The notes beneath the pieces are model-generated. The model was not told the DNA's origin. It saw only the letters and a list, made by a program, of their open reading frames with translations, and did not search any database. A stretch of DNA of 64,000 bases from contig MU053652.1 of the NCBI GenBank assembly GCA_013239625.1, positions 6,873,902-6,937,901 of the forward strand. Reading direction: 5' to 3'. The stretch is from Lama guanicoe (lineage: Eukaryota). Below, piece by piece: positions 1-64,000 of the stretch; the first letter of the stretch is position 1; every line of letters begins with the position of its first letter. The position numbers and the translations under genes were made by a program.

Positions 1-560
1 TTCTCATATCCAAGTATCCTACCCCTGAGTCCATAGAACATGTAGGACAAATAAAACAATGATTGTTTATTTAGAGTATAAACTCATTATGGAGGATGAT
101 ACTCCATCATGGCAGAGTTTCATCACCAAGTTGGTATCTCATGAGGCTATTTCATTATTCTATCCAGACTGGCATCTTCTGAGTGGGGCAGCACAGAATA
201 AGCCTCATTGATTTCATGGTCATCTCTACCTGCTGCATCTCTTTTTATGTAGAGTAGGTCTCTTGGTCCAGTGTAATGTCAGGTAAGATCCCATGACAGT
301 AGATCAACAACTTAGTAAGCTCTCAGATAACAGCACTGGCTAAGGCCCCATAGAGCAAAAAGACAAATCCATACCCACAATACATTTGATTTCACCGAAG
401 ATAAATTCCTGAGGTGGATAATCTAATGTAGTCGAGTAGTTAACTGATGTCTTCAAGAGATGCTGACACATAAGGGGCCAGCTTTACACTCTGTCGCTAG
501 CCTGCTAAATATTTTGTAACGGTAGTAAGTAAACCAACCCAGACTGAGTGAGAGCTTATG
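1..560 (-). mobile_element. MaLR internal (MLT/MST-int-like) fragment, old
   Basis: The stretch 'ggtctcttggtccagtgtaatgtc...gatcccatgacagtagatcaacaacttagtaagctctcagataacagcactggctaaggcccc...acaaatccataccc' resembles antisense MaLR internal sequence as I recall it. Confidence 0.6.
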
Positions 561-569
561 GTTGTATCT

Positions 570-1055
570 TCTCACCATGCAAACCTACATGTGAATGTTT
601 CAGCAGCTTTATTGGAAATTACAAATAAAAAAACAGAAACAGTCCAAACGTTCTCACCTGGGAAACGAATAACCAAACCCCACTGACACATCTATGCAGT
701 AGAATACTGCTCAGTAATAAAAGGGAAAAAGCTATCAGTACACAAAGGAACATAGGCAAATCTCAGACTCATTATTCAAAGTGAAAGAATCCAAATTCAA
801 AAGCTTATATACTATATGACTACATGTATATAGCACAATAAAGGCAAAACCACAAGGACAGAGAACATTGTAGCAGCTGACAAGGTTTAAGGGGGCAGGG
901 AGGATGGTTTGGCTACAAAGGGACAGTACGAGGGAGTCTCTTTGGAATGATGGCACTCCTCCGCATCTTGATTATGGTGGAGGTACCATGACTCTATGAA
1001 TTTGTCAAAACATGTAATGTATGCCAAAAAGAGTTAATTTTACAATATTCAAGTT
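570..1055 (+). mobile_element. Old L1 (L1MC/L1ME-type) 3' end
   Basis: Typical L1M 3' motifs: 'gaatgtttcagcagctttatt', 'gaatactgctcagtaataaaagg', 'catcttgattatggtggaggtaccatgactctatgaatttgtcaaaac'. Confidence 0.75.
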
Positions 1056-4000
1056 GGAAATTTTGGGACATACAGTCCAATTCTTCTTTTTAGAGAGATA
1101 AACCCCTCAAATCATGAAACAGCTCATCCCCTTAATGCTGATGACTACACCTATTTAAATAAATAGAATTTTGAGCTATTAATAATATCAGCTTAGAGAA
1201 TGTAAACACTTAAATCTCTTTTCTATTCAGCATTTTTTAAATTGGTGGATCATCAGTGAATAAAGCAAACTACTCATGCTGCTCCGTAATGATCCTCTTT
1301 TAATTACTTCGACTATTTTCTACACGACACTATTTCCTAAAATCTAAAAGATCGCCAATATTTTTTGAACTGGAGACATAAAAAAGGAGAATTATCTTTA
1401 TAGCTCAGCTTTTGTTCCTTTATGTTCATGCTTTCTTCCCAGAATTCTCTTAATACCTAGCCAATCTTCTACTTCTAATTAACCAATTATCACTACTTGT
1501 TTTTAAGGTAACTTCATGTTCTGCTAAAACTGCTAAATGTCTTTATAGACTGTCACTCCTTCTATTTTTAAGCTTTTTTTTTCTTTTAATTCTTTGTAAA
1601 CTTTGAGGCAAGGACCAGGGACTATGTATGTTCCTCCCAAATCACTATCACGGGTCACAAAACTTGAACGCTGACGTCATTTCCTATCAGCTTCTGGGGT
1701 ATGATGATTAGAAAATTAATAGATATTAGAGACAAAATCAAGAAAGAGAAAAGATACTGGGAAGAGAACATCTGATAAATATTCAGCAGAGTTGTTTATT
1801 CCTGAACAAGCAAAGTCACTTAAGAGTCAGGAATTGATTTGACTTTCACTCCTGTTTTCTGAACTACTGATCTCTCCAAGGAATTTAATTTAAAAAGTCA
1901 TTTTAATTCTTATTTTTCTCTAACCAATGCCTGGGGAAAAGGTTCTGTTTTCAGATATTGGTTCCACCACACAAACTGCTTGTTTGTAAAATAAACATGT
2001 TGCACATGACACCCTGTGCAGGTGGTCAAATATCAAGACTCATACACACAAGTGAGAAAGGAAGGATTTGGGTTTGTTTTCTGATATTCTCTGGCTTTAA
2101 GAACCTAGCCATAAATAGTTTGCCAGTCTTTTTTTCACTGAAATCAGGAGAAAGTTACTGAGACAGTAACTTCAGCCGCAGTCTTCAGATCCATTCTACC
2201 AATGGCCCAATCTAAACAGGCACTTTGACCACCTGATGATTTTGGAAGAAAAGGGAGATGGAAGGGAGACACGAGTCACAGGAGAAAAAAGAAGAAAGAA
2301 AAAGTCTGAAAAGCACTGGCGTCTACACTGAGGAAGAAATGGGCATAGATGGGGTAAATCTGAGTGATACTTGTTTTCATAAAACTTCATATTTTTAAAA
2401 CTATATTCACACTAATCATGTTACTTGATGTTTAGGGATTTTTTTTCTAAAGCAAAAAGACCAAATAAAATCACTGGCTTTTGTTTGTGATAAAACTGAG
2501 TCTCACAGCAAAATATCTATTTGGTTGGACAGTTGCTACTAGAATCTTTATTCCATCTTTTAAGCCCCGATCTCTCTTTACAATACTTAGTAGTCTAGAA
2601 ACAAACACAGACTAGAAGTTCACTTATCATTTTCTACCCATATTTCAGCTGTGTCTCATTTCTCTTTATTCTTAAAATGATACCCATGTTCTTAGTGGCA
2701 TCAACAAGTCTGGGGTAAGAGGACCCCTTCAAGATCCCTTCTACACTGTTGATCTCCGACATCAAAGGCCAAGGTATAATATCTACCATTACATAGTCTC
2801 TCCCTCTCTTCATTTTTTTCTATCATTATCCTTCTTAAGTCTTTATTGTAAAAATGCCTGATAATCTTTGTTATATCCTATTACATTCAGCCAATTCTGT
2901 TTAAAGTGAGGACTGATGGGTATAATTATTCTTGGTGTTTTTCTTGAACCTTATTGGTAAAGTCAGTATTGATCTTCTTTTCTGATGATGTAATGAGAGC
3001 TTAGTAGAATAAAACAATAATGATAAGATGCCTGAACTCCCCACTATGTCTGAAGCAATCAGCTCCAATTTTATAAAGAGTCACTGTGGCTCATGATGAG
3101 GAGATTTCTAGGTAGTCAGTATTCTATCGGTTCAGTTCTGCGAGGCCCTTTGTTGATGACTGGGTGGTCTTGATTCCTGGATGTCATGTTAGACCTTTAT
3201 GTGAGATAATGAAAATGAAGCTCTGTTACCTGGACCAAGGGAAATGTAAACAGTTTCTCCATTGTATCATTCTTCTGAGGAACTATCACTATCGATTACT
3301 ATGTAATCTATCTTCAGAGAGCATTAAAAATGATGAATTGCTTTGTTTTGCTCGCCCAGATATCTTGCCATTATCAATTCTAACTTGCAGATTTGGCTTA
3401 GTGATGTCATCTGCTTCAATAATTTTGAGCAAAATATACTCAAAAGAAATATAAAAATAGATGCTATCTCATGATGTACCTAGCTAGTGAGTCTTACTGA
3501 GGATACTTTAAATAGTGTGCATGTAATTTTCCTATAACAAAAATTATTACCAAACCAGGATATATTTGTATGTAAAGTGTTTTTTTCATAGTTCAAAGCT
3601 CAGCCCAAGTATCAAATAGTTTAAAACTTTCTCTGACACCCTGGCTTCAGCTAGTGGCTCTCTGGTCTTTTTACCATAGCTCCTTGTATATATTTTTATC
3701 TGGGCACTTATATTTATACATATATATACAATCACTCAAGGACTCTGAACTCCTGAGCATGCTTCATCATTATCTCAGTAGTAGTAATAGATAACAGGGT
3801 GCCTACTATGTATAGGCACTCAATAAATTACTTTGAAAAAATTCATGAATGAATATAAATTATAAATAATTTTACAGTAAAATTCAACAAGTTTAGATGA
3901 AAATCAATAGGATTTTGTTAAATGTACTTTTCGTAGATTACAGTATAAACATTAGAGGCGACTATAAAAACAACTCTTGCTTCAGACCCTAGAATTCAAA

Positions 4001-5904
4001 GTAAAGTAGTCCATGTATCTGTCTATTGATCTGTCCACATACCTGCATCATACATACATATATATACATTATACATTTGAAGAAAAAACAGGTAATGTTC
4101 TGCTTTTCATTTTTTTCTAACTAGTGATGAGAGTCATCAAAACACCTGCTAGTTCTTATAACTTTCTTATATTCATAGCATTCATTTTAAAGTTAAATGC
4201 ATTCCAACTATGAAAAAAATAAAAGAAATTAAAATATATACATTTCTACTTAAAGCTATAATAATATATCTGAAAAAATATGCTATTAGGAGTCACTTCT
4301 CATTACATTTAGTAAATAAAAACAAATGAGAAATAAAGGTTTGAATTTTCTTGTAGTAAATATAGTTAATTTTTAAGTTAGTCTTTTTTCCAGTTTTGAT
4401 TCACATTTTATTCATGTGTTAAATGCATTTATACACTGCTCTTAATAAGTTAATGCATGTTGATTAATCTGTGTGCTCCTTTTACACTCCTTCACCCATC
4501 AGAAGTCTACAGACATCAATGATACCCTTTTCTAATAATAGAAGAATAGGATCTTTTGGAATAATTTAATTTCATATTATCACAAGCCCAAATGTACTTC
4601 TTTCATTTAAGTACAGTTTAAATTATTCTTCTTAGATAATAACTGCTTATATCAAATGATGGAATCTATATTTTAAGATAACAAAATGAAAACTTAAAAA
4701 TAACTATCATGTTCTAGGTCGACATGTATAGTATTTAACTTAGCCCCTGTAATTCTGTGAATCATGTTTCTAATGCGTGGGCTTTAGAACTACAAGTTGG
4801 AATGAAGTTGTGTTGTGAAATGTAGTAAAATTGAAGGAAGACTCAAAATCACTTTCTAACTGTGCCCACAAACAAAAACCTCCAAAATTTCTCCATGGTT
4901 AAGTTATATATCATAGCCAAAACAAGTGGAATGTCATCTTATAAGACAGTCTTAAATAAGCCAGGATGAAAAAAAATAAGCCAACTCGAAAAAAAATTCC
5001 CTAAAGAACATTATTTTAAAGTAATTATTTTCACGTTAATGTGTATTAATCCGCAAATCTACACAGTGCAATATGCTGTGTATGCACTTATTTAACAAGA
5101 GAGTTGGTGTCAAGAGCGTGGTACATAAGCAGAGGAGTTAGTTGCCCTCCTTCAGAAGCTCTCCCTCCCCAGTCACAACCAGTGGGATTTCTTTTTTCCC
5201 CTATTAGAGAACTAAATGTAGAGCAACATAAATTGATATTCACTTACTTACTTAAACTTGTCTGACACACTCTCATCTGTGTGGACATGGAAAGGAATGA
5301 TGAATAATGGCAGCTCCCAAGGGAAAACTCACCATGGGCCCCTGCAGGTAATCAATTTCAACTTCAGAGTCTACGATATAAAAATCAAGTGTTGATTCTC
5401 TGATCAGCATGCGGCTAATGCATCAAGAGTTCCCTGTCGCCCAAACAAAAAAGAAAAATCCCCATCTTAGTATTAGTGTCACAATGAGGACTGTAGGAAA
5501 GTTAATTACAAAAAGCTATATCACGAGGGACATCTCTCTCTGTGACCCTCACTAAGCATTACACTGAAAAAGCCAGGGTTTCTCATAACAAGAGGAGAGG
5601 TCTTGATCTGCATGCATAAGCACATAGAAGTGGCCATTGTGAGGAAAACATGATGGGTTTGCAGAGGTAATGGCTTTCTTGGTCTGCCCTGAGAATGGGC
5701 AAGAATGACGAAGGGAAATGAAACCAGCCTAATCAGGGCATGTGATTACCGGCAGGTTATCTGAGGTAAACATGAGAAGAACTGATTCAATGGCAAGTAT
5801 AAGTTACCCTGGAACCCCTCAGAATTACATCTGGAATGAAATCTTGGAAAAAGACTGAATTCCGTACAAATTTAATGTTGAGAGTTTTATAGATATTTAT
5901 TTAA

Positions 5905-6130
5905 TAATAGTTATTATAAGTAATCCTAGCTGTTAAGTTTAATTATATGCAAGTCATTCTTTTGAATCCTTTACATTTAATGCACCTTTCAGTCCTCAAA
6001 ATCACTCCATTTAATAGATGGGATAATTGGGGTCCTGAGATATCAAGTAACTGGCCCAACTATACACATTTCGTAACAGGTAGAATCATTGTTAGAACCC
6101 AAGAAATCTGATTCCAAAATTTTCCTTTTA
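5905..6130 (-). mobile_element. MIR SINE
   Basis: Degenerate MIR core: 'ccatttaatagatgggataattggggtcctgagatatcaagtaactggcccaac...ttagaacccaagaaatctgattccaaa'. Confidence 0.6.
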
Positions 6131-7429
6131 AAAATCACTAACACTGGATATTATAGGAAGTGGAAATTTACTGGGGCGAATAAGGCTAACAAAATCTGGG
6201 ATGTCTAGGTTTCAATTGATCCCTTCTTATTTACTTGCGTTTGTTTGAAGATCATTTAACTTAGGAGACAAAATTTCTTGTATCTTGCCAACTAAAAGTT
6301 TAGTCATTTCTACCAATGGAGCTTGAAAAACAAATCTATTTTTTGATAAATAATCACCTTGCTTTCAGCATCTAAAACTTATTACCAGAAACATACCTTC
6401 TGCCAGACAGACAAATGGTATTATTTCTTATCCCAATGCCTTAGGGCATGATAGGCACTTTGACTGTTATTATTTTTTATTGTGTTTATTTCTGGAATTT
6501 TCTACTTTTAAGGTTACTATCCTTGTCATCAGCTAGAAGCTACAATATGAATTTTGCATTCAAATCTCAGTGCTTTTTCCTTTGCATGCAAATATAACAC
6601 TGCTTTCAAATGATAATACGATCTGTTCACATTTTTATTGGAAGAACTCAAATGTTAACACTTTGTTCTCTTTGAAGATGGTGATCCAAGTTTTATATAG
6701 TAAACATTTCAATTAAATTACTGGTTTGAGAAGAAATTTTTAAATTTTGATGAAAGATACTTGACAGTGCTTTTGTCAGATTAATGAAGCATAGCTTTAT
6801 TTGCTTTTCATTGCTTTATTTTGATACGTGGACACACAGAATTGCTTCAATTAAGGGATAAATTATTTTTAAGAACAGAAGCATTTCTAAATTTCAGGTT
6901 TATATTTAAGATGAGTATAAACATGCTTAGATTGTTTCAACACATTCGCTATATTTAAGTGAAGATTTGGATATAAAGTTGCTCTATTCTCTTCAATGTG
7001 ACTAAAATTTCAGAATATAGGTGATTATATGGAAACCCTTTACAAAAAGCCAAAAAGTAACATCATATCTGAAACAAAAACTTGTACTCACAGCATATTA
7101 ACGAAAGTAAAATTAGTAATTCATAAGAGATATAAAACAACCATGTAGAGTAGATGCAATCAATTACCATTGTAACTAAGAAAATCCCATAGTGGGTGCC
7201 TTTGAAGTCTGAAACCTGTATATGAATGGGATTTGTTTGATACCCTCCACTGCCCTTCAAGATTGGATGAGAAGGGAACGTCTAGTATTATGTCAGACAT
7301 CATCTCTTACATGATGTTATTTTAGGATGGTCAAGAAAGGGACACCAATTTTGTTTATATTCCCCTTTATATTTCATGCCATTTTGCCTCTCATCCTTAA
7401 GAAGCATTTATTAACAACAATCAGACTTT

Positions 7430-8310
7430 GTTTCAGTAAAGGAAGACAACTGTGATTTACACTAAGGCCCCTTCTGAGAACAATTAGAAATCTAGACACA
7501 AACACCTACTTGAAGGCATGAAAGAAATAGTAAGATTATGAAGAATAACCAGCCGGGATCTATAGGAGGATGAGAGCCTATGGAGAGGCAAGTTTAGGGC
7601 CTCTTTTAAGTATTTGTAACTCAAGAGGAAGCAACAGAGAAGCTGAGAGGCTAATAAAACACTTCTATCAGTCCTGCTGTGCTAGGGGGCAGAAACTAGA
7701 GTTCAGAGATGGTAACCTGGGTGAACCATCTTGGTTTGAGATAAGTATGATCAATAAGTAGACAGAACTCACAAGAACTGTGGCTCAGATTTAAATCTAC
7801 TCAATGTTGAAGTTTGATTAAGTTGATCCTGGGTTGCTACCATCTCAAATTGCCTGGTAGAAACAAAAAGATATTATTTTGAGAGAAGATAACTTCATAT
7901 AAAACCATGCTATTTCTACAATTTTGTTGACACCATGTGTACCACACGATGTTAAAAAAAAAAGCAATGATGAGAAGACAATACAATAATACAAATCAAA
8001 AGAATAAATAGACATATATAGAAACACACGAGTTAGGTCATTTATAGCAAATATAATAGAAGAAATTCTGCTAAATTTGAATTTCAATAAAACATTGAAT
8101 GTCCTATGCAATATCTGGGACATAATTCTACTAAAAAAATTATTCATTGTTGACCTAAAACTCCATTTGATGTTTACCTGTAATTCAAATTGAACTAGGC
8201 ATTCTGTGTTTTATCTGGCTGCTCTTATCCATAGGGAACCCAAATGTTAGATTTTCCAGAACCAGATTTTAAAATAATTATGCTAACAATGTTCAAGAAA
8301 TTAAAATACA
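7430..8310 (+). mobile_element. Old L1 5'/pre-ORF1 fragment, interrupted by MER33
   Basis: L1M 5'-region-like text ending 'caaatgttagattttccagaaccagattttaaaataattatgctaacaatgttcaagaaattaaa'. Confidence 0.5.
8028..8226. mobile_element. MER33-like hAT-Charlie MITE
   Basis: Palindromic arrangement 'atagcaaat...ctaaatttgaatttca...gtcctatgcaatatctgggacata...aattcaaattgaactaggcattctgtgttttatctggc', matching MER33 as recalled. Confidence 0.7.
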
Positions 8311-9624
8311 AGCAAGAGAGAAAGGACCTCATAGTCACCAGCAACATATTTCAGCGTCAGTTGCCAGCAGAATATGCAATTATTGGGCAGACAAGATACA
8401 CCATCACTGCAGAAGCCCATGAACAGCACAGTGACATTAGCTGGTTCAAGGCCCTCCCTCACCACAAGAACCCAGGAAGAAACACTCTTCAGACACCTTG
8501 ATCCCATCTCTAAATGTGTTGAGCTTTTACTTAACGGCAAGTCATGAACCCTGTGTGGTTCATTTTCTAGTAGACTGAATATGGAAAGCAGAACGAAACC
8601 ATTTAAAACAGAAGGGGAAAAGATCTGGACAAATGGAAGTTTCTTTATTCCTCAGCAGGACAGGAGCCTGTGAGGGAGAACAATGAGCCACAGAGGTAGT
8701 TTTGTCTCCTAGATACATGTTTTAAAAATTATTGTTAACTGTACTCTTATTTGTCATAACTTTTCTCTTTTTTTTTGTAATTCACCTCTGTGAAGAGATT
8801 TTTTGCTTCCTCTACATTTTTTTGTCATACTGTGTGTGAGCTGATCTGTGAGCTACCATGACTTCACTTAAAAAACACTGTGTGATTAGTGGAATCTACC
8901 CTTTTTTACATGCTTGTTCTTTCCGCCTTTAATCAGAATTAATATCTAAAGTCAAGACTTACATTGAAGTCAGCTTGAAAAAAAAACTTCCAAGTAATTT
9001 CCTTCAAATGAATATATTGGCACCCGCTCCTTGTTGAGATTTCTGGCAATTCCTATGAAAAAGACAGATGCCCAATTCAGAGATCCTGCTTCGAAAGAAA
9101 TTTTCCTTTATTCTAGAATTACCCAAATATTTTCTATTCCTCTCTCCTATAGAATTCAGAGGGAGAATTAAGTAAAAACTGAATTAACTAGAAGTTACAC
9201 TATTTTAAGCAGCAGCACTGACACTTCACAAATAGTATAAGACATTACGTACAAAGCCTTTACAAGGAGCTACCAACAGGATTATAAATACACAAGTAAA
9301 GCATTACTTATCCTGTGTAGTTTCTCTTTAAATAGTTTGTTCTTTGGGCATCTTCAATTGACAACAATACAAACTCTGAACATTTGAAAAGATATTTAGA
9401 AAATCAATGAAATTTCAGTAGAAATAAAATTACACAGCACCATTTAAATGTAATATATAAATACATACTCTATAAACAAGGAAAATTTCCTCATGACATC
9501 CTTTAGTAATTTTTACTCATTTATGCATCTCAATCAGTTATTGTTTATTAATCTAACAGTTTGCTTACCATCACCACTATTCAGGTACAGATAGGAAAAA
9601 TTCAGTATTTCAATTGAATAATAG

Positions 9625-9880
9625 TTTATAATAATGATACATTTACTCAATTATAGGTCTATTTAACAAACGCAACTTTACACTTTACAAGTCTATTTTT
9701 TCCCTAACAATCCTTTAGGGAGTAGAGGCATATATGATAATTGACATTTCACAGATAAGGACACTGAAGCCGGAAGAGTCCAAGTTACTAGCTCAAGATC
9801 AGAATCAGATTTACAAGTGGAGGCAGGATTAAGACAGAAATCTTTTGGAAGTAAGCACAGTGTTCTTTTTGGCACAGTAT
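9625..9880 (-). mobile_element. MIR SINE
   Basis: MIR core: 'catttcacagataaggacactgaagcc...aagttactagctcaagatca...gtggaggcaggatt'. Confidence 0.65.
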
Positions 9881-10804
9881 TCTGATTCTTCTGAAAAGTT
9901 TATATTTCATTTATTTGTAGTTAATTCTCTATGGCACCTGAGAGTTGAATTTGCTATACTTTACATTGATTTTTTTTCAAAGGGAAGAAAATGAAATTGG
10001 AACATGATTTATTTATCAACAGCTTACAATATTCCAGTATTCTTTCAAGTGCTTTACATCCATTTATTCATTTAATCATGTCACGATGCTATGAAGAGGA
10101 TGCTATTACTAAACCCCTCTCCAAAGGGAGACACTGAGAGACTCCGAAAGTTTCAGAGCCAGTAAGCAGAGTGCTGACCAGACACTGATTACAGACTTTA
10201 CTTGGCGGGAGAGACTGGTCTCCAACTGAGACCACATTCCCTCCAGCTTATTTGCTCCCTACCCTGAGCCACCACAGGGTCCATCTCCGTGACAAACACC
10301 CATGGATCAAGAGAAATGTTTGGCTCTACTTTTAATCAAAGCATATTTCTTCCTGGCCTCAGATGTACTTTATAAAGTTCAAATGGCCACTATTGTCCAA
10401 AAGAACATTGGAGAGGAAACTGATGATGCTGATCCACATGCCCATTTTCCCTCGGTCAATGCCTAAAGAACAGGTCCCTGTCACCTGCTGTTATCATCAC
10501 AGGACTCTGGGCTTCTCTGTCTTTGACTCAGGGCTCAACACTTCCTCTGCCCATCAAAATCTAAACCCTATGGCCTCTCTAACTCTCACATCATTACAGA
10601 CAGACCCACCCCCCCCACATATTGTCATGCCCTCAGCATTATTTTTCAATATTCCTGAAACCTATGTTTTCCTTAAAATACCACTTCCTATGCAACCATT
10701 TAAGTGAAGACTTTATATTCTCAGAAAATACACAGCCCAGGGTCAACATTCTTGATCACCACTTGTATCCCTCTAAAATTAAGCATTCAGGGCATTTTAA
10801 GAAA

Positions 10805-11005
10805 TACTAATAGCTAACATTTATGAGCACTTACCACATGCCCAATCTCTTTTAAGCAGTTTTAAATATTTGTACATAAATCATCAAAATACCTATGAGA
10901 CAGGATTATTACTATCACTGTTTGACAGATTTTACATGTTTTTAAGTCACACGGCTGAGAAGTGATCATTTTAACCCTGATTATTAACTTCCATGCTGTA
11001 CTGCT
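10805..11005 (-). mobile_element. MIR SINE fragment
   Basis: 'aatagctaacatttatgagcacttaccacatgcc...cctatgagacaggattattactatcactgtttgacagat'. Confidence 0.6.
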
Positions 11006-11159
11006 TCTCTGTGTTGACTTTCTCAAACAATACCTTAAAAAAAAAATAATCTTTCTTTTCTTTCAATAATAATTTACTTTCCTCATCCCTATTGAGCAAA
11101 TACTTTACAATTTTTTTCTTCTTTCAATTATTTTCTATCATGCATTATTTGTGTCTTTA

Positions 11160-11305
11160 TATACATAAATATTTTTATTTAAGTATAGTCAGTTTACAAT
11201 GCTATGTCAATTTTTGGTGTACAGCACAATGCTTCAGTCATACATGAACAAACATATATATTCATTTTCATATTCTTTTTCACCATAAGTTACTACAAGA
11301 TACTC
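11160..11305 (-). mobile_element. Young lineage-specific L1, 5'-truncated 3' end
   Basis: 'aagtatagtcagtttacaatgctatgtcaatttttggtgtacagcac...' is homologous to copies at 19441 and 28461; flanked by direct repeat GTGTCTTTA (11151-11159 / 11306-11314). Confidence 0.8.
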
Positions 11306-12418
11306 GTGTCTTTAATGAGGAAGAATCTTCTTCATTCCTTGTCATTTGTTCAAAGAGACATTCAAGCCAAATTTGTGTAAGAACAATGCTGCCAAAACTT
11401 TTGTTTTATATGGCTAGTTTCCTGTTGCTGGATCTGTTATACTTAACTTTTGAATGAAGTAAAATACAAATAATGAAATATAAACCCTATTTAAAAAAAA
11501 ACACTTATTACATAAGAGCCTTAAAAGAGGAAGAGACTTCCAGAAACCCAGTTGTAACAAATCCCCATCCTCTGACTGTAGTAAACGTGGTGTGGCTGCT
11601 CATGAAGTCACGTCATTAACTAATTTTGAAATCAAACCTACAGGCTATGCTGAGGCTCAGCATGGCACCAATGACTGTGGCACTTCAGCTACTGAACTAC
11701 TTTTAATGTCAGAGGTCATTTTTAATACATACAGGTTTAGGTTTTGTCCTTCTCTCTAACCCAAGCTAAATAATTTGTGGGACTGTGTCAGTATCATCTA
11801 CATAAGGGATGACTTTGTAGCTTGGGTACAGAAACATACGTTGTTAGATCCACACGCTACAGAATTATTTATGAAGAAATAACCATTGGAAATATGCACA
11901 TAAACTTGGAGAAAGCGTCTAGTGGAAAGAACGCTTGGGATTTTTCTTAAAAAGCCTGTTAACATTTTCAATATAAAATATTAAGCACTTGCTACCAAAT
12001 GTAGGTGCCAACACTGTCGATGGCAGTTACTATGACTGATTTTTTTAAAAGCACATAACATAAGGCAAGTGTCACAGACTCCACACTACATCTATGTTGA
12101 CCCCTTGATATGTACTTTTTTTGCCACGTGCTGCTGCATTGTAACTCTTCTCTTTAAAACATGCAATTCCTACCAGCAATAAAACTTAGCTGAAAATCAA
12201 AGAAAGGCTCCAAAAGTCATTCATATTTCATGAAAATTACTGAAAGAAACTTTGAAATTGAGAGTGTGGGGTTCACGTTCTGGATACATTTGACATCTGA
12301 CTTAGTAAGAAAATCAGATTGACCACTGTGTAGCACTGCTTATAAGATGCTTTACTGATTAAAAAAATATGCTACAGGGCTGATCCACTTTGTCCTTTTT
12401 TATTGTTGTTTATTTTTC

Positions 12419-12670
12419 TTTTTTTTTTTTAACATTTTTCATTGATCCATAATCATTTTACAATGCTGTGCCAAATTCCAGTGTTCAGCACAACCTTTCA
12501 GTCATTCATGGACATATACACACTCATTGTCACATTTTTTTCTCTGTGATTTATCATAACATTTTGTGTATATTTCCCTGTGCTATACAGTGTAATCTTG
12601 TTTATCTATTCTACAATTTTCAAATCCCAGTCTATCCCTTCCCACCCTCTACCTCCCTGGTAACTATTTT
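12419..12670 (-). mobile_element. Young L1 3' end (second subfamily) with poly(T) and TSD
   Basis: Poly-T then 'aacatttttcattgatccataatcattttacaatg...cccttcccaccctc'; near-identical flanks 'cttttttattgtt(g/a)tttatttttc'; sister copy at 44788. Confidence 0.85.
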
Positions 12671-12819
12671 TCTTTTTTATTGTTATTTATTTTTCATTGT
12701 TGGTTGTTATTATAACTTTTGAAAGACTAAAGTTTTTTTTTCCAATCTTAAAAGATATTTTCAGGTATGTAATATTTGAAATCTTTTCACCCGTATTTAT
12801 CAGTATCATTCCCTCCTTA

Positions 12820-13096
12820 TTACTCCATATACTGAATGATTATTTATTGAGCACCTGCTATGTGCCAGGCATGATTTTAGGCTATGGAAATTCATCTTTG
12901 AACAAAATAGCCACCCAGAGCTTATGCTCCAATGAAGGGAGACTAGTAATAAAGAAAACAGCAAATAGAAAAACTTCTTAAAAACATACTAGGTGATTAT
13001 AAATGCTATGCAGAGAATAAAAACAGGTGACGTGCGAAAAAGCAGCTGAGTGACAGCTACAGCCTGTGCCCTCAGAAGTGATCTCTCTGTGGAAGT
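12820..13096 (-). mobile_element. L2 LINE 3' end (left piece; continues at ~19930-20520)
   Basis: Classic L2 tail: 'tatttattgagcacctgctatgtgccaggcatgattttagg...ataaatgctatgcagagaataaaaacagg'. Confidence 0.75.
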
Positions 13097-13176
13097 GTGG
13101 CCAACATCCTTAGTTGCTGACTTAACAGTCATCCCCCTGACACTTCTTTCCTGAAAGAACATTGGTTGTATTCACC
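13097..13176 (+). mobile_element. MLT1-type MaLR LTR, left piece (target of the provirus)
   Basis: 'tgtggccaacatccttagttgctgacttaacagtcatccccc...cttctttcctgaaagaac' resembles an MLT1 start; the remainder lies at ~19427-19440 and 19699-19928. Confidence 0.5.
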
Positions 13177-13799
13177 TGAGAAAGGATGGAAGGGAGCAGG
13201 GCACAGCCATTCAAGGAATGCCACAGCAATTAACATCAAAATGGTGAAAGATTCAACCCCCAGGAGGCCTTGAGGCTCAGGATGATGAGAGATTTAACTT
13301 CTAGCAGATCTTGAGCTCATTATACGCTCATTGTAATATATTAACATGGTGAATAACATGCCCACAGGCACCACGGCAGTCCCAAGGCTAGCCACAAAAG
13401 GTCAAAGAGTGGGAAATGGCCAACTTCCTGGGAATCCCAGCCCCTTCCCCAGGCTACTTAGACTGGTCCTTTCACTTATTAGCATATGAAGCCACCAAGC
13501 CCATAAAAACCAGCAACACAGCACCTTATGGCCACGTCTCTCTCTCTCTCTCTTCAGCGACAGCCGCACTCTGTCTATTTAATGTGTACCTACTTTTAAT
13601 CTGAGCATCCAACCCCCACACCTTGTGGCCTTTCTCTTGCCTTTCAATGCATCTCTCTGAATAAATCTACCTTCACTCGACTGTGGCTCGCTCTTTAATT
13701 CTTTCCTGCGCGAAGCCAAGGACCCACACTTGGCGGGGCACCTCCCAGGGGACCTGGGACACGGCCCTCCTCACGCCCCACATCTGTTTTCCTGCATCG
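13177..13799 (+). repeat. 5' LTR
   Basis: Direct repeat of 18793-19426; starts TG, ends 'cctgcatcg' (3' copy 'cctgcatca'); TATA-like 'cataaaaa' ~13502; AATAAA ~13660. Confidence 0.97.
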
Positions 13800-13805
13800 T
13801 ATCTC

Positions 13806-13823
13806 TGGCGCCCGACATGGGGC
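13806..13823 (+). promoter_or_regulatory. Primer-binding site, tRNA-Lys(CUU, Lys1,2)-type
   Basis: TGGCGCCCGACATGGGGC matches the Lys1,2 PBS TGGCGCCCAACGTGGGGC at 16/18 positions; 6 nt after the LTR end. Confidence 0.85.
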
Positions 13824-14410
13824 ATTTACATAAAGAAACAGGGCTCAAAGGGCATAATCTCGATCCGCCTATTGGGTTACAGCTCCCCTCTCTTCGGAGG
13901 GTGGCAGGGGGTTTCTCCCACACTGTGCAGATTCAAGCAGCCCTTAGGTGGCGGCTGACGCTGCCTGCAGGATCTGGCAGAAACCAGCTCTCTAGCTGTG
14001 AAGGAGCCCACCGAGCCCAAGGCTTTTCTCCCCTCCATCTTTTCTCATTCTCTCCTCTATCGCTCTATCTCTTTGGACTCGAGAAGATCCACCAAGGCGA
14101 CCACTCGGACATCCAAATTAAGTGGCAAGTAATTGGCAACCTGATTAGGTGGCGCTTCCCCTCCATGGCTCTTTGAGCCCAATTCCACCTCTCTACATGG
14201 GGTTGGTCTGGTTCTGGGACGCCAAAACTGTGAAAGGGGGCCCAAATTGGGGAGTCCCCCTTTAAAAATTTGTGGCCCCACTCTCCCAGAGCGCCCTCAG
14301 GTCATACGGCCTCATTGCATCCATAGGTGGGAGTCATAGGCAGGCACTCCCTTTGCAGATCTCAGGTTTTGCACCCCTAAATGAGAGTTACCGGTGAGTG
14401 CTCTGTTCAC

Positions 14411-14533
14411 GGGTCATAGGTTTTCACACCCCTCAGTGGGTTTACCGGTTTTCACATCCCTCAGTGGGGTCGCAGGTTTTAGCATCCCTTGGTGGGGTCA
14501 CAGGTTATAGTGCCCCTGAGTGGGAGTCGCAGG
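14411..14533 (+). repeat. ~28-bp tandem repeat (~4.4 units) in the proviral leader
   Basis: gggtcataggttttcacacccctcagt / gggtttaccggttttcacatccctcagt / ggggtcgcaggttttagcatcccttggt / ggggtcacaggttatagtgcccctgagt / gggagtcgcagg. Confidence 0.85.
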
Positions 14534-14790
14534 CAGACACTTATTGGTCTAAGAGGCATTGTGGCTATAACAGTCCTTTTTCGTTCTAAATTTCCACCTT
14601 TCAAAGCTATTTGTTTCTCTTTCACAAAACGTAATTTGCTTAGTTGACTCAGGACCTAGGTCTCCTCCTTCCCTCTAAAGGATTTAGTCTCTGGGACTCT
14701 AGTCACCTTTTCTCCCTCTGGCCCTTGCTCCTTTCCTTAACTAGTCTAAAGGAGCCACCTCAGGCTCATGGATAGGACATCCTAACCAAA

Positions 14791-16300
14791 ATGGGGACAA
14801 CTACAAGTATCCCAAAGGACTCCCAGCTAGGATGCATATTAATTAATTGGAAAAAGTTTAAAAAGGATAGTTTAAAGAAAAAGGAATTAATTTTCCTTTG
14901 TAATACCAGGAGACCAAGAAGTCTGGCCAAAGAATGGATCATTAAATTATAATACCATCTTGCAGCTAGGCCTATTTTGTAAAAGAGGCAGTAAATGGGG
15001 GGAAATCCCATATGTCCAAATGTTCCTGACCCTATACCAAAACCCAGGTCTAAGGAACTCCTGCCGGATGTTCCTGGCCCGCATCCCCTCAAAGCATCTC
15101 CTCCCACAGGAGCTTAATATTCTAGATGACCCCCTTACGAGTCCAGCTCCCCAAGGTCCACAGCCAGAGGTTCCTACTTCCCCCAGCTCTGAGGGGGAAC
15201 AGTCTTCCCCACCATCTCCCTCAGCAGAGGAGAGTCCTGCCAGCACTACTCAAAGTGGGGCCACCTACCAACCCCCTGCTACCAAACTCTGCCCCTTAAG
15301 GGAAGTGCCAGCCGGAGATGGAGGAACAATCCGAGTTCACGTCCCCTTTTCTATGACTGATTTGGCTACTTGCAAGGAAAAATTTGGACGTTTCTCTGAG
15401 GACCCCAGTAGGTTCATGGAGGAATTTGCTAGGCTAACAATTGGCTATGAGCTGACCTGGGGGGACCTACAGGTCCTCCTTTCAACCTGCTGCACTTTCG
15501 AGAAAAAAGGCCGGATCCTCAGCACAGCATGGGCTCCCAATGATCAGGGACACATAATCTACCTTACTGAGGGGGATTCAATCCCTGACCAAGACCCCCA
15601 CTGGAACTACCAACAGGAAGGCAGAGGGCTTGAACACAAAAGCCATATGATAACTTGCCTCATAGAGGGGATGAAAAAATGTGTTGTTAAGCCCATCAAC
15701 CATGACAAAGTAAGGGAAGTAACACAGGGAAAAGATGAGAATCCAGCCCTTTTCCAGGGCTGCTTAGTGGAGGCCTTTAAAAGATACACTAATATTAACC
15801 CCGAAGCCCCTGAGGGGGAAGCCCTGGTAAACACCCATCTCATCACTCAGTCGGCCCCAGACATCAGGGGACAATTACAAAAGGCAGCTCTGGGGCCCCA
15901 GACCCCCATGAATCAGCTCATGGAGCTGGCGTTTGGAGTATTTAACAATAGAGACAGGGTTGAAGAGGTAAGAAGGATCCAGGGACAACAGCGAAAGGCA
16001 CAATTCCTAGTGGCTTCCTTAACCCCTGCACCACCTCGGGGTTACCCTCCTTCAAGAAGACCCATGGAGAGGACAGGATTCAGGATGCCTGGATCAGAGC
16101 CACTGTCTTGCCAAAAAGGGACCTGTTTTAAGTGCAGGTAGGAGGGCCACTGAAAAAACGAATACCCCATGTATGGGGACAGTCCACTGGGACTCTGCCC
16201 TATATGCAAACAAAAAGGCCACTGGAAGCGGGACTGCCTCCAGTCCCGAAGGGGGCTTGGGCTCCCAAACCAATGATGGCTGAAACAACTGAAGACCAAT
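14791..16300 (+). pseudogene. gag: ERV gag (MA-CA-NC), disrupted
   Basis: Starts MGTTTSIPKDSQLGCILINW at ATG 14791; frameshift ~14907; long open frame 14960-16141 with 'RVHVPFSMTDL' and MHR 'VTQGKDENPALFQGCLVEAF'; knuckles CFKCR*EGH*KNEY and CPICKQKGHWKRDC with premature stops. Confidence 0.95.
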
Positions 16301-16612
16301 GGGGCCCAGGACCCTCCCTGGCTCCCACAGGACACCTGGTCATCTCTCCGGAGGAGCCTTGGGTAACCCTTGACGTGGCAGGTAGAAAAGTTATCTTCTT
16401 ATGAAATATGGGAGCTGCCTACTCTGTGCTGCCTGATTTCCCTGGACCCTTGTCCTCCCTGTTCTGTGTAGTAATGGGAATTGACAAAAAGCCCCAAACC
16501 AAGCGATTTACATCTCCCCTTAGCTGCCTGCTAGAAAATTTTACCTTTGCACATCAGTTTCTGCTCATGCCTCAGTGCCCCATCCCCTTGTTGGGAAGGG
16601 ATTTACTCACTG
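16301..16612 (+). pseudogene. pro: ERV protease, inactivated
   Basis: 'EPWVTLDVAGRKVIFL*NMGAAYSVL' (DTG catalytic motif degraded to NMG, preceded by a stop) and C-terminal 'CPIPLLGRDLL'. Confidence 0.93.
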
Positions 16613-18001
16613 AATTCCAGGAAAAAATTCTAAAACTCCTAAAAGCAGTCCAGCTTCCAATTCAGGTTGCATTCATACACTGCAAGGGCCACCAAAAGGG
16701 TGATTCTTCCCTTATAAAGGGAAATGTCCTCACAGATAAGGCTGCGAAAGTTGCAGACAGAGAACAGCCGGTCTGACAAGCTGCAGTTCTCCTACCTGAG
16801 GATCAGCCTCTCCCAAGGGTGCCATCCTATACGCCTGAAGAGGTCAAATGGGTAAACACAGGGGGCTGGAAAAGAATCTCTCAGGGTGGCTGACAAAAGA
16901 TAACAAGCTTCTCATTCCTGGGGACAAACAATGGAAAATAATTAAGCATCTCCATGAGCCCACCCACCTAGGGCGGGACTCCATGCTCAGACTAATCTCT
17001 CAAGTGTTCCTAGGCAAGGGACCGTCCCAAATGGTTAAGGAAGTCACTAGGACCTGTGAACTTCCTGCCTGCAATGTCCCATGGAGACACCCTATACCCC
17101 CACCTCTACTCCAGCCCACACAACATCAGGGAACTTATCCAGGGGAAGACTGGCAAATGGACTCTACCCAGATGCCCCCTTGTAAGGGATGGAAATACCT
17201 GTTGGTATTCATAGAGACCTTCACAGGATGGGTAAAAGCTTTCCCCACCAGAACGGAAAAAGCAATAGAAATGTCAAATTTTCTGCTCAAAGAAATAATC
17301 CTAAGATTTGAGCTACCAAAAAGCTTACAGAGTGATAATGGACCCTCCTTCACTGCTAAGGTGATTCAACAGGTTTCCTCCGCTCTGGGTATTAACTATC
17401 GCCTCCCCTCTTCCTGGAGGCCTCAATTCTCAGGCAAGGTGGAAAAAATAAATCACGTTCTAAAGAGAATACTTGCCAAGCTATGCCTTGAGACTTCAGA
17501 AACCTGGGTCCCCCCTCTCGCCTGTAGCCCTTCCAAGAACAAGAATGGCCCCTCAGGGAATTTTAAAACTTAGCCCATTAGAAATGATGTATGGAATGCC
17601 CCTTTTAATGTCAGATTTCTTGTTTAATGAGGAGACCAATAGATTAGTTTCCCACATTGTTAGCTTAAGTCAAGTTCAAAAGGCTCTCCAAGAATATGGA
17701 AACAAAGTGTTGCCCTTTCCCACAGAGGAAAAGGCTGAAGTCCCTGTCCAATCAGGGGACTTTGTCTTACTAAAAACATGGAAGGAGGGGGTCCCCTGAA
17801 GACCAGCTGCAGCCACAATGGAAGGGACCATGCCAGGCATTACTGGGCACCCCAGCTGCCGTTAAGCTGCGAGGGGTCGCTAGTTGGGCACAGCTGTCCA
17901 TAATAAAGCCTGTAACTTACAAGCCCCAACAGGAGCCAGGAGAGACCTACACTTGCGAGGCAATAGAAGATCTCAGGGACCTGTTTAATGAAAACAAATA
18001 A
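16613..18001 (+). pseudogene. pol: ERV pol remnant: RNase H C-terminus plus integrase (RT missing)
   Basis: 'ILKLLKAVQLPIQVAFIHCKGHQKG...GNVLTDKAAK' (RNase H end); IN 'HLHEPTHLG', 'WQMDSTQM', 'LQSDNGPSF', 'GKVEKIN', C-terminal 'LQPQWKGP'; frameshifts near 16850 and 17510 and in-frame stops. Confidence 0.93.
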
Positions 18002-18092
18002 TATCGTGTAGGGGTGATTACAAATGTTTAACTATGCCTTTTAAGTCTTTTTGTTGTTACAGACTGTCAGACTGCTGTTACAAAGGTGCTTC

Positions 18093-18506
18093 TGTGAAGG
18101 AAAAACCGGGCTGGGCTAACAAGATAACTCACAAATCTAAGTATTGGAACACTGATCTGAGTTCTGCTGGACTAACTTGTCAATCTAGGTTAATTAGTGT
18201 TGGTTTGCTGTTCATGTTTTTTTGCTAGCCAGCTGGGTTTTCAAAGATACGTATCTGGCTTTGGAATGTTGGTTTGCTGCCTCCCCGCTTCCGCTTTTGT
18301 GATGCTGCTGCTGCTAAAGCTGTTCCATGCCTATTGGCCGAATACCCCAAGCTTGTACTTTACCCTATAAAACCTCATGTACACGTCTTGCAGGTGCTCA
18401 GAGCTTTGGAGCAGAAGCCCCTCTGAGCCCGCCGGCGTAATACATCTGAGTACTCCAACCCTCCGAGTGGTGCTTGTTTCTTGACTGGCCTGTCGTTTCC
18501 GTAACA
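18093..18506 (+). mobile_element. Nested solo LTR of a different ERV family inserted in the env remnant
   Basis: TGTGAAGGAAA...TTTCCGTAACA imperfect terminal inverted repeats; perfect 4-bp TSD CTTC (18089-18092 / 18507-18510); TATA 'ctataaaa' ~18365; no similarity to the host LTRs. Confidence 0.9.
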
Positions 18507-18783
18507 CTTCATCTTTAAAAGAATTCGTCAGAAGCCAATGGAAACAGTGGGTTACAGCAGCCCCGCATCAGATGGAGGCTATGTGAGGATTCCAGCCCAC
18601 ACCCTCAGCCCTTGGATGCAAAAACAAAAGTCTGTCCTGCCCCTGGGGCCCCTAGATTAGGCATTCAGAGATTTTTTACTTCCTGATAGGCAGGGTCAAC
18701 GCCCCTACTCAGCCTGGAAGCAGTTTCAGAAGACAGATCTTCGCCTCTCTGCAACCCCGTAAGATTATGAGAGTAAAATCTCT

Positions 18784-18792
18784 GAGGGGGAA
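18784..18792 (+). promoter_or_regulatory. Polypurine tract
   Basis: GAGGGGGAA immediately before the TG of the 3' LTR. Confidence 0.8.
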
Positions 18793-19426
18793 TGAGACAG
18801 GATGGAAGGGGGCAGGGCACAGCCATGCAAGGAATGCCACAGCAATTAACATCAAAATGGTGAAAGATTCAACCCCCAGGAGGCCTTGAGGCCCAAGACG
18901 GTGGGAGATTTGACTTCTAGCAGATCTTGAGCTTCATTATACGCTCATTGTAATATATTATCATGATGAATAACACGCCCACAGGCACCATGGCAGTCCC
19001 AAGGCTAGCCACAAAAGGTCAAAGAGTGGGAAATGGCCAACTTCCTGGGAATCCCAGCCCCTTTCCCAGGCTACTTAGACTGGTCCTTTCACTTATTAGC
19101 ATATGAAGCCACCAAGCCCATAAAAACCAGCAACACGGCACCTCGTGGCCACCCTTCTCTCCCCCTCTTCCTAGAAGGCCTGTATTCTGTCTATGGAGTG
19201 TGTACCTACTTTTATTCTGAGCATCCAGCCCCCACACCTTATGGCCTTTCTCTTGCCTTCCAATGTATCTCTCTGAATAAATCTACCTTCACTCAACTGT
19301 GGCTCGCTCTTGAATTCTTTCCTGTGCGGAGCCAAGGACCCACACTTGGCGGGGGCACGTCCCAGGGGCTCAACTGAGACCTGGGACACAGCCCTCCTCA
19401 CGCCCCACATCTGTTTTCCTGCATCA
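18793..19426 (+). repeat. 3' LTR
   Basis: TG...CA termini; direct repeat of the 5' LTR; AATAAA ~19276. Confidence 0.97.
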
Positions 19427-19440
19427 CATCTATTCACTCT

Positions 19441-19687
19441 ATTTTTTTTATTTTTTTTTACTGAGGTATAGTCAGTTTACAATATTCTGTCAATTTCTGG
19501 TGTACAGTACAAAGCTTCAGTCATACATGAATATACATATATTCATTTTCACATTCTTTTTCACTGTAAGCTACCACAAGATATTGAATATGTTTCCTTG
19601 TGCTACACAGTATAAACTTGCTTATCTATTTTATACATAGCAGTCAGTATCTGCAAATCTCAAACTCCCGGTTTATCCCTTCCCACC
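19441..19687 (-). mobile_element. Young L1 3' end with poly(T) and 11-bp TSD
   Basis: TSD CTATTCACTCT (19430-19440 / 19688-19698); homologous to copies at 11160 and 28461. Confidence 0.9.
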
Positions 19688-19698
19688 CTATTCACTCT

Positions 19699-19928
19699 TG
19701 AATATGATGCTTGGATTAGCTGAAGGCATCAAAACCTTCAAAAGCACGGAAACAGAATGAGCAGAGAAACCACACAAGTGCCCCAATATCCCTGGACTTC
19801 ATTATCTAGCGTTGTGACAGTCCTCCTTCCAGAATTCTTGTAAGAGAGATCACTAAGCCCACTGTAAAATTACTCTTGTGTGTGTGCATCTTTCATTTAT
19901 GGTAGTATCAATATTCTAAAGGATATAA
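19699..19928 (+). mobile_element. MLT1-type LTR, right piece
   Basis: 'tcctccttccagaattcttgtaagagagatcactaagccc...catttatggtagtatcaatattctaaaggatata' resembles an MLT1 3' end. Confidence 0.45.
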
Positions 19929-19929
19929 A

Positions 19930-20520
19930 GCAGCATTCAAGCTGAGGCATGAATGACAAAAAAACAAAAGCCCAAATAACAACCAGCTATAACAAAGTCA
20001 GAGAGAAATGTATTCCAGACAGAGAAAACCACTAGTTCAAAGAACGTATGGCTGGAACACACCTTCCAAAAAGAAAACAGCGTGTGTTCTGGGGCTTAAG
20101 GGGAAGCATGAGAGCAAAGAGGAGGTCAGAGCTGCAACAGGATCCGACGGAGAAGGGGTTTGTTAGTCAGGAGGTAGGTGTTGGACTTTATCCTAAAGGT
20201 GTGGGAGCCATTCAAGTGTTCTAATCCAGGGAGTGGCATTCCCAAATTACCATTTTAAAGAAATCACACTAGTTGCTGTGTGTGGAGAGTAGAGAAGCAA
20301 AAGTGAAAAGAAGGTGGCCCACTGATACAGCACTGAGGAAGTTTAGGTAAGAGACAAGAGTGAGAAGGATTTGATAACAACAGTGGAGAAGAATAGAAGT
20401 GAATAGATGTGATATTTATTTTGCAGGACCTGTAAGACCTAACAATGGATTGGCTAGCTGAGTGAATAAAGAGAAGAAAAAGAAAGACTCCTCAGTTCTT
20501 TCGTTGGCCTTTTACCTAAA
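19930..20520 (-). mobile_element. L2 LINE, continuation
   Basis: 'tattccagacagagaaaacc...ggactttatcctaaaggtgtgggagccatt...attttaaagaaatcacact...'. Confidence 0.7.
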
Positions 20521-20794
20521 ATGGGCCCAAATATTTAGACATGAGAAGAGTGAATAAATATTGCATAAAATACATTATCTGGCATGAAAAAAATTAAACT
20601 TCTCTTTATATAAGTCAAACATTTTGCTCATATAAAAGAAGTGTCACTAAATATCTGCTGTAAATTAGATTTTGTGGCCCTGATTAGGGATTAAAAGTGT
20701 ACACTAGATACAACCCCCATCTAGAAGGTATTCAAGGACTTGAGAGATAGTCATGTCAATGTGAATGAAACATACTGCAAACCACATCAGTAAA

Positions 20795-21229
20795 CGAAGA
20801 ATGCCGAAACCCTCAAGTCATCAGCGGCTGCCGCCACCCCGCCAAGTGACGACAAGCCTGCAGCCCGGCCTCTGCAGCCACTCACAATGGTGCACCCTGA
20901 GGGGACTCGGAATAAGAAAGGACAGGATGCTGGCCCTAGATAGCTAGGTGCTTGTCAAAGGAACGAATTCAATGAGCCTAAATATTTGCTTCCTCCCATA
21001 CATAGAAAAGCGCTAAGTTGTTCAACTTGAGATGCCTGGTTTTCTTTAGATAACAAGTAACCTTTTATTGTTCCAACTACCTGGTCTTTGTTGTAAAGCT
21101 CCTATATATCCTAGCTCCTCATCTTCGGAGCCTCAGAGCGATCTGAGAGGCTGTCATCCCGGCTCAAGTCCTCCTGCCAAATAAAACATGACTCTCAACT
21201 TTTAGGCTGCGCATTTATTTCAGTTGACA
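20795..21229 (+). mobile_element. ERV1 solo LTR (artiodactyl LTR39/MER34-like)
   Basis: Ends 'aataaaacatgactctcaacttttaggctgcgcatttatttcagttgaca'; TATA 'cctatatat'; probable TSD TAAA (20791-20794 / 21230-21233), first base C instead of T. Confidence 0.8.
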
Positions 21230-22039
21230 TAAATAACTACTGTAAATTGTCGTAAATGCCTCCAAGACTCTATAGGTACCCAGCATAGTAACTGCATAAT
21301 TTTAGGTGTTTTTTGCTCAACAAGTAGGTTGGAAACTTTCTTAGAGTAGGACATGTTTCTTTTACTTCTTTTTTACCCCCATAGTACCAAGAATTGTATA
21401 AGGGAATATGAGTAAAATGCTCACAGAAGTTTGAAAGTTCAGATTTGTATAGTTAACTCCCATGCATTTCCTAATAAAGGAATAATGGCAAATTCTAAGC
21501 AAAGCTCCTTTGGAAAAAATACTTTGTTCTATTGCAAAGACCAAAATCAATACCTGAAGAAGACTGGCTCTTCTTTGGCAATACCACTGCATTATGGTAC
21601 ACACAGTCTGACACAATTCCTCCATCAATAAAACAAGGTATATGTCTCATGGCCAAAGACTATTAAGTAAAAAGGTGTGTCTTACGTATATAGGTAAAAT
21701 AATATTTATTTTAGCTTTTATACATCTGAATTATAACATTGTTTTCCTTGAAAGAGCTCTATATTCTAGTTTAACTCTTTGTTTAAAATGGGTTAAAGTA
21801 AAGCTGTTCAAGACAGGGCCTCTGCATCCTACTGAGATCAGAATCATCAGAGCATCTGTCCTTCAAAACAAGAATGAAGCCAAGTATGCAAATACCTTCT
21901 ATGTGCTGAGGGAGGACGTGTAAGTGACCTGATCCTTTGGCCAACTGGCAATTGCCATGTTGGTGAGTTCAATGATTTTTTCAACTTTCGCTGGAAGGGA
22001 AAATAAGAAAATTCTTTCTTGTTAGACAAGATAGTCTCG

Positions 22040-22041
<2 letters not shown>

Positions 22042-22072
<31 letters not shown>
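22042..22072. repeat. (TA)n microsatellite
   Basis: Directly visible. Confidence 0.95.
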
Positions 22073-22075
<3 letters not shown>

Positions 22076-23049
22076 AAATATATATTTTGCTGGGTAACTT
22101 GTTTGCTGATTTTAGGGGGAGAAAGGCCTAAAGTTAATCGGCTCTGCCCTCATTACTGCAGTCAGTGGAAATCATTACAGTTGGCTGCAGGGGACACAAG
22201 GATAATTTGTCCATCCAAGAAAAGAAATTAAACATTGCAAAAACAAAAATTGTAACACTGCAGTGTGGTATGAAAAGACCAGCCTTCTTAAATTGCACAC
22301 AAATGTTTTAGTTCTAAGCAAGAAATGCAAAAAGTAACGTATCCCTGGAGTAAATTATAACCTTTTTTGATCTTTTAAAACTCAGGTTTGTTGCTTTGCT
22401 AAGAACGATGCCATTTGTTATGAGCTTAAATTTGTTGCTCCACATGCCATTCTTTCCTTTGTCATATTTTAACTCCCCCTTCCTACATTACTATAAAAGA
22501 CATTTACAAAACAGATACTCTTTGCAGGACTTTTAGACAAGCTCAAATGCCAGAAGCACTGAACTCCATTTGGTAGATATATAACAGGATGTTTTAATTT
22601 CTAACCTGAAGCAGCTCATCCAGAGATGTAAAATGCCAAGGGGAACAATCTATTGTTGAAATGTACTTTTCAGACAGATCCATTTAAGAATAGCCTGATT
22701 AATAAATACAAAGTTTTTTGTTGGGTCAGTCATGATAAAGCAAAGTGCTATCTTTGCGTTTGACCCAACTCTGGTTGAGAATCAGCATTAACCAAAGGCC
22801 AGTCTTTCTCTACATTAAAAAAGTAAAATTTTTTCTCTACTTAAATATAACATTACCTGAATGCCCTAAACAAATGCATTTCTCTCAAATTCATTTAGGT
22901 CCCCTCACAGAATAACAAGAATGTAACCAAGTAAAGTTAAGTTTCCTCTAAGGTTTGGTTTTCTCACTTATTTTCTTTCTTCTCTTTACTCCTTCCTTCC
23001 CTCCCTCCCTCCTTCTCTAACTCCCTACACATTCTAGTGAAGATAGCTG

Positions 23050-23625
23050 AACAATGAAACAGATGGCATATCTGAAAATAAGTGCTATGAAGAAAAAAAT
23101 ACAGCAGGGATGGAGAATTGGCTGATAAGAAGGAATGTTTACTATTTTATAAAGGGTAATTAAGGGTGGTCTTATTAAAAAGGTGACAATTGAGAAGACC
23201 TGAGTGAGACTTACAAGGCTAACTGGCAAAAGGCCATTCCAGGAAGAGGGAGCAGTCCGAAAATCTGCAGTTAGAGGATGGTTGACGTGTTCAACAAAGG
23301 GAAGGCTAGTCAATGAGGCTAGAGCCCGTGGGCTGGGTGAAGAGTATGAGCTGATGATGTTAAAGGGATATAGGATCATGGAGTGTGAAAACATGTATAG
23401 TCATGCAAGTTGCTGTGATGACTTTAGATTATCCAACTCTGAGTTTAAAAACCCATAAAAGATTTTGGAAAGAGGAGAGACATGTTTTAAATGGATCACT
23501 CTGGCCTCCACACTTATAACACCCTGAACAGGAACAAGGCCAAAGAATGTGAAAAATGGTGATGATCTAGACTAAGGGGGCCCCAGTGGAGGTGGTGAGA
23601 ACTGGTTGAATTCTTTTTTCTATTT
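23050..23625 (-). mobile_element. L2 LINE fragment
   Basis: 'aagtgctatgaagaaaaaaatacagcaggg...aaggtgacaattgagaagacctga...ccattccaggaagagggagcag...ggatcactctggc...cagtggaggtggtgagaactgg'. Confidence 0.8.
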
Positions 23626-26600
23626 TGAAAGTATTTTTTAATTAATAGATTTTATTTTGGGAACAGTTTTGTATTTTTTTAAAAGTTGAGCAGAGAAAAA
23701 AAATTTTTTAATTGAGCAGAAAATATAGTCAGACATACCATTTGCTACTACCCCTTAGAGCTTAACTTCTACTACATTGTGGACTAAATAGCAAGAAACT
23801 CCAAACTGTTAAATATGTAGAAATCCAACACACCTGCCAGCAAATGTGACAGTAGATCCAGTCTTTGTGCACACAGCTGCTATCTCAGTGGTTATCTACT
23901 GACTCTAAATCTGACTCAGGAGTCCAATCCACATGCCTAGTAGTGGCTTTAAGAATCTGGGATATAAAATATTTCAGTCATCATCCTGCAGAGCAGTGGA
24001 CTGGATGTTAAGTCAATCTTTGCTTCCTAAGTCAAAAGAAAGGTATGGCTTCAAACACTACTCATAATTTTAAAGTAAGTGCCATGTGGTCATGAGATTA
24101 ATGACTGAAATAAGGTAGACAGAGAAATCAAATTGCTTATTTAAAATGCATTTTCTTATATATGTGCTCTGAAGTTTCCCAGGTTGTGGGTACAAACTCT
24201 ATCAAGGTATATATTAAATTTGAATTTTTTCTATTTCTATGCACTCATTTAAAAGCTTTTCCTTCTGCAATGCTTTCCATGATTTTCCTAGAAGTTTTTT
24301 CAGAGTTTAAATAAAAAAAAAAAAAAAGCTTCTGTCACTTATTGCTTGAACTTTCCACAATCTGCCCTTCCACCACTACCTTTCCCATTCTGCAAAATGC
24401 AGATCCTTGCACCAAAATCCATGGGAACACAACATTCCTCTGCCCCAAGATCAAGGCAGCCTCTTTTAAAGTGGAAAGACTAGCTGTAACTTAAATGTTT
24501 TACATTTGAATTTTGGTCAGTTTTAACAATATCATTTCTGGAACCATTAAAGTCTTGAAGAGATTTGTGAAACAACTTTTTAAATTTAATCTGTTTCTTC
24601 TCAGGACACACAGATATCTGTGTTAGGATGAACTCAAATAGAATTCCCCAGTCCATTCTGAGAAAAGTGATGCTTCGGCTCAGTTAACAAATTCAACTTA
24701 TTTTACTTGAAATTTCCTACCTTATAAAGAATTTCCTCCAGGACACTTCTCCTCCAAGCTGGTGCCCATCAACCTCCTCCTGCTGTCCCCACCACTCCAC
24801 CAGCCATAGCAACATATGCCTAAATCACAAACAGTGACACAGGTAAGATTTTACCAATTGATTCCTTAGACCTCAGGTAAATACATCATTTAGAAGAGGA
24901 TCACCAGACGTGTTCTAATTCTGACTCACAATTTTTCCTTATCTAAACTGGTTTTGGCTACATTCTTCAAATGGTTTCTATCCTATACAGAGGTACTATA
25001 GATGAAGATGACTACTTATTAATTTAAACATTTAGTAATATTAATTTAAATAATTAGTGCTTATCAAGCACCTTATATATCTAGCACACATTCCTATCAT
25101 TTCAGTTCAAAATGCACTCTCTAAATGCTCTGCATCATTTTTCTCACCAGATCATTTTTCCTGGCTCATTTCCTTTTTGAGAGTAATCTAATTACAAACT
25201 AACTAACACTGACAAAACTTTTGATCACTTTTTATATACCACATACTGGTCAAGTTTTAGGAGACCTGCTAAAATTGGAAGGTGAACCCAGGTGGGATAG
25301 AAGATAATTAGAACTTGCTCATTCAAAGGGAAAATATAATAAGGAATAAATTGGTTTTCATAACTACTCAATGATAGGCTATTTGAAAATTATACTCAAA
25401 GATCTGCATTATATTCATTATTAACATAAATGATTGTTTGGCCTCTAGTTACAAAGACACAATAGTGGCTTAATTTATTTCCTTAAAGTATTCCAAACTC
25501 ATTTATTCTTTCTTTATTTTCTTTACGTATTATTTTCTGTGATTGGCTAATTTAAGAATCAACTTATTGAAGGTCTATGAAAGTGATCAGTAATAACAAT
25601 GGCTATTACCTTGAGTTATTTATCACAAAAAAGCTGAGGACATTTTTTGCCATTTGTTTGTTCCAAATACCTTCTAAAGATTTTGATTCAGTAGGTCTGG
25701 GTAGGGTTCAAATATTGATATATTTCTAAAGTTTCCATAGATAATGCTGACACATGGACCTCCTCCCAGTGATCTCTACTGGAACCCAGAAAATTGAAGG
25801 GGAAAAAAATAAAAGCACCTCCTCAACTTACATAGTTCACGTACATTCTCTCACTATATTGAAAAACAAAACAGAGATATCTCGTGACTTTTACTGAACT
25901 GAGAGGAAGTCATATTCCACAAATACTTTCTCAAATGAACATCAAATTCATATTTAATTACTGTTTTTTAATAATAGGCACCTTGGTATCCCTAATCTTT
26001 ACTGTTTTTTAAAAACTTTGCAATACTTGAGTGTTTTAATGCCCTTCATTCCAGCTGTCCTTGAAGACCACAGGAAAAGCCAAATGAAGTAATCCATCTT
26101 AAGATGGGCACTGTCTCCAAAGACAAGCCATGTTACTGGGAAAGGAAAAAGTTCACATGTTTTTTGATCTTTGTCCTTAGTTGTTCTAACCATTAATTAT
26201 AGCTGAAATGTTTTCTTTGGGTATTTGAGATACCCTAGAAGTGAGTTCTTCCAGCAGCACTCTGTTAAGAATGACTTCAAATAACAGTTTTACAAATATT
26301 TAATGATTAAGTATTCTCTTCTACCACTTTTGAGTTGTCTATAGGCATATACATAAGTCTATAGATCATACACATAGATGTTCACATTTTGTGTATATAT
26401 ATATATATATACCTTCTATCCATATTTATCACATGAGCATACAAATAGGTGATAGTACATACGTACCACACAAATGAGGGCACCACACACACATCTCTGT
26501 GTATCTGCAATGGTTGCCAAGATATCAGATTCACTGAAGTGCTCAATTAATAGTTACTGAATAGACACATTAATGGATAAATGAATTGCTAAATTTATTT

Positions 26601-26779
26601 AGAAAATGCTGATTTTCAAAAGGACACAAACACGGAGTGCCTGCTGTATGTGGTGTGCACATGCCCTATTTTAGGTCCCATCCCAGGCAACAACAAAGGG
26701 ACGATAAAAAGACTTCATGTATACGTGCACCTTCAGGTCATAGTAACGTTTGGGCTTTTTGGTTGTTTTGTTTTGTTTC

Positions 26780-27397
26780 TAATTAGTAGACTTCATTTTT
26801 AAAGGAGTATTAAGTTTACAGAATATTGAGCAGACAGTACAGAGCGTTCTCATACACCTACCTCCTCACCCCACCTCACAATTAATCCAATTATTAACAT
26901 CTGTCATTCATGTGACACATTAATTGCAATTGATGCATTGATACTGATAAATTATCATTAGCTTAAGTCCATAGTTTGCATTAGGGTTCACTCTTGTTTT
27001 GACATATGTGTAAGGATATATATCCACCATTACATTATCATTCAGATCAGTTTCACTTCTATAAATATGCACTGTGCTCCACCTTTCATCCCTTTTTCCA
27101 GTCAGTGATCTCCAGAGTTTTGCCTTTCCCAGAATGTTGTATAGTTCGAGTCATACAGGATGTAGCTTTTTCTAATTTAGCTTCTTTCACCAATCAATAT
27201 GTACTTCAGGTACTCTCATGTCATTTCATGGCTATAGAGCTCATTTCTCTTTATTGCTCACAAATATTACATTGTATACCACAGGTTCTTTATCCATCCA
27301 TCCTATTTGTTGAGCAACCTATTTGTTGCTTCTAAACTTTAGCAATCATGAAAAAAGCTACTAGAAGCACTGGTGTATAGGTTTCTGTGTGGACACG
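26780..27397 (-). mobile_element. L1M (MB/MC-type) 3' region, antisense
   Basis: 'aagtttacagaatattgagcagacagtacagagcgttctcatac...ccatagtttgcattagggttcactctt...ggtttctgtgtggacac'. Confidence 0.8.
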
Positions 27398-28140
27398 ATT
27401 GTCTGAAAAGACATTCCACCAAGGTAGATACCCAAATAGCAAAAAGGGCATAAAAAGATGCTCCACCTTGTGTGACCTCAGCAAACTACAAATTAAAACA
27501 ACAAGATGATACCACCACACAGATATTAGAATGGCTGAAATCCAAAACACTGTCAATATCAAATGCTGGCCAAGATGTGGAACAACTGGAACTCTTATTC
27601 ATTGCTGGTAAGAATGCAAAATGGTACAGCTACTTTGTAAGATGATTTGGTGGTTTCTTACAAAACTAAACATAGCTCTTACCATATGACCCAGCAATTG
27701 TGCTCTTTGGTATTTACCCAAAAAAGTTGAAAACTTATGTCCACACAAAACCCTGCACACAGATGTTTACAGCAACCGTATTCATAATTGCTAAAACTTG
27801 GAAGCAACCAAGATGTCTGTCAGTAGGTGAATGGGTAGGTAAACTGTACTACATCCAGACAAGGACATTTATTCAGCAGTAAAAGGAAATGAGCTGTAAA
27901 GCCGTAAAAAGACATGGAGGAAACTTAAATGCATAATACTAAGTGAAAGAAGCCAGTCTTAAAGGGCTACATACTTTATGACATTCTGGAGAAGTAAACT
28001 ACAGAAACAGTAAAAAGGTATCTGAGGAGGACGAAGGATGAATAGGCAGAACACAGAGGATTTTTAGGGCAGTCAAAATACTTTGCATGATACTATAATG
28101 ATGGATATTTGTCATTATACGTTCATTGCAACTCATAGCA
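27398..28140 (+). mobile_element. L1M (MC-type) ORF2 end and 3' UTR, sense
   Basis: 'gataccaccacacagatattagaatggctgaaatcc...ccatatgacccagcaattgtgctctttggtatttaccc'; translation 'GIYPKKLKTYVHTKPCTQMFTATVFIIAKTWKQPRC' is the ORF2p C-terminus. Confidence 0.88.
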
Positions 28141-28460
28141 AGTAAGGCTGTTCCCATCCTACTCCCAGCATATTCGTGATGCTTTGACTCTTCTGGGCTT
28201 TGCTGAAATTACACTATATCTGGAATCTTTTTCCTTGCCTGTTGAAATTTTACTTAATTTTCATAACCCAAACTCAAATGATGTATTTTCCAAAAAGCCT
28301 CACTTAATTCTCTGAGTCCCAGTTAATCATCTGCTATTCTCTTTTCCCCATGGCATTTATTTAAACCTCTTAAAATTAAGATCCACTAAGCCCAACTCCT
28401 TGAGCTCTCTTATGAGTCATTTTTTTTCACATTCTTAGATAGATTCCATTATATTCCTTT

Positions 28461-30383
28461 TTTTTAAATTGAAGTATAGTCAGTTTACAATGTGTCAATT
28501 TCTGCTGTGCAGCATAATGTTTCAGTCATACATATACATACATATATTTGTTTTCATAAATGGTTACTACAAGATATTGAATATAGTTCCCTGTGCTATA
28601 CAGAAGAAACTCATTATTTATCTATTCTGTATATAGTAGTTAGTATCTGCAAATCTTGAACTCCCAATTTATCCCTTCCCATCCCCCTTTCCCCCCAGTA
28701 ACCATACATTTGTTTTCTATGTCTGTGAGACTGAGATTTTGTGTTCTCTCTTTTCTTCTTGGTGAGCCTGGCCAGAGGTTTGCCAATTTTGCTTACTCTT
28801 CCAAAAAACAAGCTCTTGATTTGATTGATCTTTTTTCTATTTTTTTAAATCTCTATTTTATTTACTTCCTCCCTGATCTTTATTATTTCTTTTATTCTGT
28901 TGACTTTAGGTTTTATTTGTTCTTTTTCTAATTCTTTTAGGTAGTAGGTTAGGTTCTACTTTTATGAGGAAGGCCCGTATCACTATGAACTTCCCTCTTA
29001 GGACTGCTTTGGCTGCATCCCATAGATTTGGTGTGGTTGTGTTTTTATTGTCATTTGTCTCAAGATATTTTTAAATTTTTTCTTTGATTTCATCACTGAC
29101 CCATTGGTTTTTGAGTAGCATGTTGTTTAGTCTCCAGGTAGTGATATTTTTCTCATTTATTTTTCTGTGATTGATTTCTAGTTTCATGGCATTGTGGTCA
29201 GAAAAGGTGCTTGAAATTTCTATCCTCTTACATTTGTTGAGGCTTCTTTGTGTCTGAGTATGTGGTCTATCCTAGAGAATGTTCCATGGGCACTTGAAAA
29301 TAATGTATATTCTGTTTTGGGGGGGTGTAATGTCCTAAAAATATCAACCCAATCTGACTGTTCTATTGTGTCATTTAGTATCTCCATTGCCTTACTGATT
29401 TTCTGTCTGAAAGACTTGTCTAATGATGTCAGTGGGGTGTTGAAGTCTCCTACTATTATTGTATTCCCATAAATTTCTCCCTTTATGTCTGTTAGTATTT
29501 GTTTTATATATTTAGGTGCTCCTATATTGGGTGCATATATGAGTATAACATCCTCTTCTTGTATTGCTCCTTTGATCATTATATAGTGTCCTTCTTTGTC
29601 TTTTCTCATGGTCTTTGTTTTAAAATCTGTTCTGTCTTATATGAGTATTGCTACTCTAACTTTCTTGTAATTTCCATTTGCATGAAGTATCTTTTTCCAG
29701 CCTCTCACTTTCAATCTATGTGTGTCCTTCACTCTACAGTGGGTCTCTTGTAGACAGCATAGGGTAGACTTTTGTTTCATTATCCAATCTGCCACTCTAT
29801 GTCTTTTAATTGAAGCAGTTAGTCCATTGACGTTTATGATAATTATTGATAAATGTGTGTTTATTGCCATTTCAAATTTTGTTTTCCAGTAGATTTGGTA
29901 TTTCTTCTTTGTTCCTATTTTTTTTTTTTGTGGTTTGATCATTTTCTTTTGTATAAACTTGGTTTCTTTGTTACTCTATTGTATGCTTTTGATTTGTGGT
30001 TACCCTGTTTTTCAAATATGATAACCCATTACTATATGTGTTTGCTTTAGACTAATAGTCATGTAGGCTCAAACACATCCTAAGAAGAATGAAGAGAAAA
30101 TCTACATTTTCTTGCTCCTCTCTCCCCCCTTGTATGATTTTGATGTTCTCTTTTACATTTTTATGTGTATTCACTTACAGCTATTGTAGTTCGCCTTTCC
30201 AATTATGATTTTGTTTTTTCTATAGCTTTCTGCTTCTTTTCTACTTAGAGTAGATCTTTCAATATTTCTTTTAGGATAGTCTTAGTATTCCTGAATTCTT
30301 TTAGTTTTTGCTTGACTGTGAAATTCTTTCTCTCTCCTTCTACTCTAAAGGATAGTCTTGATGGGCAGAGTATTCTAGGTTGC
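28461..30383 (-). mobile_element. Young L1: ORF1 C-terminus, ORF2 endonuclease domain and 3' UTR, with RT region deleted
   Basis: Minus-strand ORFs 'HLSIIIINVNGLTASIKRHRVADW...CCLQETH', 'DKEGHYIMIKG...IYAPNIGAP...GDFNTPL...FSRIDHIL' and 'KIGKPLARLTKKKRE' joined to the 3' UTR at ~28735; TSD c(c/t)att(a/g)tattcctttt at ~28446 and ~30383. Confidence 0.92.
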
Positions 30384-33149
30384 TATTGTATTCCTTTTAA
30401 CAGACCATGATAAATGGCATGTGAACAGTAGATATTCAAGAATATTTGATTTAATTGATCTATGTTTAAAAGTAGATAAATTTGGGCCTCCTCAAACTTT
30501 CAAACCTGAGAGAACTGCAGTCCTATTGACAAAAATGGGAAAGCTAGATAAAGCAGCCTCTTTGTCAAATTTATAAGTTTGATTGATATCAGATATCTGT
30601 TGAATATGGCAGAATTTACATAATCTCTGTAAATGTGAGTCAAATTTATCATAATAAATCTCTAAGGGGAGAATGTAAAAAGGGTAACAGGGATTATTCA
30701 ACTTGTGGAAACTCTATATTTAAAGTTCTGAAAGGAGAAATAATTGCCAGAACTAGATAAAGTAAAGAAATGATGACCAAAAGAAAGACAGGATGCACAT
30801 CTGATAATTACTGTTTCAGATTTTAGTTCTAGATTACAGAACATAGTTACCACAAAATTGGAAATATAGGCTAATACATTTACAAAGATAGCTAATACCT
30901 GTTTTCATAGGAAATGTTCTGAAAGGTTTCAGTAAAACCACATGTACTTTTTTTAACTGAGGAGTTATTTCTCCAACTATCTGCTTTAGAAACTAAAGTA
31001 GTGACAAAGAGAGCATTCTCCTCATGATCTTGGCCTACTTTTTCATTTTATCTATTTTAGTTCTCATGTTAAATCATAACATTTAGCTGAACTTTAATGT
31101 TCACACTTAAGATGAAAACCTAAAATGTACATTTAACAGGAGTGAAATTCTTAAATCATACTACTTTATGATGCATGATTTAAGATTTTCATTCCAGTTA
31201 AGTATATGTATAAAGCTATAATTATTGCTAGTCTGCCTTTCTATTTATACTTTTACCCCTCCTCAAAAGGCTTAATGAGTTTATTGGATAATTTTGGAAA
31301 ATGAAACCTAAATCTTACAGCTTCTTTATTTCATTTGAAATTCTAAGTGCAATGTTTCACCTTTGGCATTTGGTTACATAATGGATAATACAGTTAATCC
31401 ATCTTTCCCTGATGATAATTCTGGCCTTTACTTAAAAGGTATCATAATTTAAATGCTATAAATTAAACCAGTAGATGATAAATTTTTTTCCTTAGGATTA
31501 TGACAAGGCAGGTTGAGAGTAACTGATGAGTTTCTATCACCATCTGCCAGGGGCAGAGGCGCATTCCTCTATGGTTCTCATCTTAATGGGAAAATGAGCA
31601 CATTTATGTACATCTCTGGCTAATTTGGGGCCAAATGCATCTCTCAAGAATTTTTGCTTCCTTTTAGAGAGTGTTAATTCTGAGGCAATTAGTGTATGAC
31701 AGGTGGAAAGCGCAAGTGAAACCACAGCTGTAGTCCCTTAAATGATGCCTATAAACAATTGGAAATAACCTAGGATATTTCCATGATCTTATAAGAAGGG
31801 GTTGTCAGCAAGTCATTGCTGCTCTATCCTAGTGGGAATGCCCTGAAGGCAGCAAGTGATGTTTTACATGTTGCCAAACTATAAAATACATTGTGATCTT
31901 GTTTGCTGTTCCCAATGACCTGCCTGTGTGGAATTCTCATGTACTTCTTTTGGGGATTGTGGTCAGCAGCTTTACTTTTGAAATATGTCACCTTCTCTGT
32001 TATGCATAGAATCTCATGATTCAGTATATTTTAGAGAAAAAAAAGCATTCAAAAATCCAGAGAGGTAACAATTTGAAAATAAAAAATTAATGTTACATTT
32101 AAAAGAGAAGTAATTCTTTATCATCTGGTGAAAATAGGTATCACTTAAAATTCTGAAAAATATCCAAATGATATATAAGTATGTAAATTATTAAACATAT
32201 TCAGTAGAGCTCTAGGTATCTCGTTTAATGATAAAGAAAAATACAAACTTGAAGATCAGAGAATCTCAAGATATTTAAGTATTAACACATGAATGTGAGA
32301 TTAAAGAAAAACAACAGACTCCACGAATAATTGGAAAATCTGCTTTCTCAGTTAAGGGATAAAGTCTTTAATGTCTTGTTAAGTCATTCCAGAACCCATA
32401 ATCTTTTTGAATGTATCATAATAATGATCAATATGAGCCGTAGTTGAAATTCTCTGAGCGTATGGATGGATAACTGTAGCAATATGGCCACTTATGAGCT
32501 TATGTTTGGTGTTACTTGTTAAGCATCAACAATTCTCATTAACTACATTAATAATATGCTAAACTTCTGTCCTGATTGCTTCCATGTTCTGATTGTAGCT
32601 ACAGACAAGATGGATTAGGAAATTGGGGATTAGGAACGGACCCTGAATTTTTATCTTGAAAACCTGCTCATTTCAGGTCATTCTATGAAACTAAGCACTC
32701 ATGATTCAGCAATCTTGCCTGGAAAATTAGTAACAGGAGGGACAGTCTTTCCTTTCTTATTTGAGGAGAGGCTATCCTCCTTTCTCCAAAATGTTCTAAC
32801 TCCCTCACCCAGAGGAATTGCTTTGCAATAGTACAAGAGAAGAATTAGCAGTGGCTTTGTGAGTTTTCCTCTAGCCTTGAGTACACTTGAGAATTCTGAC
32901 CCTGGGAAACTCACATAATTGTTAGTAGCTTACTCATACCATATCTAAGATTAGGACTATACACCAGACTGCTCACCTGTCATCAAGTAACAAGCAACTC
33001 AAGTTAATAAGATGCAGGTACAAAGAGCTAGTCACTCGTGTGTACGAAGGGACTGCAAGTCTAGTCATAACAATTGTAGTGGGGTCTATGACTAGCTTAG
33101 ATGCAAAAGCTAAAACTTTCCAGAGGAAGTGAGTTCTTAACCTAGAAAT

Positions 33150-33680
33150 AATTCCTCTGCTTTACAAACAAACTTTGTATTGTTACACAGGTATTAGACA
33201 TTAAAGACACAAAGATGAAAAACTTAATACTTGCCCTCCAAGTTATTTCTAGTGGACAGATAAGGAAATTAAGTGCAGCTTAATAAATGTTAATAATAGA
33301 CACAAGCACAGGATATTTGGTGGCGATGCATTTGGGGTTCATATAATGTATATCAGAATGGGGAAGGGAGATGTGGTCAAATATCACTCCTTCCAAAAAC
33401 TATACTGGCCCTGGGTATTGAAGGAATTGAATCCTTCTCAGAGGGGCATGAAAATGTCTCTGTTGGTGTGAGGATTAGATTATTCAATGCACATAGACAC
33501 ACATGCTTTGTTCAAAGAACTGCAATTTAGGATTAAGGAATTAAAAAGAAGAATTAAGAGCTCTAAACAGCTAAATCATGGAGGATATTTTTCAAATGTT
33601 AAAGAAATTGGGCACTGCCACACAGCAAATTGAGAGATATTAATCATTTTAATTAGGTAGCAATGAATGATATTATATTT
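33150..33680 (-). mobile_element. Degraded L2 fragment
   Basis: 'caggtattagacattaaagacacaaagatgaaaaac...tgccctccaaag...ttctagtgga...taataaatgttaataatag'. Confidence 0.55.
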
Positions 33681-34084
33681 GGAGAAGCTAGAGAAAGATA
33701 AAGTCACCTTAGTTATGAGGAATTCATAAGAAATCCCATTGCAAAACCACTGAATGAAAGAATTATTTCAAAGTTAAAAACTTTTTATCAAATTTAAACT
33801 AAGTAACTAGCAATTTTACTAATTTATTTTAACGTTTAATATGACATATCTGTGCAAGAAAATAATGATGGCATTTTTAGAGTATACAAGATAAAATGTA
33901 TATTGTTATTTCTCATAAATAATATGTTATAACTTCCATAGATAAATATATTACATACCACTTGTATCTATAAATACACAGTTTTTACTTTTTTTCTTAC
34001 TCATACCTTGCAGGATATTCATAACTCAAGAAGCATAGGATCAAAAGAGCCTGGTGGTGCTCTGTTGTTTTGCAGACTTTATTT

Positions 34085-36430
34085 GTATTCCTTTTACAAG
34101 ACATAGATCTCAACTGTAAAAACAAAGAAAAGTTGATCAAAGGTTGGAAAAATATTTAACACATGGATGCTAATCAAAGTTTGCTTAACTGTATATATCA
34201 GACACACCAATAAGCATTATTAGAGATAAAATGGGACATTTTAAAATAATAAGTGTTCATTCACCAAGACTAGATAACAATTCTAAATTTGGAGACATTA
34301 ATGTTAATTATCAGAACTAAAAGTGGAGCTAAAAATATCCTAAAACATGAGAAGCACACAATTCTCAAGATGTCAAGGCATCTGATAAAATAAGAAGAAA
34401 TATCTATAAACTATAGAAAAATTGAACAAAGTGATTAAGAAATATGATCTAATTGGTAAATACAGAACAACTCAATAACTTAAAAAAAATACAATTCTCA
34501 AATTCATGTGGGACTTTACCAAAGTTAGCCATATGCTATGTCATAATGTTAGTCTCAACAAATCTCAAAAGACTGAAATTAAGCCAAATCAACAATAAAA
34601 AGTCTCTGAAAAACTCACCAAATCTTTAGAAAGTAAGCAATGCACTTCTAAATAACTCATGGATCAAAAACAAAGCAAAAGAAAACAAAACAAACCAAAA
34701 AAACCACACTGATTTCAGACAATATTTTAATTGAATGATAAAGTATGATATTCAAAACTTATAGGATGCAGCTTAACCCATACTTAGAAGGAAATATTTA
34801 GCCTTAAATGTATATATTAGAAATACCAAAGACTAAATAAAAAAAAATGTAAGTATCCATCTCAAAAAGTTAGAAAAAGAAAAGCAAATGAAACCCAAGG
34901 AAAATAGAATGAAATAGATACTATAAAGATGAGAGCAGAAATTAATGAAACCAAAAAATCAGATTATAAGAGAGAAAATAAACTAAACTAAAAGTTGTTT
35001 CTTTCAAAAGACCTATAAAGAACCAGATACAGAAGGAGTTATGACATGTGGCCATAGCCAGTGGCTGGTTAAGTGGCAGAGGTATTCGCTGGGCACCAAT
35101 GTTAAGGTCATTTGCCTCTTAGGCTCTGCTTTGGTGAAGACCTAATGCTTCCTGTTCTTCTCATGAAATTGTGGAAACTCATCCAACAAAACAAGCACAA
35201 TGCCCGCTCAGGAGGGCAGAGCTCAACCTTCCAACTCCAAGATCATGACCACCTCTGACCTCTGCCATTAGAATGGTTTGGAAGGTTCCTTTACTTTGGC
35301 CTCCAGCCCCTGACAATGTAATTTCTCTGCTTGTGGGTGAAAAGAGGAAATCCCTTTATGGTGCTGACCTCACTCCCCTTCTCACCCCAAGGACAGAGCA
35401 GAGAGGGGGCAAGATGGAGCCTGCCCATAGATGGAGTTCTGAGATGTGAGGTAATGTTGGGTCCCCATCTATGGCAGGAGCCAGAAGGAGTCTGGCAGGG
35501 GCTGTGAGGGAGAAGAGGGGCCAGCTTTGAGATTTTCTTTATGTTTGGCCTGGATATGTTCTAACCTTAAAGTCAAATGAAAACTTTGGAAATGTTTAAG
35601 AAAAACAAAAAAGGACTTAATAGAATGCATGTTCTTCTAGAAAGTCTGATGAAAAAGAAAAACATGAATTTCAAGAACAAAAAGTATGAAATGGAGTATC
35701 ACCATAGATCCTTTAGTCATTAAAACAGATGAGAAGATGTTATAAAACACTTATGCAAAAAATTAAAAAGATGAAATGGACAAATCACCTGAAGAGTCCA
35801 AACCCAAGAAGTCTGAGAGAAGCTGAATAATATTATACCTATTAAATATAAGTAAACCTGTAATTAGAAGCTTCCCAACAAAGACATCTCCATATTCAGA
35901 TGGCTCTAGTGGTGATTTCATCACAATATAGAATGAAAATATAAAACAAGTTTTGCATACACTGCTCCAGGGGCATCAAAAAAGAAGAAAACTTTCCCAA
36001 CTGATTTTTGGGATACAAGTTTGATACAAACACCAAATAAAGAATATTGCAAGATTAAAAAAAAACAAAACTAAGATACAAAATCCTCTCAAGAACAGAA
36101 ATGCAAATATCCTAAACACATTTTTGACAATGAAAATCCAGGATTGTATAACATGGGACTATATCATGACCAAGTTGTGTTTATTTCAGGTATGTACTGG
36201 GGTTTAACATTCCAAAATTAATCTATGAAATTCATAACAATGACAGAATAAAAAAGAAAAATCACCTAGTCTTAGCATTTCATAAAATTCAACATCTTTT
36301 CTTTATAAATAAATGTAGACAATTAATGATAGAGGGAAAGCTTCCTTGATCTTATAAAGGATATCTGCAAAAAACTACAGCGTCCATCGCATTTCATGGG
36401 GAAACATCAGAAACCTTTCTCCCAAAAGAG
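34085..36430 (+). mobile_element. Old L1 ORF2 fragment, interrupted at ~35020-35640
   Basis: A-rich ORF2-like motifs 'cacttctaaataactcatggatcaaa', 'ggatgcagcttaacccatacttagaaggaaat', 'aaatgcaaatatcctaaac', 'catgaccaagttgtgtttatttcagg'. Confidence 0.85.
35020..35640. mobile_element. GC-richer insertion within L1, probably an old LTR (family not recognised)
   Basis: Abrupt composition change; L1 ORF2 resumes colinearly at 'ctagaaagtctgatgaaaaagaaaa'. Confidence 0.4.
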
Positions 36431-38096
36431 AAAAGGCTATCAACTATGACTATTTTTTCATTAAGAAATACAGCTTCTTAGCTTTAAAATCAGGGAAAAT
36501 CATTTTAAGCTTCCAACAAACAACATATAGATTTTTATTTAGTATTTCCAAGTAAATATTTTAAAGTATAACTACGTACAGTTTAATATGGCACTCATTA
36601 CTCAGAACTATCCGATTTCTTGTCCCTCAGAGAGGCCACAGAACATGAGAGAGAATCCCCATGAAATCAAGTGTAGTTATGTGCTTTATAGGAGATCATA
36701 GGACACTCTGGACTTGCTAATGCTGCCATGATGCATTTTTTTTAAGTATGCCTCTAGTCACGTATCTTCTGAAATGCAATAAATGTCCGAAATTATGCAA
36801 TTTGAAGAAAAATAAGTGGAAATAAAAAACTGGACAACACTCCGGTATCGGGGAGAGATATCTGTAGAGACCATTTTCACGTGACACAGTGTACAATCTG
36901 GGCAGCTTATGTCTTGTTCTCTAGCACCTGCTGTTTCATGTCTTCTTGGGAGGCATCTTCCAGCATATAATCTTTTAACTCTTACATCCACTACAGATGA
37001 GATCGTAGCAAAAAAAATTAACATTAGGGACCATCATGTGTATTTTTGACCTTAATCTGAAGGATTAAGGAGTCTATAAACCAAAAAATGTAATATTACT
37101 TCTCCATTACTCATTTTGTGAGTGCCGGGTATTATTTATATGGTTTAAATGCTATTTTAAAGTGGAAGCCAATATTATCAAGTTTAGGAAGTTACAATAA
37201 GAGCATCTAAAAGTTTACAAGTAAACTGAGAAAAGTTAAAAAATACCTGCCAGGAAAAACAGATGTGGTTTGTTTACTGAAGCAAAATCAGATAGGGTTT
37301 CTGCTTCCAGGATAATATTATTTAATAGGAAGACCCCATATGTATCACTTTATATGCCTTACATGCACATATAAACTGCCAATTTATACTTTCATAAATA
37401 GTTTACTGTCAGAATATTTTCAAGTTGAAATAAATTGTAAAGCATAAAATATGACAAAAATTTCTGAAATGTAATGCCTGTGGCCAAAATGCAATGGGAA
37501 AAATCATGAACTACTCTCCTGTAATGCTATTTTCTTTTTCTTCTTTCATTTTTTTATTTCTTTACACTAATTCAATGCACTTGATTCAGACACCTGAAGC
37601 ACAGGCCTGGAAGAGTAATTTAGAGACTGAGATTGAAAAAAAAAAGAAATGGAAAGGATTATAGATGCAATATGGGGCAAATAATCAGAGGAGATGCTAG
37701 GCTGCTAACGTGTCCATGTTTACAATCAACTGGAGAAGACTTAGGGAAGAATGCTGGCACTCTAAAATGACATAATACTCCTTACATGTTCTGCCTCCAC
37801 CAACCCCAGTCATATGTAACACCACCTTTCTTTCATATGCTCCAGTCAAAGCAAAACTGTCCTTTTTCTCGACTTGCTACGCATATTTCACCCTTACATT
37901 TTGATTTGATTCGGCACAGAATGTTGTTCTACCTGTTCTGTTCCTTCCTTGGAGTTGCATACCCATTAAAATCAGCGCAGCCTTTGTTTGAAAGTACTGC
38001 ATAACTACTGATACAGCCAGTAACTGAGGGGTCAGACCTTCGAAAACTAGGAAAGCACATTGAGAAACTCCAACTTTCTGCATGCCACTATAATAA

Positions 38097-38256
38097 GGGG
38101 GAGGGTATTGCTCAGTGGGAGAGTGCATACATAGCATGCATGAGGTTCTGGGTTGAATCCCAGTACCTCTGTTAAAAAATGAATAAACAAACCTCATTAC
38201 CTCCCCTACTAAAAACAAACAAACAAAAAAAACCCCAACAAAACAAAACCAAAAAA
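38097..38256 (+). mobile_element. tRNA-derived SINE (camelid-type)
   Basis: 'ggggagggtattgctcagtgggagagtgcat...gaggttctgggttgaatcccagtacctc' with Pol III A/B-box-like motifs, A-rich tail, and flanks 'ctataataa' / 'caataataa'. Confidence 0.85.
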
Positions 38257-39764
38257 GGTTACAATAATAATTGTAACTGATAGTTATGGAAAACTCTTCA
38301 TCAAAGGATGAGAATATGCGTGAAGCATTTACAAATTCTGACAGAGATCATGATACCTATCCCTGTAATATACACACATTTCAGATGATATCTTTACAGC
38401 AACCTCCCATTAAAGTGACAGATGCTAAAGCTTGCTTTATTTTAAAAGGTAATTTGAGTAAGGAATACATGTATTTTCTTCAGGTCACAATCAGTGTGTG
38501 GTAGAACTGGGATCATAACCCAGATCTGATCTCCAGGTATTTTATGCATAAAACAAGATACATCCTTGAATATTGTTTGTTGTCCTGAATATTTAATCTG
38601 TTAGAATAAAATAAATATAGGTCAGTATAGGTAAAGTCTTTCCCCCATGAATATCATTAATAAAACTTAACTTATGGACCACCATTACACTATGGCTTTC
38701 TTGATTGGGTAATAAGGAAAATCCTGTACAACACAAGATTTCTCTATCAATCTCAGTGTGGCAGTTTTCTCCATAAAAAGTAGTTTATTGGTTTATGATA
38801 TGATATGGCAATTCTGAGTTTTTGGCAAGGCAAAGAACAAATGTGAACTGAACTCTAGATTTGACTTCTTTGACTTCCTATAAAAATGCCATTACATTTC
38901 AATCTAATTCCCTGCTCCAAAATTCCAAAATCTGTCAACTTATTTAAAAAATAAATAAATTCACAAACAGCCCAGCAAAATAAACTGATCCCTCTAACAG
39001 TTCTCTAACAGTATGAAGATTATGTGTGGGCATTGTTTGAGATCAATTTCTTCTTGAGATCAAAGCAATTTTCATTGTAATCCATTACAAAGAAGCTAGT
39101 CTGAGCCACATTTCATCATCAAGTGCTGTAGCTATGAATGTCATTCCTGACAATGTGTGCATTATAGGTATAATGAAATTTGACTATAATTAAACAGTTT
39201 AGTGTTTGTTAAAGTTGGATTTCACTTTTATCCTTTCAAAAAAAAAATAAAATGCCCATGTAGTTGTTTTTCTGATGATCTATTTGCATTATTTCCTCCT
39301 TTTTTGGCAAGATCCTTATAATCTCTAAAATTCATATTCATTATGCATACAATAATACTGACTTCTGAATGTTTTTAGAAAATATAAATGGGGGGGCATT
39401 CATATGCATATACACACATACAGCGTACCCAAGTCTTCTTCCTTTTCTAAGGTAAATATTATCTTTCTACCTAGGATATTTCTCTCTTACTTTTTGGTCC
39501 TTCCAGTTTATCAGTTTCCCTATTAAACCACAGTATGTAGAATTGAACACAACACTCCACATGCTGTTGATTAGTTCATTGTTTTGGACAATATGCTCTA
39601 TTTATTGAACCCAGATGGCCTGTTGTATTTCCAAGCATTGCTTCCATGCTTAGCAATCAATGCTCCTTTTTATCATTGATGTTCTGAAAGTCTATAATGC
39701 TCTGCTTAGGATTATTTTCTCATTTATTGTGCTGCAGGTCAGGAACCCTGTTGATGTGAAAAAT

Positions 39765-40490
39765 AATTTGTCAGTTTCTTAAAATAACTAAACTTACAAC
39801 TACCATATGACCCAGCAACTGCACTCCTGGGCATACATCCCAGAGAAATGAGAACTTGGGTCCACACAGAAATTAATACACAATTGTTCACAGCAGCTGT
39901 GCCTGTAAGTCAAAAACAGTTATAATCAACCCAGATATCCTTCAGGTGAATGGTTTTAAAAGCTGTTTTTTTTAATTCAGAAAAGGGTGAATTGTTTTTG
40001 ACTTTTTGTTTGTTTTAATGAGTTGAATTTTAAAAAATGGTCATGTGTATATACCATGGAATATACTCCTCAGCAATAAAAAAGAATGGACTATTGATAC
40101 ATACAACCTGGATGAACCTCCAGAGAATTACACTGAGTGAAAAAAGCCAATCAAAAAGGTTACATATATACGATTTTATTTATATAACATTCTTTTAGTG
40201 AAAAAGTTTAGAAATGGTGAGCTGATTGATGTTTTCTAGAGTTTAAGTATGGGGAAGAGTGTAGGGACAGGGAGGAAAGTGGGCGTGTAAACTGGGGGTG
40301 ACAGACATGTTCTGTATCTTGAATGGATCAGTATCAGTATCTTGCTGTGAGACACTGCACTATAATTTTGCCATAGGTCATCTTTGGGACCATTGGGCAA
40401 GGGATACATGGGCTCTCTTTGTATTATTTCTTACAACTATTTGTAAACTACAATTATCTCAAAATTACAAGTTTAATTTAAAAAAAGGAA
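39765..40490 (+). mobile_element. L1MC-type 3' end
   Basis: 'ccatatgacccagcaactgcactcctgggcat...ggtccacacagaa...ctctttgtattatttcttacaactatttgtaaactacaattatctcaaaattacaagtttaatttaaaaaaa'. Confidence 0.85.
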
Positions 40491-40900
40491 GGACATGTAG
40501 ATTAAGAAAACTCCCTGAAGCCTGGAGAGATAGATGAAACAATTACTGGCAATCAAACATCGGGCCAGAATAATTTCTGTTCCTTTCAGCCAGAGTGTGA
40601 AAACGTGGGGCTTAGATAGAGTACTGAGTGTTTTACATCACTCGGGAGACAAAATTATCACTAAACTAAATGCTAACAAAGCTTAAAATCAAGACACAAA
40701 ATTATCAAACTGTTCCCAAAAAACTTAACTGCCTCCCAGAACAAAGCTCAAAGATATTTTTAGGAATGCAAAATATCGAGCACCCAAAAAGCTAAAATAT
40801 CTTGCATTCAATAAAAATCACCAGGCCTTAACTTCTTCTATGCTTTCTGCTTTTTGTCTTCCTGGAATTTTTTGATATTTTTAAATCACTGATGACATTC

Positions 40901-40952
<52 letters not shown>
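40901..40952. repeat. (TCTA)n microsatellite
   Basis: Directly visible, ~13 units. Confidence 0.95.
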
Positions 40953-40953
<1 letters not shown>

Positions 40954-42279
40954 TTATTTATTTATGTCCAGTCTTGCTTTAATGAGATTTTTCTATTCAG
41001 ATTTTCCTATTGAAGTAGGAAAATTTTACATTCTCTTGTACTTGTAGGGAACAATATACATAGCTATGTCTTTAGAAAGTCTTGTTCAAGCTTCTAGTGA
41101 ACATTCTTCTTGTTCTCTTTTCAGTGACTCGTCAGGTAGAAATGTTAATTCACATTCAAACATGCATATGTATATGCAGACATGAGCATTTACTGGGAAA
41201 AAAATGTTTAGATAGTTTACAATTTTCCTGACCATATTTAAATTATTTTTGGAAAAAAATGCAAATAATACTTTTTGGCTTTATTTGTCTTTGAAATATT
41301 ATTAAAGTATTAAACTAATTAATGGATTTGTTTATAACTTGATAAAATACTATTAAAATATTAAACAGTTAATAAAGTTCATAACAGGATTTAATGACAT
41401 CTCTACTAAAATGCTCCTTCCTTGTTGATAATAGATAATTGTACACATTTTTGGCATGTTTACTCCATTAGTTTGAAAGGCACCAGATTATACTAATGTC
41501 CAGCACATATGTTAATTTTGCTTACAAGGATAGCATGAAATTTTTGTTAAATGCCTCAGTAATGTCCAAAAACACAATTTCATTGTCACATGTTGGATAA
41601 CATTACTGAAAAGAAAAAGATAAATGTGAAGTGAGTTGATCTTAGAGTATTTATTTATATATAACTCTAATAATTGGGGCACCCTGGACAGGTGGGGTAC
41701 TTTGAAGGTCTTCATCACACTACTCCAACCCCACATTTTATTTCAGCAGCACACGTTTGTAATTATATTTTAAACTAGAAATAAAGCTTTTTTTCTTGCT
41801 GCATTTGAAATAGCTACAGCAGAATCTAATTTTCAATTTTTCTAACATTAGGGTAATTGTGGTAAATGGAAAAACACCAGAATGCACAATGCAAGAAAAT
41901 AATTTCCTACAACATAAACTAAGGTGATAATAATGCAACTGAAAAACTTGTACTATCTGTACAAAGCATGAGACATAACAACATTCTCCTGCCAGAAAGG
42001 CAAACTCTCCTGGACGTTAAGTTTTCATGAAGGCATCATAGTATGAAGGAAATCACCCAGTAAGGGTGAGGACCATCAGATTCTATGGGAAGTTCCCTTT
42101 ACCAACTTCACAAAGGTGTGTTTTTAGCCTAGTAATACCTTCCCACTGTTCTGGAGATCTAGAAACGTGCCTTGTGCCTTTCTGCGTGAGGAACTGGTTA
42201 CAACCACAGAGCTTAGGTAACTGAGTACTGTAAAGATATATTCAGGATCAATTCAAAAGTTCTTTCTTCTTTCTCTACA

Positions 42280-42800
42280 CTCTCCATGTGATATTTCCAA
42301 AATGAATTTCTAGCCAAGCCCGGTCTTCAGAGTTGCAAACTCTGCAGGTCAAATTTGCCTACTTAAGATTTCTTCTTGGGAGTCGCACAATTGTATGTAT
42401 TTTAAGTGTCCTAGAAAATAATTTTCCATCCCTCTAAAGCTTAGTCTTTCACATATCAACAAAAGCAACATCATTCTCACCCAATTGTTTAAGTTGTCAA
42501 CTCTAGAATCCTGTCTATATTCATCTTCTTCTCTAACTGTATGTGTGACCAATTTCTCTCCATTTCTCTCCCTTAATCCCAGTCCAGCTCGCATTATCAC
42601 TTACCTAGAACATGGCAACAATATCATCACTCACCTCTCATTTTCTACTCACATTGCCCTCAGAAGTATTACCCATACTGCGGCAAGAATATTATTCTTA
42701 AAAACTTTACATCAATCTATTCTTTATAACCCTTTAAAAAATAATCCAAGTTTTCTGATTGTCTTTAGGAAAAAATTCTCATACTTTATCTTTCCTAAAT
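42280..42800 (+). mobile_element. L2 fragment
   Basis: 'atttctagccaagccc...atttgcctacttaagatttcttcttgg...catcattctcacccaattg...cccatactgcggcaagaatattattcttaaaa'. Confidence 0.6.
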
Positions 42801-44276
42801 TACCTCTGTTATCTGTTTCTTCCTACTGCATCTGATATCATTCAGCAGCCAGAATGATATATTTTCAAATCTAAGAAAGACTGTTCTTGTTTAAAATCCT
42901 TATTCTTCTCTTTAATATAGTTTCCTCTGCAGCACAGTACTTATAATATTTTGTTAGATGAAAGAACAAACCTATCATAATTGTTGAGGTGATTAAACAA
43001 AATGAAATAAATATATTACTTAGCATGGTGCTCTTGGCGTACAGCAATGACCAACTTTTGCTAGCAATTTTATGTATCATATTATTATAACTTCTATGAC
43101 TCTCTTCTTTCTGTAAATAGGGACATATAAGTTGTTATACTTGCCCTCATAAAGATGGAAGTCAATGGTACTTGATATGTTTTAAATAAATGGTAATCTA
43201 CAGAGAATAAATGTTCTTTTAATTTATGAAAAAGTAAATTAATAGATGTAGCATCTTAATCTCTTATTCTATATTACAGAAAGTTGACATATTAGAGGAG
43301 ATTTAAGGGGAAATCTCAAAGACTACACAAGCAAAACACACTAACAGCCTTTCTTTTCATTGTTTCCTAAATAGAGGGGTGGAGAGCATTGATATAAAAA
43401 TCAAATTAGACAGAAGTTCACAGGATTCTGAATGTGTTCACATGCCAAATGTTAACCCTGGCAGTATCCATCATCAGCTATCAAACAAGAAGCAGGTATA
43501 GAACAATGCACAGTGATCAAAGGGTGAGACAGAAAGAAGATATCCTGAGAGAATTTATGATAATTAGGGATGCCTAAAAATCACTTCTCATAATTATTAA
43601 ATACTTTCAGATAACTTTAGTCTTTTCTCTCTATCTTCAGTCTGCTCTGGAACCAACTGGAATAAAGCTAAATGAGAAACAGAGTAAAAATTATATATCT
43701 TTAATGGACTAGCAAACAAGTGGAACCCTGTGCACAATGTGAAAGGATACCCAAGGGTACTGGGTGAAAGGGACCACCACAGAGGACACAGAACTAGAAG
43801 ATCTTTCAGATCAGGTCGATCAAAAGGCCTCCAGAGCAGGGGCAAAAATAAAGATTTCATGCTTGGAATTCCAAGGTTATGCTGCATGAACTTGCTATGA
43901 CAGCCTCCTTGCAACTTGTTTAGTAGTACTGAGAGACAGGGGCTGGCTGACAGTATCTGTGTAAACAAACGAACAAATTTCTTATGCAAAAAGCAGATTG
44001 CTGGGGTGGCAAGGGGAAAAAGAAACCGAGTAGCAAAATGCCCTGGACCTGCCAATCTTTGTCATCCAACAAGCATTAATGGCTAAATCATACTAGAAAA
44101 AAAGTCTACACACAAACATGCAGTCATGCACACACACACGTAAATGAACTGCTCCAGCTGTTACGGCTTCATCGTGAACTAGCAAGATTTCCTACTTACA
44201 AGGAGCAGCAGAGCCACGTCTAAGCATAGGGACTGGTGAGGATACATTTGAATTAAAGCTCTAAAAATTACCCACT

Positions 44277-44466
44277 GACTGTGGTTTTCAGTATTAGCTA
44301 CATGTTAGCATCACCAGGAATTGGATAAATAATGATTTGCAAGCTTCAGCCTAGACAATCAGAACTTTAGGGGGTGACATCCAGATATCATTATATTTTA
44401 AAAGGCACTCTCTCCCATCCCACCCTTGAAAATTCTAATGTGAAGCCAGACTTACAAATTGTGCTA
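44277..44466. mobile_element. MER5-like hAT MITE
   Basis: 'ctgtggttttca...catgttagcatcaccaggaa...aatcagaactttagggggtgacatccag...attctaatgtgaagccagacttacaaattgtgcta'. Confidence 0.55.
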
Positions 44467-44787
44467 AAAGAAATACAAGAAACAATAGGGCCATCAAAAA
44501 CTTGAGGCAGGATGGGAAGGAAGAAGAAATAGAAATTGTTAATTCTTTATATGTTTTATCATTCACACCAAATAATCAATATGTAGCAATATATAAAAGC
44601 TGATACAACATATAAATTAATAAATATAATGATAAAAAACTAAGTACCAACTGTAAGTCCCCTAAATGGTCAGAAGGGAAACACATACAAGAAAAACAAG
44701 ACAAAGACAATGCAAATCAAAGATAGATTTTAAAGGGAGATTCAAAAAAAAAAAAAAGGAAGAAGAAATAGAAATTGTTAATTCTTT

Positions 44788-45007
44788 TTTTTTTCTTTTT
44801 TTTTTCTTTAACATTTTCATTGATTCATAATCATTCCACAGTGCTGTGCCAAATTCCAGTGCTCAGCACAATCCCCCAGTCATACATGGACATCCACACA
44901 CTCACCGCCACACCCCTTTCTCTGTGATCCATCACAACATTCTGTGTACATTTCCCCGTGCTACACAGTACAATCCTGTCCATCAGCTCCACAACCTTGA
45001 AATCCCA
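44788..45007 (-). mobile_element. Young L1 3' end, heavily T-to-C (sense A-to-G) substituted
   Basis: Poly-T, then ungapped homology to 12440-12629 with about 29 T-to-C differences. Confidence 0.9.
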
Positions 45008-45053
45008 AAAGCCAAGCACATCAGGCCAAGAATATACACACGTGCGCATGCAG

Positions 45054-45060
<7 letters not shown>

Positions 45061-45100
<40 letters not shown>
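45061..45100. repeat. (CA)n microsatellite
   Basis: Directly visible, 20 units. Confidence 0.95.
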
Positions 45101-45108
<8 letters not shown>

Positions 45109-45109
45109 T

Positions 45110-46260
45110 ATGTGTTTGAAATCAGCAGTTCAAAGGGAAACAAAACAAATATTTGTTAAATGAGAGACATAGTTAAAACTGAAACAAGACGTCTGGAAGT
45201 TAAAGTATGGTTAAAGATACATCCAGAAAATGCAAACAAAAAACAAGAAATACAATCTTGTAACAGTTTGAACTTGAGGAGGAAAAACAAACGTTTCCCA
45301 GGACAAAGAATGGGACTCTCAAAATAAAGGAAATCGCGAAAATCTTATCAAAGATCTCAATGCCAGTATTAATAAAAATAAATCCAAAGCAACTAAGAAA
45401 AATCTAAAAGTTGAGATAGAATAATGATATTTGTAATGAGGAGACTTTAAAATCAAATAGTACAGCTTCAGTATTCATAAATAAAAACTACAAGAAATAC
45501 AAGGAGGAACACAGAAACAAAGATTAAATAGAAGACACTAATTTATTTCCATCAGCACCAAAAAGCAAATAGAAAGATACAGGTAAATATAAAAGAAATC
45601 AGATTAGTTTTTTAGAATTCAGACTATAAAAATAGAAAGCAGATTTTCTTTTTGGGGTACAAAAACATCTTAATTACTATAACATAAACAAAATGAAAAT
45701 ATTTTATAAAACATAAAATTGTATATTCTGATCACAATTCAGTAAAACTAGAAATTCATAATAAAATAGAAACAAAACAATTGACAATTCAGAAATAGCC
45801 TTAAAATATTTAAATAAAATAAATCAAAACCATAATTTCAGATTTTCTAGAAATACTGATACTGAAAATATGTATTAGAATCAATGGAATGCACTCTGGG
45901 AAAAATGTATAGCTTTAAATATTTACAATGCAAATTGAGAAGAGATTCAAACTTATTGACCATTAAACCCAACAAGTTAGAAAAAGTACAGAAAAATAAA
46001 ACAAGGAAAGTTGAAGGAAGAAGCTAAATCATATAAGAGCTGAAATTAATGGACTAGAAAATAGAAGATAAGAACTAATAAATAAATTAATGATGTGGCT
46101 CTCTGAAAATGCAAATGGGAAAAAAATAAAACAGATAAACCACTAGCTAAGCTAATTCAGTGGAAATAAAGAAGAAAACAAAGGAGAATGGAAAAATACA
46201 TCTACAGAGTAAAAAATCGTGAGAATAGAATAAAATAGAAATAAAATTTAAACCATGGCA
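45110..46260 (+). mobile_element. Very old L1 ORF2 (endonuclease region) fragment
   Basis: A-rich; 'gagactttaa', 'ttctgatcacaattcagtaaaactagaaatt', 'gaaaaatgtatagctttaaat', 'acagataaaccactagctaagctaatt'. Confidence 0.75.
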
Positions 46261-46639
46261 TGAGTGAAACTACCAACATAAAAGGAAGAAATAACTTCAA
46301 TACAATTAAGTGCATTTCAAAGAGTAGAATGAGAATAAAGTACTCAAAGTCTTTTTGCAAAGGTAGCCTAATGTTATTAGCAAAATCTAGTAAAGACAGA
46401 AACTACATTATATAGATTTTTTTCATTGTAAGAACATATCAAATATAGGTACAATATGAATAACAATGGGTTAATTTTTATAGTCAAGGGGCTATTATGA
46501 ACCTCTAAGTAAATACTAATATGATATCTTCTAACAATCCTGTGAGATGAATTGCCTAGTGGTACTGACATACTAATTAGATATTAGCAAACAGGTATCT
46601 AAAAGGCTTATAATACTTTACCTAGAGTGTATGCTTCTT

Positions 46640-47530
46640 TGCACATCTTTGTGTATAGCTTTGTGCATTTTTATCATGTTTAGACTGATATACCCACCAT
46701 CCTACTCAAGATACAGAACTGTTCTGTCACCACAAATGAAATCCCTGGAGATACCATTTCAAAGTCACATCTCTTTCTTCCCTAACCACTGATCTGTTCT
46801 CTATTTCTTTAACTCTGTCATTTCAAGAATGATGTATAAACTGAAACATAAAGTATATAACATTTTGAGATTGGCTTTTTTTTTTTTCCTCACTCAACAT
46901 AATGCCCTGAGATCCATCCAATTGTTACATGTATCAATAGTTTGCTCCTTCCTTCTTTTTTTTTGTTTTCTTTCTTTCTTTCTTTCTTTTTTTCCCCCCA
47001 GCTGAACAGAATTCTGTTGCAGGGACATACTACAGTTTATTTAACCATTTACTCACTGAAGGACATCTGGGCTGTTTCCAGATTTGAGTTATCACAAAAA
47101 GCTGCAATGAACATTGTATAATAGTGGTTTCTTTAGCTTTGTTAAGCTATAATTGATACGCAAAAAAACTGCATAAATTTAATGTTCACAATTTGACAAA
47201 TTTGGATATATGCAGACAGCATGACTCCTTTACAACAATTGAGGTAATAAACATATCCATCTATATGAATAGCCTTTGGGGTTATTTTGCTTATTTGGTT
47301 TTTTTGTTTGGTTGGTTTTTTTGTTTGTTTGTTTTGGTGGTGGTGATGGTGTTTTTATTTTGGGGGTTTTTTTGGGCAGGTTTTGGCGGAAGGACACTTA
47401 AGAGCTACTCTTTTAACAAATTTGTAACTGCACAATACTGTATTGTTAACTACAAGCATGATGTTATACAGCAGATCTCTAGAACTTACTCATCTTGTAT
47501 AAATTTATACCCACTGAACAACAATTTTAC
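46640..47530 (-). mobile_element. Two L1 3'-end fragments (L1MB-like 46640-47115; L1MA-like 47130-47530)
   Basis: 'ccctaaccactgatctgttctctattt...gaaggacatctgggctgtttccag' and 'gcagatctctagaacttactcatcttgtata'. Confidence 0.75.
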
Positions 47531-47699
47531 ATCAACAGATTTGATTAACTGTCCTATTAGTCTATGAATTTATGTGCAGATACTCTTGAAGAACACTGGC
47601 TAGTTATTTTGTACAATGTATCTCATTGTGTTGGTATGTTTTCTTATAAGGAAGTTTCTATTTCAATTTTTGAGTTTTATCATAAATTGAAGTTAATTC

Positions 47700-50600
47700 A
47701 TGAAATATATATCAGCACATCAATGACTGTATGCTTTTCCCCTTCATCTGTTAATGTGTTATTTTAATTTCTAGATTTCTAATATTTAAATGTTACAAAA
47801 TTCATAGAATAAACTCAATTTGTCACTGAATATATTTTTGCATTTATTTACTTGTGAGAGTTATCTGCAATGTTCTTGTCTCGTATGATACATTTCTCTT
47901 TTGGTATCATGTCATACCTCACAACATACATTGTTTTTTTCCCTGGAAGTTTATGAAGATTATAATTCCTAAAATTGTTTATAAAATTGTTTCTAAAACT
48001 TCTTACGATGGCTTGTTTGTTTGTATATGTGTGTGTTTTATGTTACATTTTCACTTGCTGACTGACTGTGTAGGTCTATGCATGCTTTCTATTTCTTCTT
48101 GACTCAATTTAAATGTTCTATTTTCCCAAGAAATGTTCATCTCATCAAAAATCTTAAATTTAAAACATCAAGTAGTTATACCATTATGACATTTGATCTT
48201 TGATATATCTGAGTCTGCCTTTTATGTTCTGTTAATTTCCATCTTTAGCTATGATTTTTTTTTTTTAACCATTCAGGGGCTTATTCTGCTTTTCTTTTAC
48301 AACATTGTATGAAAGACATCAGTGACTAAGATCATAGTCTTTGCAACTAGCCTACTTCTTTGAACTCTCACTTTGAATTTACCAAGTTCTGTGTGCTTGT
48401 GCATAATACATAATCTCTATACTTCAGATTTTTTTATCTGCAAAATGAGATTATTAAGAATATTTGCCTCACACTGTAGTTTGAAAATTGAAAAAGCAGA
48501 AACTTTAGAATTGTTTGTTGTTATACTATATGTTAAAAATTATTTAAAATATTATATTTTAAAATTTTGAATGCTTAGCATTTTAAAATTTAATCATTAT
48601 TAGTTTAATATGGTCATTTACAATTATGAAAATTCCACTAAGTATTAGTTTACCTGCATCCACATATTTTGAGATGTAACATGTTTATTTTTGCTTTAAT
48701 TTTGGATTTTGTGATTTCTACTATTATTGTATGATTGGTTCTTGAGTTATTTAGCAGTGTTTATTTCTTAACATACTAATATGTTACATTTTTTGCTCTT
48801 TTTTGTCCTTAATTTATATCTAAATTTTACTATTTTCAGAAACGGAAGTTAATATGATCTCAGGTTCTTTGAAAAGTGTTTAAACTGGTTCTATGGACCA
48901 CCACATGCCAGTGTATGTAAATATTCTGCGTGTTCTTCAAAGGAATGCATATAACCTAGCTTCTCCTTATAAGGTTCTATATAAGTTCATTAAGTGAAGC
49001 TTATTTGTAATATTGTTCAAATATATTATGTCCTTTGTCATTTTGTGGCTTGTGAAAAAACACCTGACTATGATTATAGGTTTGTCAATTTTTCCTTAAA
49101 TTCCATCAATGTTTCTGGTATATATTTTGAAGTTACAGCAGTATGTAAGGTTAGAACCACTATACCTTTCATGTGAACTTTCCTCCTAGCATTATTTAGT
49201 GAAACTCTGTTCTTTATTACTTTGTTACTTTCATATTTACAATAGCCTTAATTCTGGGGTGACTTCTATAAGCAACACATCTAGATTTTTCAAGTCAATT
49301 CTGATAAATTTTATCTTAAAACACTCACGTTTGTACTCTTACACTTATTATGATTACTAATAAATTTGAATTTATCTTTAGCATCTTATTCTGTGCTTTC
49401 TATTTATCCTGGTTTTTTTTTCTTTTTCTCTTTTGATCCTTTCTTGCCTTATTTTAAATTGAGTGAGCTCTTTTTATCATTGTTCTCTTTTTTTTCCTTT
49501 TCCAAGTTTGGAAAGTATAAGATTTAGAACTACTCTTTTAATAGTTACCTCTAAAATTTTAACATACATGTTTAATTTAATTGAGTCTAAAGTTTATATA
49601 CATTTATATGCATATGTATATAATTTAATCCTTTTACCAAGACAGAAGAAACTTAGAACTCAGAACACTCTTCTCATTTTATATTGTTGTATATTATTTT
49701 AGTTCTACTTTGTTGTATACCTTCCATATTAGTTAACAGTACTGTTTTTGTTATTAATATATAGTATTAAAATTTGCTTTTATTTATCTACACATTAACA
49801 ATTGTGTCTGCTCTCTGTTACATCTCGTATAATAGTGCTTCCTTCTGAATTAAATATCCTTTTTCCAGAAGCACATATTTTACAAATTCTTCCTGTGAGT
49901 GACTGTTGAAGGAAAAGTCCCTCATGTTCTTTGTTTGAAAAAAAAAAAGAATCTTTATTTCATATACATTATTAAACTATAGCTCACCGGGTTTAAAATT
50001 CTATCTTGATACATATGTACTTCTGGTATTTCAGAGACATTTTCCCACTGTATTCTGGCCGTTACTAAAACATCTGTTCTAATTGATACTCCTTTCTGTG
50101 TGTCCTGTATTTTCCTGCCTCTGATTGGTTTCAGCATTTTATCTTTGTCTTTTGAGTTCTGCTTTTTCATGACAGTGTTTCTGACTGCAGGCCTACGGTT
50201 ATTCAACTTCTCTGAGTTTCATTATGTTTTCCATAATTGAGGATCTACATACCCTTTCAGCTCTGAAAAACTTAGGTGTTGCTTTTCTGCCAACAAAGAT
50301 ACTGTTTTCCTCTGCAACTCTAATTAGAACTCTGAGGACCATATTCTAATCTCCATGAATCTCAATCTTTCCATATTTTTCCATCATAATTTCTCTCTGT
50401 GCACATCCATAAGCAATTTATTCAGATGTATCTCTTATTTACTAAATCTCTCTCTATAACTAATCTGTTAAAAGATCTGACTTTTTTAACTTTGATTAAA
50501 ATATTTTTCACTTCTCTTTGGTTCTTTTCTAATCTTTTTTTGTCTTTTAAAATGTAATACCTTGTTTTTGATATTTCCTATTCACTTTTCATTTCTTTAA

Positions 50601-51400
50601 ATATTTTTATATTCTCTAATTTTTATTCTATTATTTGAAATTATTGAAAGTCTCATTCCTCTAGCATAATGTCACTTATGTCCTTATATGTTTCAAGTCT
50701 GGATTTTTGACCTTATATTTAATAATGACTTATTTGTGCATATCTTTGTGGGGCTAAGTGTGTTGTCTTTCTAACCCTAGCATAATGTCACTTATGTCCT
50801 TACATGTTTCAAGTCTGGATTTTTGACCTTATATTTAATAATGACTTATTTGTGCATATCTTTGTGGGGCTAAATCAAGGGTTTTTTTTTTTTTCCAGTA
50901 GACATAATTTACATTTGCTTCTCTCACACACACAATGGGTCTCCTAACTCTTAGGCCACTATAGACTAACAACTTGGCTGACAGTTTTCCAGACAACACA
51001 GGGAGTATAAATTTGAATGCCAAATCCGTGTGAAGGAAGGTCTATGGTTCTCAGTTTTCAAGAAAGATGATTTTAAAATCTAGCTTTAAAAAAAACAAAA
51101 CACAAACACTTCTCCGATTTATCATTTCACTTGTGGGAAGAACTTCATTGACTATGTAAATCTTTTAATGTCCTTAATATATGTGAGAACATGTTAATGG
51201 TAACTTTCTGCTCTCTATAGTCTAATTCTTGTCTCTGCTCCCAGACTAGCAACTAAAACACCACCAAAGCTATTGGTTCTCCAAACAACAAAATGCCTTC
51301 AGAATGACCACTACATCATTGCTGCTACCACAAGTCTCTTTTTGGGGACCTAGAGAATTTTTCTTAACTTATTTTGAGCAAATTAATGCATTTAACATGA
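47700..51400 (-). mobile_element. Very old L1 body (ORF2 5' part and ORF1), antisense, with MIR at ~48320-48500
   Basis: T-rich antisense L1 text; the minus ORF at 49955-50206 ('SKDKDKMLK...IRTD...TARIQWENVSEI...YQDRILNP') is ORF1p-like. Confidence 0.7.
50661..50873 (+). repeat. Local direct duplication, 97-bp unit x2 with 19-bp spacer
   Basis: 50661-50757 and 50777-50873 differ at one position (tatatg / tacatg). Confidence 0.95.
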
Positions 51401-51834
51401 TGTTTGTTATATTCCTTAAAGGTTAATAACAAGAGGTTTTTTTGCTATAGCAAATCTTCAATATTGTCAACAATCAAAATTAATGTATTACTTTTTTAGC
51501 TTAAAAAATGCCAGTTCACTAAAAAATAATAAAAAAAATCACAACATACCTTGGAAAGGTATCTTCAATTTAAACAAATACAAATCTTTGGAGTCTTTTT
51601 TTTGATTTCTCTCTATACAATTAGTTGCCAGCAAAGTCATCCCTTCACTGAGTCTTTAATATATTTATTTTTCTAATCCTCCTGGAAAGCAAGAATTTTA
51701 ACTATACTAATATTAAATCACCCACAGCAATTATAATAGTATGAAAAAAAAACCTTAAAAATTCAATTAGAATATGTTTAAAATATGGAAAAAAATCAGT
51801 ATATTCAGCCACCAATAAAAATACTTTCCATGAA

Positions 51835-53342
51835 GAATTAACTGCTACAAGGAATTTCCCTCCCAACATAGACACTTAAAAATATCCAAAATCACAAACA
51901 AATATATGAACCAACTATGTTTAGTCACTGGACAAAAGTCAGTGCAAGAGTATGGCAATGAGATGAGCCCTACACTTGCTCCAGGTTACTGCCTAGATGC
52001 CATTTCCAGGCCATTGCAGAGGGAGAGAAACCCAAGTAAAGTCCAGTAGTCAGTAAGCTAAGCAGACAGAGACTGGAATTTGGGAAAGGAGATCAGAGTC
52101 TTGGGGCAGAAGACCAGAGAGAATAGAGTCGCACTGAGAGAAACAGACCTCCAGAACTCTGCAAAGAGGTTACCCTTAAATATTTGTCTAAATGTCTAAA
52201 ATCTCAGCAAATTTGAAGTGAAAATACACTAGGCTTCAAAAAGTATCATGGAGAGGTAGGCCAAAGAATCTTGGAGAATACTTACAAATAGTTTGCTTTT
52301 TACTGGCCCAAGTAGATCATGGGGTATTGGGTAGAGTATTCAGAAACTAATTATCTCAGGACCGATACCTAATTAGCTCTGAACTAAAGGCTGGGCGCAA
52401 CTAACAAAGGTTAAAAGTAAGCTTTCACAGGATCCAAATCATCTCAACACTTTAACTACTTGCCAGAATAAAGCCTTACACTCTCTAAGAAATATAACAA
52501 AATCCAACAAAGCAAAATTCATAGTGCACAGCATCCAATCAAAAATTGTCAGGGACGCAAAGTAACAAGATAATACGGCTCACTACCACTGAAAAATTAG
52601 TAAATAGAAAGAAGCCCAGAATTGATACAGATGATGAACTTAGTAGAAAAAAAACTTAAAAAACTGTTGTCAATATGATATATGTGACACTGAAGAATAT
52701 ACATAAAAACATAAATATGCTGTGGATGGAAGTGGGAAATGCTAAAAAGCCCTAGTCAATCAGAGGTGAAAATTACAATATTTGAAATGACAGCTACATT
52801 GGATGGGATAAACAACAGAATAGAGACTGCAGAACAAGGGATCAATTAATTAAAGATAAAGAAGTAGCTTCCGAAACAAAGCATAATGTTTTTAAAAGAC
52901 TGGAAAAAAAATCATATTAATCTAAGCTAATTAACATATATATAGTTGGAATTATCGAAAGAGGACAGTAGAAAAAATTGAAGTGAAAAATCTGTAATTT
53001 TTCCAAATTTGATAAAAATTATGAACTCTTAGATTTAAGATTTCAGATCCAAGAATCTCAATGAAACTTAAGCCATACAAGCATAAAGAAACCACAATAA
53101 AGCACAACATAACAAATTGCTAAAAAAAACAGTGATGAGAAAGTTTTAAAAGGTACCAGAGAATAAAGACACATCATGTACACAGGAACAGATATGAGAA
53201 TGACAATAGACTTTTCATAAGATATTTTGTGAGTCATAGATGTAACATCATCTTTAAAATGTTGAAGGTAAAAAAAAAAAAACCCTATCAACTTAGAATT
53301 CAATGCTCAGTAAACAGCTTTCAAAATTAAAGGTAAAGTAAG
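51835..53342 (+). mobile_element. Old L1 5' UTR and ORF1 fragment
   Basis: 'ttggatgggataaacaacagaatagagactgcagaacaaggg...ttttccaaatttgataaaa...gacacatcatgtacacaggaac...atcaacttagaattc...ctttcaaaattaaaggtaaagtaag'. Confidence 0.8.
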
Positions 53343-54020
53343 ATTTCTGCGCCTTCCTGTGCAGCACAAATTTTTCCTGGGACAAGAAAGAAATTTAGAA
53401 AAGTTCCATTAGGAACTCATTTTGCCGCATTGCATCTCAATTTTTGGCAGTGGCTCCAGGTTCTGTGGTCAGGTTGAAATTTCTAAGGACACTCAGGCAT
53501 GGGGGTAATACTTTCTTCAAGTTTTCCAGGAAGGCAAAAGTGGTTCCTGAACCCCCAAGTAGACTCAGAAAAAATTTTAGTAGCTCTGGTGGTGCGAGAG
53601 GCACTCGCTGGGTCTTCCAGCCCGGCACGACAGTTTTTTGGGCCCTGTAAGGGACTTGTCATTTTACTATAGAAGCTCGACCAGGTAACTAGCATTGGCA
53701 CTGAGTCTCAATTTTCGGCAGTGCTGGTTCTGGGGTTCTGAGGTAGGTAGAGAATTTTGAGATTGGTCAGACAGGAGTAAGTCTCTGCTGCTTCCAAGAA
53801 AGCAAGAGAGGTTTCTGGGCTCTCGTGGTGGCTGTGACAGTTCAAAGAGCCACCCTCTCAGGGGGTTTCCAAGCCAGCACAAGTATGTGCTGAGTCGTTC
53901 GAGGGAACCTACAAAATTTTCTCTGGCTCAAGCAGATCTAGAGTTTTATCCCTGTGGTGATCCTGCTAGCACATACAGTTCCATGCTTCTGGAGGGGGAC
54001 TTAGACTATTTCAGGATTCT
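53343..54020. repeat. Diverged satellite-like tandem repeat, ~268-271-bp period, ~2.5 monomers
   Basis: tctcaatttttggcagtg (53435) vs tctcaattttcggcagtg (53706); ttccaggaaggcaaaagtggttcctg (53524) vs ttccaagaaagcaagagaggtttctg (53792); further colinear matches. Confidence 0.7.
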
Positions 54021-54021
54021 G

Positions 54022-54200
54022 GAACAAACACCTCCAAATTCAGTGACTTAAACAACATCTTCAGTTCTCATGAGTGTGCAGGTGGGCTGGGTGCTTCTGT
54101 TAATCTTGTCGGGTTCGGTGATTCCGCTCAGACTCACTCATACAGTTGCTTGCTGGGTGGTTAGGATGAGGGCTGGCTATTGTACAATGTCCCTGACAGA
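54022..54200 (-). mobile_element. MLT1-type LTR fragment
   Basis: 'aacaaacacctccaaattcagtgacttaaacaaca...ttctcatgagtgtgcaggtgggctggg...gactcactcatacagttgc'. Confidence 0.6.
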
Positions 54201-55709
54201 TTTAGCCAGTTTCAAGAGTGTCACAGAAAAGGTCAGGAAATGAAAAAAAGAGTAAAAAGACAGAAAACACTTTTAGAGTCACAAATATCATGGATATCAA
54301 GGATTCAACTTAGGAAATCTTCTCTTAGTCTTGACTGACTTACCTATCTGTTAAATATTCCTTTATTATAAGAGACTTCTCACACCTACCTTATATGGAT
54401 GCTTAAGCCATTAGCTACTGTGTCTTATTTTCTAAAAACAAACAGAGAAACAAAAATAATTTTTTTTCAGAACCAGTAAGACATGAAATTTCTCTCTTTC
54501 ATACACACACACACACACAGAGAAAATTTTTCATTTCTTGACCAATTCATGTTACTAGTAATTTTATAGTTATTAGATTTCTTTAAATGATAACCAGTTT
54601 CTAGCTAATAGTCTCAGATTGATGAATTTGCTAAATTACTCTAGAACATCTCAGGAACAGCATGGTGCCTTCCTATTGGTGGGGGGTGGGGGGAGGGGAT
54701 TGTTCCTCCCCAGATCCCAACTACATTGTTGTAGAGGAAATTATCTATCATTATACTCAAGAACTTCTAACGGTATTTTGGGGGGAGCAAAATCAGACTG
54801 ATTAATTCATTCCACCAGAACTTTTTAAATCTGAGGACTGAAGTATGATGCGCAATGTGCCTTGCAGAGCACAACTGAAATACGCTAGCCGGAGAGCTGG
54901 CACTGCTACGGAGCATTAGCTGCTCAGCTGTAAAAAAGCCTGAATGATGAGAGAAAATACTAAGGTGAAGATGCAGAGAATGAGCCACATCTGATTCTTT
55001 CAAATTTCTGTTCTCAGTCATTTCTAACAAAGGCTAATGCTTTGTGATTCCTAAAGTCTGGGTAGGTTAGCCATAAATTCCACTCTCTGAGTAAATGTGT
55101 TCCAGTTGGATTTCTGCCGTTTGTAGCCAAAATGAATCCTGGTTGAATATCCTCATAAATGTCCTATTTTTTTCTAGGACTGATTTTTCTCTGACTCATC
55201 TATTATATTCGGCAGCTGCATGGTCTGAGCCTGGATTAATGCTCATCATAGAGAGAGAATCAGGTTTCAGAAGCAGAATTTATGACCCTTCATGTTCTAG
55301 ATTTCAACAGCTTCTTTTAGATTATGGAAGAACTGAAATATTTTTAGCCTCTATTGATGGGCTAACATTTTGGTAACAAAGATCACTGTAGTATATAAAT
55401 TTGAATTATAAGTCCTAAATAAAAATTAAATCATTGCTCAGCAATTTAAATCTATTCCTACTTGTCCAAAAAAATAATGGTCTTTATTTTTTACTAGCCT
55501 TTTATTTTTCTTACATCCATACAGTCATCTGTACATTCATTCAGAATGTATTTGCTAAAAACCCAAGATGTTTCAGGTGCACAATGAGAACACACTATCA
55601 TACAAACATTTTAAATCACCGTTCACTACTTTGTTTTAAAGTTGAATTTGCTAGCCACATTTATTTTACTTGGAAAATAAAACATTTTATACAACATTGA
55701 TAGTCTTTA

Positions 55710-56089
55710 TGTGATGGTTAATTTTATGTGTCAGATTGACTGGGCTAAGGGATGCCCGGAGAGGTGGTAAAACATTATTTCTAGGTGTGTCTGTGAGGGT
55801 GTTTCTGGAAAAGATTAGCATTTGAACTGGTAGACTAAGTGAAAAAGAGTGTCTTCACCAGGGCTGCTGGGCATCTTCCAACCTGCAGTGGGCCCAAAGA
55901 GAACACGAAGGTGGAGGAAGAGTGCATTTACTTCCTGTTTGAGCTGGACATCCGTCTTTTCCTGCTCTCAGACACTGGCAGACTTCTCAGCCATCATCAT
56001 CATGTGAACCAATCCCTCATAATAAATCTCTTTACTAACAGGCTATAATGTAGCCTATTAGTTCTGTTTCTCTACAGGATCCTAATACA
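55710..56089 (+). mobile_element. MLT2-type (ERVL) solo LTR
   Basis: Begins 'tgtgatggttaattttatgtgtcagattgactgggctaagggatgccc'; ends 'tagttctgtttctctacaggatcctaataca'. Confidence 0.9.
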
Positions 56090-56869
56090 TCCTTTAGAAT
56101 AGTTGAGTTAATCAAAACCAGATGAATGAGGTCAGAATCTGAAGGTAATTTATCACAGGAGTGGGGAGAAAATCAACCTCATGTGCCAAACACAGTTTAT
56201 CATTTTAATAAAGTTTTTTCATAATTCTAAAAGTTGTTCTTTCCTAAAACAAACACGGAAAATCCCAAGGTTACTAGTCAATTGTCCTTGCAAGTATTTA
56301 AATTCATGCATATTATGAGAAAGGATCTTTCCCTCTTTTTGGAAAAAAATATTCTTAAGAAACAAGATATAGAATAAGTATAGATTTCACTTAATTTTCA
56401 CAGTAACTACCATGTAAATATTTGCTATTACCTTTCTTTGCAAATGAAAGTAACAGAGAAATCCATTGCTTTGCATGATCAAAAGCACTTGTGTGAACAG
56501 CTTCTTAAATATTATCATTAAAGTTTTAACACCAAATATTAGCCTGACATTTGTGGCTTCAGGTCTCAACTCCAATTTTAATCAAAATTGGATGAAAAAC
56601 GTCTGGTGCTTGTAACATATATCTAACCCACAAAAGGATCAGAGTTCAGAAAAGAGGCCACCAGACAAATATCTAAAAACATTACAAAGTAATTAGCTTG
56701 ACCAAAGAGTGTTTAGAAAAGACAGTCAAGATACAGGGGCTAGAGAAATTCAGTATTCTTGAATTGGTGGAGCCAAAAAAGGCCCCACAGAAGGAATGAA
56801 ATTTCATCTGAATCTAGAACAAATGAGATTTTTCTAGAGGGGGAAAAAAGTAGATTAGAAGGCAGCAGC

Positions 56870-57225
56870 AGTTTATTCCCTCACAGGTCCCAAGACTAGA
56901 GGTCCTAAATCAAGATGTTGCAGGGCCCTGCTCTCCGAAGCCTCTGGGGCAGGATTCTTCCTGGCCTCTTCCAGCTTCTGTTCGTCCCAGGAATTTCTTG
57001 GTTTGTGACAGCATAACAATCTCCACCCTCTTTTTCACAAAGCCATTTTCTCCCAGTGTCTCTTCTTCTCTTCTTATAAGGATACTGATCACACCGGATT
57101 AACAGCCCATCCTTTTCATCTTACCTCATTTTATTTGCAATGACTTCTTCCAAATAAGGTCAAATTCTGAGGTACTAGGGGTTAGGACTTCAACATACCT
57201 CTTTGAGGGAGACAATTTAGCCATC
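56870..57225 (-). mobile_element. MLT1-type MaLR LTR
   Basis: 'tttattccctcacaggtcccaagactagaggtcctaaatcaagatgttgcagggcc...ttccaaataaggtcaaattctgaggtactaggggttaggacttcaacata'. Confidence 0.85.
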
Positions 57226-57799
57226 TAAGGGCACTCTAAGCAGAAGAAACAGCTTTTAAAAACATCCTAAATTTCACAAATAATCTTTGGTTTAGATTTA
57301 AAGAAACATTTTGTCCTGATTTTTCTTTAGGAGAATCATCAACTTCTCTATACTACCCCAAATTTCGAGCATAGAATAATCTTTAAGATACAGTAAAAAT
57401 CACTTTGCTATATTTCAAGCCTGGCTTTTTTTTTTAACATTTTTAATATTTTAAAATTTTCTTGAATATCAGTTGTTATTTTAGAAAAACTTGCTAAAAA
57501 TGCTTTTTTCACACCACAAAGAAATAGTTGTTCAAGACTGGCTTTTATGAGAATGGAAGGTTTTCAAACTCAGTTAAGGGGTAGAGGAAAGTAGGGTAAA
57601 ATCAGGGCTGCTCTAGTTAAGATTTCCTTCCCGGATAAAGCATTGTGATGTCTCTCTTTCTGTCATCCCAATTCCTATATTCATTCAGCAGAACCTCTTG
57701 GCGATTATCATCAATCCCTTTTGCCTTAAAATATCTTATCACTGTCTTTCTATTTCATAGGAAATTTTTATACTTATAGAAAATTTTAAGGTTTAATAT

Positions 57800-58230
57800 T
57801 GCTATGAGTTGAATTTTGCCCCCTCAAAATAGGTATGCTTGAGTCGTAACACCCAGTATCTTAGTGACCTTATTTGGAGACAGGGTCTTGACAGAAATAA
57901 TCAAGTTAAAGTCATTAGAGCAGACCTTAATCTGATATAACTGGAATCATTACAGAAAGGGGAAAGTAGGATAGAGACACGTGCACAGGGAGAACACCAG
58001 GAGAAGATGAAGGCAGAGACTGGGTGATGCATCTATAAGCCAAAGAATGTCAGAGGTTGCCAGCAAACCATCAGACACCAGGAGAGAGGCATGGAACACT
58101 ATCTCCCTCATAGCCCTCAAAAGGAACCAACTCGGCTGACACCTCGATCCTGGACTTCTATTCTCTAGAACTGTGAGACAATAAATTGCTGTGGTGGGAT
58201 TTTGCTATAACAGCCCTAGACACTAACACA
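57800..58230 (+). mobile_element. MLT1B-like MaLR solo LTR
   Basis: 'tgctatgagttgaattttgccccctcaaaa...gtgaccttatttggagacagggtctt...ctagaactgtgagacaataaatt...cagccctagacactaacaca'; 5-bp TSD AATAT / AACAT. Confidence 0.9.
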
Positions 58231-58714
58231 AACATGCAAGAAACACAAGTGCTAAGACATTTTAGGCGTGTATTACAAGTAGAAAGAATTCACACAAAAA
58301 GGACATAACGGAAATGAGGCAAGTATTTCTTTCAGTTTAGAGTGAGGATGTCAGTGGAAAGGTGGCTCTCCTATCTCTCCATCCTCATCTAGTCTTGCTC
58401 CCTTCCTTGTCCCCAGATGTCTATGCTGTAGAAGGAGCGGCCTTATTTCACATTCTCTAATGTGCCATGGTCCCTGATCCCTCACACATTCTGTTCCTTC
58501 CAACTGTGTAACCTTTCACTTATTCATACAGCAACCTAAATGTTACTTCCTGCCAGAGGACTTCTAGACCCCCAAGAATAAGTTAGGTTCCCCAAAGCCC
58601 GATTTTTCTCTGTCACTGTTCAAGATAATGCTTTTGTAATTTTTATTTAATGTCTGTCTAGACCACTGTTAGAGCAAAGACTAAGTATGCTGGTAACTAT
58701 TATATTCCTAGAAA

Positions 58715-58881
58715 CTGGTTGATTTCTTGGCACATTTCTTGTTGACCATATAATTATCCTACATTCTGACAACATGTGATAATAATACCTGGTTGATTTC
58801 TTGGCACATACTTGTGCACTCAAAGCATTTCTCTTGTTGACCATATAATTATCCTACATTCTGACAACATGTGATAATAAT
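58715..58881 (+). repeat. Local tandem duplication (~72-bp and ~93-bp copies)
   Basis: 'ctggttgatttcttggcacat...cttgttgaccatataattatcctacattctgacaacatgtgataataat' at 58715-58786 and 58789-58881; the second copy has ~21 extra internal bases. Confidence 0.92.
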
Positions 58882-60045
58882 TAGAACAATGTTAGAAATA
58901 GGGTTTTTTTCAAAAGGGCAATTACTGGTGCCCAGCTGAAACTGTTCACACATTTAGTGTCTATACTATTTAATGAAAGAGTATGACAGTGCTAAAATGT
59001 CCTGAGATTACTGGATCCAGTACAGTCTCCATTTCCTTTCTTCATTGCTCCAGGACCAAAAACACCATCACCACTCTGCAGGGAATTCTAGTAGAAACCT
59101 AAGTTTCTTACTAGAGTATTTTACATGCTAATTCAAAGACAGCCCTGTGCAAGTATGCTGCTGTAGCTATACTGCAGTGGTTTAGGTTATAGTTACTTTC
59201 AAGAAGAAAGTACTGTTTTGTTGAAGGCTTTATCACTAGTTTAATGCTACTCAACTCACATGCTCTTGAAATTAGACTAGAATCCTATTAAAAAGACATC
59301 TGAGTAGCAACAGGTAGAATATCTTCTCAGTAGCCTTTTATAAATATTTAACACTATAATCTATTTTATGAGGTATAATAAAAACTCACTTTCTAGAACA
59401 ACTGAATGCAGTTGCATTTGAATACAGTCTTGATTCTCTATGATGAGCTGACCTAAGTTTTAAATGTTTGTTTTAAGATACATAAACAAATTAGAAATTT
59501 CACTTGTATTCACCTGAGAGGCTCTAAGGCTGTTTCTAAAATATATATATAATTTTGAAAATTAAAATTATTTAATTATAAAAATTGTACCTAATTTAAA
59601 ACATACATATATAAATGTTCACAAGAGTATAAAAAAAATTGAGTCTCCTTCTTATCCAAGATCTAATTTGCACTCAGAGATTACTGTCAACAATAGTTTG
59701 TTTTCCTTTCAGAAAATTCCAGTAACTGAATATTTACACATATCTGCATATACATCTTTTTATTCTGCTGACAAATGGAATAAACTATATGGACAATTTT
59801 GTATTTTTCTACTAAAGATACACTTTAAATATCTTTACACAGTAGCAAATACAAAAGTGTTTCTGCTTCATTAAAATCTATATAATATCCTATTATACAA
59901 ATATGTCTAATTTATTTAGCCTGTCTCTCCATTATGGTATTTAGGTTGTTTGTATATTTTTATATTAAAATTGATGGTACAAAAAGCATTTGCTACATAC
60001 ATCTACATACAGCAATCAAAGTATATGTTTAGTATCAGTTGCTAC

Positions 60046-60909
60046 NNNNNNNNNNNNNNNNNNNNNNNNNNNNNNNNNNNNNNNNNNNNNNNNNNNNNNN
60101 NNNNNNNNNNNNNNNNNNNNNNNNNNNNNNNNNNNNNNNNNNNNNNNNNNNNNNNNNNNNNNNNNNNNNNNNNNNNNNNNNNNNNNNNNNNNNNNNNNNN
60201 NNNNNNNNNNNNNNNNNNNNNNNNNNNNNNNNNNNNNNNNNNNNNNNNNNNNNNNNNNNNNNNNNNNNNNNNNNNNNNNNNNNNNNNNNNNNNNNNNNNN
60301 NNNNNNNNNNNNNNNNNNNNNNNNNNNNNNNNNNNNNNNNNNNNNNNNNNNNNNNNNNNNNNNNNNNNNNNNNNNNNNNNNNNNNNNNNNNNNNNNNNNN
60401 NNNNNNNNNNNNNNNNNNNNNNNNNNNNNNNNNNNNNNNNNNNNNNNNNNNNNNNNNNNNNNNNNNNNNNNNNNNNNNNNNNNNNNNNNNNNNNNNNNNN
60501 NNNNNNNNNNNNNNNNNNNNNNNNNNNNNNNNNNNNNNNNNNNNNNNNNNNNNNNNNNNNNNNNNNNNNNNNNNNNNNNNNNNNNNNNNNNNNNNNNNNN
60601 NNNNNNNNNNNNNNNNNNNNNNNNNNNNNNNNNNNNNNNNNNNNNNNNNNNNNNNNNNNNNNNNNNNNNNNNNNNNNNNNNNNNNNNNNNNNNNNNNNNN
60701 NNNNNNNNNNNNNNNNNNNNNNNNNNNNNNNNNNNNNNNNNNNNNNNNNNNNNNNNNNNNNNNNNNNNNNNNNNNNNNNNNNNNNNNNNNNNNNNNNNNN
60801 NNNNNNNNNNNNNNNNNNNNNNNNNNNNNNNNNNNNNNNNNNNNNNNNNNNNNNNNNNNNNNNNNNNNNNNNNNNNNNNNNNNNNNNNNNNNNNNNNNNN
60901 NNNNNNNNN
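60046..60909. other. Assembly gap (864 N)
   Basis: Run of N. Confidence 1.
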
Positions 60910-61093
60910 ACAACTGGAAAGGTGATAACTCATGAATTACAAATAAAGAAAACACAAAATTATAAAAGAAGACATACAAATCACTGAGAGTGGGAGAGGG
61001 AGGCAGGGAAATATAGAATATTTTTTTCTTTCTTTTTAAAATTTTTTTAACAGTAGGATGGGTTTTAGATCATGTTATTATCAGTTTATTAAA
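60910..61093 (+). mobile_element. Young L1 fragment (ORF1 end / inter-ORF spacer) abutting the gap
   Basis: Similar in reverse to 30040-30220 of the L1 at 28.5-30.4 kb ('gtgggagagggagg', 'taggatgggttttaga', 'tattatcagttta'). Confidence 0.55.
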
Positions 61094-64000
61094 CCTTCAA
61101 ATATGCTTACATATTAGACTCTACGTTAGAGGAAACAGGGAGCTTAAATTAGTTGAAAGATCACGTGGATAGACGAAGTCTTTGAATTCATGTCTGCCTG
61201 ATTTCAAAGCTTTGAGCTCATGAAATTCCATAATTCAGAAGTAAGGAGTATTTCAGTAGCCCTTAGCGCTCTGGAAACATGTTCAAGTTCTGCTTTCACC
61301 TGAAGAAAATTTTTTGTTACTGGAAATAATATTGTTATAAATTTTCATTAAATATTGATGTATTCTATTTTCAGAAAGGTTACTAAATCCTGTCCTTTAT
61401 ACAGGATTTTACATTAGATGAGACTCCTGGAAAAAGCAAAATTGTATTCTAATTATAGAAAAAGAAGGTGAAATAGACCCATAAAGAGTGTAACACTCTT
61501 AGTATATGATTCATTTTACAAACGGCTGCATTTCCATCATATACTTGTTAGGGAAGCCAAATCCACACTAAGAAATGATATCATGTACAATATGATTTAA
61601 TTTGAATGCAAAGTTGGTATATATATTTGGGTTTTTAAATTTTGTTCTGTATAAGAATACTCATGGTAAGTGATGGGCTAAGTTTTTAGATTCAAAGAAA
61701 TATTTAAGAGGTAGAAACACGTTCACATGTATGAAGGCACTCATAAGGCCACAGTTAGGGTGGAGTGGATACTACTTCCTGACAGTTTTTTTCCCTTTTT
61801 TGAATTTCCTCTTTTCCAGTAATGTGCCCTGGCTTCAGTTGTCTTTGATGTACCTCAGAATAAAGAGTGCACATGGGCAGGGCAGCGGAAAAGGAGGCAT
61901 CACTGATTAGTACCCCTTAGATAGAATAGATGTCAGAGTGGTAGGGTGTCCAAGGGGTTGGGATAGAGGATATTATGGAGAATTCATGTAGAATCTGGAG
62001 ATTATATCACATTCCAAAGATCAGAAAAATGCTCTCCTTAAAGAGGACCTCTAAGAATGATCACTAAGCTATTTGAGTTGTCCTGTTACACAACTATTTT
62101 TAAAAACCAGATTGATGTAGACTTGGTAAGAAAATAACTGGGGTTTTGGAGTCAGTCCAATTTGCAGCTTCGTCACAATAAAACTGTAGTAATTCAGGTT
62201 ATTAAATGTCTGATGACTTAGCTTCCTCCTTTGTAAACTGTGGACAGTGTCTCCCCATAAGATGCTGTAAGTATTGAAATACAAAGTATAAAATGACAGA
62301 CACACAGTAAGAATATAATAAAGGCTACTATCTTTCCTACAAGTATGTGTTTTATGAGTCACTGGAAAAGGTATTATTCTGGAGGTACTATTATTACCAT
62401 ATATATTTTTAATTTTAGCTTATTCCTCCTATCAGAATTATAAAGAAGAATGACTATTTCATATGAAAGTATAATGCCTTAGTTGCCTATTCAAATCGAC
62501 AAAGCTAAGCTTAAAAAATTTAAGCCAAAGTCAACTAAAAGTTACAATGCTTTCCAGAAAGATAAATAAAATTATTTGCCTGTTTTGAAGAATTTTAAAG
62601 GACATGGGAAAATGTCCACAACATAATTTTATATGAAAAAATAATCTACATAACTTTATATACAATAAAATGCCAAATATAACAGATAATAAGGAAACAC
62701 AGAAAGTTAAGACTAAATGGAAATGCATTTTAACATAACAATATTTACCTGAGGTGATTAGGTTATAGGTATTTTCCATTTTCTGTAATGTATGTGTCAA
62801 CTCGTGTGTGTGTAGCTAGATGTGTATGTGAGAGAAAGACAGAAACAGAGAGAAAGAGACAGAGACAGAGGGAAGTAGAGCTTCTTCAGGAATATTAGTT
62901 AGCTTGAAAACAGGAAATTTTTTATATCTAACAGCTTTTGGAGAAAAAAATAGACAATTTTACTTGAATTTCAGTTAAATTAAGAATAATATAATTATAA
63001 AACTAGATGCTTATTTTGGATAGTGTTATAGGTGTAACTTTGTGTAGTTACTTCATTTTTATGGGTTTTTTTCCTCACAATGTGTTCCTCAGTACTTCAA
63101 TTGCAACATAATAAACTTAAAGGGTGATAGGCACATTCAAAAAACAAAATATAAAAAAAAGAATTGTTCTACATTCAGAAAGTCTATAGAGAGTAAAGCT
63201 TTCAGACATCTTGTCTACGTTTCTTTACAGAACATGAAAAGACGACTTGGGAGTGTTAAATAGATTTCTCCTAACAGCCAGTTATTGGAAATTCTAGGGC
63301 CAGAATCACATTTTAAAAATTCATTTCTTTAATGCAAAAATTTTACTCTCATAGAGTATATAACTGCTCATATTTTTTTTTCAAATTTTACATCATATTA
63401 TATATTATGGAATTCATTGTTCCAAAAATTATACTAGTAATATATATTAGCCCCATGAATACTTTATATACTTTAAGCACTGCTGATTTGGTTAGCAGAA
63501 AGCTTGACTGAGATATTTTATAGCATAATTGAATTTTCCCATAAAAATAATTGCTTTGCATATGCTAGAAAATACACTACAGTCACATAGGACATGTTCC
63601 CCAGTACAAATTTTAATTTGAATTGGTTTGAGCACTTTGAGTATAGAGATAAATCATAGCTTTGATTTCTTCCACATGTATACAGACCTTAATAATGCTA
63701 AGAATTCTTAAATATTTGAGTATTACAATACCCATTCTAATATATGGAGACTTAAAAGTGAGTGATCATAAACCTAGTTCAGAGTTTTCACTAACAGATT
63801 GTGAAACAAGACCATTTTTACTCTTTATATCCATTATAGGTCTTCCTCTGAGACCTATAATAGGAACCCAAAAACATACAACAAAAAGGGAAACAATTTG
63901 AGCATCAAACTTTACAAATGGCCATATGCACAGATGATAAAATTTGACAAATACATTGAAATTTGAATCCAATTGGAGAACACTGCCATGTTTTAATATA

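What the first reader, a model, noticed from the sequence alone, without database searches (positions are those of the whole stretch)
44810..45007. Strand-specific A-to-G hypermutated L1 3' end: candidate ADAR-edited RNA fixed in the genome by retrotransposition
Seen: this copy aligns without gaps to the sister copy at 12440-12629. By manual count about 29 of about 38 differences over ~190 bp are T (sister) to C (this copy), often in runs, e.g. 'cattgtcacattttttt' vs 'caccgccacaccccttt' and 'gatttatcataac' vs 'gatccatcacaac'. The related copies at 11160, 19441 and 28461 mostly have T where they can be aligned, so C appears derived. The element is antisense, so these are A-to-G changes on the L1 RNA strand. 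Established: clustered A-to-G is the ADAR A-to-I signature, whereas APOBEC3 gives sense G-to-A and CpG decay gives C-to-T/G-to-A. Inference: a hyper-edited L1 transcript was reverse transcribed and integrated, which would be a germline route from RNA editing to DNA mutation. Main alternative: poor base calls downstream of the long poly-T run.
Basis: partly seen in the sequence, partly recalled or inferred. Interest (0 to 1): 0.85.

Follow-up and report, generated by a model that had tools for sequence, protein, structure and literature searches.

The report
A-to-G hypermutated L1 tail insertion
A short L1 retrotransposon tail in this mammalian genome, like about two dozen others elsewhere in the genome, carries dozens of A-to-G changes on its RNA strand only, which fits RNA editing by ADAR before the copy was inserted, so edited RNA became heritable DNA.

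Summary
Window 44818-45007 aligns without gaps to 12440-12629 with 38 differences, 29 of them T>C. Against 40 unbiased genomic copies the focal copy has 34 T>C, 2 A>G, 1 G>A and 0 C>T; those copies average 0.97 T>C. Older copies show T is ancestral.

The element is the antisense 3'UTR of an L1 whose longer relatives encode ORF2p, so the changes are A>G on the L1 RNA strand. It is not unique. At least 17 measured copies have 10-39 such changes at differing sites. Genome-wide double-change patterns gave 8 and 12 matches, against 0 and 0 for their mirror images.

Edited sites prefer a 5' U or A and avoid G and C. In 5 of 5 long copies the cluster stays inside the 3'UTR. Four hypermutated copies have intact target-site duplications. 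One independent run carries the C-rich sequence, which argues against an artefact.

Best reading (about 0.8): ADAR-hyperedited L1 mRNA was reverse transcribed and inserted. Still open: the dsRNA partner, the focal copy's missing duplication, and its 305-kb distance from the other most-edited copy.

The parts
44810..45007 (-). Hypermutated L1 3'UTR fragment (antisense on the + strand; 198 nt, ends inside the 3'UTR). It has 34 T>C on the + strand, which is A>G on the L1 RNA strand.
   Evidence: longer relatives encode the L1 ORF2p C-terminus
44788..44809 (-). Poly(A) tail of the focal element, seen as a 22-nt poly-T with two C interruptions
44549..44757 (+). Later nested insert ending in 13 A, placed at the edge of the focal tail. 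It is single-copy in this genome.
   Evidence: present in contigs of all four runs laid
44519..44548 (.). Left copy of the 30-nt direct repeat flanking the nested insert
   Evidence: read
44758..44787 (.). Right copy of the 30-nt direct repeat flanking the nested insert
   Evidence: read
45008..45056 (.). Right flank of the focal element. No target-site duplication is found here, and the junction at 45007/45008 may be secondary.
45057..45100 (.). (AC)n microsatellite
12431..12660 (-). It has 8 differences from the young majority, 7 of them T>C.
19454..19689 (-). Older L1 3' end used as an outgroup for polarity
11168..11279 (-). Older L1 3' end (partial) used as an outgroup
28462..28684 (-). 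Older L1 3' end used as an outgroup

Best explanation
The focal element is the DNA copy of an L1 mRNA whose 3'UTR had been hyper-edited by an ADAR-type adenosine deaminase. Inferred steps: the 3'UTR of an L1 transcript paired with an antisense L1 3' end RNA, and thousands of 5'-truncated copies could supply one. ADAR then converted about 40% of the adenosines in the duplex to inosine, preferring A preceded by U or A. The mRNA kept intact ORFs because editing stayed in the 3'UTR. L1 reverse transcriptase read inosine as G during target-primed reverse transcription, and the insertion entered the germline. Shown here: the strand, direction, density, neighbour bias and 3'UTR restriction of the changes; their recurrence at independent insertions; and their presence in independent sequence data. 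Not shown: the RNA editing itself, the enzyme and the duplex partner.
For: (1) Spectrum. The focal copy has 34 T>C of 40 differences, against a mean of 0.97 T>C in 40 unbiased copies. A second copy, L011, has 39 of 39 T>C. Pooled over 15 hypermutated copies: T>C 303 of 1335 cells, A>G 13 of 780, C>T 5 of 525, G>A 5 of 315.
(2) Polarity. T is the state in 4,989 pattern matches. Of the first 100 listed, 93 are all-T, 7 have one C and none has more. T is also the state in older copies.
(3) Strand specificity genome-wide. Patterns that require two adjacent T>C gave 8 and 12 matches. The mirrored patterns with two adjacent A>G gave 0 and 0.
(4) Neighbour bias on the sense strand. By 5' neighbour: U 0.37, A 0.25, G 0.13, C 0.09. 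By 3' neighbour, G is highest at 0.28. Site-level Mann-Whitney test for 5' U/A against C/G gives p = 1.5e-4, and 1.6e-4 without the focal copy. Passages read in PMC4365171 describe G depleted upstream and enriched downstream of ADAR hyper-editing sites.
(5) Density. The 38-44% of A changed is in the range I recall for long perfect dsRNA.
(6) Retrotransposition hallmarks. Hypermutated copies carry poly(A) tails, 5' truncation and intact identical target-site duplications of 15, 15, 12 and 14 nt in L011, L002, L008 and L005. Apart from T>C they have few changes (0-6; 6 in the focal copy itself), so the changes came in one burst.
(7) Domain. In 5 of 5 copies longer than the 3'UTR the cluster ends 237-255 nt from the tail. 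T density beyond that point is unchanged and ORF2 is spared.
(8) Sources. The copies carry at least three different subfamily marker sets, so several source elements are involved.
(9) Independent data. Run X4 has a 217-nt contig with 3 other letters over 44822-45007.
Against: No dsRNA partner was identified. The sense 3' end alone shows no unusual fold (326 nt, z = -1.06). A 5' C is as depleted as a 5' G, whereas I recall U>A>C>G for ADAR1. The 3' G enrichment is only a trend (p = 0.10-0.31). The 15 pooled copies were found by similarity to the focal copy, so shared sites are inflated. The focal copy has no recognisable target-site duplication. The contig in run X4 continues past 45007 with 8 letters that differ from the window's flank. 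A human cell-culture study reported no editing of L1 RNA by ADAR1 and an editing-independent restriction (PMC5224506, passages read). The two most heavily changed copies lie 305 kb apart on one contig, which an RNA-level process does not predict.
Confidence: 0.8

Rival explanations
1. Error-prone reverse transcription. During target-primed reverse transcription the L1 reverse transcriptase repeatedly put dC opposite template rA, for example under a dCTP-rich and dTTP-poor nucleotide pool, over the first ~250 nt of cDNA.
For: The changes lie in the part of the RNA that is copied first, and they stop after ~240-255 nt in 5 of 5 long copies. The change class (sense A>G) is what rA:dC mispairs would give. 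This is inference; pool-bias hypermutation by retroviral RT in vitro is recalled.
Against: The ~25 nt copied first, next to the tail, are almost unchanged: 5 of 150 cells against 298 of 1185 elsewhere. The companion error expected from a sloppy RT, sense U>C through G:U wobble, is absent: A>G on the + strand is 13 of 780, mostly at one polymorphic site. The bias for a 5' U or A matches ADAR. It does not match easier extension after a mispair in a dCTP-rich pool, which would favour a 5' G (inference).
Confidence: 0.07
2. Hypermutation in situ after insertion. A strand-specific DNA-level process, for example ADAR acting on the DNA strand of RNA:DNA hybrids formed by antisense L1 RNA, changed A to G on the L1 sense DNA strand at resident copies.
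For: The two most heavily changed copies are 305 kb apart on one contig. A third copy 32 kb from the focal one has 7 T>C of 8 differences, which hints at a regional effect. The focal copy lacks a target-site duplication. ADAR activity on DNA in hybrids is recalled from the literature and was not read here.
Against: The other hypermutated copies are scattered over many contigs. The changes follow each element's own orientation, not the chromosome strand. The changed domain is the same 3'UTR block at every locus, and the duplicated target sites are identical. Flanks of the focal copy differ from four other organisms' contigs at only 2 of 440 positions each.
Confidence: 0.06
3. Sequencing or assembly artefact downstream of the poly-T run.
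For: The element follows homopolymer runs. In three of the four runs laid, no contig of 75 nt or more was shown over 44875-44924.
Against: Run X4, whose flanks differ from the window at several positions and so come from another individual, has a contig matching 183 of 186 positions of the C-rich sequence. The same signature occurs at 17 or more other loci without a shared upstream context. Errors would not respect an ADAR neighbour bias.
Confidence: 0.02
4. Reverse polarity. The C-rich state is ancestral, and the common T-rich copies arose by G>A (APOBEC-type) change on the sense strand.
For: A pair of copies alone cannot tell A>G from G>A. The published screens for DNA editing need a consensus filter for this reason (PMC4866542, passages read).
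Against: Each C-rich copy has its own set of C sites. The T state is shared by thousands of copies and by older families. L011 differs from the young majority by 39 T>C and nothing else.
Confidence: 0.01

Closest known systems
APOBEC3-hypermutated retroelements fixed in vertebrate genomes (Knisbacher & Levanon 2016, PMC4866542, passages read; Carmi et al. 2011, recalled; not held by DOI)
   Same: A host deaminase leaves a dense, strand-specific, single-class mutation cluster in a retroelement copy that still integrates and is inherited. Detection is by comparing copies and fixing polarity against the family consensus.
   Different: That case is C>U on minus-strand cDNA, giving sense G>A, mostly in LTR elements. 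Here the change is sense A>G, the opposite direction, on an L1, and it implies editing of the RNA template before reverse transcription.
ADAR hyper-editing of retroelement-derived dsRNA in transcripts (Porath et al. 2014, PMC4365171, passages read)
   Same: Clusters of A>G on one strand, with G depleted 5' of the site and a trend to G at the 3' side, in repeat-derived sequence.
   Different: That case is seen only as RNA-DNA mismatches and is not heritable. Here the G's are in genomic DNA, in independent insertions.
A-to-G hypermutation of exogenous RNA viruses and retroviral proviruses attributed to ADAR (for example LCMV, title seen in the reference list of PMC5224506; avian retrovirus cases recalled)
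   Same: Edited RNA genomes are copied, so inosine becomes a fixed G.
   Different: Those are infectious agents in somatic cells, not an endogenous non-LTR retrotransposon fixed in a host germline.
ADAR1 restriction of human LINE-1 (Orecchini et al. 2017, PMC5224506, passages read)
   Same: Contact between ADAR and the L1 ribonucleoprotein.
   Different: That study found no editing in more than 2.5 kb of L1 RNA and an editing-independent block. The footprints here imply that L1 3'UTRs are sometimes hyper-edited in vivo and that such RNAs can still insert.

Membership tests
LINE-1 insertion made by target-primed reverse transcription | Sequence is the 3' end of an element that encodes ORF2p | tested here: met
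   In longer copies of the same family, the 256-aa ORF just upstream of the 3'UTR matches human LINE-1 ORF2p residues 1018-1274 of 1275 at E = 7e-118. A Pfam scan of that segment gave 0 families.
LINE-1 insertion made by target-primed reverse transcription | Poly(A) tail at the 3' end and variable 5' truncation | tested here: met
   A 22-nt poly-T lies at 44788-44809, next to the element's 3' end. The copy is 198 nt long. The 40 random copies range from 130 nt to more than 800 nt.
LINE-1 insertion made by target-primed reverse transcription | Target-site duplication flanking the insert | tested here: not met
   For the focal copy, no shared word of 8 nt or more was found between the left flank and the 190 nt right of 45007. 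The feature is met for other hypermutated copies: L011 15 nt, L002 15 nt, L008 12 nt, L005 14 nt. None was found for L003 and L004, L006 is ambiguous, and L007 runs into an N gap.
ADAR (A-to-I) hyper-editing footprint | One mismatch class, A>G, on one strand only, in a dense cluster | tested here: met
   34 of 89 sense A sites changed, against 2 of 54 sense U sites. Mirrored genome-wide patterns gave 0 and 0 matches against 8 and 12.
ADAR (A-to-I) hyper-editing footprint | G depleted 5' of edited A (U and A favoured) | tested here: met
   Pooled: 5' U 0.37, A 0.25, G 0.13, C 0.09. A 5' G accounts for 31 of 240 cells against 229 of 975 for non-G, p = 2.9e-4. Focal copy alone: U/A 23 of 49 against C/G 4 of 32.
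ADAR (A-to-I) hyper-editing footprint | G enriched 3' of edited A | tested here: inconclusive
   3' G 33 of 120 against non-G 227 of 1095, p = 0.10.
ADAR (A-to-I) hyper-editing footprint | Long double-stranded RNA substrate | tested here: inconclusive
   There is no intramolecular duplex: the 326-nt sense 3' end folds at z = -1.06. An intermolecular antisense partner is plausible, given about 5,000 or more copies, but none was identified.
ADAR (A-to-I) hyper-editing footprint | Inosine in the RNA, and dependence on ADAR | not testable with these tools
   No RNA holder was listed. This needs RNA-seq or a genetic test.
APOBEC3 DNA-editing footprint | Sense-strand G>A clusters | tested here: not met
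   The focal copy has 0 C>T on the window + strand (the sense-strand G>A that APOBEC would leave) at 35 C sites, and only 1 G>A at 21 G sites. Polarity is fixed by outgroups.

The most novel reading that the evidence does not exclude
ADAR hyper-editing of L1 mRNA is a recurrent, heritable input to this genome. About 0.5% of young L1 insertions, roughly two dozen loci, are DNA copies of hyper-edited RNAs. Editing is tolerated only in the 3'UTR, either because ORF-edited RNAs cannot make working protein in cis or because ribosomes strip duplexes from coding sequence. These insertions would then be genomic fossils that record, site by site, where ADAR met L1 RNA in germ cells. That gives a direct route from RNA editing to germline DNA sequence and a possible driver of L1 3'UTR divergence. 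A bolder variant is not excluded: the 305-kb pairing of the two strongest cases reflects a local or in situ component.
Probability: 0.6. Interest if true: 0.85.

Novelty: new variant of a known kind. Interest (0 to 1): 0.75.

Why it matters
Deaminase footprints in inherited retroelements are well documented for APOBEC3 (DNA level, G>A). For ADAR, a 2016 review states that a role in retroelement evolution "has not yet been determined" (PMC4982230, passage read). The one direct test I read found no editing of human L1 RNA in cultured cells (PMC5224506).

If the present reading holds, three things follow. L1 RNA is hyper-edited in vivo in germline-competent cells. Such RNA can still retrotranspose. 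RNA editing can therefore be written into heritable DNA. The set of loci also provides a per-site editing profile and a sharp 3'UTR boundary, which make the questions of where and when ADAR meets L1 RNA directly testable.

Eight literature searches found no paper that describes ADAR-type hypermutated L1 insertions in a genome. The library lacks most subscription journals, so prior description cannot be excluded.

Tried and rejected
- **Intramolecular hairpin as the ADAR substrate.** The fold of the 326-nt sense 3' end is not better than shuffles (z = -1.06), so this was rejected.
- **Single edited source lineage.** No other copy is more than 86% identical to the focal copy, and hypermutated copies carry different subfamily markers, so this was rejected. 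Excess site sharing between pairs (for example focal and L002, 18 shared against 9.0 expected) is explained by hot spots plus selection of hits by similarity, and is not decisive.
- **General strand asymmetry of the family.** Rejected: pooled T>C 39 against A>G 26 in the 40 random copies. Polymorphic sites in the random set are 4 T>C against 4 A>G. Singletons are 15 T>C against 2 A>G, partly from one mildly affected copy, L106.
- **Short antisense partners truncated at the G-rich tract as the cause of the ~240-255 nt boundary.** Only 5 of 40 random copies end at 224-240 nt, so this is not enough on its own.
- **RNA evidence.** No RNA holder was listed.
- **Read cover in three runs.** No contig of 75 nt or more was shown over 44875-44924 in runs X1, X8 and X14. 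A part without cover is not evidence either way.
- **Nested insert as a local control for in situ mutation.** It has no other copy in the genome, so no comparison was possible.
- **Pfam on the ORF2 C-terminal segment.** 0 families; identity came from solved structures instead.
- **Earlier findings of this scan.** Nothing relevant.
- **Carmi et al. 2011.** Could not be read.

Full report
**1. The observation**

The stretch 44810-45007 begins right after a 22-nt poly-T run (44788-44809) and is homologous to 12431-12660. From 44818 to 45007 it aligns without gaps to 12440-12629. Of 190 positions 152 are identical.

**2. What the element is**

The window lies on contig C1339 of a 2.05-Gb assembly. 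The repeat is abundant: a 30-nt pattern from its centre, with T/C left free, has 4,989 matches. In longer copies the sequence continues into an open reading frame whose last 256 residues match human LINE-1 ORF2p residues 1018-1274 of 1275 at E = 7e-118. A Pfam scan gave no family.

The ORF2 stop codon lies about 265 nt from the tail in one subfamily and about 315 nt in another. The second subfamily carries an extra 53-nt low-complexity block. The focal element is therefore a 198-nt piece of an L1 3'UTR, antisense on the window's + strand. T>C on the + strand is A>G on the L1 RNA strand.

**3. Direction and significance**

I took the first 40 of the 4,989 pattern matches in contig order, so the sample is unbiased with respect to the focal copy. 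I used their per-column majority only to assign direction.

| Comparison | T>C | A>G | Other |
|---|---|---|---|
| Focal copy, 198 positions | 34 | 2 | 2 T>A, 1 A>C, 1 G>A |
| 40 random copies, per copy | mean 0.97, max 8 | – | – |
| 40 random copies, pooled | 39 | 26 | 89 T sites and 54 A sites |

The family as a whole has no strand asymmetry. For the focal copy, 34 of 89 T sites against 2 of 54 A sites gives p = 9.6e-7.

At the 35 sites where the focal copy has C and a typical young copy has T, three older L1 3' ends in the window have T at 27 of 35, 16 of 20 alignable and 25 of 33 alignable sites. Against its three closest subfamily relatives the focal copy has 35 T>C of 41 differences. C is derived.

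**4. The focal copy is not alone**

A search with the focal copy returned copies at most 86% identical, so no other copy shares its allele set. Many of the best hits nevertheless carry their own T>C clusters:

| Copy | T>C of all differences |
|---|---|
| L011 | 39 of 39 |
| L002 | 30 of 35 |
| L004 | 27 of 30 |
| L006 | 25 of 27 |
| L003 | 18 of 22 |
| L024 | 18 of 20 |
| L008 | 16 of 16 |

Fifteen copies have 10 or more. Two more came from a search with L011: L115 with 17 T>C inside the domain, and L116 with 11. These hits were chosen by similarity, so I also ran genome-wide pattern tests that do not depend on the focal copy.

- One 31-nt pattern that requires two adjacent T>C gave 8 matches. 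Its mirror, which requires two adjacent A>G in the same dinucleotide context, gave 0.
- A second 35-nt pair gave 12 matches against 0.
- The union is 15 loci, 6 of which I did not measure in full.
- A third pattern, with both T of one hot spot changed, matched only the focal copy and L011.

Roughly two dozen of about 5,000 young copies are affected, or about 0.5%. This is a lower bound, because the patterns allow no other change.

**5. Signature**

Pooled over the 15 copies:

| Class | Cells changed |
|---|---|
| T>C | 303 of 1335 |
| A>G | 13 of 780 |
| C>T | 5 of 525 |
| G>A | 5 of 315 |

On the sense strand, the fraction of A changed by 5' neighbour is U 0.37, A 0.25, G 0.13 and C 0.09. By 3' neighbour it is G 0.28, A 0.24, U 0.19 and C 0.16. 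At site level, 5' U/A against C/G gives p = 1.5e-4, and 1.6e-4 without the focal copy. In the focal copy alone the counts are 23 of 49 against 4 of 32.

The ADAR hyper-editing motif in the passages I read is G depleted upstream and enriched downstream (PMC4365171). The upstream feature is met. The downstream one is only a trend (p = 0.10).

**6. Extent**

In all 5 hypermutated copies that extend beyond the 3'UTR (L003, L004, L006, L008, L115), the cluster ends 237-255 nt from the tail, while T density stays the same beyond that point. L008 has 19 T>C in the first 237 nt and 3 in the next ~850 nt. ORF2 is therefore spared.

The ~25 nt next to the tail, which hold the AATAAA-like signal, are also spared: 5 of 150 cells against 298 of 1185 elsewhere.

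I see three possible reasons for the 3'UTR restriction. They do not exclude one another, and all are inferred.
- RNAs edited inside the ORFs cannot make working protein in cis.
- Ribosomes strip duplexes from coding sequence.
- The antisense partner has limited extent.

**7. Before or after insertion**

Hypermutated copies have the usual L1 hallmarks. Identical target-site duplications flank L011 (15 nt), L002 (15 nt), L008 (12 nt) and L005 (14 nt). None was found for L003 and L004, L006 is ambiguous, and L007 abuts an N gap. Apart from T>C these copies have few other changes (0-6; 6 in the focal copy), so the changes came in one burst. They carry at least three different sets of subfamily markers, which means several source elements. 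The changes always follow the element's own orientation.

This fits editing of the RNA intermediate. Because the changed domain is internal to the element, intact duplications alone do not exclude a domain-specific process in situ.

**8. The focal locus**

- No target-site duplication was found.
- A later insert ending in poly(A) (44549-44757), flanked by a 30-nt direct repeat (44519-44548 and 44758-44787), sits at the edge of the focal tail. It has no other copy in the genome.
- Contigs of four runs from four coded organisms and four studies carry the left flank and the nested insert, with 2 differences each in 440 nt.
- Only run X4 shows a contig across the hypermutated element: 217 nt, depth 3.8, 3 other letters over 44822-45007. 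Past 45007 it reads 8 letters that differ from the window's flank and look like L1 continuing with one more T>C.
- By depth arithmetic, the right-flank contigs of X1, X8 and X14 start at 45008.

The 45007 junction may therefore be a later deletion, or a second locus may exist in those genomes. I could not lay reads again. Either way, an independent data set reproduces the C-rich sequence, which argues strongly against a base-calling artefact.

**9. Unexplained**

The focal copy and L011, the two strongest cases, lie 305 kb apart on one contig, in opposite orientation and with different subfamily markers. The sister copy 32 kb from the focal one has 7 T>C of 8 differences; 1 of 40 random copies reaches 7. 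I could not fetch the intervening region. This keeps a small probability on a regional or in situ component.

**10. Comparison with what is known, and verdict**

- APOBEC3 footprints are the known inherited deaminase marks, with sense G>A. Here the direction is the opposite, and it is fixed by consensus and outgroups in the way those screens require (PMC4866542).
- ADAR hyper-editing of repeat RNA is well known but is not heritable (PMC4365171).
- A human cell study found no editing of L1 RNA (PMC5224506).
- A review says a role for ADAR in retroelement evolution had not been determined (PMC4982230).
- A mouse study considered ADAR for one endogenous provirus but found no ADAR context (PMC12548423).

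Eight searches found no report of ADAR-type hypermutated L1 insertions. The library is incomplete.

The finding extends from one copy to a recurrent class restricted to the 3'UTR. The enzyme, the duplex partner and the timing remain inferences.

Noticed in passing
window 44549-44757, with repeats at 44519-44548 and 44758-44787: A 209-nt insert ending in 13 A, flanked by a 30-nt direct repeat, sits at the edge of the focal element's tail. It has no other match in the genome. It may be a truncated retrocopy of a cellular transcript whose parent is diverged or unassembled.
   Followed up: partly
G000:C1339:7223749-7223971 (locus L069 3050-3272), 305 kb from the focal copy: A 223-nt L1 3'UTR copy in the opposite orientation has 39 of 39 differences T>C and a clean 15-nt target-site duplication. 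Together with the focal copy it is one of only two genome matches to the double-change pattern.
   Followed up: partly
window 12431-12660: The sister copy has 7 T>C among its 8 differences from the young majority. This is unusual against random copies (1 of 40 reaches 7). It may be mild editing or polymorphic hot-spot sites.
   Followed up: partly
window 45007/45008: The contig of run X4 continues past 45007 with 8 letters unlike the window's flank. The right-flank contigs of three other runs begin at 45008. The junction may be a later deletion or a second locus.
   Followed up: no
window 44531 and 44613: All four runs laid read G at 44531 and C at 44613 (one run heterogeneous at 44613) where the window has A and T. 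These are private alleles or errors of the assembly.
   Followed up: no
L071 about 310-360 and the matching gap in L074 (alignment A2, columns 306-358): A 53-nt T-rich low-complexity block lies just downstream of the ORF2 stop (sense orientation). It is present in one young subfamily, absent in another and partial in L004. A G-rich tract with four G-runs lies about 215-240 nt from the tail.
   Followed up: partly
L106 (G000:C837:349769-350599): One of the 40 random copies has 8 T>C of 15 differences. It may be a mildly edited copy.
   Followed up: no
window 44788-44809: The focal poly-T tail has two C interruptions, which are G in the poly(A) sense strand. I could not tell whether these are edited tail adenosines or ordinary tail heterogeneity.
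   Followed up: no
window 60046-60909: An assembly gap of 864 N.
   Followed up: no
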